Shown: piece by piece, positions 1 to 64,000 of the stretch
Layout of the letters: each line of letters begins with the position of its first letter
Position numbering within the stretch: the first letter of the stretch is position 1
DNA from: Eledone cirrhosa
Lineage: Eukaryota
Direction: 5' to 3'
Length of the DNA: 64,000 nt
Assembly: GCA_964016885.1 (NCBI GenBank)
Contig: OZ024741.1
Location: forward strand, 338,520,001-338,584,000
The notes under the pieces: model-generated
The model's input: the letters and a program-made list of their open reading frames with translations, nothing else
The model's database searches: none
Told to the model about the DNA's origin: nothing
Position numbers and translations under genes: made by a program

Positions 1-550
1 ATAGGTGATCAGATGGCTGGTATGTTTCCTGAAGTTAGTGTTGCAAATAGTTAGTTCATTTGCATCAGAGAATTCTAGGAGTCTCACTCCCTCTTCATTT
101 CTCAAGCCATAACCCTATCCACTGTGTACTCCAATGTAGCCATCCTAGTGCTGCCCAACATGTCCACTGAAGTCACCAACTAGAATGATGAGGTCTCTGT
201 CATCAGTAACTGAGGTGGTCTGTAACAGTTCTTCATAGAGATGGTCTCTTTTTTTTTCTTTACTTAAATCTGCTTGTGATGCATAACTAGAGATAATTGT
301 TGTCATTCTATGACCTACAGCTATTCTAAGCTTGATAATTCTGTCACTTACTCTAACTACTTTGATTACCTTATTTATCCACTTCTCAACTAGTAGAATT
401 CCTATTTCACCAACCCCATCATCATTTCATACAAAGAAAAGCCTATATTTATGCTGTTTGCTGGTGAGTAATCTTGTTGAAGCACCGCTCCATCTCAGCT
501 GTTGAACACAACACATATTCACACATCTCCTCTCAAGCATCTCCACTACA
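1..550 (-). mobile_element. Degenerate RTE LINE fragment (APE endonuclease region)
   Basis: Collinear with 59130-59710 of the full-length RTE; the minus strand reads VGDFSGHVG; contains stops and frameshifts. Confidence 0.8.
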
Positions 551-741
551 ATGGTGGGCTGAAAAGTTCATAGGCTGACTATGAAGGAGTGTGCATTGTG
601 ATATAGAATGCAAATTAAGAATTTTTTTCCACAAGATAACTGCTTATAGAGACACTTTGGTTGAAGAGCTGTGAGTAGGCTGTTGATAAGGTTCCAAAGA
701 AAGATTTTAACACTCAGAATCGGAGACAAACTCATATACTA

Positions 742-835
742 AGCATATCTGATGACCTTTTGATTACAGCATCAGGTTCGATCTATAATAGGTCTTGCCT
801 CGAGCTGATCGATAGTGAAACATATGTAATATGTT
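742..835 (+). ncRNA. Type I hammerhead ribozyme-like motif
   Basis: AGCATAT-CTGATGA(749)-long imperfect stem II-GAAA(817)-CATATG-TA-ATATGTT. Confidence 0.6.
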
Positions 836-867
836 ATTAAATATGTTATGATGCAACACTGAATCCT

Positions 868-1212
868 TATGGTATATTGCTAAATATACTATACATACAT
901 TCACGTATACATCACTATTTCAGAGCACCAATATTAATACTTAATTTTTGCTGGACTGGCAATCGCTCTGTGTAATCAGCTCCTGATTATTACTGGAATT
1001 CTATAATAATCCAGCTTCTACAATTTTCAGCAAAGGCAGGTGAGTGCGTCGCTTTGATAAATGCCAAACAGCAAGAAACAGCTGTCACCCCCTCTCTCCC
1101 AGCCTCTGCCGAAAATAAGTAAGTGACATAGTCACTACTTTAAAACTGATAGCGAATGGTCTTCTAAATGTTTTTAATTAAACGTACGGTATATTACCAA
1201 ATATACTGTATG
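868..1212 (+). mobile_element. Retrozyme-like ~317-nt non-coding unit with terminal redundancy (same family as 16125-16900)
   Basis: GGTATATT(G/A)C(T/C)AAATATACT at 871 and 1188; internal TTGATAA...GAAA-CAGCTG-TC motif; collinear with 16550-16880. Confidence 0.65.
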
Positions 1213-1217
1213 TTTGG

Positions 1218-1536
1218 AGGCACATGGCTTATTTGTTAGAGCAGTGGTCTTGCAATCGAAAGGTTGTTAGTTCAATTCTCAGACCGGGTGATGTGTTGTT
1301 TCCTTGAGCAAGACACTTTATTTCACATTGCTCCAGTTTACTCAGCTGTAGAAATGAGATGATAGGGACTGGGGTCCCTATCATTCCACTGCAAAGTGGT
1401 CGTGTAGGCACCATGGAAAAAAAGCACTCAGCACTCACTGCAAATGAGGTTGGTGTTAGGAAGGGCATCCAGCTGTAGAAATCAAGCCAGAATCAGTTCT
1501 GTCCCACCCTTGCAAGCAGGGAAAAGCAGACGTAAA

Positions 1537-1568
<32 letters not shown>
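1218..1568 (+). mobile_element. tRNA-derived CORE-type SINE with RTE-derived tail
   Basis: A-box/B-box-like head, CORE-like CCTTGAGCAAGACACTT segment, tail CCCTTGCAAGCAGGGAAAAGC.GACGTAAAA(TGA)n; near-identical copies at 17885 and 55801. Confidence 0.85.
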
Positions 1569-1596
1569 ACTATACATACATTCATATATATGTAAG

Positions 1597-2748
1597 GACA
1601 GTGCAAGCTATGTACAGGGGTGCTGTCAATAAAGTGAGAGTAGGCATGGAGTTTAGTGAGGAATTCCAGATACAAGTAGGTGTACATCAGGGTTCGGTCC
1701 TCAGCCCGCTCTTGTTCATTATAGTCCTCCAAGCCATAACAGAGGAGTTTAAGACTGGATGCCCATGGGAACTTCTCTATGCTGATGATCTGGTTCTTAT
1801 AGCAGAATCAGTAGAGGAGCTAGAGAATAAATTCTGGCTATGGAAACAGAAGTTGGAATCAAGAGGTCTGAGAGTGAACATAGCTAAGGCAAAAGTGTTG
1901 ATAAGTAAAAGAGAAGACAATACTCTGATTCCATCAAGGAAATGGCCATGTTCGATATGTAGGAAAGGAACTGGCATAAATTCCATAAAATGTACGCAAT
2001 GCAGATCTTGGGTACACAAGAGATGTAGTGGGATAGCAAGCAAACTAACAGGTAGGGAAAACTACATATGCAGTAGATGTGCAGGGAAAGTTGGTAGTAG
2101 TAATCGCAGTGATAGACACATTTTTCCAATGCAGGTGGGTTCTATAGAAGTGGTTGATAGCTTCCGGTACCTAGGTGATCAGATTAGCATGGGAGGGGGG
2201 TGTTCCGAGGCCATAGTATCTAGAATAAAGACGGGTTGGAAGAAGTTTAGGGAGCTGCTTCCTCTGTTGACAAAGAAGGGTTTCTCCCTGCATACGAAAG
2301 GACGGTTATGTGATGCCTGTGTGAGATGCACAATGCTGCATGGTAGTGAGACATGGGCAGCAACTGCAGAAGATATGCGACGGCTGGAGAGAAATGAAGC
2401 AAGTATGCTCCGTTGGATGTGCAATGTCAATGTGCGTGAATGACCAAGCATAGATGAGTTGAGAAATAAACTGGGTATAAGAGCGATAAGTTGTGGTGTG
2501 CAGGAGAGAAGGCTGAGATGGTATGGACATGTGATGCGCATGGAGGATGACCGCTGGGTAAAGAAGTGCCAAGAAATCCCAGTAGAAGGAAGACATAGTA
2601 GAGGTAGACCACAAAAAACATGGGCGGAGGTGGTGAGAGCAGATCTCAGATCGCTGAAACTCACCGAGGAGATGACGAAGGACCGTGACAAGTGGAGAGA
2701 TGTTGTGCTGAATAGGACCCGTCCAACCCTTGCAAGCAGGGAAAAGCC
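1597..2748 (+). mobile_element. 5'-truncated RTE LINE (subfamily A)
   Basis: ORFs 1601-2443 and 2459-2860 contain GVHQGSVLSP, LLYADD, a C4HC3 finger and RRLRWYGHV. Confidence 0.92.
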
Positions 2749-3612
2749 TGCTTGCCTGGACACCCTGCGGCATGAAATACAAGACCCAGCAAAGGGCGGA
2801 GGAACTCAGCAGAGTCACGACCATGCAAATAGTTGTTTTTGTTTTATACGGAGAGGTTAAACTGCAAGGCATAAAAAGCTGAGGGTTGTCGTTGTATTTT
2901 CCTTGGCAAACATTTGCACTGAAGATATGTGTCGTCAGTTCCAAAAAGTGTGGTTGATCCTACACAAGCCTTCACCACTTAAAACAAAACTTTGTGTGGA
3001 TAGTTCAAAATCAGTTTACTTTCTCACATCAACTTTTGTTGGACATGGATACAACGGGAGAGTCCATCATCATATATATATATGAGTGTGTTTGCACATG
3101 TGTGTGAGTGTACCCATGTGTGTGTGGGTATGGGTATGTGGGTGAGTGTGCTTGTGAGTGGGTGTGCATATATGGGGGGGGGGGGAGAAAGTGAATGGGT
3201 GTGTGCGTTTACATGTATGTTTCTTTATAGGCCTCTCTCTCTCCCCACTCTCTCTCTCTCTCTCTAATTATATATAGTGTATCTACTTTAGTCTGAATAA
3301 AGGTAATGACAAAATTATTTGCAAACCCTACTAGACTGGTCTGATAGGTTCAGTTTTCTAGGCTGATGTTTGTCAAGACAAAATAAGCAAGGTTAGAGTT
3401 TCAGAGAGTTGTATTTCCTGGCGGGGCAGCGGCGGAAAAGGCGGGGGTGGGGGTGATAGAAATATTTAATAAAGCATTTCAAAGTTATGATGGTAAGGAA
3501 GGAAAATTATAAAGAAAAGTTCATCCCACAGGTGAATCATTAGGATTTGAATTACTGGATAGATTTGAGAGATTGCAGCTCCAATACTACAAACATGTGA
3601 TTAAAATGTCAT

Positions 3613-3696
3613 AACAACAACAGCAACAGCAACAGCAACAGCAGCAATAGCAACAGCAACAGCAGCAGCTGCAGCAGCAGCACCACCACCACCACC

Positions 3697-3790
<94 letters not shown>

Positions 3791-3825
3791 TGAAGTCGTC
3801 GTCGACGTCGTCGTTGTTGTTGTTA
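3613..3825 (+). repeat. Compound trinucleotide microsatellite (CAG/CAA)(CAC)n(CAA)n(GTC/GTT)
   Basis: Directly visible. Confidence 0.95.
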
Positions 3826-4040
3826 AAAGATAGAAACAGTTTTCATGGTTACAAAAGGAGAAATTTGTCCTACACCTAGTTAACCCATTTTTATCTTCCA
3901 ATTCTTTTTCTTCTTTGAATTTCGAGGGCCATTGTATATGCATGTATGTGTGAATATGTGTGCAAGTATGTGTATATCTGTGTGTGTGTGTATGTGTGCG
4001 AGAATGTGTATATGTTTGTATATATATATATATATATATA

Positions 4041-6590
4041 AGAAAGATCTGGAAGCTGAAAGACCCCTCAGCCAGTAACAGATTTAAAGATATTTTACTC
4101 AACGCCTACGACAGTAAAGAAGAACAGATAGAGACATTCAATGTAGAAGAGAACTGGGAGTTCCTAAAAAATAACTTACTAGAGGCAACAGATGAGGTCT
4201 GTGGCTGGAGTAAGACCACAAGCAGGAGGAGAGTGATTTGGTGGTGGAACAATAAGGTAGATATGGCAGTTAAGGCCAAGAGACAGGCATGGAAAGAATG
4301 GAAGAACAGGGGAAGCAGGGTACATTACATAGAGACCAAGAGAGAAGCTAGGCGACAAGTATACTTAGCTAGGAAGGAAGCAGAGGATAGAAAATTCAAG
4401 CATGTTTTGCAACGTGAGGACCAGAACAGAAGATGTTCAGTGTGTCAGAGAGTATTGTGATGTCATTGGAGAGAAGTGTATCCGGAATGATAAAGGTGAG
4501 CTTGCCCTCACAAGCGCTGAGAAGAAAGATGCATGGAAGAGCCATTATGATAGATTACTAAATGAGGAGAATGCATGGGAAGAAGAGACCCTACCCCAAG
4601 TAGACCCTATAGAGGGGCCAGCAGTACAAGTCAGCAGCAGCGTAGTAAGTAAGGCAATCAAAGATATGAAGATGGGGAAGGCAACCGGTCCATCAGGTAT
4701 AGCTGCCGAGATGCTGAAGGCATCTGGGTCTGTAGGTCACACTATAACCACACGTATTGTTAACCAGGTAATACTAGAAGGTGTCATACCAAAAGATTGG
4801 TGCAGTAGCATCATTGTCAACTGCTACAAAGGTAAAGGTGATGCACTAGATAGAGGAAACTATAGAGGTATAAAGCTGATGGACCAGGTCATGAAAGTAA
4901 CAGAAAGAGTTATAGCACAATTGATTAGGGACCGGGTGAAAATAGATGAGATGCAATTTGGTTTGTACCAGGAAGAGGCACCACTGATGCCCTCTTCCTT
5001 GTGAGGCAGTTACAGGAAAAGTACCTAGCTAAAAGTAAACCACTCTACCTGGCATTCGTCGATCTCGAGAAAGCCTTTGACAGAGTTCCATGTGCTGTAA
5101 TCTGGTGGGCTCTTAGAAAACTAGGAGTAGATGAATGGCTTGTGAAAGCTGTACAAGTCATGTAAAGGGGAGCAGTCAGCAAAGTTAGGATTAGCAATGA
5201 GTATAGTGAGGAATTTAGCATACAGGTTGGTGTCCACCAGGGCTCTGTTCTTAGCCCTCTCCTGTTCATCATAGTCCTGCAGGCAATAACGGAGGAGTTT
5301 AAGACCGGATGCCCATGGGAACTCCTGTATGCTGATGACCTCGCACTTATAGCTGAATCTATGGTAGAACTAGAGAATAAATTCCAAACTTGGAAGCAGG
5401 GACTAGAAAGAAAGGGTCTCAAAGTCAACATGACAAAGACTAAGGTCCTTGTAAGTAGACGAGGAAACAGAACCCAGATCCCCTCAGGAAAATGGCCTTG
5501 CTCAGTATGTAGGAAAGGTGTAGGTAGGAACTCCATTCTCTCCCACAAATGCAAACAATGGGTAGACAAGAGATGTAGCGGGATCTCAGGAAGCTTAATT
5601 AAGAATGTAGGCTTCACATGCAGCAGCTGTGCTGGGACAGCAAGCAGCAAACAGCCACAGGAAACAAGTACCACCAATCTCTGGGAGGGCTCTGTAGAAA
5701 CAGTAGACAGCTTCTGCTACCTAGGTGACTGAATTAGCAGCGGAGGTGGGTATTCAGAAAGTACAATAACTAGGGTAAGAACGGGATGGAAGAAGTTCAG
5801 GGAACTACTGCCACTGCTAGCTGCAAAAGGCTTTTCCCTCAAAATGAAAGGCAGACTGTATGATGCATGTATCCGAACAGCAATGTTACATGGTAGTGAG
5901 ACCTGGGCGCTGAAGGTGGAAGACTTACGTAGATTAGAAAGAAACGAAGCCTGCATGCTCCGATGGATGTGTAATAGTAATATACGCGAACGACAAAGCA
6001 TAAATGAATTGAGAGAGAGACTGAGCATAAGAGGAATCAAATGCTGTGTGCAGGAGAGGCGGTTGCGTTGGTATGGACATGTGATGCGTATGAAGGATGA
6101 CAGCTGCATAAAAAGGTGCAGAGCACTAGAAGTCAATGGAAACCGCGGAGTGGGGAGACCCAAGAAGACCTGGGATGAGGTGATAAAAGCCGACCTTACC
6201 CAATTACACCTCTCAAAGGCGATGACACACGACCGTGACCTCTGGCGTCATGCAGTAATACAGAGTACCCGACCTCCCATGGGTACAAGCTGAAGCATAT
6301 AGACAATATGCCCCCACACCCTCCCACTGCAAGATGGTCGTGGAGGTGCCACGGCAAAAAAGCACCCAGCCCACACTGTAAAGTGGACGTGTAGGCGCCA
6401 CGAAAAAGCACCCAGCACTCACTGTAAATGAGGTTGGTGTTAGGAAGGGCATCCAGCTGTAGAAATCAAGCCAAAATCAGTTCCTGTATGAGCAAGGCAT
6501 GGTCAGCCGACCCGACACTGCCCACAACAGGACAACTCGTCTAACCCATGCTAGCATGGAAGAACGGACGTAAAACGGTGATGATGATGA
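4041..6590 (+). mobile_element. 5'-truncated, disrupted RTE LINE (subfamily B)
   Basis: Pieces WWWNNKV, NYRGIKLMDQVMK, YADD and RRLRWYGHV, followed by a 3'UTR and (TGA)n tail; starts at a (TA)n tract. Confidence 0.92.
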
Positions 6591-6839
6591 TATATGTATG
6601 TGTTTATGAATGTGTAGTGAGAATATGTGTGTCTGCACATGCGTATCTGCACATGTGTGTATGTGTTTATGTGCATGAGCATTTGTGTTTGTATGTATGT
6701 GTATGTGTGTGCATATGTGTGTATGTGTGCATGTGTGCATGAATATGTATGTGTAGTACAGCAATAGTAACCAAATAAACCTGCCCTTCCCTTCTTTCAA
6801 TCAGACTTTCCTGAAGAGTCATAATTCAATAAATGTTAG

Positions 6840-7330
6840 GCCATTCTTCTTCGCCCACTTCTTCCTGTGAGAGTCATGGGGGCAGAGCCTTCAAACACTC
6901 CTTCCGGCAGGTCCTATCAGAAGCAATCGCTTCCAACTGATCCAACTCAATCCCCAAACAAAACAAACTCATGGATGTTATCCAACCATCTTGCCCAGGG
7001 TCTACCTCTGGGTCCCTTGTCAGTTGGTTTTGCCCATAAAATCTGTCCAGCGATTCTTTCCTGAGACATTCTAACCACAGGCCCATCGTTTCGGAGTGGT
7101 GATCTCTCAATTAGGAGAAGTAGCGGATCTACCTAGAGCGGCTCCCTGGTCTCCAAGCTACATACTCTACGAGTAACATTACTCCGAAGACCCATCGGAG
7201 AACTCCATTTTGGCGGCTTGTAAAGACGTCCAAAGTTAAGACATGGGAGGACTTTGGGGTTAAGCTGAAATCCGACTTCAGACCATCCGCCGACTTCGCA
7301 ATAAGTCCTGTGATCGATCTGACAAACTAA
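6840..7330 (-). mobile_element. RTE (Expander-like) 3' fragment
   Basis: Reverse-complement homolog of 26700-27040 (DQLE.IASDRTC.KECLK). Confidence 0.7.
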
Positions 7331-7624
7331 ATCCTTTAAAAGCAGTATGCCAGCGTGGCTGCAGTCTAATGACTGAAACGGATAATAGAATAAAATGATG
7401 TGTACTAGAGCAGAGAAGAAATACAAAATAAATTGTATATACAAAAGTTGAATTTTCAAGGGGCATAACTAAGACAGTAAGCTGTTAAGATTAATTCCCC
7501 TTGAACTGGCTTAACTAAATTTGACAAATATTGATTTCTTAATGTAACGTGATAAGTGTAAGTTAAAACAATGAAATAAAAATTCAAGTCATTAGGAAAA
7601 TACTTCACATTAGGAAAATACTTC

Positions 7625-7712
7625 ATTGTTTCTACTTTTGGCACGAGACCATTACTGGTGCTTTATTTTATCGACCCCGTAAAGATGAAAGGCAAAGCCA
7701 ACCACGGCGGGA
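7625..7712 (-). mobile_element. Nin/Deu-domain SINE fragment
   Basis: CTGGTGCTTTATTTTATCGACCCCGTAAAGATGAAAGGC, matching the copies at 33000, 46462 and 60726. Confidence 0.7.
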
Positions 7713-7864
7713 TTATATATATATAGTGTCTTCACGAACCAATGTATCGTATTTCTGTTTTTCTTCGGTTGTAACGTTTTTTTTATATATTTATTTTGCG
7801 TCTACAGATTGATTTCTCCTAGTTTCAGAAGATCCCGGAATGGTGTGAAGGCAGCGCTTCTTAA

Positions 7865-8035
7865 ACTTTAATCTTAAACAAATCCGAGACGTAAACACAA
7901 GAAAAATCCCCTTAAGTAGCCACATTGCAGATTGTGCTGGAATGACCCTACCCAACTTTAAAATCTTCCCCCTTTACAAGTGTCCCGGTTCTTTCACTCA
8001 ACAACAAAGAATAAATAAAGAAAAACTATCTATTA
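7865..8035 (+). mobile_element. Penelope-like GIY-YIG C-terminal fragment
   Basis: Translates as KQIRDVNTRKIPLSSHIADC...PNFKIFPLYK...RINKE. Confidence 0.55.
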
Positions 8036-8547
8036 ACAGACCCGGGGACCCCACCGTGCCCGGGGGAAGACCACCATGTAACACGTAACGGGAACCCCAC
8101 ACTAGGCACACAGAGGTCGACCACCCTCTGCAACTGCAGAAACTCTGAATCATGCCCCCTTAGTAATGAATGCCTTAAGAAGAACCTAATATATGGATGT
8201 AGGGTTAAAACCTCCAACTCCGAACACCTCTACATAGGAGCCACATCAACGAGCTTTAAAGACCGTTGGTATAACCATCGCCATTCCTTCAATAAGGAGG
8301 CCAAAAGTACGGCTCTTTCCGACCTGATCTGGAAGCTTAAGCTGGACAGGACCCCTACTCTCTGGCCTGGTCCATAATCAGGAAAGTACCACCCGATAAA
8401 GGGGGATCTGGCATATGCAAACTATGTCTGAACGAGACCCTCGAGATGCTAAGAGGTGGAAGCCGCCTGATAAACCTCGGAACCGACTTCTTCGGGACAT
8501 GCAGACACCTCAGGGCCGGGACCTTCCTCAAGCTATATGGACAGTAA
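8015..8547 (+). pseudogene. Penelope-like GIY-YIG endonuclease reading frame (no ATG upstream of the domain)
   Basis: Open frame CNCRNSESCPLSNECLKKNLIYGCRV...LYIGATSTSFKDRWYNH...CKLCLNE...CRH; not in the supplied ORF track. Confidence 0.8.
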
Positions 8548-8769
8548 CAAAACACTGAGATGTGAACTCCCCTCAAGTTATAGGGACTTCTCCAGAACAT
8601 GTAGACACCTCTTGGCCGGACCTCCCTCAAGCTATATGGGCAATAACAACACCATAGGTTGGAAACTCCCCTCAAGCCATAGGGACCCACCCAGGCTGAG
8701 CAGACACCATGATAGCCTAGAGATTGATTCTGACACAGCCTTTCTAATTTGGCTAACATCTTTATAACA

Positions 8770-9965
8770 CACACACATTTTATTTTACTTAAATCTTCCT
8801 TTTTTTCTTTTTCATTTGTTTTCTGTTTTCTTCACTTTATTGCCTTCTATTTCTTCATATGCATGGCATAACCCCCCAACACCACCACCACGAGAAATGG
8901 TGGCAGGATGGATGAAAAAACACGCAGAGATACTTCTTAATGTCAGCAGCAGCAAGACCTAGGCTGACCGCAGCACCAACACCACTACCAAAATAAGGGT
9001 AGAGGTCAGATGTACTGAACAATAGCAAAAACAAACACTACAGGTAGCCTCACCCCAGAAAGAATTTCTATAGACTTTTGACTGAGAAATGCTCTTACAA
9101 CTGACCAATGGGAGGAGTGACCTTGCAAATCTTTCTAACGTTGAGATTGGTTATAACACAGACACATTTTATTTGATTATCCTATTTTGTTTTATTCGTT
9201 TACCATCTTGTTCCTCCTACCACTTTATCCAACATCTTTCTGCCTTTGAGATTGGTTATAGCACACACACATTTTATTTTATTTGAATCTTTATTTTTCT
9301 TTTTCATTTTTCATTTTTCATTTTTCATTTTTCATTTTTCATTAATTTTTCATTTATTTTCTATTTATTATTTATTTTGTTTTCTTCATTTTATTGCCTT
9401 CTATTTCTTCATATGCATGGCACAGCCCCCCCCCCCCCCCCCCCAGCACCACCACCACGAGAAATGGTGGCAGGATGGATTAAGAAACACACACAGATAC
9501 TTCTTAATGTCAGCAGAAGCAAGACCTGGGCTGACTGCAGCACCAACACCACTACCAAAATAAGGGTAGATGTCAGATGTACTTAACAATAGCAAAAACA
9601 AACACTGCATTTAGCCTCACCCCAGAAAGAATTTCTATAGACTTTTGACTGAGGAATGCTCTCACAACTGACCAATGGGAGGAGTGACCTTACAAATCTT
9701 TCTAACATTGAGATTGGGTATAACACACACACACATTTTATTTGATTATCTTATTTTATTTTGTTCCTTTACCAACTTATTCCTTCTACCACTTTATCAT
9801 TTTTTTTAGCTGACTCCAACACCAACACCACTACCAACATAAGAGTAGAGGTCAGATGTACTTAACAATAACAAGAACAACCACTATTGATTGCCTTGCC
9901 TCAGAACGAATTTCTATAGACTTTTGACTGAGGAATGTTCTAACAACTGGCCAATGAGAGGAGAC
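8770..9965 (+). repeat. Tandem repeat, ~570-bp unit, about 2.3 copies
   Basis: CCACGAGAAATGGTGGCAGGATGGAT at ~8887 and ~9455; third partial copy at 9810-9965. Confidence 0.85.
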
Positions 9966-10119
9966 GAGGCCCTTTGACTCTGAAATTCGTTTGTTTAAAT
10001 TCATATGATTCCAGTTCCTCAGTGAAATAACAACCCAACCAGGAACTGGGCATATCAGAGTATTGACAAAGTTATACACTTCAACAACATGTGTACTCAT
10101 CTCTACCACACTAATTCGG

Positions 10120-10173
10120 ACTGCCTGATAGGTCACAGCCAAAGATGGCTGTCACCGAAATATATATAGTAGT
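10120..10173 (+). ncRNA. Degenerate hammerhead motif at the 3' end of a Penelope-like element
   Basis: ACTGC-CTGAT(-)A-GGTCACAGCCA/TGGCTGTCACC-GAAA-TATATA-TA-GTAGT. Confidence 0.55.
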
Positions 10174-10224
10174 AATAAACGAAGCCAAATATTAAACATT
10201 TGACTTATTTATTTTAGTTTATTT

Positions 10225-10281
<57 letters not shown>

Positions 10282-11149
10282 TTGACGGCTGAGAGAGAAA
10301 GGTACTCAATACCGAAGTAGAATTTTAATATTCATTCTATTGCGATTAAATAGTAGGTCTTGTTTCTCTGGAGTTTTGCCTGTTTATCGCTGTCATCAGG
10401 GCCCTATAACAAACGGGCGAAACTCCAGAGTAACAAGACTCACTATTTAGCCATAATAAAAGAAATATATATACATAAAATTATACATCTATCCGTAGCG
10501 CGTCCATAGCCTTTTATCTATCAAAAGGTCATGAGGGAGAGAAAGAAAACAAGAAAGAGAGAAGGAAAAAAGGAAGAAAAAAAAGAAGTAAACTTACTGA
10601 TAGAAGGGGGGGGGGGCAATGGTGCATGTAAGTAAGTAAGTAACCGAGAGAATAGAGATCAAGTCTCTATAAAGATTTTTAAAAAGCCGTTGGTTTTAAG
10701 CCCAGGGCCATAATAACGGAGCTGGGTAATCCACGTCTGTCCTCAGTGAAAGCGAACCAGAGAGAGAGAAAAAGACGGAGGACCCGGCAGCGAGAGGGAG
10801 TAGAAGGCAGAGGGGGTGAGTTAGAGGGATAAAGAGAGGGGGGGGAAGGAAGTTAATCCAAACGTGTGTACGACGCATGTGGACCAACAAACAAGCGAAA
10901 TCGATAGAGTGAAGGAGAGAGGGGGGGGGGGGGGTGATCGAAAGGTATGGCAATTATGTTTTAATTATTATTTGGTTATTCTCTCTCCATTTATAAATGT
11001 TGAGCTCTGCAGGACGGGGCCTGACAGTCTACAGCAGAATCTACGACTGAAAACATCCTCAGTCTTTTTTAATTACTGCTGCATCAAGGAAACTGGTTTA
11101 GCATAGGGTTTCTCTCATTTTTACCAAGATATATATATATATATATATT

Positions 11150-12150
11150 TAGGAAGGCCTTTGATTCTGTGGACCGTCACTGCCTGATGAAGATCTTGCG
11201 GGCTTATGGAATCCCCAAGAAGATAGTGGACATGATATCACTGCTCTACACCAACACCAAAGCCCAAGTCATTACATCTGATGGGACGACGGAGTTCTTT
11301 GAGATACTGACTGGAGTGCTCCAGAGAGATACATTGGCTCCTAACCTTTTTATTATCGCAGTGGACTATTGTTGGAAAAACACCAGGACTCTTGTTTTAC
11401 TGTAACACTGGCTCAGAGCAGGAGAGTTAAGGCGAAAAAGATATGAGATGCTGAATTTGCTGACGACATAGTTCTGGTGACAAACACAGTCAAGGTAGCA
11501 GACGAGTTGATGCAGAAGGTGGGGCTGAGAATGAATGAGATTAAGACATAGTATCTGGCAGAGAATATTAAGAAGCCAGAGAAGATTATGAATGTAGGCG
11601 GGAAGCCGCTAGAGTTGGTTAAGGACTTCCTGTACCTGGGAGCAAAGATTGGGAACACAGAGAATGATGTGGTTGAGAGGAAGAGCAAAGCCTGGGCGGT
11701 GTGGAAGTCAGACCTTCGTAAAGACCTGAAGATCCGTCTCTTCGTTGCTACTGTACAGGTCTGAGACTTGGACACTGACCAAGAAACTCCCTCAGATGGT
11801 GGATGGGTGCTACACAAGAATGCTGAGGATGACTCTGAACATTAATCAGTATATACTGATGATGAAGATCTCAGAGTTGTGCGGGAGCCTCCCAAAAGTC
11901 AGCTCTAAAGTAACACAGACGAGACTGAGGTTAGCTGGACATGCTCACCGACATTCAAAGTTGACACTGCACTCAGTGTTCCTGTGAGTTCCCCTACACA
12001 GACACACTAGATGAGGGAGACCGAGGTTGACATATGTTGATACCCTAAAGACACACACAGGTCACTTGGAGACGCAGTACATGGCAGCGATGATGAGGGA
12101 CAGAAACCGCTGAAGAGAACTCATCCATGGATCTCGGGAATTTTACCCTA
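11150..12150 (+). mobile_element. Degenerate RTE-clade LINE 3' portion (a different family)
   Basis: KAFDSVDRH..., GVLQRDTLAP, FADD, LLY.SETWTLT, RLRLAGH. Confidence 0.8.
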
Positions 12151-12821
12151 GATAGATATACATATATATATATACTAGACCATCCGTGATCCGTTGAGTC
12201 ACGTTCACTTCAAAATATTTTTTTAATCATGTTCACTTAAAAATAATTTTTAAATAATTAAAATATACATAGACATCTTAACTATAATAAAGAAAGAAGT
12301 GCGGGAGTGCGTCCAAAATATATTTGTTTACCCCGTTTGTAAAATAAGTTGGATTACTTTGAATAAATAATGAATGAATATTACATAATTTATGTGCTAA
12401 ATTTCGTGGCTGTTGATTAAATATATTGTATAGCTTATTTAAAGCTTCACTTCTTTAACATTTTCAAACGTAGACACTTCCGGTTAGCGGTCGTTATATT
12501 ATAACACTTATAAAAATAACGTATATATTTCCGTCGCTAATTTTCTCTTAATGCAGTTTATATATAATATCGTCTTTTTTAAACGTATCATGGATTACTT
12601 TAATGATCACAGAAGACAGCGTAACACAGATTCGTTCAATTTCTGTGTATATTGTCAATTACGATTTTATTTGATGTATCATATCTACATACATATATAT
12701 TTGTGTATAATATCAATATACACACTACACATGGTAGCAGAAAACCACCCGAATGGTGGTTTTTCTGCTAGTGTATATAATGTAAAATGAACTGGAAGGC
12801 ACATATATATACGTGTGTGTG

Positions 12822-12852
<31 letters not shown>

Positions 12853-13183
12853 CGCGTGTATACATATATATATGTGTGGATGTCTGTGATCTATATACAC
12901 TGGTCATAGACACACTCACATACACACACATATATATACACAACAACAACACCAGCTCTCTCTCTCTCTCTGCTTATGAAGGTACCCAGAAAACCCCATA
13001 TCTCGGGAACCCGTGCTTCGATTTACGCGAAAATTGTTTTATTCCATTTGTATTCCCATTTCAAGGTCAACTTCCTTTCAAAGTATTTTCCCATTATGCG
13101 CCCTTTTGGCTGTATTACATTACAAACAAGCAAGCAAGCAATCACAGGATTTTAGTAATATATATATATATATATATATAAAT

Positions 13184-13857
13184 GAAATGAATACAAAGAG
13201 TTTAAAACCGTTAAAACATGTTTATATAATTGTGCACCTACGTACGTTTCGCCCTGAGCGGGCTTATCAAGGGCATGGAAAGCAAAATAATGTTCAATAT
13301 AGGACCCAGGAGGGAATTCACGGTTAAATTAACATCATCATTCATTTTCCCTCTGTGCATGTTTTTATTATCACAGAGCAGGGGAGGTAACTCTGGCCGG
13401 TGTTCAAGCAATCAGTCCCATGTGGATTTTTATGCCTGTTCATATGCTGGTGTTTAGCATCTTTATATTATGTGTGTTGTTTCACTAGTGCCAGTACAGG
13501 TCGGGTCTGGGGTGTCCATTTATTATTTAGTGGATGTTGCTTCACTAATGTTTGTTCGAACAACACATAATATAAAAATGCTAAACACCAGCATATGAAC
13601 AGGCATAAAAATCCACATGGGACTGATTGCTTGAGCACCGACCAGAGTTACTTCCCCTGCTCTGTGATAATAAAAACACATGCACAGAGGGAAAATGAAT
13701 GATGATGTTAATTTAACCGTGAATTCCCTCCTGGGTCCTATATTGAACATTATTTTGCTTTCCATGCCCTTGATAAGCCCGCTCAGGGCGAAACGTACGT
13801 AGGTGCACAATTATATAAACATGTTTTAATGGTTTTAAACTCTTTGTATTCATTTCC
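13184..13857. repeat. ~297-bp inverted repeat carrying a hammerhead-like motif in each arm
   Basis: 13184-13480 is the reverse complement of 13559-13857 (mirror ORFs 13230+ and 13523-); motif at 13765-13807. Confidence 0.9.
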
Positions 13858-14065
13858 TTTATAATCGCTCTGCTTATTTTTTCTCGCCCATTAAATATTG
13901 ACGCCTCTAATATTTAACCCTGTAGGCACGAGTATTGAGCACACATGCATAAACTATTGGCAACTAAATATATGTATTGACCATCTTTCCATTCTCTTCT
14001 CTCTCTCGATACCTAATCATTCTATATATATATATATATATATATACACATACACACAGAGAGAT

Positions 14066-14891
14066 CGCAATTTTCAGTGTATCACACTCCTAAAGTATTG
14101 TTATTACTCTGAGTTATAATTTATCGATATCACCTCATTGGGTGCTTTGACAACCCTCAGAGGATTGATTTCGAAAAATGCTAATCGCAGCTGCAACTTC
14201 GATTTTACTCACTATTATTTTTTTTTTCCTAGTCTTTATAATTGATTAATTGACTGATTAATTATTTATTTTTGTTTGATAACCTAGTTGAGAACTTACT
14301 TTAGAGGCTGAGAATAAATTCCTTTGTTCACACTTTTGAATTTGTCCGCCAAAGCTCGGATGTGAATCAACCTCTTTTCTTGAGAAAGAATACGTGACCC
14401 CGATGCCAAAGTTACTGCTACAGTACTTGGCAGTGGAGTTACTAAGCCACGCTGGTGGATGACGGAACGAAATGCCTGTTGAGAAAGGGATATCCTCGTT
14501 CCAGCTTAGGATACATTACTGGCTTGTATGTTACGCAAATTGGAGTGTAGCTCTCTGATTCTCAGAAACCAATCAAAGATATTTCGACCTTTTTGCACAA
14601 GGTCAGCAATTATCCAGTACATTACTGGTACTTTATTTTATCGACCCCATAAGGATGAAAGACAAAGTTACCATCAGGTCCAAGTTCGTTTTTAACCTGT
14701 TTGTATTTTCGTTGTTGTAGTGGCATTGTGACATCTTTCTGGTCGCAATTTTCACTGTATCACACTCCTAAAGTATTGTTATTACTCTCAGCTATAATTT
14801 ATCGATATCACCTCATTGAGTGCTTTGTACCAACCTTAGAGGATTGATTTTAAAAAATGCTAATCGCAGCTGCAACTTCGATTTAACTCAC

Positions 14892-14897
<6 letters not shown>
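14066..14897 (+). repeat. Two ~150-bp direct repeats (14066-14219 and 14744-14897)
   Basis: CGCAATTTTCA.TGTATCACACTCCTAAAG...ACTCACTATTATT occurs twice. Confidence 0.8.
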
Positions 14898-14946
<49 letters not shown>

Positions 14947-16124
14947 AGTGTGTAAAATCTCAACTGCAGCCACCAAGCGGTTTTGGCTTGTGGGTTCAGG
15001 AAGCCTTTCCAATGGCGTAGTAATATCTGTAAGGTATAAAAAAAAATAGGTCACTGGTCTTGGTAGTGCTTTGGCTGAGTTTATGGATAGATGGAGGAAA
15101 TGGGAGCACAGACAGTGGTAAGTATATGGAGACAAGTAAGAGGTCAGGAGAAGGAACAAGTGTGGTGGGGATAGGGGTGGTTAGTGGGTAGGAGTGAAGT
15201 AGGAGAAGGAGCATAATGGTCCTAGAAATAGAGGATGGGGTTATTTACAAATGGGTCTTATAGGCTGAAAGGGTATTTTTAAGTGAAGAGTTAACATTAA
15301 GTCGGTTATATAGAAGGGAAGAATTAACAGTAAAAAGTGGGTTATATAGAAGTAAGTTAACAGATGATTAAATAAAGTAGTGAATAGAAACAAATCAGGT
15401 AAAGTATAGGGTTTTAAAAATAAGTATAGTGGTGAAGTGTATGTTCCATGTGTATGAATACTGCATAGAGGCACACATAACAAAATACTGGGGAGCTATA
15501 GGTTTTGCATGAGAATACATGAATAAAAGAGTCAGATATTACTTTAAGGGAGGAGTGGGGGGAAGTGAGAATTTAGATAGCAGATAAATGAGTAGGTGGA
15601 GAGTGGGCAAGGTATACACAAACAGGCACAGGTGCATTCGTGTATGCACACAAACACACAGCACATTCCCTACCTGCAAGTGGTGTGCAGAAACATAGAT
15701 ATATATGATGATGGCTGCAACTCGATTTCGAGTAATGCCATCACTTGATACTTAAGCATGAGCATCAGGGACGTGGCTTTTTAATCCTGCAAGGAACTTG
15801 CCTATGGCCAGCAATACCATGCATCGCAAAAAATATCACATGTCAAGCGATGCCTGTGCTTGAAGCTTTTTTAAGTGAGGAAAGGCTTTGCACAGGGCAA
15901 TCCCACTCTCTAAACATAGAATGCATTTGACCAAAAAGAAAAACTGGTCTACAACATTGGGTGCAAACAAAGTTGCAGGTTTTATATCAGAGTGACCTTA
16001 TAATAACACGCATGTGCACATCCATCCACCATCACACTTACACACACACAGGCCCATGCATATCCCCAAGGGAAGAGGGGGATGGAACTGTCCACGCCCA
16101 TGCTCCTAATATATATATATATAT

Positions 16125-16900
16125 ATTAGAATTGGTGCTCTGCAATAGCAATGTATATATGAATGTATGTATAGTATATTTGGCAATATACCGTATGTTT
16201 AATTTAAAACATTTTGAAGACCTTGCGCTATCATTTTTAAAGTAGTGACTATGTCACTTCTTTTTTCGGCAAAAAAAGGGAGAGAAGCTGACATTCTGTT
16301 TCACGCTGTTGGCGATCCTCAGAGCATCGTACTCACCGCCTTTGCCGAAAATTATAGAGGCCGGATTCTTATAGAATTCCAGTAATAATCACGAACTAAT
16401 TATACAGAGCGATGTTCTGAGGATCGCCAACAGCGTGAAACAATCTGTCAGCTTCTCTCCCTTCTTTTGCCGAAAAAAGAAGTAAGTGACATAGTCACTA
16501 CTTTAAAAATGATAGCGCAAGGTCTTCAAAATCTTTTTAATTAAACATACGGTATATTGCCAAATATACTAAGCATACATTCATGTATACATCGCTATTT
16601 CAGAGCACCAATCCTAATTTTTAATTTTTGCTGGACCGGCAATCGCTCTGTATAATCAGTTCCTGATTATTACTGGAATTCTATAAGAATCCAGCCTCTA
16701 TAATTTTCGACAAAGGTGGGGAGTATGATGCTCTGAGGATCGCCAACAGCGTGAAACAGAATCTGTCAACTCATCTCCTTTCTTTTGCCGAAAAAAGAAG
16801 TGACATAGTCACTACTTTAAAAATGATAGTAAAAGGTCTTCAAAATCTTTTTAATTAAACATACAGTATTTTGCCAAATATACTATACATACATTCATAT
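16125..16900 (+). mobile_element. Retrozyme-like array: one inverted copy plus ~1.5 tandem 316-nt units, three hammerhead motifs
   Basis: CTGAGGA-TCGCCAACAGCGT-GAAA-CA..TGTC at 16417 (+), 16733 (+) and 16322 (-); flanked by (TA)n. Confidence 0.8.
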
Positions 16901-17059
16901 GTATATATATATATATTTGTGTGTGTGTGTATATATAAATATATATATATATATGTGTATAAGAGATGTCAAAATGTATGGACCTGTTATTTTTATCTAA
17001 AAACATTTTTTCCAATTCCGACCCACCCATCCCTTCAATCTATCTTATTTCTCATTCTT

Positions 17060-17095
17060 TCTTCTGATGAAAGGCTAGCGTCCAAAACGTCAAGA
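17060..17095 (+). ncRNA. Minimal hammerhead motif, mutated (GAAA>AAAA)
   Basis: TCTT-CTGATGA-AAGGCTAGCGTCC-AAAA-CG-TC-AAGA. Confidence 0.5.
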
Positions 17096-17320
17096 CCCTC
17101 TTCCTGCTATTTCAAGCGTTAACCTAATATATTCCTTTCATATACTGTACCAATTGTATTGTTATTTCTGTTTACCTTTTACATATGTATATGTATATAT
17201 TTATATATATACATATATATATATATATATGATATATATGTAGGAGGTGAGTTTTATTGTAGCACAATAAAGCAATGCAAATATCGGATAAGTACCACTC
17301 AACAGTTTATAGGACGGGAG

Positions 17321-17664
17321 TATAAATAATATAAAATCAAAAGATGGTTAAAAGAGTTCCATGTATTTTATTATGCGCATTTCAAAAACAAATATCATCA
17401 TGAGATGATATTTGCGTTCTCATCAGATAAAATAGGGAGACATGATATGAAGCTTAAAAAACACTTGCGAGCAGTGAAGTGTTAAATCAACATATTGATT
17501 TAACACTTCACTGCTCGCAAGTGTTTTTTAAGCTTCATATCATGTCTCCCTATTTTATCTGATGAGAACGCAAATATCATCTCATGATGATATTTGTTTT
17601 TGAAATGCGCATAATAAAATACATGGAACTCTTTTAACCATCTTTTGATTTTATATTATTTATA
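17321..17664. repeat. Near-perfect 170-bp-arm palindrome with a hammerhead motif in each arm
   Basis: 4-nt centre CATA at 17491-17494; + strand motif at 17551-17621. Confidence 0.9.
17551..17621 (+). ncRNA. Type I hammerhead ribozyme
   Basis: TATTTTAT-CTGATGA-GAACGCAAATATCATC/GATGATATTTGTTTTT-GAAA-TGCGCA-TA-ATAAAATA. Confidence 0.75.
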
Positions 17665-17884
17665 TATATATGATGATATATGGGATAACAAGTTATCGTT
17701 ATAGGTAATCTAGTTAGAGGTTGTGAGTACTGTGTATTGTCGATAGTTTTAACGTATGACAAGAAGTTTCCATAGTTAGGTAGCGAGTTCGCGAGAATTC
17801 CTATGCAGGTTATTCTTGGAGTAATTTTGTCGGCTGTACAAAAAGGGTTTTATTTTAAGTATTAACAATTGTTTCATTGATCAG

Positions 17885-18223
17885 AGGCACATGGCTTAGT
17901 GGTTAGAGCATTGGCCTTGCAATCAAAAGGTTGTGAGTTCAATTCTCAGACTGGGTGATGTGTTGTTTCCTTGAGCAAGACACTTTATTTCACATTGCTC
18001 CAGTTTACTCAGCTGTAGAAATGAGATGATAGGGACTGGGGTCCCTATCATTCCACTGCAAAGTGGACGTGTAGGCGCCACGGCAAAAAAGCACCCAGCA
18101 CTCACTGTAAATGAGGTTGGTGTTAGGAAGGGCATCCAGCTGTAGAAATCAAGCCAGAATCAGTTCCCGTCCCACCCTTGCAAGCAGGGAAAAGCGGACG
18201 TAAAATGAAATGATGATGATGAA
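17885..18223 (+). mobile_element. CORE-type SINE with 7-bp TSD TGATCAG
   Basis: TGATCAG at 17878-17884 and 18224-18230; interrupts the left arm of an inverted repeat. Confidence 0.9.
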
Positions 18224-18629
18224 TGATCAGGTGAGTCTAAAGGCCGCTAATCACTCAAAGTTGCGTCACTCGACCTTAAATACAGTGTTTACCTCATCGG
18301 AATACTGGGGGTTTTACATATGGCATTGGTATATATAGATACAACGGAGAATCAAAACAATAACATCAATAATAAAAGATAATAATAAAGAAGTAAAGAA
18401 GTTAGAATGAAGATGATACAGAGGAAAAATAAGTAAAACAATAATAAGTACAGAATACGATTGCTGATGATAGTGGTGGTGTTGGTGATTAAAGTTACAG
18501 TGGTGAGTCAGTGTATGTTTAAAGAAATGATGAGGGTAGAGATAATACTAACATGAAAAGCAACATTTGATGTTATTGTTTTGATTCTCCGTTGTATCTA
18601 TATATACCAATGCCATATGCAAAACCTCC

Positions 18630-18727
18630 AGTATTCCGATGATTTGATCAGAGGTAAACACTGTATTTAAGGTCGAGTGATTAGCGGCCTTTAGACTCAC
18701 CTGATCAATGAAACAATTGTTAATACT
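18630..18727 (+). ncRNA. Hammerhead-like motif (core CCGATGA) in the right arm of inverted repeat 17829-18756
   Basis: AGTATT-CCGATGA-TTTGATCAG...CTGATCAAT-GAAA-CAATTG-TT-AATACT. Confidence 0.6.
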
Positions 18728-18784
18728 TGAAATAAAACCCTTTTTGTACAGCCGACCATGTTATTCTTCACTCTTTCACTATAC

Positions 18785-18824
<40 letters not shown>

Positions 18825-19164
18825 CAAGATTGCTTTTGACAGCGGCTGACGATATACACGTAGGTAAATATATTCCTTATTTGATATTTTGTAACTAACC
18901 TTACATAGATCGATAACGAAATATGCGTACTGTGTATTATTATTACCTAGAAACGATCGTAAAGCAGTGAAGTATATTCCTAATGACTTGAATTTTTATT
19001 TCATTGTTTTAACTTATATCATGACTGTGTTTTCCTTTTGATATTTTATTGTTTTCCGGGATTTATTTTAACCTACAACATTTTCAACATATATTTTACA
19101 TTGAGTTCTTCATGCAGACTAGACCCCACAACTAACCATGGATACTTCTGTGTATATATATATA

Positions 19165-19201
<37 letters not shown>

Positions 19202-19384
19202 GTATGTATTTATATATATATAAACGGAAAAAAATGAAACGAAATTTCATTTCCCACTCTTAGTACGGTTGTTACTTAAAAAGTATGTACACGTACATAC
19301 ATATATGTATACAGACGTACAGTAGTATGTATATATATATACATACACGCACACATATATATATGTACGTATGGATTCACTGAA

Positions 19385-21150
19385 CATTTATTATAATGCT
19401 CGGTGTGTTTGAATAGGGTGGTGTTGTCTGCGTACTGTAGGTCGGTTAAGTGGTAATTCCTGAAGGTAACACTAGAAACTCACTCACATACTTTGGTCAT
19501 CAGATAGTCAATGACGTAGCTGAAAAGGTCAGGGGCAGCCTTGTCTGACCCCGCTGTTGATGGGGAACCAGTCGGAGTCCTTCCCGTTCTCCCACACACA
19601 AATCTTGACACTGCTATAGAGCCATTGGAACAGGGTATGATCTTTGGAGGTGCACCAACAAGCTGGAGAATTTTCCAGAGGGATGTGTGGTTGACTATGT
19701 CAAAAGCCTCCTTAAGGTTGATGAAGGCAACATAGAGGCTGCAATCATATAGATGTGATCAGCGGTGGATCGATTAGATATGAATACAGCTTGTTGTGGA
19801 CGACATCTGCTTCTGTTGGCTGGAAGAGCAAAGTTGAGGAGGATCTTGGTGAAGACTCTGCTTAGGATGGAGAGAAGCATGATGCCCCTATGGTTGCAGC
19901 AGATGAGTTAATCACCTTTCCATTCACAGAAGGAGAGGATAATGCCTCGAGTCCAGTCATTTGGAAGTGGCTCTGACACCCATACATGGTTGATGATACG
20001 GGTGGGCCACTGGATCATGTTATCTCCACACGCCTTCAACATTTCTGTGGTGATGGTGCAGATTCCAAGGACTCTGTCGTTTTGAGCTTCTTCAGGGTGG
20101 CTCTGACTTTATTGGGAGTGACAGAATCGAGTCTGCAGGAGTTGTTGGCTGAAGCCATGTCTGTGGTGGTGGTTAGACTGGGATCAATTGGGACTGGTGG
20201 GTGATGCAGAAGAAGGCTGAAGTAATCCTTCCAGCATTCGAGGTGGTTTCAGTGGTGATGACGTTGCCATTGGTAGCCTTCACCATGGTTGTCTTGATCT
20301 GGTTACCTGCACAAGCTCTGTGGAGTGTGTTGATTACCTGGCTGAGGTTCTTGTTCCTTGCTGTTATCTCCAGGCCCTCGGCTTCTTCCGCCCAAATTTT
20401 CTCCCTGTCAGCTGTGATGGCCTTGTTGCATATCTGGTTGAGCCAGTGGTACTCATTCATGTTGCTGCACAGGCAAGCCTTGTGGTGACAGTTAATCAAC
20501 TTCAGTGTCCGCAGTAAACTCCAGAAGAACTCTTGTGTTTAACAGGACGTTGCGCCCTGACTGGTTAATGCTTGATTTAAAGATATCTCAGTTGTCAGAT
20601 GCTGAAGTGATTGGCGATAGAGCACGCAAATGTAGAGGCGATGTTGGGATCGTGGAGACAAGATGAGTCAGGGCGGGATTGGTACTTGGTGCAGGGTCCA
20701 CTTGCAACTTCAGCCTCAGTGTCACAGCCAGCAACCAATGATCAGTATTGCTGAGTTGAGCTCTGGCAGTTGGTGATAAACAACCTCCAACAACAGATGA
20801 TGATGATGTGGTCGATTGCCTTCCAGGTGTAACCATCCGGACTGTACCAGGTCCAGTAATGGATGAGTTTGCAGGGGAATCAGGTGTCAGCAATACACAG
20901 ATTGTTGTAATGGCAGAGGAGCAGCAGGCAATCACAGTTGTCATTGGTGGATGGGTTGGTGAAGATGGCACCAATGGGCTGAGCCTACAATGGGTCGGTT
21001 GGGGTGAGCCTGGCATCCATCAGGATGATCGTGATGTCATGGGGTGAGATTTGTCCCAAGACTTGTTAAAGCTGGTTGTAGAAGTCATCCTTGACAATGT
21101 CTGTAAAGGCATAGGCAACGATGATAGTCATCTTCTCGTGCTGGTGGAGA
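19385..21150 (-). mobile_element. Degenerate RTE-clade LINE
   Basis: Minus-strand remnants MLLSILSRVFTKILL, NRSTADHIY and TDHWLL; many disablements. Confidence 0.7.
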
Positions 21151-21169
21151 AAACAAGATTGTAAGATAA

Positions 21170-22300
21170 AATGCTGTTCAAAACGTTGAGAAACGGTCCA
21201 TCAGGTGCTTGTATGCTGTGTGTGTGAAGAAGTCAGCATCATTTGTGTAAAGAAGTTCTCTGACCAAATCTTGAAATGTTTTTGTTTTGGTATTAAACCT
21301 TCTCAAGTGGAAAACCTTTCCAATGTTTCTGAACCACAAGAGGATGCCTTTTTCACAATCATCGAAAGTATGTGTAAGCAAGGCAGCAAAGAAGACTGAG
21401 AAAAGCATAGGGACAGGAATATCACATTGCTTTACCCCATTGTCAATTAAAATTTCCCTAGATAGTTGACCATCGAAGGTAACTTCAGCTTTCATATCCC
21501 TTTGCACCTGCTTTACCATGCTCACACACTTAGGAAAACATCCTATTTTTCCAAGTATTATCCAGAGTGCATCTCAGTTAACTGTGTCAAAAGCTTTTTT
21601 TAGGTTGACAAACTTAATATAGAGGGATACGCTGCTTGATGCATTTTCTTTTATCTGTCTTGTAGTGAAAATCATATCAACTATATCTCTTTCTCACTCT
21701 GAAACTACTGTGATTCTGGGATAACTACACAACAGATATCTTGCTCCAATTTGTTGAGCAAAAGCCTTGCTAGTAGCTTATCAATTGAGTGATACCACAA
21801 TAGTTACCACATATCAATTTTCACCTTTGCATAACGATAACAGAATACAATTGATCCAATCTTGTGGAATCAGAGTCCCATTTCTCCTATTAATGATGAA
21901 GTTGTTTATCACTTCTGACTTTCAGCAGTTCAACTGGGATGTGTTGACCAGATGCTTTGCCTGAATTAACCTGCTTGATAGCTAATTTTATTTCATCAGG
22001 AAAAGGAAATCATTCCATCTGGTGCACTATTTCACATTAAGGAAGCCCCTCTAAACTCCAAAATTGACTTTCTGAAAGATTTTTGATGGCTCTTTGATGA
22101 TATTCATGTTGTCTTTAAACATAAGAGGGGTTACTGAAAAAATGTGTGCGCTGAAGACTTGATGTATCAACAAATAAAATGACTTTGAATTTTGGGTACT
22201 AAAAACATATTGAATTTCCAAAGAGACATACCTCCATCACTCATTTTTCATTCTGCATAGTTTGCATTGAAAAATGGACTTGTGATATTTGTAGGCTTTC
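21170..22300 (-). mobile_element. Degenerate RTE/BovB-like LINE
   Basis: ORF 21178-21525: NGVKQCDIPVPMLFSVFF...FHLRRFNTKTK...RELLYTND. Confidence 0.75.
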
Positions 22301-22649
22301 TCAGCAGCCAGTCAGCTTGGTTTCCAGTAGCTGGTTGATATTAGGATCGTTGTCATGAAACCAGTCTACATGGAATATTTTTTGTGTATGTGTGACATCC
22401 AAATGAGTATCCTCCTCCTCCAATTAACTTGGTCCCAGCTGGCCAACAGGATGGAGAATACATTGCTCCGGAGGACAGTGAGGGAGACATGCTGGAACAG
22501 CCACTACTCCTTGCACTTGCGAGCAGCCAACTCCACTTTGATAACAGTGAGCAGAGATGTAGATCAGGAGCCAAGAATGCCGTAAGTCTCTACTGCTACA
22601 GGCTCTACCACAAACCTATCAGATCAACTGATACTTGGTTTATTGTCAG

Positions 22650-22925
22650 GTCACTCTTGAGCCCTATTGATAACATATAACCAAGTACAACCTGTTGTAT
22701 GTTCAGGTTGTTGGCGACTCAGCTGGTAACCCCACCAAGCTTACATACCTTTAAATTTGTACCTGTGATCAGTGGGGCTCTTGGATATGTTACTAACTGC
22801 CTTAGTACATATCTTGGGAAGCTGGGCTTTATAGAACCAGAAAGGACATGGCTAGTTAGAAAGTTGCAAGTACAGTTAATTAATGGAACTGTTAAAATGT
22901 TTGCAGAGCACTGCCGAATCACCAC
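22650..22925 (+). mobile_element. C-terminal fragment of an RLE-type (R4/Dong-like) non-LTR element
   Basis: FVPVISGALGYV...LGKLGF...KLQVQLINGTVKM resembles the RLE C-terminus. Confidence 0.5.
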
Positions 22926-23173
22926 ACAGACTTGGATGTAATATCTCTCCCGCCCTCTCTTTCGTTGCTTGATTCTCTTTTTTGCATAAGGGTGGAGGGG
23001 ATTAATTTAAATATTAATATCCTTTTCATAACTACTTGCCTTTTGACTGTATCATTATAATTTTTTAATTTTCAGAAAATCCGCATATACACATGTATAG
23101 ACAGAAAACCATATGCACATACAGATTCAGCACATGCAATAACACCAATACCTATACACACATATATCAAACA

Positions 23174-23344
23174 TACGAGGGTCGGCTGAAAGTTCATAGG
23201 CTGACCGAAATACTCTCATGGAATGACCAAATGAGGTTTATTTTTTCAACATAGGACCTGAAAAGAAACAATACGAGTTGAAATTAATGCATGCAACATT
23301 TTACAGCTCTCGCATCACTCCTTCATAGTCAGCCTACCCTCGTA
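23174..23344. mobile_element. Mariner-type MITE
   Basis: TA-CGAGGG...CCCTCG-TA termini; relatives at 24701, 28208 and ~552. Confidence 0.8.
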
Positions 23345-24455
23345 CATACGTATTTACTTAGTCGATGTTGTCTAAATTCCAACGAAAGAGTCTTGTCTCT
23401 GTTAGAAACGGGCGCTCTCTGTATCGATGAAAATTTATAAATATTAAAACCATAACACACACGCGCACAGAATTCAGTAGAACAAAGGCGAATATTTCAC
23501 ATTTTCAATTTCTTTGTTTGGACTAAGAATAATGAGCTGACCGGTGATACCGGTGTTGTTTTCCCAACGAAAAAAAAAAGTAAAATTTTGACACCACTTT
23601 TATACTTAACAAATATTATTTTTTTTTTTACAATTTGTATTTATTAGCGTTCTAACTGAAAATATGTCATAACAAAAATATATCGATCTCTATGAACTAG
23701 TCAATATTTCAAATGAAAAATAAAACTTAACACAAAATATCGATTGTGAAATTAGATCTTTGTATGAGATGTTTATGAGGTTATTTGCCCTTGCTCCATT
23801 AACATCAGTCCTCCCACCACAGTCTCTTTCTCTCTCTCCTCCTACCACAACCACCGTCTTTTTCGCTCTCTTCCCATCCCAGTCTCTCTCTCTCCTTCTC
23901 CATTAATATCTATCCTTCCACCACAACCACTAGTCTCTTTCTTTCTTTTTTCTCCATTAATATCTTTCCTCTCACTCCAAGCACCACAGTCTCTTTCTCT
24001 CTCCTTTTCCATTCATATCTCTGCTCTCACCACAACCACCTCTTTCTCTCCTCTCACCACCAGGGTCTTTTTCTCTCTCTCCTCTTTCTATTCCACCAAG
24101 GTAAGTCTTTTTGTAACTGTTTTCTTTTACAAAAATATTTTGCCCGTTAAACTCTTCATTACACAACCGAAGCCGATAAATTGACACAAAATACGTTATA
24201 AACAAAGAACGAAACTATGCGAGAAGAAAAAAAGGGAGCTAGAGTTTTTTTAAATGTCCAAAAACAAAACAAAACAACGACCTGTCTCTATATCGGCTGT
24301 TTAGAAGAGCTGCTTATTTTTCTCCCTTTCTGTGGTTGTTTTTCCCATTTTCTTTCTTTCTGTTTCGATGTATCTACTACCTTCCTCTCTCTTTCTCTTT
24401 GTTTCGGAAATATTTTAGCGCTGCTAGCATCATTATAATTACGATAAGAATTAGC

Positions 24456-24464
24456 GAGGTATGT
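24456..24464 (+). promoter_or_regulatory. Candidate splice donor of a non-coding first exon of the ZNF gene
   Basis: GAG|GTATGT after a relatively CpG-rich, non-repetitive stretch (24160-24458); assignment to the ZNF gene is inferred. Confidence 0.3.
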
Positions 24465-24700
24465 TAGTGAAAATAAAGTATCGTTTAGTGACAGGGAGAG
24501 GACTACAAGAGAGTAAATTACACTGCAGACAAGGTGCTAGAGATTATCATAATGAAAACATATATGCGAGTCCCTAGTTCAATTGGGAGTAACCACAGTA
24601 AGGTACTCAATACATCAGTAGAGTGTAAACATCAAATTTAATATAGAAATGCTTCTACAGGACTAGAACTGTATCATTTCTATATTAAATTTGATATATA

Positions 24701-24884
24701 TACGAGGGTCGGATGAATAGTTAATAGGCTGACCAAAACATTCATGCAATGACCAAATGAGGTTTATTTTTCAACATAGTGCCTGAAAAGAAACAATGCA
24801 GTTACTAATAAGAAGAGTTAAAATTAATGCATGCATGATTTCACAGCCCTAGCATCACTCTTTCATAATCAGCCTATCGTCGTA
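24701..24884. mobile_element. Mariner-type MITE
   Basis: TACGAGGGTCGG start; collinear with 23174-23344. Confidence 0.75.
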
Positions 24885-25482
24885 TATGAAGTACGTGTAT
24901 GTGTATGGAAGTATCGGAGTTTGTAAAACAAGATTGCAAGAGTGAAAACAGTATGAAAAAGTAAAGACTACTATCAATATAAAATCAGGTGAATGGGTCT
25001 TTAAAAAAGAACAATAGTTGTCAATATAACAAATACAAATTTGGTATTGAGTCTGTCAAAATAGGTAAGAACAAGGCTATTATCACACTGCAAACATCGC
25101 TTGTATACAAGGCTTGAGCGAACCCAGTTCTCATTAATAAGAAAGGAAACGAAAAGTAAGAGGTTTAGCAATGTTGTGCAGCGTGGGGGTGTTTTGGATC
25201 GTAACATCGCTTGTGAAAAGAGAAAAACGAAGTATGGAAATTATATCCTATGAGAGGTTGCTGAATAAGGAGAATGCATTGGCGAGAAAGAGAGGTAGTA
25301 CCTTACGTAGACTTAACAGAAACGGACCAGCTATTGAGGTTGACTACTTTATGATTGAAATTACCCCCAAGGGTATGAAAATAACTGGGCTATTCGCAAA
25401 ACCAATCAGGTAATACAGGTAGGGGTGAATCCCAGTCTGACCTATCAGTATCATCAGCTACAAGAGAAAAAATGCTCTATAC

Positions 25483-25769
25483 CAGTGATTCTTAACCTGG
25501 GTACCAGTACTCCTAAGGGGCGCGACATTCAGTTCCTGAGGGTGTAGAGAAGCAAAAACAGAAGTCACATTCAAGATTAAAATATTTTGATTGGATATTT
25601 TCTGTTATGTTAAAAAATTTTAATTTGTTTCAACATAGTTATTTAGCTTGAAAAATAATTTAACCTGAAAATTCAAGTTATTTTGTCTTATGTGCTAGGC
25701 TTAGGGATGTGGGATGGAATTTCAAAATCTTAAGTGGTGCTGTGATAGAAAAAAGGTTAAGAACCACTG
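25483..25769. mobile_element. hAT (Charlie-like) MITE inside an old RTE fragment
   Basis: TIRs CAGTGATTCTTAACCT / AGGTTAAGAACCACTG; 8-bp flanks CTCTATAC / ATCTAGAA. Confidence 0.75.
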
Positions 25770-26134
25770 ATCTAGAAAGAAGCAACTGCAAAAACATTAA
25801 GCTGACACACCAAGTTATAAAAATAACAGAAAGAATTATAGCACAACTATTTAGGAAGGTGTGATGAAGTTGAGGTTGGTACCATGATGGAATACCACTA
25901 ATGCCTTCTTCCTAATGAAACAACTATAAGATACTCTTGGTAAAGAGGAAGCCACTAAGCTTTGACAGAGTATCACATTCTGTAGTGTGGTGGTTGCTAA
26001 GAAAATTAGATGTTCTAGGGGGAGCTGCAGGGTATGGATAAAGCCATAAGGATATATATATGAAACAGGTACTGGGCTACATGGTACCAGTAGCAGACAG
26101 ACATGACCTGATATACTATACTTATATCAGTTAT

Positions 26135-27045
26135 ATGTGTGAATATTTGGTTGTCTGGGGCGAAAACTGCACAGTTCATCAGCTAGCTTGGACTCGACAA
26201 TCTCCCCACATCTCTTTGACAGACACTTAGCATAGACTTTATTGTGGAGGCTTAACAAGGCAATCCCTCTATAATTGGTGTTACTTAAATCGGCAGAAGG
26301 TGATCTCCGACTTGCAGTTGATAGGTTTGATGCCGAGTGCTGCATGGCTGGAATGAAAATCAGTGCTGCGAAAACTGAGATACTTATCCTCTCAAAGAAG
26401 CCTCTGCACTCTATATGTGAATAGAGTTCCACTGTAGCAGGTGGAGAAGTTCAAGTATCTCAGGGCATGTTCACAAGTGATGGAAGGCAGGAGGCTGAAT
26501 TATGTGCAAGTATTGCAGGAACTGGTGTAGTAATGCACTTGCTTCAGTTTTCGGTCATCAGAAGGGAGGTATGCATTAAAGCCAAACTCGCTTTCTTCAA
26601 TTCGGTATTCATGCCAACCCTTACTTATAGTCATGAATCTTTGGTAATAACCGAAAGAATACAAACGATCAAAATGGGGTTCCTCAAAAGGGTCTTTGGA
26701 GTAATGTTACTTGAAAGAGTGTATAGTTCAGAGATCAAAAAATCATTCCAGGTAGAGCTGCTACTTCTCTGAATTGAGAAATCACAGCTCCAATGCTATG
26801 GGCATGTGGTTAGAATGTCTCAGGAAAGAATCGCTGGACAAATTTTATTGGCAAAACCAACTGGCAGGAAACCCAGGAGTAGACCCCAAGCAAGATGGTT
26901 GAATAACATCCATGAGTTTGGCTGGTCTTGCTTGGGGATCAAACCAGATCAGTTGGAGACAGTTGCTTCTGACAGGACCTGCTGGAAGGAGTGTTTGAAG
27001 ACTACCCCCACAACCCTCTCAGGAATAAGTGAGCGAAGATGAAGA
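26135..27045 (+). mobile_element. RTE (Expander-like) insertion with an inverted 5' segment
   Basis: 26140-26275 encodes NYRGIALLSL... on the minus strand; 26290-27040 encodes downstream RT/thumb sequence on the plus strand. Confidence 0.7.
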
Positions 27046-27826
27046 TATATATATTTATTTAAAGTTAAGAGAACCAGGGTTTTTAAATTAAATCTATCTT
27101 TGATATTTACAATTGCTTCTATGCAGGTGATAAGCTTACATGAATATGCAAACAACGAATTAATCAGTTATAACTAATTAACAATTATTTGCACAATAGA
27201 CAAATAATACAATCACTTATATATACTATCATCATCGTCGTTTAACGTCTATCATCCATGTTAGCATGGGTTAGACGGGTTTGTCCCATTTAGAGGTAAG
27301 TTGGGTCGGGTGACCATGTCTCGCTCGTATAGGACTATTTCTGGCTGGTTTTCTACAGTTGGATGCCCTTCCTAGCGCTGACCACATTTACAGTGTGTGC
27401 TGGGTGCTTTTTGCTGTGTCTTTTACATAACCAATTTGGCAGTAGCAGTAAGATAGTGTTAAGCATAATAGTGTATATGAAAGCATATACATTAAACATG
27501 GGAGCCTCGCTATCAAAGAAAAAATATTTTATTGTTATGAAAAAAGTATTTCTCTTTCTTTTGCATGTGAACATGTCATAGATATCTCAGTATCTATTGA
27601 GAATGCCAGACAGCTGTTTCAAAATTCAATAACATTCATTCAACTGGTACTGAGATGAAAATAGATTAGAGCCTATATAAACATGCAAATGTTTAGTACA
27701 CAAAATCTTAGAGCAAAAAAGAGAAAAATAATTTTTCATAAAAAAAATATTTTTTCTTTGATAGCGCAGCTCCTATATGTTTATTGCATATGAAAATATA
27801 GTATATGCATTCATATACACCCCTTG

Positions 27827-28196
27827 CGAAATTCCAATACATACCTGTAAACAATGCTCAAAGCTAAATCCTAATTCTATTCTATCATAAGCAAATGAGA
27901 TTAATCACCTCATTTACACAGACGAGAAAACTATATATTCTCGCCTATTTTCCAAGTCCAGCAGTTGCAAGGGCGGGAGGGATCGTCCTGACGAGAACTA
28001 GTTCAGTTCGAAATGCGCATCGACGATTGTCCCCCTTGCTTCTGCTGGACACTGCCAGTTGGCGATAGTCACTGGTGTTTTTGCATAGCTGCGAATTTCT
28101 AAATCTTTATTTATAAACATACCGTATTTCTTTAGAAATACGAAATTCCAATACATATCTGTATATAGCTATGCTGGAAGCTAAATCCTAATTCTA
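27827..28196 (+). mobile_element. Retrozyme-like 314-nt unit with ~55-nt terminal direct repeat
   Basis: CGAAATTCCAATACATA...AGCTAAATCCTAATTCTAT at 27827 and 28141, enclosing a canonical hammerhead. Confidence 0.75.
27982..28027 (+). ncRNA. Canonical type I hammerhead ribozyme
   Basis: ATCGTC-CTGACGA-GAACT(AGTTC)AGTTC-GAAA-TGCGCA-TC-GACGAT; all core bases intact; further pairing GTCCAGCAG..GCAAGGG / CCCTTGC..CTGCTGGAC. Confidence 0.85.
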
Positions 28197-28207
28197 TATA
28201 GATATAT

Positions 28208-28394
28208 ATCAAGAGTCAGCTAAAAAGTTCATAGGCTATGAAGGAGTGATGCTAGTGCTGTGAAATCTTGCATGCATTAATGTCAACTCTTCTTAATTGC
28301 ATTGTTTCTTTTTAGGGACTATGTTAAAAAATAAACCTCATTTGGTCATTCCATAAGAGTATCTTGGTCAGTGAATTTTTCAGCTGACCCTCAT
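28208..28394. mobile_element. Mariner-type MITE (reverse orientation)
   Basis: Reverse complement of the 23174 family; ends CAGCTGACCCTCATA. Confidence 0.7.
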
Positions 28395-28984
28395 ACATAG
28401 ACACATACATATATATGACATGACCAGGCTAAACACGTTCTAATATATATTACCTAAAAAAAAACTGAACCTCACAAAGAAGACAGAACTGTGCAACACT
28501 AAAAGTAAATATGAGAGACTGCAGGCTATAATCTTTGGCAACTAAACATAAGCAATGTAAGTTTTAAGAAGAATCTTTAGTCTTGCCTAGTATATGACGC
28601 CTTAAATGCTGGTGCCACAATAATATGCACCCTGTAAAGTGTTACTGTTGGAACCATGATAAAATACACCCAGTCCACTCTGTAAAGTGGTAGTGCTCAT
28701 GTTGCGGAAAAGAAACCCAGTACACCCTGTAAGATGGTCAGTATGACGATGACCATCCAACCATAGAAGCTATGTGAAATGTGGAACAGAGCAAGGTTGG
28801 TTGAATTAAACCATTCAGTTTCAGATCATGACAACACATCCAAGCAATGCCAACATGGAAAGTGGATGTGAATTGGTGATGGTGTTGATGAACTCTGGGC
28901 GTGGGGGCATTCAGGTAGTTTGGTCATGTAGAGCAGCTAATGAAAGGGAACAACGCTTTCATAAAAATATATATTTATTCTCTA

Positions 28985-29004
28985 TTTTTTTTTGTTTTTA
29001 ACAG
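28985..29004 (+). promoter_or_regulatory. Splice acceptor of the ZNF coding exon
   Basis: Long poly-T tract followed by AACAG, 540 nt upstream of the ATG. Confidence 0.55.
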
Positions 29005-29543
29005 ATATGATCAACGCAAGATGGAAAAGCCAATTGTCAATGCACCTGATATCATGTTTCAAAGAAAATATTTCCAAAGAAATCCTGTTGCATGGCAAAT
29101 ATTGCAGTGATTTATACAGACATTAAATAGTGCAGTGAATTATACAGACATTGCAGGGACTTACACAGATGTTGTAGTGAATTATAGTGTCATAGCAATA
29201 AATTACAGTTATTGCAGTGAATTAGTCATTGCAGTGACTGACGCAGACATTGAACACTGCATTTTAATTTCAGTACAAGCAGTGTCATACTTAGAGGATA
29301 TATGAACACATACATATAAGTATGTATACTTGTACACAGACACACACACACAAATATATATATGTATATAAATATGTAAGTTTGTATGTGCATTAATATT
29401 TGTGTGTGTATCGTTATGCATATCAACACATTTCAATAATACAGCTGAGTGTTGTTATACAACAAATGTGTAAATAATTGTTCAAATCTGGCTAATTTAA
29501 GAGACAATTTATTATAAGAATCTAAAGAACAGCCCAAACCAAG

Positions 29544-30965
29544 ATGTATACAGCACATTCAAATGTATATACTTCAGTAGGAAATCCGCAACAACAGCAG
29601 CAGCAATATGATTTCAGTGGCTGCAGTAAAATTTATGTTGAACCTCCATCAACAGGTGAAGACTCAACGAGGGCTCACAAGGCCCACCATGGCAACCATG
29701 CAGGCAATAACTCCAACAATGTAGACAGTAGCGGAAACCATAATCACAATCACCACAACCACTCACAGAGTATTTCTCCAGGTTTAGGGGCCAATTCCAG
29801 TAACAACAATAGCAGCAACACTGCAGCTTCTCCAGATGATGACCACTCAATAGCCAGTGGTAGCCATGACAATGGAAATCCCAGTCATCAGAACATCCCT
29901 GTACCAATCTCTGGCATGACAAATTATGGTGTTTATACCGGTCATAGTAGCCGCAAACCATATCGATGTGGTGTTTGTCGGAAAGGCTTCTCAGTGAAAG
30001 CTAACCTGCATAAACACGAGCTGATGCCAGATGAAGAAAAACACTTCTACTGTAGTCAGTGCCACAAAGCCTTCAGCCAGCGTGAGAAGTTGACCAACCA
30101 TATTCGTACTCACTCTGGTGTGAGGCCATTTACATGTCAGGTGTGCGGGAAATCGTTTGGTCAACGAACTCATCTGACCACACATTCCAGAATCCACAGT
30201 GGTATTCGGCCATATGCTTGCAACCAGTGTCCAAAAAGATTTAGTCAGAAAGACCACCTGGTCAACCACAGTCGCACACACAGTGGGGAGAAGCCATTTC
30301 TATGTGTAATCTGTCAGAAGTCATTTTCACAACGAGCACACCTCAAGAAACATAGTCGTGCCCACTTACAGTCTTCATCATCATCATCATCATCATCATC
30401 ACTAGGAATGGGCAATAGCTGCAGTCAAGGATGTGGCAAAGGTGTGTCAGTGGGGGAGACAGCACATCCTCATCATCACCACCACCACCATCATCACCAC
30501 CACCATCACCACCATCATGACAAACAATCACAAAATAGCTCATCACCGGCTTCTGTCGGTGGTGGTGGCAGTAGAGGCAACATCAAAGTGATGTGCAAAG
30601 CTAACACATCACCACCACCACCACCACCACCACCACCACCTCCACCACCGCCTCCTCCTCCGACATCACTTCCACCAACTCTGCCACCATCACCCTCATC
30701 ACATGCTCACCACCACCATTCTCATCAACACGGCCATCACCACCACCACCACTCTCATCACAGCCAGCAGCACCAAACAAATGTTGCCCAACAGCCTTGC
30801 ACTGAGGCCAATCTACCTACATGGCGATCAACTGCACCCAGTGCCAATTTTGGGAATTGGTCTTCAGGTACATCTGCTGCATCTGCTCTAACAACTCCTT
30901 GGACACCAGGGTGGACAGATGCACAGGTAAACCATACCTGTGGACAAGGCAGACCAAGAGAATGA
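29544..30965 (+). CDS. C2H2 zinc-finger transcription factor (4 canonical and 1 degenerate finger; poly-Q/N/S/H/P tracts)
   Basis: 473-aa open frame; fingers CSQC, CQVC, CNQC and CVIC with HxxxH and SG(V/I/E)(R/K)P(F/Y) linkers. Confidence 0.92.
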   Translation: MYTAHSNVYTSVGNPQQQQQQYDFSGCSKIYVEPPSTGEDSTRAHKAHHGNHAGNNSNNVDSSGNHNHNHHNHSQSISPGLGANSSNNNSSNTAASPDDDHSIASGSHDNGNPSHQNIPVPISGMTNYGVYTGHSSRKPYRCGVCRKGFSVKANLHKHELMPDEEKHFYCSQCHKAFSQREKLTNHIRTHSGVRPFTCQVCGKSFGQRTHLTTHSRIHSGIRPYACNQCPKRFSQKDHLVNHSRTHSGEKPFLCVICQKSFSQRAHLKKHSRAHLQSSSSSSSSSSLGMGNSCSQGCGKGVSVGETAHPHHHHHHHHHHHHHHHHDKQSQNSSSPASVGGGGSRGNIKVMCKANTSPPPPPPPPPPPPPPPPPTSLPPTLPPSPSSHAHHHHSHQHGHHHHHHSHHSQQHQTNVAQQPCTEANLPTWRSTAPSANFGNWSSGTSAASALTTPWTPGWTDAQVNHTCGQGRPRE

Positions 30966-31894
30966 CCAACTCTAGCATATAAATCTCTTACAACAGTCAA
31001 GGTGGGTGTCTTATTGCAATGTATGCTAGACACTGCATCAGCTTATATGTAACTAATGCACACTGGCCTGCATAGACACAGTTGCAATAAAACTTGCAAA
31101 TTGTTACAATTGCAAACTAAATCAGTTGCCTGCAGATATGTGTGTGATGCAGTCTATGCAAATATGCATGTCTATATCTACATGTATGTGCATGTCGTGT
31201 GTATATATATAAATGCATATTTATGTTTATATTTATATATTTGTGCTTATGTATATACATAATATATATATATGTATTCACGCACAAAATATGGTTTTGT
31301 GTAGCACAGTATGTACAGCATATATATTTGTATGAATATATATATATATATATACAAATACACGCACACACACACACACATGTGGACTTGTCCGTTAGAT
31401 GACATAAGCCAAATTTTTTTTTTCACCCCAAATGTCATTTGTATTCTTTCTGTTGTAGTACTCACCCATCCCTACCAACCAGTATCATGGAAACATTTAG
31501 CTAACTTGCAAAGAGTTGGGAAATCTGAAATTTCAAAATATCGTCACTACAATGCAGATACCTACAATAATAGTTGATGCCTATAAATGACATGCTAGCA
31601 GGGAGAACATGTGGAATAGTTAAAGTACATCTGGTGACAGGAAAAAAAAGTTGACAAAGATATCTGTAGGGAAATCAAACCATGCATCTCTTGTGTGCCA
31701 GGCAAGCACATTTAGCCTTTACGTACACTTCACCCAATTTATTCAACTATTATTTATTGTTGTAGTTATCTGCATTGTGGTGACTATATTTTCAAATTTC
31801 AATATGTATTTTCTGCAAGCCAAAAATTCCATCTTCACTTAACATTGCTATAGATCAATAGAGAAAAGATTTTTTATATAAAAACAATAATACA

Positions 31895-31909
31895 AATAAA
31901 GAAAATAAA
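31895..31909 (+). terminator. Candidate polyadenylation signals for the ZNF gene
   Basis: Two AATAAA hexamers followed by T/GT-rich sequence, ~930 nt after the stop codon. Confidence 0.4.
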
Positions 31910-32051
31910 ATTTGTGTTACTTCTAGCATTATTTTTTATTGTTCATTTCATTTCATTTCATTTTTTTTTTCTTCATTTTTGTCATTGTTATCACTCAACA
32001 GATCTTAGGTGGATCAGCAGAAATTTGTACAGACTTTTGGTTGGGATGTAA

Positions 32052-32608
32052 TCTATATATATAAAACTGAGGATGTCTGTCTGTGTGTGTGAGTTTGAAT
32101 CCCTAAAGAAGCACCCAACCGACTGTTTTCAAACTTTATACATGTAATACTTATGTTTCAGGGAGTTTTCTGAGCAAAAAAAATTTCAAATTTTCAATGC
32201 ATTAGGCGATTTAGCGATCTCTCTCTATAATTCTTAGTGTTTCTCTTTTTAGATAGATACATATATATATAACGTTGCGCCCTTATATCTGACTGTCTAC
32301 ATTACGTCACTTCCTACAATTCGCTCTGCGTCCAGAACGCGCCCTTATAATATCTGTCTGTATGTCTGGCTGTCTGCTGCCTCCGGTTAATCAGCCACCC
32401 TTGCTCAAGACAAATCTCACACTCATTCCCCAAACAGTTGGCAAGTGCACACAACTTCTTCCTCACGTTTTAAGCCACAGTGTTGCTTACTTACGTACCA
32501 CCAGACCCTTACTTCTTTGCCAGCCGTGGTTGTGGCAATACTAAGCTTAGCTAAGGCGGTTATATATTTCAATACCTTATCCTGTGCAACGCCGGGTACC
32601 ATTGCTAG
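32052..32608 (+). mobile_element. Non-autonomous Helitron
   Basis: A|TC...CTAG|T termini with GC-rich subterminal hairpin CCTGTGCAACGCCGGG. Confidence 0.75.
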
Positions 32609-32999
32609 TCATTTCTATAATTGAATTGCTCCCTATACACCATTCACCCAGAATGTCATTCTAACAGACTTCAGTAACTTCCATATAATCGCTACCTCAA
32701 TGATGCAAACCTGGACAATGCAGAACATTCTTTTGTGTGCAAACTGCCTTTTGGTCCCACCAAACAGAATGGAGAAAGCGTTACCCCCAAAGGATAGTCA
32801 TGGAGATATGTTGAAAGAGCCATTCCAATTTTTAGGATTCACTAACGTGGGTGGCTAGCTCTACCCTGAAGCGGTGAGTAGGAGGATATACAGAGACCCA
32901 GAACATCAGAAGTCTCTACTGCAACATATTGGAAAGCAGCTGATATTTTGACAGCTTGTCAGGCAATTACGCCTGGGTCTCCCACCAAATGACTAATAA

Positions 33000-33408
33000 T
33001 TGTTTCTACTTTTGGCACAAGGCCAGCAATTATCCTACTGCATTACTGGTGCTTTATTTTATCGACCCCCGTAAGGATGAAGGCAAAGTTAACCTAGGCG
33101 GGATTTGAACTCAGATCGTAAAGGGCCGTAACTTTGTTGCAGAGCATGGTGTCCGACCCTCTGCCACTGTTACAGTTGAGACAAATAACTAATAATTGTT
33201 TCTGCATTAGGCACAAGGCCAACAATTTGAGTGGAGGGGAAAGTCGATAAAATCCAACCCAGTGCGTGACTGGTACTTTATTTTATCGACCCTGTAAAGA
33301 TGAAAGGCAAAGCTAACTTCGGCGGGACTTGAACTCAGATCATAAAGGGCCGTAACTCTATACTGCAAAGCATGGTGTACGGTGTTCTAGATACTTCCAA
33401 TCCACCGT
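33000..33408 (-). mobile_element. Two adjacent Nin/Deu-domain SINEs
   Basis: B-box GGATTTGAACTC and the ATCGACCCC..AAGGATGAAAGGC domain, each present twice. Confidence 0.8.
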
Positions 33409-33433
33409 AATGTTGACAGTTGAGAGATATAAC

Positions 33434-33861
33434 TGTGGTAAATGATGTATCCTAGTTGGATTGTTTATCAATATAGACGTGAGGGAAAGTCCCTCGTTTA
33501 TTTACCATTTTTGTAAATGAGAGGATAGGTACTCCGTAGAATTATAACAAGTAAGTGGGTGTGTGTGTAAACAAGACAATAACCACAACGAGAGTTATAT
33601 TCAACAATGTAAATAATGGTGATGTTTATTTTGTTTATCATGTGTTTATTATATTACAAATGAACCAACATACCAATATTTACGTGATACAGTTGTGGTG
33701 AAGGCAGCGTATTACAATTACAAAAGCTGGGTGCTGTGGTCTGTCTATTGTTTCATGGTACAGAGGCTGTCTGCTGCTTACTTAAAAGGGTGTTCTCAAC
33801 CAGGGGGAGACAACTAGGCCTGGTCCATTATCCGACAGGGGACGTAAGGCATCTTACTACA
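33434..33861 (-). mobile_element. Solo LTR (428 bp)
   Basis: TGTGGTAA...TTACTACA inverted termini; 4-bp TSD TAAC at 33430-33433 and 33862-33865; AATAAA motifs on the minus strand. Confidence 0.7.
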
Positions 33862-33927
33862 TAACTAATTCGAACGAGGAAGTAACCTCACTTCTTGATA
33901 TTTTTAAAACGGCAACTTTTATACAAA

Positions 33928-34593
33928 ATGTGTTCTAATGCTTGGAAGGTAAGGAGAAATCTGCATCTTCTCTACGAAAACTTATCGCCACCTGATATAC
34001 AGTCTATTGTCGACAAATTTCTACCGAATGAGGAATTGGCAAGACCCACTAATGATATAGACAGATATTATTTTTTAAATGTTATGATCCATCTTACCAA
34101 AATAATCGAAGATGAAACCAAATATAATGAATTTATAGTTCATATAAAAACTAATTGCGATAAGAACGAAGTTGCAGACGAAATTAATAACTCAAATTTT
34201 AAAAGATCTATTGAAGGTTCATATTATGACCTTATAAGGGATCTAAAAAACAACTGTAAAGAAAAAAAGAAGCAATACCTGTGTGTAAATTTACTCGGAC
34301 GTATTCTATTGAACGTTTCACCCAACGGGTGGGAGTTGGCTGCTGAAAAACTGGAAATTACTAACAATGACATCCACAAAATTAGCACCTCCGTCTGCAA
34401 TAATAATCTGTTAGACATGATAAGGGTTTTTGATGTGTGGAGAAAAAGAAAAGGATACGAAAACGGGGTTATAGAACTGCTGGAGGCCCTTCACAACAGT
34501 CAATGTGTTGTTGACTGGCAAGGCGTGAAAAATGTGCTGTTCGAGAGTACAGAACAACCCCCTGAAAAGGACGCCAGTAAATTGGTGGGTTAA
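33928..34593 (+). CDS. Intronless death-fold adaptor: CARD-like N-terminus plus C-terminal Death domain
   Basis: 221-aa ORF from ATG 33928; C-terminal WELAAEKLEITNNDIHKI...RVFDVWRKRKG...ELLEALH is Death-domain-like; the CARD call for the N-terminus is weaker. Confidence 0.7.
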   Translation: MCSNAWKVRRNLHLLYENLSPPDIQSIVDKFLPNEELARPTNDIDRYYFLNVMIHLTKIIEDETKYNEFIVHIKTNCDKNEVADEINNSNFKRSIEGSYYDLIRDLKNNCKEKKKQYLCVNLLGRILLNVSPNGWELAAEKLEITNNDIHKISTSVCNNNLLDMIRVFDVWRKRKGYENGVIELLEALHNSQCVVDWQGVKNVLFESTEQPPEKDASKLVG

Positions 34594-35727
34594 CCTCCAA
34601 ATATTGCTGGTACTCATTTTCAGCTGAGTATACTGAAGAAGTGAACTTTATTTGATTATAGAAATTATATATATATATACAATTACTCCGGTATCAAGAA
34701 TCTATTTGTGTGTAGAACACAAGTCCCTTATAGTTATTACGTTTATGTGGGTTTGACTTCAATATACTTATATATTACTAGTATGTGGGTTTAATTTCCT
34801 TATACTTGTATATTAAAAAAGAGCTAAAATAATCCGTCTATTGTTAGTTTCTACACTTTGTAAAACGCACAAATAATAATTATGAGCATAAATAAGTAAT
34901 ATAATATTTCTGCTCTCTTCCCGATTGCGAATGTTCAAATTCTAAAATGCCAAGACAGACATATACATATATATATATATTTTGAGTTTATGTTGGTTGT
35001 ATACCAACACCTCAGTATGCAGGCTGGAGCACTCGACGAAGTGCGCAGGTTGGTTTGGTTACTCCGGAGTAGTGTAAAATAAAGTTAAATAAAAGTCAAA
35101 TGATTAAAATTTAGCTTCGTTTATTACTGCTATATATATATATAGAGAGAAATGGCTTCAACAGACTAAAACTGTTTCATTCGAAGGAAATCTTCATGGA
35201 AGCGTTCATGATGATTTCCTTCAGTTCTAGTCCCGTGGAAGCCATTACTATATTAAATTTGTTGTATACATTCTACTAACGTATTGAGTACCTTACTTAC
35301 TGTGGTTACCCCTGTCTCACACACACATGTATACGAAGTGGTGCTATTAAGTTAGTCATGGTCTGGACGAATACTGGCCGAAACCTATCAAAGTTATATA
35401 CACACATACACAATCCTTTCCTTGGGCTTGCTTTTCACGAGATTATTGTTTTTTTATTTTTATAATTTCCATTACCTCCGGATTATGTATATTTGATAGT
35501 TTGCTACATTTATATTTGCTGTCAGCGAGAGATAAATAACATCCGGGAAAATGGCCGTCTCGGCATTTAAGAATTTGAACATACGCTAAGGGAAGTAACT
35601 CTGAGTAAGTTATGTTGAGGTGGCGGCGACACTATTGCTGTTTCACCGCTGTTATTTTTTAACACAACACAAGAATATTTATATATTAATAAATGGAAAC
35701 TATATTTATAAAACCATAATTATTTTA

Positions 35728-37071
35728 GGCACTACAACGGAATTGGCTGTCAGAAGTGAAAGTAGAAGAATGTGACGTCAATCGTCAACCTTCGTTTATT
35801 TCCGTATCACCGCCACCACCATGTGTAAATAAATAAACTTTGAAATCACCACGTTGATGCAAAACTTGGTTTTTCACTTTGGGATAATACACGTATTTGC
35901 AACTTGAAAAATATGAATTCTACCCCAGTGTAAATGGAATTAATCAACGCCATATTTCCATCGCTACCGCTACTACAGCAGATACCATTAATTGGTTGAA
36001 AAACATGGACTACTGAATACTGAAAAGGTCTGCCCTTCATGTGGTGAACGCATGATGGAAGTAGCGAAAAAAAATGTGTCAGATGGAATTATCTGGACAT
36101 GTGGAAGGCCATGTAGAAAAATGGTGTCGATTAGAAAAGGCACATTTCTAGAAAATAGTAAATTGAAGTGTGAACAAATAATTGACATATTGTATTTTGG
36201 GGCAAAAGAAGATTTAGCCAAGGGGATTTCACAGGAATCTCGTATTGCGAATGTAGCTGTAGCAGATTGGCGAAAGTTTTGCCGTGATATTTAAGTTAAC
36301 TCCACTTACATCGATATGCTTTATTGTTATTTCCTTGGGTAAGTTAATATCTAAGCTTTTGCTTACACGTTAATTACAATTGTAACAACTAGTGTAGTTT
36401 TTAATGCACATGTTAAATAAGATTGTATATTATCGTTTTGTTTTAATTGTACCATAACTCTGGAAAATTACGTGGTTATTTGGTACTCATTGGACATCAA
36501 TACGAGAAGCAGTTATAATTATTAAACTACGGATGTTGAATTTATTTTCTTAATCCTGTATGTTATTAAAAGGTTCCCGAGTAGTACAGTAAATTAAAGC
36601 CTTTATGAACGGAACTAAAAGTATTTTTAATAAGTGTATCTCATCGTAAACGTATCTCTTAGAAATTCATAAATGGCTGTGTTAAACCCTTACACTTTAA
36701 AACAAAATTACAAACCAATTATGTGGTCATTGAAGTTGCTAGAAATAGCAGGCAAATCTTATACCCTCTACCACATTAAAAAAAGAAAGAACGAACACGG
36801 GAGTAACTCGTTAATATTTATTGAAATATTCGAAGCGTTACTGCTTCGGAATGGAAACAAATCGATTACGCTAAACGTAAATAAACATAATAAGTTGCAA
36901 ATACGTGTATTATCCCAAGTTTTGCACCAACGTGGTGATTTCAAAGTTTATTTATTTACACATGGTGGTGGTGGTGATACAGAAATAAATGAAGGTTAAC
37001 TAATGACGTCAGATTGACGTCACTTTCTTCTACTTTCACTTCTGACAGCCAATTAATTCCGTTGTAGTGCT
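35728..37071 (+). mobile_element. Merlin (IS1016/IS1595-like) DNA transposon, internally deleted
   Basis: ~175-bp TIRs starting GGCACTACAACGG; 8-bp TSD TTATTTTA; ORF 35992-36294 CPSC..DG..WTC..C..SIRKGTFLENSKL..DWRKFCRD matches the transposase N-terminus. Confidence 0.85.
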
Positions 37072-37218
37072 TTATTTTATTATATATATTTCAAGGGCAA
37101 GCAAGGTATCCTTGGTGCGCTTTCATCAGATAAAATACAAGATTTGTTTTATAAATATTGACATAACCGTGGAAAAACAACCTTGACGGTTATGTCAATA
37201 TTTATAAAACAAATCTTG

Positions 37219-37283
37219 TATTTTATCTGATGAAAGCTCACCAAGGATTCCTTGGTTGCCCTTGAAATATATATAATAAAATA
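37219..37283 (+). ncRNA. Type I hammerhead ribozyme in an inverted repeat
   Basis: TATTTTAT-CTGATGA-AAG..ACCAAGG/CCTTGGT..CTT-GAAA-TATATA-TA-ATAAAATA; mirror copy at 37072-37136. Confidence 0.7.
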
Positions 37284-37413
37284 ATTATGGTTTTATAAAT
37301 ATAGTTTCCATTTGTTAATATATTGAATATTTACTTCAGTAATATGTTGAGTGCTTTATATCAGTTATAAACTTTTAAGCTTGTTGGAATCCCAACAAAT
37401 TAAATATAACTTC

Positions 37414-37447
<34 letters not shown>

Positions 37448-37448
<1 letters not shown>

Positions 37449-38435
37449 TAGCATTAAAGCCCGGCGTTGCTCGGGGTCATTAAGTTACCAAAGTTAGGTT
37501 GCACCACCCATTTTATGGCAGCACTTTTTTGTCTGCCAGGCACTGGGTGAATGAATTGCAGACCTGGAAGCATGAGCTGCGCCAGCAGTGACAATTGTAG
37601 TTTCGCCTATGGATATTATCTCTGTGCAAAAAAGTGTTTAAATTTATTGTTTCACAGTACTTGCGCAACACGCGCGTAGACGATGCCAGCCGAACAACAG
37701 AGCTGCGATGGAGTTGTTCTGCATGGTTGTCTGTGTGTTTTCTAAATTTAAGACAGTAGGGAGGGTTGTGATATGAGGGAGAGTTAGCTGTTGTTTCTAG
37801 CAGGTTTAGGGACCTCATAGAGGATATGTGTTTTCTAAATTTAAGACAGTAGGGAGTGGTGTGATATGGGGGAGAGTTAGCTGCTGTTTCTAGCAGGTTT
37901 AGTGACCTCATAGAAGATATGTTTTCTAAATTTAAGACAGTAGGGAGGGGTGTGATATGGGGGAGAGTTAGTTGCTGTTTCTAGCAGGTTTAGTAACCTC
38001 ATAGAGGATATGTGTTTTCTAAATTTAAGACAGTAGGGAGGGGTGTGATATGGGGGAGAGTTAGCTGCTGTTTCTAGCAGGTTTAGTAACCTCATAGAGG
38101 ATATGTGTTTTCTAAATTTAAGACAGTAGGGAGTGGTGTGAACGGACAGTATCACCATCAAGCTTGGAAAGAGAAAGTAGCAGAAAGTATGAAGTTGTAT
38201 AGATTTTGAATGGTAGTAGAAAGAGTTCAGCAGTTTAAATGAGAGAGAAAAATTGTAAAATATTGAGTTTTATCTATTTTTTGCGTAATTGTGGGTGAAA
38301 TTGAAAAAATTATCTGTGTCAAGACGCAATCGAAACTCTTTCGAATACTGAATTGTAAATTTCAATTGAAGAAATTCTATATCATAGATTTCTATTACGA
38401 AGGAGCATGACCACACACTGAACTTTATAGATTAT
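37448..38435 (-). mobile_element. Non-autonomous Helitron with internal minisatellite
   Basis: A|CTAG and hairpin CCCGGCGTTGCTCGGG at the left end. Confidence 0.65.
37734..38140. repeat. ~92-bp minisatellite, about 4.4 copies
   Basis: TGTTTTCTAAATTTAAGACAGTAGGGAG recurs at ~37734, 37827, 37919, 38011 and 38104. Confidence 0.92.
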
Positions 38436-38454
38436 GATGATATATATATATATA

Positions 38455-39290
38455 CTGGCTGAATTACCCGGCAGTGCCCCGGTTACTGCTGTTCTTAATC
38501 AGATTAGTAAACAATAAATATGAAAATATGTTTTTTTTCCTCATAATTATTTCAAAATATCTATATTTTATTTTTAAAATGTCAAAATTGTAATGATAAT
38601 AGAATTTAGAAATGAAAATCTATCAATCTTGAAGTGTCTTAAGGTAAACAATATTCATTGTGATTTTTTGTTGGTGTCCAGATGAATAAATCATGCTACA
38701 CACTCACACACATACATATATTAAGACAGACACACATAGATTTTCACCTCATTTTATTGACAGTCGCTACATATGTAGATGTGTGTGTGTGTATTTAATA
38801 ACATACCTAATGAATGTGCACACACATACATATTCATATACAAAATGTGATACATACACGCACACACTCACATACACATACTAAGACACACACACAGACA
38901 TACATTCATGCACACCTGTCTGTCATCACATGTATCTGTATGTGTAGATGTGTGTGTGTTTAATTCTCTGAGGCCTAACGTTAAAATAAAAATGATCACA
39001 CATGCACTCACTCTCACATACATATACTAAGACAGACACATTCACGCACACCTATTACTTGTGTAGATGTGTGTGTGTTTAATTGTTGTCGTCATGGTGG
39101 TTTACTATAGAAAGGTTATTTTAGATAAACTATTGTATTGTTTTAATCAAAATGAAAATAAAAATTACATGTTGGTACTCCCGGGGTCTAATACTATTAC
39201 CTTGTAAAATTTGATTTGATTTAGTCCAGTCGTTTGAGAATGCATAGGAACAGACAGAGAGAGACAAAGAATTTAGTATAGAGAGAGATT
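38455..39290 (-). mobile_element. Probable non-autonomous Helitron
   Basis: CTGG end with an ACCCGGCAGTGCCCCGGT hairpin; the right end is shared with 42545-42597. Confidence 0.5.
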
Positions 39291-39951
39291 CAATGTGGTC
39301 TACCTTTCGTGGTAGGGTCTATACTGTAGTTTGAACTAAATGTAATCCATTAGCAAGTAATTCAGTGAGATCCAGAAGTAGGTTCCGTGTTTTGCTGAGT
39401 CAATCCTTTAGATACAGAGTTTAACATATTAGATATTAGTTAATGATAATAATAACGAAGGTAAGTTATTTTATATATTCAACTTTCTTACTCAACATCA
39501 ACCAATCTGCAGCAAAAAATAAGTGCAATGAATTTCTATAAATGTAGGATAGCAGAAAATGCACCAATAAATCACCCCCCACAAATAGACAGAACTGATG
39601 TTACACCAAACATTACTCATAATGTAAACCAAAACACATCTAATAATACTAACTACATACCCACAACCTGCAAACTTATGTCAACTAAATGAAGTATCCA
39701 GCAATTATTAGGCTGCAATAATCTCCTCAACTGGTCATATCATTGAAAATACACCCAAAACCAGCCCAACACCAATTAATCTAAGGTAAACAAACCTAAT
39801 ATCTAACAATTCTATATCCATAATACCATCCTCAATTAGTCGCATTTCCAACGAAATAGGCACCAATACAAGCAATGATACCATTAATGATAGTAACATA
39901 ACTAATAATAACAACATAAATAATAATCTTAGATTATATAACACATCCCAA

Positions 39952-42014
39952 GAAGGTAGCTTGGAAGTGTCACTACGAAAGGCTACTAAAAGAAGAGAAT
40001 AAATGGGAGCAAGACAGTCTCCCCCACATCGATCCAATAGAGGGACCAGCAGTGCAAGTTGAAGTAGTATAATAAGTAAGGCAATCAAAGATATGAAGGT
40101 GGCTAGGCCTTCGGAAATAATTGCTGAAATGCTGAAGACGGTGGGAGACACTGGTCACCCGGATAGTAAACCAAGTTATACAGAATTGGGTCGTACCAAA
40201 GGACTGGCGTAGCAACAGCATCATTAACTGCTACAAGGGTAAGGAGATGCCCTAGATAGGGGAAACTATAGAGGCATTAAATTAATTGACCAGGTCATGA
40301 AGGTCACAGAAAAAGTAATAGTGCAACTAATCAGAGAGCGAATTGATCTAGATGAAATGCAGTTCGGGTTTGTGTCAGGTAAAAGTACCACAGACGCTCT
40401 TTTCATTGTACGACAACTACAGGAGAAATACCTAGCTAAAAGTAAACCCCTCTACTTTGCTTTTGTAGACCTGGAGAAAGCCTTTGACAGAGTCTCCCGC
40501 TCCATTATCTGGTGCGCTTTTAGAAAACTAGGTGTAGATGAATGGTTTGTGAGAGCTATACAAGCCATGTATAAAGAAACAGTCAGCAAGGCTAGAATTA
40601 ACAACGAATATAGTGAAGAGTTTAGCGTAAAAGTTGGTGTTCATCAGGGCTCTGTCCTTAGCCCCCTCCTATTTATTATCGTCCTCCAAGCTATAACGGA
40701 GGAGTTCAAGACTGGCTGCCCATGGGAACTGCTATACACAGATGATCTAACGCTCATAGCCGAATCAATGGCTGAACTAGAGAAGAAATTACAAACATGG
40801 AAGCATGGCCTAGAATCAAAAGGCCTCAAAGTTAACTTGTCTAAGACTAAAGTCCTAATATGTAGGAAGGAGAATAGGGCACTGGTCCCATCTGGGAAAT
40901 GGCCATGCTCAGTGTGTAGGAAAGGAGTAGGCAGAAACACCTTTTTATGTCCCAAATGCAAAGTATGGGTGCATAAAAGATGTAGAGGGATCACAGGTAA
41001 GCTAACTAAGAATATAGATGCTCTGGTGCAATAAGTATCAGCAAATGCCCACAGAATACTAGCTCATTCCATTGCCCAGATAGTTCTATAGAAATAGTGG
41101 ACACGTTCCGTTACCTGGGTGACAAAATCAGCAGTGGTGGAGGGTGCTCCAAAAGTACAGTAGCTAGAGTCCGAACACGATAGAAAAAGTTCAGAGAGCT
41201 TATACCACTATTGGCCGCTAAAGGTTTCTCTCTAAAAATAAAAGGCAGGCTGTATGATGCCTGCATACGAAGAGCAATGTTACATGGCAGTGAGACATGG
41301 GCCTTGTGTGCAGAGGATCTATGCAGACAGGAGAGGAACGAAGATTGCATGCTCCGTTGGATGTGTAATAGTAATATACGCGAACGGCAAAGCATAAATG
41401 AACTAAGTGAGAAATTAGGAATAAGAGGGATCAGATGCTGTTTACTCGAGAGAAGACTACATTGGTATGGTCACGCGATGCGCATGAAAGATGACAGCTG
41501 TATAAAAAAGTGCAGGACGATCAAAATAGACGGTAGGTACGGAGTAGGCAGACCCAGAAAAACCTGGGATGACTTGATAAAATCCGACCTCACACACTTA
41601 CACCTCTCCAAGACAATGTCACTGGACCGAGATCTTTGGCACTATGTAGTAATACAGAAGACCCGCCTTGCCTAAGTACAAAGCGAAACCTAGTCAGGAG
41701 GCACCTCTTAACCAAAATACACCCCCGTCCCCCTACACCACCCCTTTCGATGTAAAGCTATGTTGGTACCACAACATCCAGTCCTAAATAAATGAGGTCG
41801 TGTAGGTGTCACGACAAAAAAACACAGTCCACGCTGTAATGTGGCCATGTAGGTAATGCGGTAAAAATCTCCCAGTCCACACTGTAAACATGGTTGGTGT
41901 TAGGAAGAGCATCCAGCCGTAGAAATCCCGCAAGACGACCAATCTTGCCTCAAGTGGGACAATTCCCGTCCAAACCCATGCTAGCATGGAAGATGGACGT
42001 TAATGATAACGATG
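39952..42014 (+). mobile_element. 5'-truncated RTE LINE (subfamily C) with TSD ATCCCAA
   Basis: Homologous to the full-length copy; ATCCCAA at 39945-39951 and 42015-42021. Confidence 0.92.
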
Positions 42015-42021
42015 ATCCCAA

Positions 42022-42370
42022 ACAAACAAATGCAACTGTAGAATTAATGCTAACTGCCCCTTTAATGGCAATTGCTTGATTAGCAGTATAGTATATAAAT
42101 GTAAAGTAATTACCAAGGACCCTACACAATCCTTCATAGGTGCTACCTCTAATTCATTTAAGAAAAGGTTCTATTCCCACACCCATTTTAAAAAAAATAC
42201 TAAATTAACTAACACCATCTCACTAGCGGAAACTGTTAACAATTTTACAATGAAAAATATAGCATACAACCTAAAATGGAGTGTCCTGAAGAGAAGTAAC
42301 TCATATCAAGGTGAAAGAATCTAAGGATAGGTTATTAAATAAAAAGCAGGAATTAATTATTTCATGTAAT
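42022..42370 (+). mobile_element. Penelope-like GIY-YIG remnant (interrupted by the RTE)
   Basis: KCNCRINANCPFNGNCLISSIVYKCKV...FIGATSNSFKKRFYSH...YNLKWSVLK. Confidence 0.8.
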
Positions 42371-42699
42371 AATAAATCCTGAAAACTTTCAGATAATATA
42401 AACCCACGTAATACTTGAAATCACTATGGCCATAACTAGTTTCTTCAACCAAGTGAGACATAACTAAAAATAATATATTCTTATCCAAATAATCTACCTA
42501 TAAAATAAATAAATGTTGGTAATTAATTAAATCAGCATCAATCATTTGAGAATGCATAGGAACAGACAGAGACAAATAATTTTATATAGAGAGAGATTAT
42601 TAAATATTACTTTCTCAAGTTAGCAATACAGTTAACTTATTAATTAATCTAATAAACTTGTATAATCACCAAGTAATTTCCCTGTATCTGAATTAGAAC

Positions 42700-45600
42700 A
42701 GCTGGGCGTGAAAATCGGATTACCTTCCGAACACGCCCAGGCCTACCACCCCATGTACGTCCAAAGCTCCGTGCTCCAGCTTCCTTGAATCGGAATTCAG
42801 CACAACATGAAAGTTTTAGTCTGCGTGATGATGGGCAGATCTGGAGGTTTGTCAAGGCTGGTGAAACGTGGAAGAGAGATACCAGCTGGTCTGAGTGTGA
42901 TCTACCCACAATAACTGGCAACGTAAAAACTGCTACAACTCTGGGAAACTAAACCAAAACAACCTGCCACCCTCTACACACCATCATAAACTGCGAGCAG
43001 GGTACAAATTGTTGTCCTTAACTGCTCGCAGTTTATGCAACAAGATACATCTGTTTGAATCCTACATCAGAAGCATCGACCCTGACTTCATCGCAGTCAC
43101 AGAAACATGGGCACATTCCTTACTCTGTGATGGGGTTTTCAGCATTACTGGGTACAACCTTTTCCGCAAGGACCGCATTAATCGCCGTGGTGGTGTGATG
43201 GTCTACGTTCGTTCAAACTTTTCGGTAATTCCTTGCGTTGATTTGAACGAATCACAGGAAGAAGTTTTTTCTGTGACATACGTATGACCATGTCAACACT
43301 TCTGCTTGGTGTTGTTTATCGCCCCCCCAAACTACCATCAGGACACACAGCTTTGCGATATCCTCAGAGTTACTGCCAAGAAAACAGCCACTTATGTGTT
43401 TATTGCAGGTGACTTCAATCATCCTGAGATCGATTGGGAAACCTTTCGTTGGCCACAAGGTGCAAACGATTTCCTTGAACTAGTGCTGGACTCAAACTGG
43501 TCACAAGTAGTCACCTCTCCAACAAGAGGTGACAACACTTTGACCTGATCTTCACCACTACTCCTGAAGTGGTTATCAGTTGTACTACTGAGGAACCTCT
43601 AGGCGACTCTGGTCGTGCTATGATCATTGCCAATCTGGCACTTGAGGGTAGCAACAAAAACCAGAGCCATCTCCAATCTGCTTGCTTTGATTGCAAGAGG
43701 GCAGATTGGAACTTGTACTGCACTGAGCTACAGCGCCCAAACTGGCATGAGATGTATAACTCTGGAGATGTGAACACTATACTCCAGAGCATCCTGGACT
43801 CAATATGGATAGCGTGTGCTGCATCGGTGCCACATAAGCGGAAAAATAACCACCCCAAAAGTGCAATTTGGGAAACTTCAGCGGTCCGACTTGCCAGGAA
43901 AGAACGTTGGAACGCTGAACGGGAATATAAACTGCATAAATCAGATGCCAACAGAAAAAAGCTGAATAAATCTTCTAACCATCTCAAGCAAGTGACAAAG
44001 AAGGCAGTGCTTGAATTTGAACAGTGCATAGCAACCAATCCTGACAGTAAGGTGTTCTGGAAATATGTCCATTCAAAGCAGAGACCTCACTCTCCAGTTG
44101 GTCCTCTTCGCAATCCCCACACAAGCCAGATCACTGACGATTCCAAAGAATGCGCAGAACTCATTGCTGAGTGCTATGCAAGTATTTTTACTGTTGAAAA
44201 CCAGAATGTACCATCTCCACCATCTCTAACATCAAATTCCATTACAACTATGGAATTTACACCTGCAATGTTGCGACGTCACCTTAAGAATAAGCGCAAC
44301 TATGCCTCCCCTGGTCTTGATGGTGTGACATACCTGCTTCTCAAACGTGGCGGGTGTTTCCTTTTGCGCCAGCTTTCTTTCTTCTTTCAATACTGTCTCA
44401 ACAATGGTGCTACTCCGGAGCAGTGGAAAACTGCCAGTGTCATTCCCCTGTTCAAAAAGGGCAACCGCATGTCACCTGTCAACTATCGTCCAGTCAGTCT
44501 TACTAGCTGTATGGCCAAACTGATGGAATTCTGGGTCAGAGAAACACTTTGGAACTTCTGGAGCTCTCACAGCCTCATCCGGCCCTCACTGTTTGGATTT
44601 ATCCCTAACTCCAGCTGCTGTGATCAGCTTATCGAGTTCCTTGAATCACTGACAGCGGCTCATGGGTGGATGTTGTTTACCTTGACTTTGCTAAGGCTTT
44701 TAATTCTGTGCCACACAAAAGACTTATGGCAAAACTCTCTGCAATGGGTGTGAGGGATGATCTTTTCGACTGGTTGAAATCCTTCATTCTCAGCCGAAAA
44801 GAAGTAGTCACAGTTCTAGGACAGCATTCTTCACCATATGAGATGTCATCTGGTGTACCACAGGGATCTGTTCTTGGTCCCCTTTTGTTTGTGGCATATA
44901 TTAATGACATAGATGCCAACTTACAGAATGCCACGGTACTGAAATATGCAGATGACATCAAGCTGTACCTTGAAATCAAAAGGACTGATCCTGAAATTTA
45001 CAACTCTTTCCTACAATCAGACCTGGACACAATGCAGCAATGGATCACAGACTGGCAACTGAAGCTGGCTGTGGACAAGTGTACCACCATGCATTTTGGA
45101 AGGAAAAATCCAGCGTCCACATACTTCCTCCACAACACTGATATCAAGAAGTCCTCTTGTGAACGTGACTTGGGCATTACTGTCAGCAGCGATTTGCGTT
45201 GGACAAAGCATGTCTCTAAGATTGTCAAGAAGGCTGAGGGTGTCTTGGCATCACTCAGCAAGACCTTTGTTAGCCGCTCTCCAGCCATCTATTTAAAACT
45301 GTATACAGCTATGGTACGACCACACTTGGAATTCGCATCATCAGTCTGGAACCCCTATCTTGCTCAGAACATTGACCTCCTGGAAACTGTTCAGAGACGT
45401 GCAACCAAGCGCATACCCTCCATCAGACACCTACCATACTCTGAACGCCTTGCTTCCCTGGGCATGGATTCATTGAAGCTCTAACGTCTGGCAATGGACT
45501 TAGTGAATACCCACAAAGTTATTAACCATCTCGCCAATTGCAACCCTGAGCACCCGTTTGATCTACATGTGTCTAACACACGTGGACATGCCTACAAAAT

Positions 45601-46045
45601 CAGAAAACAGCACAGCTCCCATGACTTTCGTAGACATTTTTTCACGCTCAGAGTTGCTGAAGCATGGAACAAACTGCCTGCGTCAGTTGTTAGCTGCCGA
45701 GACACTGCATCCTTTAAAACCCTCATGCTTCCCGAAATTCGACAAAACTACACCTGATGTACCCCTTCCATGCACATGCACACATGTGTATCATGACTCG
45801 TGCACTGTTCATTGTACTGATGTTTGTGCATTGCCCTATGTACTGTACATGCACTTTCTGATGAGTTGTGGTGCACCTGGGCACTGTACACAATATTTCA
45901 TTATTATTATTATTATTATATCATGACTCATACCCTGTTCATTTTCCTGACATTTGTACATTATTCTATGTACTATACATGCACCTTTGATGAGTTGTAG
46001 TGCACCTGAGCACTGTACACAATAATTTCATTATTATTATTATTA
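42700..46045 (+). mobile_element. CR1-clade LINE, disrupted ORF2, duplicated 3'UTR with (ATT)n tails
   Basis: APE motifs IAVTETW and GDFNHP; RT motifs NYRPVSLTS, YLDFAKAF, SGVPQGSVLGP and YADD; C-terminal TRGH and FFTLRV..WNKLP. Confidence 0.92.
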
Positions 46046-46461
46046 TGTAAAAACAGCTTAATTTATTATCAATCAAATGCTTAACAACCCTCAAGACATC
46101 TTTTCTCAGAAGATTTATTACTACTAGCACAAGGCACTCACAACTTTTATGATCTTCTTATCTCCCTTTTCTTCAAAGTCTTCTACCTCTTATTCTTCTT
46201 CTATCCCTCTTATTGTATTTCTACTTCTTTGTCCACTTACTCCTCAAATGATAGTGGGGACAAGGTCCTAGAACACTCTTTCCACTATCTTTATCAATCA
46301 ATTACTCGAAACAGCCGGTGGGCCTTTGGGCCCTGTGTGTGTTGGGGGGCGCCATTTTCAGTTGTTGTTAACTGCCATACCATACTACTAATATAATATA
46401 ACATTGATCTACGAGAGGAACCCAGATCGGATATTAACGTAGTTTAACTAACATTATATTA

Positions 46462-46565
46462 TCCGCCGAGGTTAACTTTGCCTTTCATCCTTCCGGGGTC
46501 GATAGAATAAAGTACCAGTAATGCAATGAGTAATTGCTGGCCTTGTGCCAAAAGTAGAAACAATT
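46462..46565 (+). mobile_element. Nin/Deu-domain SINE 3' fragment (another at 47726-47825)
   Basis: GCCTTTCATCCTTCCGGGGTCGATAGAATAAAGTACCAG. Confidence 0.75.
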
Positions 46566-46575
46566 ATATTATTTG

Positions 46576-47709
46576 GGCACTACAACGCTATTAGCTGTCA
46601 GTCGAAAGCAGCCGATGAAAGCAAAACATCGTTTATTTCCGTATTACTACCACGCGTAAGTAGAGTTACTTAAATGAAATTTTTTTTTTTCACGTGTTTT
46701 TTAAATTTTTTATTAAAGCATATAGATGTAAGTGGAGTTACTTAAATGAAAATATCACGCGTTTTTTTATTAATTTTTTTTTTATTAAAGCATATTGATG
46801 TAAGTGGAGTTACTTAAATGAAAACAAATTTAAGTTAATTAGAAAACAAGTCATGGTTATCAAATAAATTGGATTTAATCATTTATATTTTCATAGTCAT
46901 GGTTATCAATGTAGAAAACAAGGCATTTTCACCAACAGTGGAGTTACTTCTGACAGCTAATACCATGAACTATATTTTCATAGTCATGGTTATTAATGTA
47001 GAAAACAAGTCATTTTCACCAACAGTGGAGTTACTTTGACAGCTAATACCATGAACTATATTTTCATAGTCATGGTTATTAATGTAGAAAACAAGTCATT
47101 TTCACCAACAGTGGAGTTAACTTAAATGAAAATATAGGTGGCCCTTAAAAGGGCCAAATTAGAAAACAAATTTATGGTTATCAAATTTTTTTCACCAACC
47201 CGTTATGAAGAAATGTTTAGAAAACAAATTTTTTTCACCAACCTTATTCAAAAGCATGGATACAGTCAACATGGAGATTGATGGTATCTGCTGTAGTAGC
47301 GGTAGCGATGGAAAGATCGCAATGGTTAATTCCATTAACAATTTGGCCCTTTTAAGGGACACCTATATTTTCATTTAAGTTAACTCCACTGTTGGTGAAA
47401 ATGACTTGTTTTCTACATGGGTAACCATGACTATGAAAATATAAATGATTAAATCCAATTTATTTGATAACCATCACTTGTTTTCTAATTAACTTAAATT
47501 TGTTTTCTAATTTGGCCCTTTTAAGGGCCACCTATATTTTCATTTAAGTAACTCCACTTACATCGATATGCTTTAATAAATAAATAAAAAAATAAAAAAT
47601 GCGTGAAAACTCCACTTACGCGTGGTGGTAGTAATACGGAAATAAACGATGACGAATGACGTCACCTTCGCCTGCTTTCACGACTGACAGCTAATAACGT
47701 TGTAGTGCC
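46576..47709. mobile_element. Merlin-related non-autonomous element, quasi-palindromic
   Basis: GGCACTACAACG...CGTTGTAGTGCC termini; shares a ~32-nt internal segment (~47282) with ~35955; TSD imperfect. Confidence 0.75.
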
Positions 47710-47918
47710 ATTATGGCATTGTTTATAAGGTTGATTTTGCCTTTCATCCTTACGGGGTCGATAAAATAAAGTACCAGTAATGCAATGAGTAATTTGCTGG
47801 CCTTGTGCCTAAAGTAGAAACAATTATTTGTTTATAAGGTCCCTAATTTACACAACTCTATAATTAGTATTTTTAACGTAACTGGTTTTTCTAATTAGTG
47901 TTTGCCTAGCATACGGTA

Positions 47919-50008
47919 TATAGCGAGGATACTAGTTGTATGAATGTAACAAAACGAGACAATGTTTGTGTATATAATATTTAATTAACGGTAGATAGAA
48001 TACTTGACATGTCAAAGATAGATGTTAGAATGAAACAAAGTTAGTAGTTACCGTTTTGATTGCCAGGCAAACGCGGCTGGCAGAGGGCGCCTGGCTAAGG
48101 CCAGGCGCCTGTTGGCCAAATTAATGGCAGAGCCAAATGAGAAGACTCTTGACCTGGTGCCGAAAAGGCAAAGAGAGAAAGGAAGCTTAAAGTTGTTAGT
48201 TTTATAGGGCTCTGACCGGAAGTTGCAGAAAGGGTTCCACCTCCCGTCTAGATCCTAATCAAAACAAGGGAGACAACCGCTACATAACCTCCCGCCAGAA
48301 TTTTAGTGTATAAAAATCGAAGTGAAAATATGTAGCAAGTTGGCGAGAATGTTGTAACAGGCATGAAAATTACGACAAAAGAATGTTTGGAAAAATCAAT
48401 GATAGATATCAAGGTAGCCAACCGCTCTTGGCCAGAGAACGACTGGACATCCATCTATCCATCACCCAAAGATACAATGTAATAAAGTAAAAGTAATAGA
48501 AGAGCTCAAAGTTCAAAATATAGTTCACAGGTGTGCAATCACATGACAGCAGGAAAGAATGTGTTCCAGAGAATGAATGCAGGTGGTTTCTGTTCTGTGG
48601 TATATCGTGAAATTTCCAACCTCCGAATGGATTTTCTCACAGGAAGAGTGCTGCAAAAATGAATTCTCTGGCTTTGGTGAAGCTGTATTGATGTATTGCT
48701 GTTGCTGTTATATTGCTGTTGCTGCTGCTGTTGTCTCGCTGAGTGAGCGTATTCGGTGTTTAAATTCACAGTAAAAAAAATTTACTTAGAAAAAATGAGT
48801 TGCGCAAAGTGCTAGAAATAGCAGCCGAAGTTGATGGTCGATGTTGAGAATGCGTTGACCTGGAAGGGTCAAGAGGCCAGCGACCAGAGAAATAAGCATT
48901 CTCAATAAATGCGCGGTTATCAACGGTAAATTTACATTGTAAATTTATAAACCGGCAAATAGAAGAATATAGCTTAAGGCTGAAGAATCCCTGGTGATAA
49001 ATGGCGTGCGGCTGTCTGTGAGTAGAGACATCTCAGTGAATCGAGAATTTATGCTGCCTACACGTGCCAATACAAGGTTGAAAAAAAAAATATTTCTAAC
49101 GCGCGAGAAAATGATAGTGCAATTTTGAAAGTGACAATGATGAAAAAGAAAGGCTTCAATCAGCATAATTATAGGTGTGAACTTTGGAAAAAAAACAAAA
49201 AACTTGAACGATGAAGAAAACGAAGAACAAAAGGCAATGGTTCATCGAAAATAAATGTTCCTGTTGAAATGTTTTTTAAAGAATATCAAATTTCTTTTTT
49301 TTTTTTGTGTTTTGAAAGAGTTCGTTGTAAGAAACGAAAAACATATATATATATCGCGAAATGTTTTTTTTGTTTTGAAAGTGTTCGTTGTAAGAAACGA
49401 GAAATATATATATATTGGTGAAATGCGACAGTTAATTGATGCGTGAGAGAAAAAGTATGTCTGTGCGAATTCCACATGTGCGTGTGTGCGTGTCCTTGAG
49501 TATTTTCATAGTTTGTCGCTAAATTTGCTGTGTATTCGTAATGTTACTCACAAAACCAGATGTGCTATTTTTTTCTTTTTTTTGGGGGTGACCACTTATA
49601 GCGATGAGCGGCTGCGTGTTCGTATCACGTCAGGGTTACCAATATAGCGAGGATACTAGTTGTATGAATGTAACAAAACGAGACAATGTTTGTGTATATA
49701 ATATTTAATTAACGGTAGATAGAATACTTGACATGTCAAAGATAGATGTTAGAATGAAACAAAGTTAGTAGTTACCGTTTTGATTGCCAGGCAAACGCGG
49801 CTGGCAGAGGGCGCCTGGCTAAGGCCAGGCGCCTGTTGGCCAAATTAATGGCAGAGCCAAATGAGAAGACTCTTGACCTGGTGCCGAAAAGGCAAAGAGA
49901 GAAAGGAAGCTTAAAGTTGTTAGTTTTATAGGGCTCTGACCGGAAGTTGCAGAAAGGGTTCCACCTCCCGTCTAGATCCTAATCAAAACAAGGGAGACAA
50001 CCGCTACA
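47919..50008 (-). mobile_element. Non-autonomous LTR retrotransposon (Gypsy-like, 2090 bp)
   Basis: Apparently identical 366-bp LTRs at 47919-48284 and 49643-50008; TSD GGTA; PBS at 49610-49641; purine tract GGCGGGAGG on the minus strand at 48288-48296; no pol ORF. Confidence 0.92.
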
Positions 50009-50146
50009 GGTACTTCACCGGCCAACTATGCGGACTCTACTTATTTAATTAATTTTTAAACATTCAATTTGATTTTTGATTTTAATTTTCAATTCCTAAA
50101 ATTAACCATAGCAATTTTAACCTAAATTTTTCTACTTGATATGTTC

Positions 50147-51499
50147 CTAAATGGATCAGGTTATGAAAGTGGCAGAGAGAATATTAGCGCAACTGATTAG
50201 AGAAAGGATCAAATTAGATGAGATGCAGTTTGGTTTTGTGCCTCGGAAAAGTACAACAGATGCCCTCTTCTTAGTGAGGCAACTACAAGAGAGGTTCTTA
50301 GAGAAGAATAAGCTACTATACTTAGCTTTTGTTGACCTAGAGAAGGCCTTTGATAGGGTACCCCGATCTGTCATCTGATGGTCCCTAAGGAAACTAGGTG
50401 TAGAAGAATGACTTGTGAGGACAGTGCAAGCTATGTACATGGGTGCTGTTAGTAAAGTGAGAATAGGAATGGAGTTTAGTGAGGAATTCCAGATACAAGT
50501 AGGTGTACATCAGGGTTCGGTCCTCAGCCTGCTCTTGTTCATTATAGTCCTCCAAGCCATAACAGAGGAGTTTAAGACTGGCTGCCCATGGGAACTTCGC
50601 TATGTTGACGATCTGGTTCTTATAGCAGAATCAGTAGAGGAGCTAGAGAATAAATTCTGGCTATGGAAACAGCAGTTGGAATCAAGAGGCCTGAGAGTGA
50701 ACATAGCTAAAACAAACGTGTTGATAAGTAGAAGAGAGGACAATACTCTGATTCCATCAGGGAAATGGCCATGTTCAATATGTAGGAAAGGAACTGGCAT
50801 AAATTCCATAAAATGTACGCAATGCAGATCTTGGGTACACAAGAGATGTAGTGGGATAGAAGGCAAACTAACAGGTAGGGAAAACTACGTATGCAGTAGT
50901 TGTACGGGGAAAGTTGGCAGTAGTAATCACAGTGATAGACACATTTTTCCAATGTAGGTGCATTCTAGTATCTAGAATAAGGATGGGTTGGAAGAAGTTT
51001 AAGGAGCTGCTTCCTCTGTTGACGCAGGTTTCTCCCTGCGTACAAAAAGACGCTTATATGATGCCTGTGTGAGATGCGCGATGCTGCATGGTAGTGAGAC
51101 ATGGGCAGCAACTGCAGAAGATATGCGACTGTTGGAGAGAAATGAAGCAAGTATGCTCCGTTGGATCTGCAATGTCAATGTGCATGAAGAACCAAACATA
51201 GACGAGTTGAGAAAGAAACTGGGTATAAGAGGGATAAGTTGTGGTGCGCAGGAGAGAAGGCTGAGATGGTCTGGAGATGTGATACGCATGGAGGATGACC
51301 GCTGGATAAAGAAGTGCCAAGAAATCCCAGTAGAGGTAGACCACGAAAAACATGGGCGGAGATGGTGAGAGCAGACCTCAGATCGCTGAAACTTACCGAG
51401 GAGATGACGAAGGACCGTGACAAGTGGAGAGATGCTGTGCTGAATAGGACCCGTCCAACCCTTGCAAGCAGGGAAAAGCGGACGTAAAATGATGATGAT
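50147..51499 (+). mobile_element. 5'-truncated RTE LINE (subfamily A)
   Basis: Highly similar to 1597-2748; ends GGACGTAAAA(TGA)n. Confidence 0.92.
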
Positions 51500-51505
51500 A
51501 TATAT

Positions 51506-51627
51506 ATAGGGAAAATGTTTAACCCCAACGGCAGAGCTCAAGATATTTTGACGGCTATTTCTGGTCCTCCAGAAATAGCCGTCGAAATGGCTTGAGCTCT
51601 GCCATCGGGGTTAAACATTTTCCCTAT
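51506..51627. repeat. ~58-bp-arm hairpin
   Basis: ATAGGGAAAATGTTTAACCCC...GGGGTTAAACATTTTCCCTAT; downstream flank is related to 53400-53530. Confidence 0.85.
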
Positions 51628-51705
51628 TACCCACTCTACTACTCTAAGTGTTGAGTACTCTGGTGCGTTGCTATGGTCCATCTGGTTCCTTACCACACCT
51701 CCTTC

Positions 51706-51748
<43 letters not shown>

Positions 51749-51759
51749 CTATCTATATA

Positions 51760-52467
51760 TTTCTCTCTAAAAATGAAAGGCAGACTGTATGATGCCTGCA
51801 TACGAACAGCAATGTTACATGGCAGTGAGATATGGGCATTGTGTGCAGAGGACCTGCGCAGACTGGAGAGGAACAAAGCATGCATGCTCCGTTGTATGTG
51901 TAATAGTAATATACGTGAACAGCTAAGCATAAATGAACTAAGTGAGAAATTAGGTATAAGAGGGATCAGATGCTGTTTTCCCGAGAGAAGACTACGTTTG
52001 TACGGTCACGTGATGCGCATGAAAGATGACAGGTGTATAAAAAAGTGCAGGACGATCAAAATTGATGGAAGTTACGGAGTAGGTAGACCCAGAAAACCTG
52101 GGACAATTTGATAAATTCTGACCTTACACACTTACACCTCTCTAAGACAATGTCACTGGACCGAGATCTTTGGCGCTACACAGTAATACAGAAGACCCGC
52201 CTTGCCTAAGTACAAAGCGAAACCTACAGTCGGTAGGCACCTCCTAATCAAATATACAACCCCATCCCACTACCCCAACTCTCCCACCACACCCCCATCA
52301 ACACCACCCCTTTCTCTGTAAAGTTATGTTGGTACCACAACATCCAGTCCTAAATAAATGAGGTCGTGTCGGTGTCACGACAAAAAAACACACAGTCCAC
52401 GCTGTAATGTGGCCTTATAGGTAACACGGTAAAAACCTCCCAGTCCACACTGATGATGATGATGATA
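51760..52467 (+). mobile_element. RTE LINE 3' fragment (subfamily C)
   Basis: MKGRLYDACIRTAMLHGSE... followed by the subfamily C 3'UTR. Confidence 0.9.
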
Positions 52468-53534
52468 TGTTTGTATATATATAAATATATATGAGTCCCA
52501 GGTTGAATCAGGGGTAACCACAGTAAGTAAAGTACTCAAAACATTAGTAGAGTGGAAACAACAAATTTAATACAGAAATTACCATTTCTATATAAAGTTA
52601 TATATTTATATAGTGTAGGTAGTACGGTGAAATCCTGGTGTTGGTACCAAATCAAGCACTTTATACACAGGTAGAGTGTATATAATAGAAAAAGCGAGGA
52701 AGTTTCGTTTATATATGAAAAATATCTATTGAGTATTGACCTGTTACACGCGTTTTGCAGAGGATTGTCTCAAGATAACCCATAGGAGTTATGGATCCGA
52801 CTCCAGTATCGATCTGCTCATCAGACTGGTGATGTGACAAAAAATATTTTTTTGTTGTGGTGTGTGGGCTGAGAAGGTACATATATATAGGCATCAGCCC
52901 TATTTGTGTGTGTGTGTAGGCGAATGTGTGTGTTGTGGTGTAATTGCTGGAGCTGCTATGCGGGTGTGTATTCACAGGTAATTGCTTGAGTGCGCGCGCG
53001 AGCATTTAAGGATTCTTGTGTGTGTGCATATATACATGTATATACATACATATACATATATACACACATACAGCATAATTGAACCTTGAAAATTAAGGAG
53101 TGCCTGCTTCTGTATCCCTCTGTATTTTCTCCAAGTATATTTTTCTCTAAGTTTTTTCAAAGAATCTCCATTCATAAAATCCATCAGCCAATGACCTCCA
53201 CCCATCCCAATCACCACCCTCCTCTACCACATGAAAATCTATAAATATCATCATAACACATTAACAGTCGGCTTTCCTGGTGATTTCTTTTGAATGAAAC
53301 AGTTCTAGTCTTGTAGAAGCCATTTCCCTATTAAATATATACATATATAGATATAACACCATGGACGCTTAAACATATAGATATATAGATATAACAAAGA
53401 AAGTGTGGTAAGGAACCAGGTGGACCATAACACACCAGAGTACTCGATACTTAGGGTAACAAAAGAGTCAGGACCCCAATGGATCTAGCTGCTGAAACAG
53501 CCAGAGCTCAGCCGTCAGGGTCCTGACTCCAAGT

Positions 53535-55512
53535 GGACCCTATAAAGGAGCCAGCAGTACAAGTCAGCAGCAGTGTCGTAAGTAAGGCAATTAAAGATAT
53601 GACGACAGGGAAGGCAACTGGTCCATCGGGTATAGATGCGAGATGCTGAAGGCATCTGGGTCGGTAGATCACACCATAACCACACGTATTGTTAACCAGG
53701 TAATACTAGGTGTCATACCAAAGGATTGGTGCAGCAGCATCATTGACAACTGCTACAAGGGTAAAGATGATGCACTAGATAGAGGAAACTATAGAGGTAT
53801 AAAGCTGATGGACCAGGTCATGAATGAAACGGAAAGAGTTATAGCACAGTTGATTAGGAACCGGGTAAAACTAGATGAGATGCAATTTGGGTTTGTACCA
53901 GGAAAAGGCACCACTGATGCCCTATTCCTTGTGAGGCAGTTACAGGAAAAGTACCTAGCTAAAAGTAAGCCACTCTACCTGGCATTCGTCGATCTGGAAA
54001 AAGCCTTTGACAGAGTCCCTCGTGCTATAATCTGGTGGACTCTTAGAAAACTACGAGTAGATGAATGGCTTGTGAAAGCTGTACAAGCCATGTACAGAGG
54101 AGCAGTCAGCAGAGTTAGGCTTAGCAATGACTATAGCGAGGAATTTAGCATACAGGTTGGTGTCCACCAAGGCTCTGTTCTTAGCCCTCTCCTGTTCATT
54201 ATAGTACTGCAGGCAATAACAAAGGAGTTTAAGACCGGATGCCAATGGGAACTCCTATATGCGGTTGATCTTGCACTTATAGCTGAATCTATGGTGGAAC
54301 TAGAGAAGAAATTCCAAACATGGAAGCATGGACTAGAAAGAAAGGGTCTCAAAGTCAACCTGATAAAGACTAAGGTCCTCGTAAGTAGACGAGAAAACAA
54401 AACCCAGATCCCCTGGGGGAAATGGCCTTGCTCAGTATGTAGAAAAGATGTAGGTAGGAACTCCATCCTCTGCCCCAAATGCAAACAATGGGTACACTAG
54501 AGATGTAGTGGGATCTCAAGAAGCTTAACTAAGAATGTAGGCTTCACATGTAGCAGCTGTGCTGGGACAGCAAGCAGCAAACGGCCACAGGAAACAAGCA
54601 CCATCAAACTCTGGGAGTGCTCTGTCAAAAAAATAGACAACTTCTGCTACCTAGGTGACCAAATTAGCAGCGGAGGAGGGTGTTCGGAAAGTACAATAAC
54701 TAGGGTAAGAATGGGATGGAAGAAGTTCAGGGAGCTACTACCACTGCTAGCTGTAAAAGGCCTTTTCCTCAAAATGAAAGTCAGACTGTATGATGCGTGT
54801 ATACGAACAGCAATGTTACATGGTAGTGAGACCTGGGCGCTGTCTGTAGAAGACTTGCGTAGATTAGAAAGAAACGAAGCTTGTATGCTCTGATGGATGT
54901 GTAATAGTAATATACGTGAACGGCAAAGAATAAACAAATTGAGAGAGAGACTGAGCATAAGAGGAATCAAATGCTGTGTGCAGGAGAGGAGGTTGCGTTG
55001 GTATGGACATGTGATGCATATGAAGGATGACAGCTGCATAAAAAGGTGCAGTGCACTAGAAGTCGATGGAAGCCTTAGAGTGGGGAGACACAAGAAGACA
55101 TGGGATGACGTGATAAAAGCCGACCTTACCCAATTGCATCTCTCAAGGGTGATGACACACAACCGTGACCTCTGACGTCACGCCGTAATACAGAAGACCC
55201 GACTTCCCACGGGTATAAGCTGAAGCTGAAGCATATAGACAATATGCCCCCACCCTCTCCCACTGCAAAGTGGTCATGGAGGTGCCACGGCAAAAAAGCA
55301 CCCAACCCACACTGCAAAGTGGACGAGTAGGCGCCACGGAAAAAAAGCTCCCAGCACTCACTGTAAATGAGGTTGGTGTTAGGAAGGGCATCCAGCTGTA
55401 GAAATCAAGCCAGAATCAGTTCCCGTATGAGCAAGACAAGGTCAGCCGACTGGACACTGCCCACAATAGGACAACGCGTCAGACGTAAAACGGTGATTAT
55501 GATGATGATGAT
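53535..55512 (+). mobile_element. 5'-truncated RTE LINE (subfamily B)
   Basis: Collinear with 4600-6590; contains stops and YAVD instead of YADD. Confidence 0.92.
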
Positions 55513-55800
55513 ATCACAGCTGACCAGTTCAATGGATCAGTGACAAAAGTACCAAACTTGAAAAAATAAAGATGAGTTGGTATCTGACTGTAAAAAACAT
55601 CCAGTACACACTGTAAATGTGGTTGGTGTTAGGAAGGGCATCCAGCTGTAGAAACTAAGCCCAAATCAGTTCTGTATGCACAAAACATGGTCCTCTGACC
55701 TGGATGTCTCACAATAGAACAGTATGTCTTACCCATACTAGCATGGAAAATGGACATTAAACGATATTGATGATGATGATATATATATATTATACATATA

Positions 55801-56136
55801 TCATCATCATTTCATTTTACGTCCATTTTTCCCTGCTTGCAAGGGTGGGACGGGAACTGATTCTGGCTTGATTTCTACAGCTGGATGCCCTTCCTAACAC
55901 CAACCTCATTTACAGTGAGTGCTGGGTGCTTTTTTGCCGTGGCACCTCCACGACCACTTTGCAGTGGAATGATAGGGACCCCAGTCCCTATCATCTCAGT
56001 TCTACAGCTGAGTAAACTGGAGCAATGTGAAATAAAGTGCCTTGCTCAAGGAAACAACACATCACCCGGTCTGAGAATTGAACTCACAACCTTTCGATTG
56101 CAAGGCCAATGCTCTAACCACTAAGCCATGTGCCTC
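55801..56136 (-). mobile_element. CORE-type SINE
   Basis: Reverse complement of 17885-18223. Confidence 0.88.
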
Positions 56137-56186
56137 CACATACATATATATAGATATAGATATATACATATATATATAATGTGTGT

Positions 56187-59100
56187 ATCATCATCATCAT
56201 CATCATCATCATCGTTTAACGTCCATGTTCCACGCTTGCATGGGTTTGGACGGGAGTTTTCCCACTTGAGGCAAGAGTGGTTGTCTTGCTCGCATAGGAC
56301 TGTCTGGCGGGTTTTCTACAGCTGGATGCCCTTCCTAACGTCAACCACATTTACAGTGTGGGGCTGGGAGGTTTTTACCGTGTTGCCTACACGACCACAT
56401 TACAGCGTGGACTGTCTGGCGGGTTTTCTATAGCTGGATGCCCTTCCTAACACCAACCACATTTACAGTGTGGGACTGGGAGGTTTTTACCGTGTTGCCT
56501 ACATGGCCACATTACAGCGTGGACTGTGTTTTTTGTCGTGACACCTACACGATCTCATTTGTTTCGGCCTGGATGTTGTGGCACCAACATAACTTTACAT
56601 TGAAAGGGGCGGTGTGGATAGGGTGGGGGTGGTGGGACGGGGTGTATTTTGTTAGAGATGCCTACTGACTGTAGTAGGTTTTACTTTGTATTTAGGTAAG
56701 GCGGGTCTTCTCTATTACTGAGTACCGCCAAAGGTCTCGGTCCAGTGACATTGTCTTGGAGAGGTGTAAGTGTGTGAGGTCGGAATTTATCAGCTCGTCC
56801 CAGGTTTTTCTGGGTCTGCCTACTCCGTGGCTACCATCTATCTTTATTGCCCTGCACTTTGTTATACAGCTGTCGTCTTTCATGCGTATTACGTGACCAT
56901 ACCAACGTAGCCTTCTCTCGAGTAAACATCTGATCCCTCTTATTTCTAATTTTTTCCTTAGTTCGTTTATGCTTTGCCGTTCACGTATATTACTATTACA
57001 CATCCAGCGGAGCATGCAAGCTTCGTTCCTCTCTAGTCTGCGTATATCCTCTGCACACAATGCCCAGGTCTCACTGCCATGCAACATTGCTGTTCGTATG
57101 CAGGCATCATACAACCTGCCTTTCATTTTTAGGGAGAACCCTTTAGCGGCTAATAGTGGTATAAGCTCTCTGAACTTTTTCCATCCAGTTCTGACTCTAG
57201 CTACTGTACTTTCGGAGCACCCTCCCCCACTGCTGATTTTGTCACCCAGATAACGGAAGCTGTCCACTATTTCTATAGAACCCTCTGCGTAATTGAAAGA
57301 GCTAGTATTTTGTGGGCACTTGCTGCTACTTATTGCACCAGAGCACCGGCCACATGTAAAATTTGTGTTCTTAGTTAGCTTACCTGTGATCCCACTACAT
57401 CTTTTATGCACCCATACTTTGCATTTGGGACATAAAATGGAGTTTCTACCTACGCCTTCCCTACACACTGAGCATGGCCATTTCCCGGAAGGGACCGGCG
57501 CCTTATTTTCTTTCCTACAAACTAGAACTTTAGTCTTAGCCAGGTTAATTTTAAGGCCTTTTGATTCTAGGCCGTGCTTCCATGTTTGGAATTTCTTCTC
57601 TAGCTCGGCCATTGATTCAGCTATGAGCGTTAGATCATCTGCGTATAGGAGTTCCCATGGGCAGCCGGTCTTGAACTCCTCTGTTATAGCCTGAAGGGCA
57701 ATAATAAATAGTAGGGGGCTAAGAACAGAGCCCTGATGGACACCAACTTTTACACTAAACTCTTCACTATATTCGTTGTTAATTCTAACCTTACTGACTG
57801 TTTCTTTATACATGGCTTGTATAGCTCTCACAAGCCATTCGTCAACACCTAGTTTTCTAAGAGACCACCAGATAATGGAACGGGGGACTCTGTCGAAGGC
57901 TTTCTCCAAGTCGACAAAAGCTAAGTATAGGGGTTTACTTTTAGCTAGGTACTTCTCCTGTAGTTGTCGTACAATGAAAAGAGCGTCTGTGGTACTTTTG
58001 CCTGACACAAACCCGAACTGCATTTCATCTAGATCAATTCTCTCTCTGATTAGTTGCGCTATTACTTTTTCAGTGACCTTCATGACCTGGTTGATTAATT
58101 TAATGCCTCTATAGTTACTCCTATCTAGGGCGTCTCCTTTACCCTTGTAACAGTTAACGATGATGCTGCTATGCCAGTCCTTCGGAACAACCCCATTCTG
58201 TATGACTTGGTTTACTATCCGGGTGACCATGGTGTGTCCCACCGTTCCAGAGGCTTTTATCATCTCAGCAACTATTTCCGAAGGCCCAGCCGCCTTACCC
58301 GTCTTCATATCTTTGATTGCCTTACTTATTATACTACCTTCGACTAACACTGCTGGTCCCTCTATTGGGTCGATGTGGGGGAGACTGTCTTTCTCCCATT
58401 TATTCTCCTCATTTAGTAGCCTTTCGTAGTGACACTTCCAAGCTACCTTCTTATCAGCGTCAGTGATGGCAAGTATGCCATCATCGTTAAGTACACACTT
58501 CTCCCCGACAATATCACGGTTTTCCTTGACACATTGACTAGCAATCCTGAACACCTCACGTTTTTGGTCCTCGCGTTGTAGAACATGCTTGAACTTTCTT
58601 TCCTCTGCTTCCCTTCTTGCGAAGTACACTTGCCTCCTAGCTTCCCTCCTGGCCACTTGATAGTCTTCTCTACTTCCCCCATCCCGCCATGCTTTCCAAG
58701 CCTGCTTTTTGGCCTTGATTGACCCCTCCACCTTACTGTTCCACCACCATGTTACTCTCCTCCTGCCTACAGGCCTGCTCCAGCCACAGACTTCATCTGC
58801 CGCCATCAGCAAGTTTGCTTTCAGGAATTCCCACTGTTCCTCTACCTTGTACGACTCTAACTGCTCTTCCTTACTGTCGAAAGCATCAAGTAATATGCTT
58901 TGAAATTTATTTCTGGCTGTGGGATCCTTTAGCTTCCATATTTTTCTCCTGAAGATAATCCTCTTCTGCTGTCTAGTACGTCTCGTCCTGACTATGAGGT
59001 CACTAATTATCAGTCTATGTTGGGAGGTGCACTCTTCATGGGGGAGGGATTTAGTGTTTACAACAGACACTCTGTCACGTCTTCTGGTAAGGATATAATC

Positions 59101-60051
59101 TACCTGGCTGGTATGTTCCCCTGATCTGTAGGTGATCAAGTGATTGTCTCGTTTTTTGAAGTTAGTGTTACAGATAGTTAGGTAGTTTGCATCACAGAAT
59201 TCCAGGATTCTGGAGCCTTCCTCATTTCTAGTACCAAACCCATAGCCTCCGTGGATTCCGTCATAGCCGTCACAATGTTGTCCAACGTGGCCATTTAGGT
59301 TGCCAGCAATAATTATATAGTCACTATCGGTTATTTGGGAGGTAGTGAGCATCAGTGTCTCATAGAATCTGTCTTTTATAGCGCCAGGCAGTCCGGATTG
59401 GGGCGCGTATGCAGATATTACTGTCACAGTAGTTCTGTTTAGAACAAGTCTTATTTTAATTATTCTGTCATTCACTCTATTTACATCTATTATCTTATCC
59501 ACCCATTTTTTTGCTAACATGATTCCTACCCCACCTATCCCATTGTCATTTCCCACCCAGAAAAGCTTATAGCAACGTTTTTTACCCACAATGAATCTAG
59601 CAGACCCGCCCCTCCACCTGGTCTCTTGGATACAGCAAACATCAACCTCTTTACGTTCAAGCAATTCTACAACCTCGTTAGACCGGCCTTTTAAGGTGCC
59701 TACGTTCATGGTACCAACTCTGAAGTTTTGGATTGTGTTGGGAGGATGGGGTGCAGGGATGGGTGAGGAGGATGGGGTTAGGGTTATGTTGGCCATCCGC
59801 GGCCGAAACAAAGAGGGGGGGGGGGCCTTGCCCTTTCGTCCAGCAGCATGAGGTGAATTTGTCGTTATCTTTGGCATTGTCATCGAGTGTCCAGATTCTT
59901 CAGACTCTCCAGTTCATTCATCCATATATATCTACAATCGTTGCTATCCTATAATTCCGTCTCACTGTTCTAAATTAATCTTCTCCACGCTTGTTCTAAA
60001 TTAATCTTCTCTTTGCTACCATTTTGGCCGAAAAAGAAAAAAAAAAAAAAA
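56187..60051 (-). mobile_element. Full-length RTE LINE (subfamily C)
   Basis: Short 5'UTR with a 24-bp tandem repeat, single long ORF, 3'UTR with a 112-bp duplication (56297/56409), (TGA)n tail; TSD not found. Confidence 0.93.
56692..59883 (-). CDS. RTE polyprotein: APE endonuclease, reverse transcriptase and PHD-like C4HC3 finger
   Basis: 1063-aa uninterrupted ORF; TMNVGTL, IQETRW, SAYAPQ, QVDYIL, FVDLEKAFD, GVHQGS, YADD. Confidence 0.95.
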   Translation of the reverse strand: MTMPKITTNSPHAAGRKGKAPPPSLFRPRMANITLTPSSSPIPAPHPPNTIQNFRVGTMNVGTLKGRSNEVVELLERKEVDVCCIQETRWRGGSARFIVGKKRCYKLFWVGNDNGIGGVGIMLAKKWVDKIIDVNRVNDRIIKIRLVLNRTTVTVISAYAPQSGLPGAIKDRFYETLMLTTSQITDSDYIIIAGNLNGHVGQHCDGYDGIHGGYGFGTRNEEGSRILEFCDANYLTICNTNFKKRDNHLITYRSGEHTSQVDYILTRRRDRVSVVNTKSLPHEECTSQHRLIISDLIVRTRRTRQQKRIIFRRKIWKLKDPTARNKFQSILLDAFDSKEEQLESYKVEEQWEFLKANLLMAADEVCGWSRPVGRRRVTWWWNSKVEGSIKAKKQAWKAWRDGGSREDYQVARREARRQVYFARREAEERKFKHVLQREDQKREVFRIASQCVKENRDIVGEKCVLNDDGILAITDADKKVAWKCHYERLLNEENKWEKDSLPHIDPIEGPAVLVEGSIISKAIKDMKTGKAAGPSEIVAEMIKASGTVGHTMVTRIVNQVIQNGVVPKDWHSSIIVNCYKGKGDALDRSNYRGIKLINQVMKVTEKVIAQLIRERIDLDEMQFGFVSGKSTTDALFIVRQLQEKYLAKSKPLYLAFVDLEKAFDRVPRSIIWWSLRKLGVDEWLVRAIQAMYKETVSKVRINNEYSEEFSVKVGVHQGSVLSPLLFIIALQAITEEFKTGCPWELLYADDLTLIAESMAELEKKFQTWKHGLESKGLKINLAKTKVLVCRKENKAPVPSGKWPCSVCREGVGRNSILCPKCKVWVHKRCSGITGKLTKNTNFTCGRCSGAISSSKCPQNTSSFNYAEGSIEIVDSFRYLGDKISSGGGCSESTVARVRTGWKKFRELIPLLAAKGFSLKMKGRLYDACIRTAMLHGSETWALCAEDIRRLERNEACMLRWMCNSNIRERQSINELRKKLEIRGIRCLLERRLRWYGHVIRMKDDSCITKCRAIKIDGSHGVGRPRKTWDELINSDLTHLHLSKTMSLDRDLWRYSVIEKTRLT

Positions 60052-60242
60052 ATTCCAGGATTCATATAAATAGATTCTCTCGCCCATTATAATGTACATA
60101 AATGTGGTTGGCACTAGGAAGAATAACCAGCTGTAGAAAACCAGCCAGAAACAGTCCTATATAAGCAATACACTGTCACCCAACCTAACTTGCCTCAAGT
60201 GGGACAAACCCGTCTAACTCATATTAAACGATGATGATGATG

Positions 60243-60274
<32 letters not shown>

Positions 60275-60571
60275 AAAAACCTGAAGAACAAAAATGTGGG
60301 GTGTGCAGAAAGTCCTAAGATTAGGCACTGCGAGCGCATAATATCTCACAAAGTTGATAGTGATCCTTTTTTTTTTGTTCTTCAAGTTTTTTTCTCTGCT
60401 CTTTTTTTCTACTTCTGTACCATTTATTTTATGCTTCTGATGTGATTTATTCCTTGTTTACTTAATTATCATCTATCTCCAACCTCATTTTTACTTTGCC
60501 TTTATTTCGTTCATATATGTCAACACTAGCTCTCGACTAATTCTACATACTGGTTATTATTTTGACGTATA

Positions 60572-60910
60572 GAGTTACAGCCCCATTCTGAGTTCAAATC
60601 CCGCCGAGGTTAACTTTGCCTTTCATCCTTACGGGGTCGATAAAATAAAGTACCAGTAATACACTGGGTAATTGCTGTCCTTGTACCAAACGTAGAAACA
60701 ATTATATTATATTATTATATTATCAAGGGCGGTGGATTGGCAGTATCGGTAGAGGGTCGGATGCCATGCTTTGACGCATAGAATTACGGCCCTTGCCATT
60801 CTGAGTTCAAATCCCGCCGAGGTTAACTTTACCTTTCATCCTTACGGGGTCGATAAAATAAAGTACCAGTAATGTACTGGGTAATGGCTGGCCTTGTGCC
60901 TAAAATAGAA
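60572..60910 (+). mobile_element. Two Nin/Deu-domain SINEs (60572-60700 partial, 60726-60910 full)
   Basis: GAGTTCAAATCCC B-box and conserved domain; a further minus-strand copy lies at ~63340-63527. Confidence 0.8.
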
Positions 60911-61339
60911 AATTATTATATTATCACTGACTGCCACTACTACCATGGTCACTGGTGTCAACTGCCACTCGTAACAAAATAAGGTATGATTGCTTATTGT
61001 TGCTACTGAAAACTATTCCATTTGACAGAGCAACATATCTACAAGGTCAATCCCTGTCAGACCTGATTCCAGAACATGTTGAAGCCAAATCTCAGATAAT
61101 GGCACCACTAAGCAATTAAAATGACTTGATAATATTGTGGTGAAATTAACTCTGACCAATAGATAGTGGCCTTTATATACCCTTTTTGCTGATCCTGTGA
61201 GGCTGCTTATTCTATGTCATATGTCACCGGTGCTTTGGGAGCGTAACACCAAATATCAGCCTAGAGCATATCAATGAATCGAAACAACAGAAGTAAGCTT
61301 TATTTCTTATGTTTTTCTGTTTTTTTAATTCAATTTCTA

Positions 61340-61398
61340 GGTGTCTGATGAGACCATAACTGTTGCATAACAGTTATCACCGAAATATATATATAACC
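61340..61398 (+). ncRNA. Hammerhead-like motif
   Basis: CTGATGA(61345)...ATAACTGTT/AACAGTTAT-CACC-GAAA-TATATATA; related to 10120; stem I imperfect. Confidence 0.5.
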
Positions 61399-62939
61399 GA
61401 TTATGAATAAACAAAGTGAATTATAACCTGTTGACTTGTACTACATGCTTATATATATATATATATTAATAATAATAAATTTCCCATGTTTCCACACTGG
61501 CATGGGTTAGACAAGTTAATTTGTGAGTAATGCCAGATCAGGTGACCATGTCTTGCTCACAGAGAATCGATTTGGGGTTGGTTTCTACAGCTGGATGCCC
61601 TTCCTATCACCAACCTCGTTTACAGTGAATACTGGATGCTTTTAGCTGTGTCACCACCATGACTACTTTACAGTGTGGGCTGGAGGCTTCACTGGATGTA
61701 TACTATCGCTTGTCCTCGTGGGAATGGGTGTGGTGGGGTGGTGAATAGTATATATATATATATATATATATATATGCTTCAGTCTCAGCCTGTGCCCATG
61801 GGAAGTCTGGTCTTCTGTAATATTGTGTAATGCCAGAGATCTTGGTCCTGTGTCATCACCTTTGAGAAGTGCAAAATACATGTATATATACATGCATATA
61901 CATATACATGATGATATGCTACTATTCTCTGCTTGTATTAGTTGAATAGGTCTTTTGCAGCACAGCATCTCTCTATTCATCATGTTATTTTAACATCTAC
62001 TCTGTGAGCCTGTGATTTGAGATCAGCTGTTACCATCTCCACCCAGATGTTACTCCACTGTAGCTTCCTTGGCATTTCATCCAGCAATCTTTATTCATGC
62101 ACACTACATCTGATCATTTCTACAATGTATTGATGACTTAACCTTTGGTAAACTTGAGTTCTTGGTCAATGTTAGACTCTCAGAGTCCCATGACAAGGCT
62201 GCATTGCCCAAAAGATTAGTGGAGGAGAGGCTAAATCTTTGTAAATGCTCATCTCTATTCCCTTTTTTTTCTTTCTTCCAACTCTGCTTGCTCACCTCTA
62301 GTGGGTGACATCCTCTCATTTCCAACATGGTATAGCCTCAACAGGGATGTGGATGAAGCCCTACTACAGTTGGGGGAGCTAGGTTTGTCAGTTCCTATTA
62401 CAGAGCCATTATAGACTGGCATAGAGAATGTGGGACAATTTATGTTCAACAGTCTCTTAACTCTCTCTTTGACCAATCTGATCAATTCTCAAGGTGCTAT
62501 CTACTTGCTGTGACTGCAAAATTTTCAGAGGATTAGTTGATGAACTGCACATGGCCAACATTGTTGGCTTACTCAGTCTGGATGAGCTCTGCATCTACGA
62601 GTCAATGTCTGTTGGGGATTTAAATGCCATTACAGCAAACCCCTTAACTTAACAAGTCTCCATGGGGTGTCTTAATGCCTGAATGCTGATAGCTTTACTC
62701 ACTATACCAAGCTGAACCTAGAGAAAAACACTAAAATCACAAAATAATAAATGATAATTAAATAGATATGAAAAAGGTAAAAACAAAATTAAGTAATGAG
62801 AAAAAGAAAGGAAAGGGGTAAAGAAGGATAGATCTGGTTGTATGGGAAACTAGAAGAAAGGACTATAAATGTCATAAATGAGAGGAAAGGGAGGGAAAAA
62901 GCAAGGACTCAAGGGCCATAGAAGAAAGGGAGGGAAAAG

Positions 62940-63260
62940 GGCTCTGAGTCTAGGGATGGGTAGTGTTTGGGCTGCGCCCTGCAGACAAAACTGCAAAGGC
63001 ATTTCCACAGACAATGGTCAGCAACATCTGCTGCAACAGCCACCCCCACCTCAAACAGGCTGCTGACGTACCAATTTTGCGGAGGAGCTCGGCAGTACGG
63101 TGTCCAAAGACACCTGAGGTCTCAATGGCGACCGGTGCAAAGAGGAAGAGGCTGGACAAGCCCCGGTATTTGTTTTTCTTCCTGTCCTCTGCATTGCAAG
63201 CTGCAGTACTGGGGTTTGTAGCCAAAACATCTAAGTTGGAGGCAAAGAACATGTTGCCTC
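62940..63260 (-). mobile_element. C-terminal RLE fragment of a CRE-like non-LTR element
   Basis: AEDRKKNKY...FAPVAIETSGVFG...L.IVCGNA. Confidence 0.65.
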
Positions 63261-63634
63261 CCATATGAGGGATTTACCTCCTTCGAATGGGAAGAGGGTA
63301 ATAAAATTTCTGTTTTCATAAATAATAATGATTTCTGATTTAGACACATGGCCAGCAATTTTGCGGGGAGGCGAAAGTCGATTAAATCGACCCCAATGTG
63401 TTACTGGTACTTTATTTTATCGACCCTGTAAGGATGAAAGGCATAGCTAACTCAGAACATAGAACTCAGAACGTAAAAGGATGTAACTCAACATTGCAAA
63501 GCCTGTCCGACGCCAATCCACCGCCCTAGAATAAGAAATAATAATGATAATTGCTAACTTAATTTAAAAAAAAAAAGAAATGTAGAAAAAATCTTTATAA
63601 ATATATCCGAAACAACATTTCCCACATCCTGGAT

Positions 63635-63910
63635 GCTGCGGTTAGGACGAGAGCCACAGCTTCCTCAGCCGAGCGGAGTAAGACCCTCAAATCCTCTGAT
63701 CTGTCGGCCAGCTACATTTTTCAGCCAGTGGCTTTCGAGGCGTTTGGGGGAGTACGGCCGCTGACTGCAAGGTTCCTCTCTTCGCTGGCGGCTCGCCTAA
63801 TAGAAGTAACTGGCGAATCTCGCGAGGGCGCTTGGCTATTCCAGCGCATCAGCCTCGCCATCACCCGAGGCAACGTTGCGAGTGTGCTGGCTTGCCTCAA
63901 AAATCATTAG
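63635..63910 (+). mobile_element. C-terminal RLE fragment of a CRE-like non-LTR element (second family)
   Basis: AERSK..K...YIFQPVAFEAFGG...WLFQRISLAITRGN. Confidence 0.7.
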
Positions 63911-64000
63911 AGAGGTTGCCCAGTACTCCTCGTGATGTTGCTGTCTTTTGCTCTGGTGTTGGCTCGGTTGTTCACCTCTTCCTTTACATTTTCTTTAGTG

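Follow-up and report, generated by a model that had tools for sequence, protein, structure and literature searches.

An intact hammerhead ribozyme upstream of a zinc-finger gene lies in a truncated repeat copy, probably of a non-autonomous retrozyme family of Penelope type

A sense-oriented hammerhead motif upstream of a zinc-finger open reading frame (ORF) raises the question of whether the ribozyme serves the gene or was brought to this position by a mobile repeat. We examined the locus within the whole stretch of 64,000 nt that was analysed (the window), together with its relatives in the 3.0-Gb animal genome, whose repeat types suggest an octopus-like source. The explanation that we favour, with a probability of roughly 85%, is that the hammerhead belongs to a truncated copy of a high-copy, ~342-nt non-autonomous retrozyme, likely pasted by Penelope machinery, whose place near the zinc-finger gene is likely due to chance. 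The parts of the motif are listed below.

27982-27987/28022-28027, + strand: helix I, 6 bp plus one G-U pair
27988, + strand: start of CUGACGA, from the motif scan
27995-27999/28005-28009, + strand: helix II, 5 bp in the window copy
28013..28020, + strand: helix III, an 8-nt palindrome, 2 bp with a 4-nt palindromic loop
27956..28050, + strand: long hairpin enclosing the hammerhead core, with helix I, an internal loop and a GC-rich distal extension

A scan of both strands recovered an intact type I hammerhead at 27982-28027 (+), with the cut predicted between 28021 and 28022. The original prediction of an intact hammerhead in sense orientation was therefore confirmed, as core, helices I and II, GAAA, UGCGCA and the AUC site with the cut after 28021 were all recovered. 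The motif displays the features of the canonical type I form, that is CUGANGA, GAAA, a UH site, three helices and an open-ended helix I. In folding predictions, the 107-nt hairpin gave a z of -4.7, with none of 200 shuffles folding as well, and the whole 370-nt insert gave a z of -5.1. Helices I and II are predicted to form with pair probabilities of 0.86-1.0 in 95-, 370- and 801-nt contexts. As a monomer, helix III has a predicted pair probability of 0.001 and lies ~4 kcal/mol above the minimum, and its 8-nt palindrome is predicted to pair between two copies with -10.5 kcal/mol. [quoted passage not shown] The copy may nevertheless still cut if transcribed in sense, because its helix III variant, 2 bp with a tetraloop, is reported to function in monomers of invertebrate retrozymes. 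For invertebrate retrozymes with such a helix III, the available text of PMC7229834 gives monomer cleavage rates of 0.1-0.8 per min. Any effect of such cutting on the gene would be incidental.

The motif lies within a repeat copy with the following parts and borders.

27827..28196, + strand: truncated repeat copy, 370 nt, ~1.16 units of the ~342-nt hammerhead family, 5'-truncated
27827..27880, + strand: partial unit at the 5' end, ~55 nt from the end of the preceding unit, pseudo-LTR-like, 3 nt shorter than in relatives
27884..27885, + strand: site of a 27-nt deletion that shortens the unit in the window copy
28141..28196, + strand: 3' terminal repeat, ending at the commonest 3' end of the family
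28197..28209, no strand assigned: TA-rich tract at the 3' junction, probable insertion target
27440..27826, no strand assigned: older inverted-arm repeat adjoining the insert, with seven relatives fetched

The original prediction described a terminally redundant unit of 314 nt. The redundancy holds, the ends at 27827-27880 and 28141-28197 matching each other at a spacing of 314. As a unit size, 314 nt has to be given up, since relatives of the insert repeat with a period of about 341-342 nt and a 27-nt piece close to the unit junction, present in 23 of 30 aligned units, is missing from the window copy, as are 3 nt of its first repeat. The spacing of 314 nt is a consequence of these deletions, and the unit of the family is about 342 nt. 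No ORF of at least 100 aa runs across the unit, and local GC is 0.32-0.35 in the 500-nt bins covering it. The family is thus a non-coding repeat within the 150-450 bp range with one type I hammerhead per unit, a high copy number and a GC content below 50%, as expected of non-LTR retrozymes. The window copy shows truncation and a TA end, has no inverted partner, carries a single hammerhead and is flanked by no target-site duplication beyond chance matches of 6 nt. Its surroundings are rich in repeats, with a LINE-like fragment, the older inverted repeat at 27440-27826 and further repeats downstream. In two of the seven fetched relatives of the repeat at 27440..27826 there is a hammerhead-like core, which runs antisense relative to the window hammerhead. 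A short MITE-like inverted-repeat element with very high contig depth is found at 28236-28371.

Concerning the family as a whole, a search with the insert gave 3,478 candidate places in the genome, and the 40 of these that were scored mostly displayed 80-91% identity. A 27-nt core pattern matched 395 times in the genome at no more than one mismatch, the 20-mer just downstream of the core had 727 exact matches, and the core of a second subfamily had 127 exact genome matches; the reversed controls gave 0. As an unbiased sample, we took the first 100 listed of the 727 20-mer matches, of which 99 hits at 93 loci were analysed. Mean pairwise identity of the aligned units was 88%. Identity to the column majority was 94.5% for the window copy and 88.6-96.4% for the other 29 units. 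The closest pairs among the 99 sampled of 727 matches were 96-98% identical, from which we conclude that the family is ageing and that the second subfamily is younger. Fully intact cores made up 15 of the 99 hits in this sample and 7 of 45 among similarity-picked cores, and the window copy belongs to this intact minority. As for the 5-bp stem II of the original prediction, five pairs are indeed seen in the window copy; helix II of the family consists of 4 bp with a 7-nt loop, and the fifth pair is nearly private, occurring in 2 of 24 parsable cores. The longer helix III of the window copy is likewise a minority form, helix III being shorter in 42 of 47 cores of the unbiased sample (99 of 727 matches).

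Core columns displayed no extra conservation relative to the rest of the unit (p = 0.16). This fits neutral decay and shows no present activity. We then considered covariation in 64 sequences. The helices were paired in 91.3% of cells vs 85.0% after shuffling, with none of 500 shuffles as high, and pairing dropped to 21-49% when the partners were slid. Two subfamilies can be told apart by two-sided changes at one pair of helix I and three of helix II; the covariation counts are inflated by relatedness, in that few subfamily-level events are counted many times. The compensatory changes in helices I and II suggest that the ribozyme was likely selected during the spread of the family, and judging from these sequences the hammerhead was likely functional within the family while it was spreading. 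In alignment A1, 8 of 71 eligible stretches were excluded, two as segmental duplicates of L207 and six for large deletions or doubtful extent. L207, L208 and L209 have ~330 nt of upstream flank in common. L208 and L209 also share downstream sequence, indicating segmental duplication; L207 is without it, and there the flank could have been carried along.

The window contains another repeat family with hammerheads, which the original prediction had taken to be unrelated, with a convergent unit size.

16120..16906, no strand assigned: 316-nt family locus, one inverted and two head-to-tail units
16322 (-), 16417 (+) and 16733 (+): cores of the 316-nt family, from the hammerhead scan

The 316-nt family has 2,706 genome candidates, with periods of 312-322 in 16 loci. 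The insert aligned colinearly with this family at z values of 6.4-10.3 in all four comparisons, a result matched by none of 300 dinucleotide shuffles, and the reversed and reverse-complement controls were near null. The profiles of the ~342-nt and 316-nt families also match each other's members on the same strand. Both results contradict the claim that the two are unrelated. When the family alignment was divided, the 3' part was significant (0 of 500 shuffles) and the 5' part alone was not (178 of 500). With the two families being homologous, their similar unit size was inherited and is not convergent, and the 316-nt family is a distant sister of the ~342-nt family.

Several more hammerheads and related repeats were noticed. 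We found no homology by dinucleotide shuffle between the insert and the hammerheads at 17559, 37227 and 61345, and rejected these as relatives; among the three, weak scores were obtained with a cruder shuffle. Positions 17321-17664 comprise a perfect 170-nt inverted repeat with two mirror-image intact hammerheads (17426 - and 17559 +) that have a long helix II, and a core related to them is present at L126:4362. Another head-to-head hammerhead pair (37129 - and 37227 +), whose helix III contains a TA palindrome, occupies 37081-37275; the core at 61345 is similar to these. An additional truncated copy of the 316-nt family lies at 973-1210. More distantly related to the unit is a third family, inserted in TA tracts (L055:2770-3023 and L121:319-595), of which the window contains a fragment at 19220-19411. 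Finally, a nested near-perfect inverted repeat of ~690 nt at 13177-13863, with a TA run at one side, resembles another Penelope-type inverted insertion and gives a weak match to the L034 flank.

How the copies were inserted was examined through their ends. Penelope-like insertions are described as displaying truncation, partial tandems, inverted 5' copies and a bias for microsatellites, with a 30-40-bp tail at one end only (PMC8557442, available text). The family displays these marks, namely 5' truncation, an inverted 5' partner, a one-sided tail and a microsatellite target. Among 54 similarity-picked loci, the 3' end carried a TA run in 37, as against a background of 14%; inverted 5' pieces were present at 18 of these loci and partial tandems at 26. 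In the unbiased sample of the 727 matches, a head-to-head inverted piece was present at 41 of the 93 loci, and a microsatellite was found no more than 230 nt downstream in 83 of the 99 hits, mostly at unit positions 280-345. The 5' ends in the same sample were widely spread, 11 of 99 beginning at the unit boundary. When all inverted pairs of the family loci were taken together (n = 59), one arm reached the full unit end in 42 and both arms in 2. In 25 of the 42 pairs with one full arm, the other arm stopped at 286-313 with a peak at 311, and the shorter arm most often ended about 31-41 nt before the full end.

The sampled copies also bear on the template. In 87 of the 99 hits the copy continued upstream through the cut site by 20 nt or more, and 28 of the 99 were longer than one unit, a few of these being alignment artefacts. 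Read-through of the cut site indicates that the template was either circular or uncut; an uncut multimeric transcript would explain it just as well as a circle would. A pile-up of 5' ends at the cut site, first hinted at by similarity-picked copies (3 of 25), was considered and rejected; 10 of 99 ends fell within -7..+4 (p = 0.006), and with three internal deletions removed the value became p = 0.09.

We searched for an autonomous Penelope partner and for a source array. GIY-YIG elements are abundant in the genome (10,594 candidates, of which 150 were scored), and several of those fetched end in TA tracts. Two family profiles were run on 30 of the loci that the GIY-YIG search had given and on 20 regions with long ORFs. 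No terminal repeat homologous to the family was found among the 50 fetched of 10,594 GIY-YIG candidates, and the few profile matches near GIY-YIG loci were separate insertions in flanking TA tracts. When 22 Penelope ORFs were compared with ~150 family loci by tblastn, there were hits at 8, none as the body of the same element. An RT/GIY-YIG ORF was not found in the window copy or in the family loci examined. There was no long head-to-tail array at 71 exact cores of one subfamily or at the 100 cores listed of the 127 of the second, and the longest head-to-tail arrangements found were dimers, with partial tandems also present. The Penelope elements examined bear a different, minimal hammerhead variant. 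In L110, L111, L119, L121 and L129, Penelope-like elements which we take to be Neptune-like, a minimal hammerhead with a U3-A8 core variant and a CCGG palindrome lies 3' of the GIY-YIG ORF. These minimal hammerheads sit about 1.0-1.4 kb after the Penelope-like ORFs, the ORF in L110 being up to 938 aa.

The explanation we favour would involve the following steps. RNA transcribed from a source with two hammerheads would be cut into unit lengths and would probably become circular. Copying by a Penelope reverse transcriptase that has a GIY-YIG endonuclease would start at a TA-rich target, from a preferred point ~175 nt downstream of the cut site. The length copied would be variable, often running across the cut site and beyond one full unit, and an inverted second piece would often be added. 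As the window copy has a single hammerhead, it could not give a unit-length circle by itself and would be a dead end. Taken together, the family appears to be a previously undescribed non-LTR retrozyme family of Penelope type, an assignment based on sequence. A literature search, with the supplements of retrozyme papers outside its range, brought up no description of a cephalopod family of this kind; a squid genome paper counted 235 hammerhead loci (PMC6962438, available text).

The position of the insert relative to the gene is defined by two features.

29526..30965, + strand: C2H2 zinc-finger ORF, stop to stop, 479 aa
28987..29004, + strand: putative acceptor-like site, pyrimidine tract plus AG

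The original prediction placed an acceptor at 29004, ~1 kb downstream of the hammerhead on the same strand. A strong acceptor-like site was indeed present there, 983 nt from the predicted cut site, and it is the only one in 25000-29700 that passes the pyrimidine cut-off. The proposed 5'UTR intron fared less well, as no upstream exon was found for it. In contigs from four runs (run kind unrecorded), no splice joint at 29004 was among the joints listed, and one X4 contig (run kind likewise unrecorded) covers 28862-29324, the acceptor included, without a mismatch; both observations agree equally with the presence and the absence of an intron. No paralogue was found for the sequence surrounding the acceptor, which has just a short repeat match upstream. 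Elsewhere in the window, an ORF of 235 aa containing a Death domain (Pfam E 4e-5) lies at 33886-34593 (+), and an intact LINE-type ORF of 1073 aa at 56692-59913 (-); several relatives of the latter, in a decayed state, are also present in the window. Two matches to the Rfam histone 3' stem-loop are found in inverted orientation at 47115-47160 (-) and 47509-47553 (+), with no histone ORF nearby at a 130-aa cut-off.

Three other explanations were weighed. The hammerhead might be a chance motif in repetitive DNA, a view favoured by the Rfam scans of the window, in which a hammerhead was not called. We give it practically no credence, and regard it as already refuted, since 30 simulated windows scanned on both strands contained no match of equal strictness and homologous cores occur by the hundreds with paired changes. 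The unit could also be the pseudo-LTR of an autonomous Penelope-like element, the sampled copies then being extreme 5'-truncated ends. This would agree with the insertion geometry, which is that of Penelope-like elements (PMC8557442, available text), with the reported relationship between retrozymes and pseudo-LTRs (bioRxiv 10.64898/2026.07.22.740005, available text), and with a partner search that covered 50 of 10,594 GIY-YIG candidates. However, copies that cross the 5' boundary of the unit enter another unit and not a common unique sequence, and no copy among ~150 family loci is joined to an ORF end. Moreover, the family hammerhead is of the canonical kind, its helix I bearing a loop, in contrast to the minimal variants of the Penelope elements examined. 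We consider this explanation improbable.

The explanation raised by the original prediction is a regulatory one, in which the copy lies in a 5'UTR intron of the zinc-finger gene and the ribozyme cuts the pre-mRNA, tunes or lowers expression, and is kept for this function. Sense orientation, an intact core, the short distance to a strong acceptor-like site and helices I and II predicted to form within 801 nt all agree with this, as does a helix III variant of the monomer-competent kind (PMC7229834, available text). There are also precedents, as amniotes have conserved intronic hammerheads (PMC6155905, available text) and an engineered intronic hammerhead is reported to reduce mRNA up to 20-fold (PMC11856399, available text). 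The same source, on the other hand, describes most natural ribozymes as too slow in vivo and intronic sites as cut less, and helix III of our monomer is predicted to be unstable. The intron is a putative one, with no upstream exon found. With respect to its identity to the column majority the copy is an average family member, several more hammerhead repeats are found in the same 64-kb window, and 42-44% of Xenopus retrozyme copies are intronic in any case (bioRxiv 10.64898/2026.07.22.740005, available text). Intact cores are common enough in the unbiased sample that intactness at this locus needs no special selection. Orientation being a coin toss, with about one in seven copies intact and two orientations, intact sense copies near genes are expected many times over. 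A core preserved while the surrounding repeat decayed, which would mark co-option, was not what we found; the unit is there in full, and the divergence of the copy matches that of its siblings. In divergence, core conservation and family membership, no marks of co-option were seen for the window copy. Cleavage of the zinc-finger pre-mRNA by the ribozyme is possible but unsupported, and we judge regulation of this kind very improbable. A variant in which the copy is an early domestication, a first-intron retrozyme with the rarer, monomer-competent helix III and an extra helix II pair that brakes the zinc-finger gene by cutting itself during transcription, seems to us just as remote; were the copy to regulate the gene, it would provide a rare example of ribozyme co-option in an invertebrate. 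Returning to the retrozyme explanation, the position near the zinc-finger gene is probably a matter of chance and the locus an ordinary one. The single locus is of little import, and the family is a useful data set.

As for known systems, metazoan retrozymes are described as 170-400-nt repeats with canonical type I hammerheads that are expressed as circles (PMC7229834, available text), the units given by Cervera and de la Pena 2020 being 350-390 bp in mussel, 330/350 bp in axolotl and 220-245 bp in coral (PMC7229834). Our family resembles metazoan non-LTR retrozymes in its ~340 nt non-coding unit of low GC with one type I hammerhead each, in a helix I of 6 bp, a helix II of 4 bp and a short palindromic helix III, and in head-to-tail units, high copy number and the lack of visible LTR features. 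It differs in that most copies are dispersed and of sub-unit to 1.5-unit length with inversions, in that no long tandem array was found among the cores listed, and in the lack of a target-site duplication at the window copy. Metazoan retrozymes are known together with their circular RNA, whereas the family here is known from sequence alone. Like the RECK-type intronic hammerheads of amniotes, the window hammerhead is a single type I motif and may be intronic in sense; the amniote hammerheads show conservation between species and lie outside a repeat family, while the one in the window is inside a whole repeat copy (PMC6155905, available text).

Truncation, partial tandems, an inverted 5' partner, a one-sided tail of ~30-40 nt, microsatellite targets and a hammerhead in a terminal repeat are shared with Penelope-like elements and their pseudo-LTRs (PMC4209133 and PMC8557442, available text). 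Unlike Penelope-like elements, the family has no RT/GIY-YIG ORF, its hammerhead is canonical and not minimal, and no homologous autonomous element was present among 50 loci. Penelope elements have been proposed to mobilise retrozymes (PMC7229834, PMC4209133, PMC7761336 and bioRxiv 10.64898/2026.07.22.740005), so far, in the available text of these sources, from shared ribozymes, co-occurrence and pseudo-LTR trees. The copies of our family display the Penelope signature directly, with head-to-head inversions, a one-sided 30-40-nt tail and TA targets, and copies of more than one unit that run across the cut site are as a circular template predicts. The same relationship, with retrozymes as non-autonomous derivatives of Penelope elements and monomers as dispersed offspring unable to transpose, is proposed in bioRxiv 10.64898/2026.07.22.740005 (available text). 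The evidence given there consists of co-occurrence and of pseudo-LTR trees, mostly from vertebrates, whereas the link described here comes from the geometry of insertions within an invertebrate-like genome.
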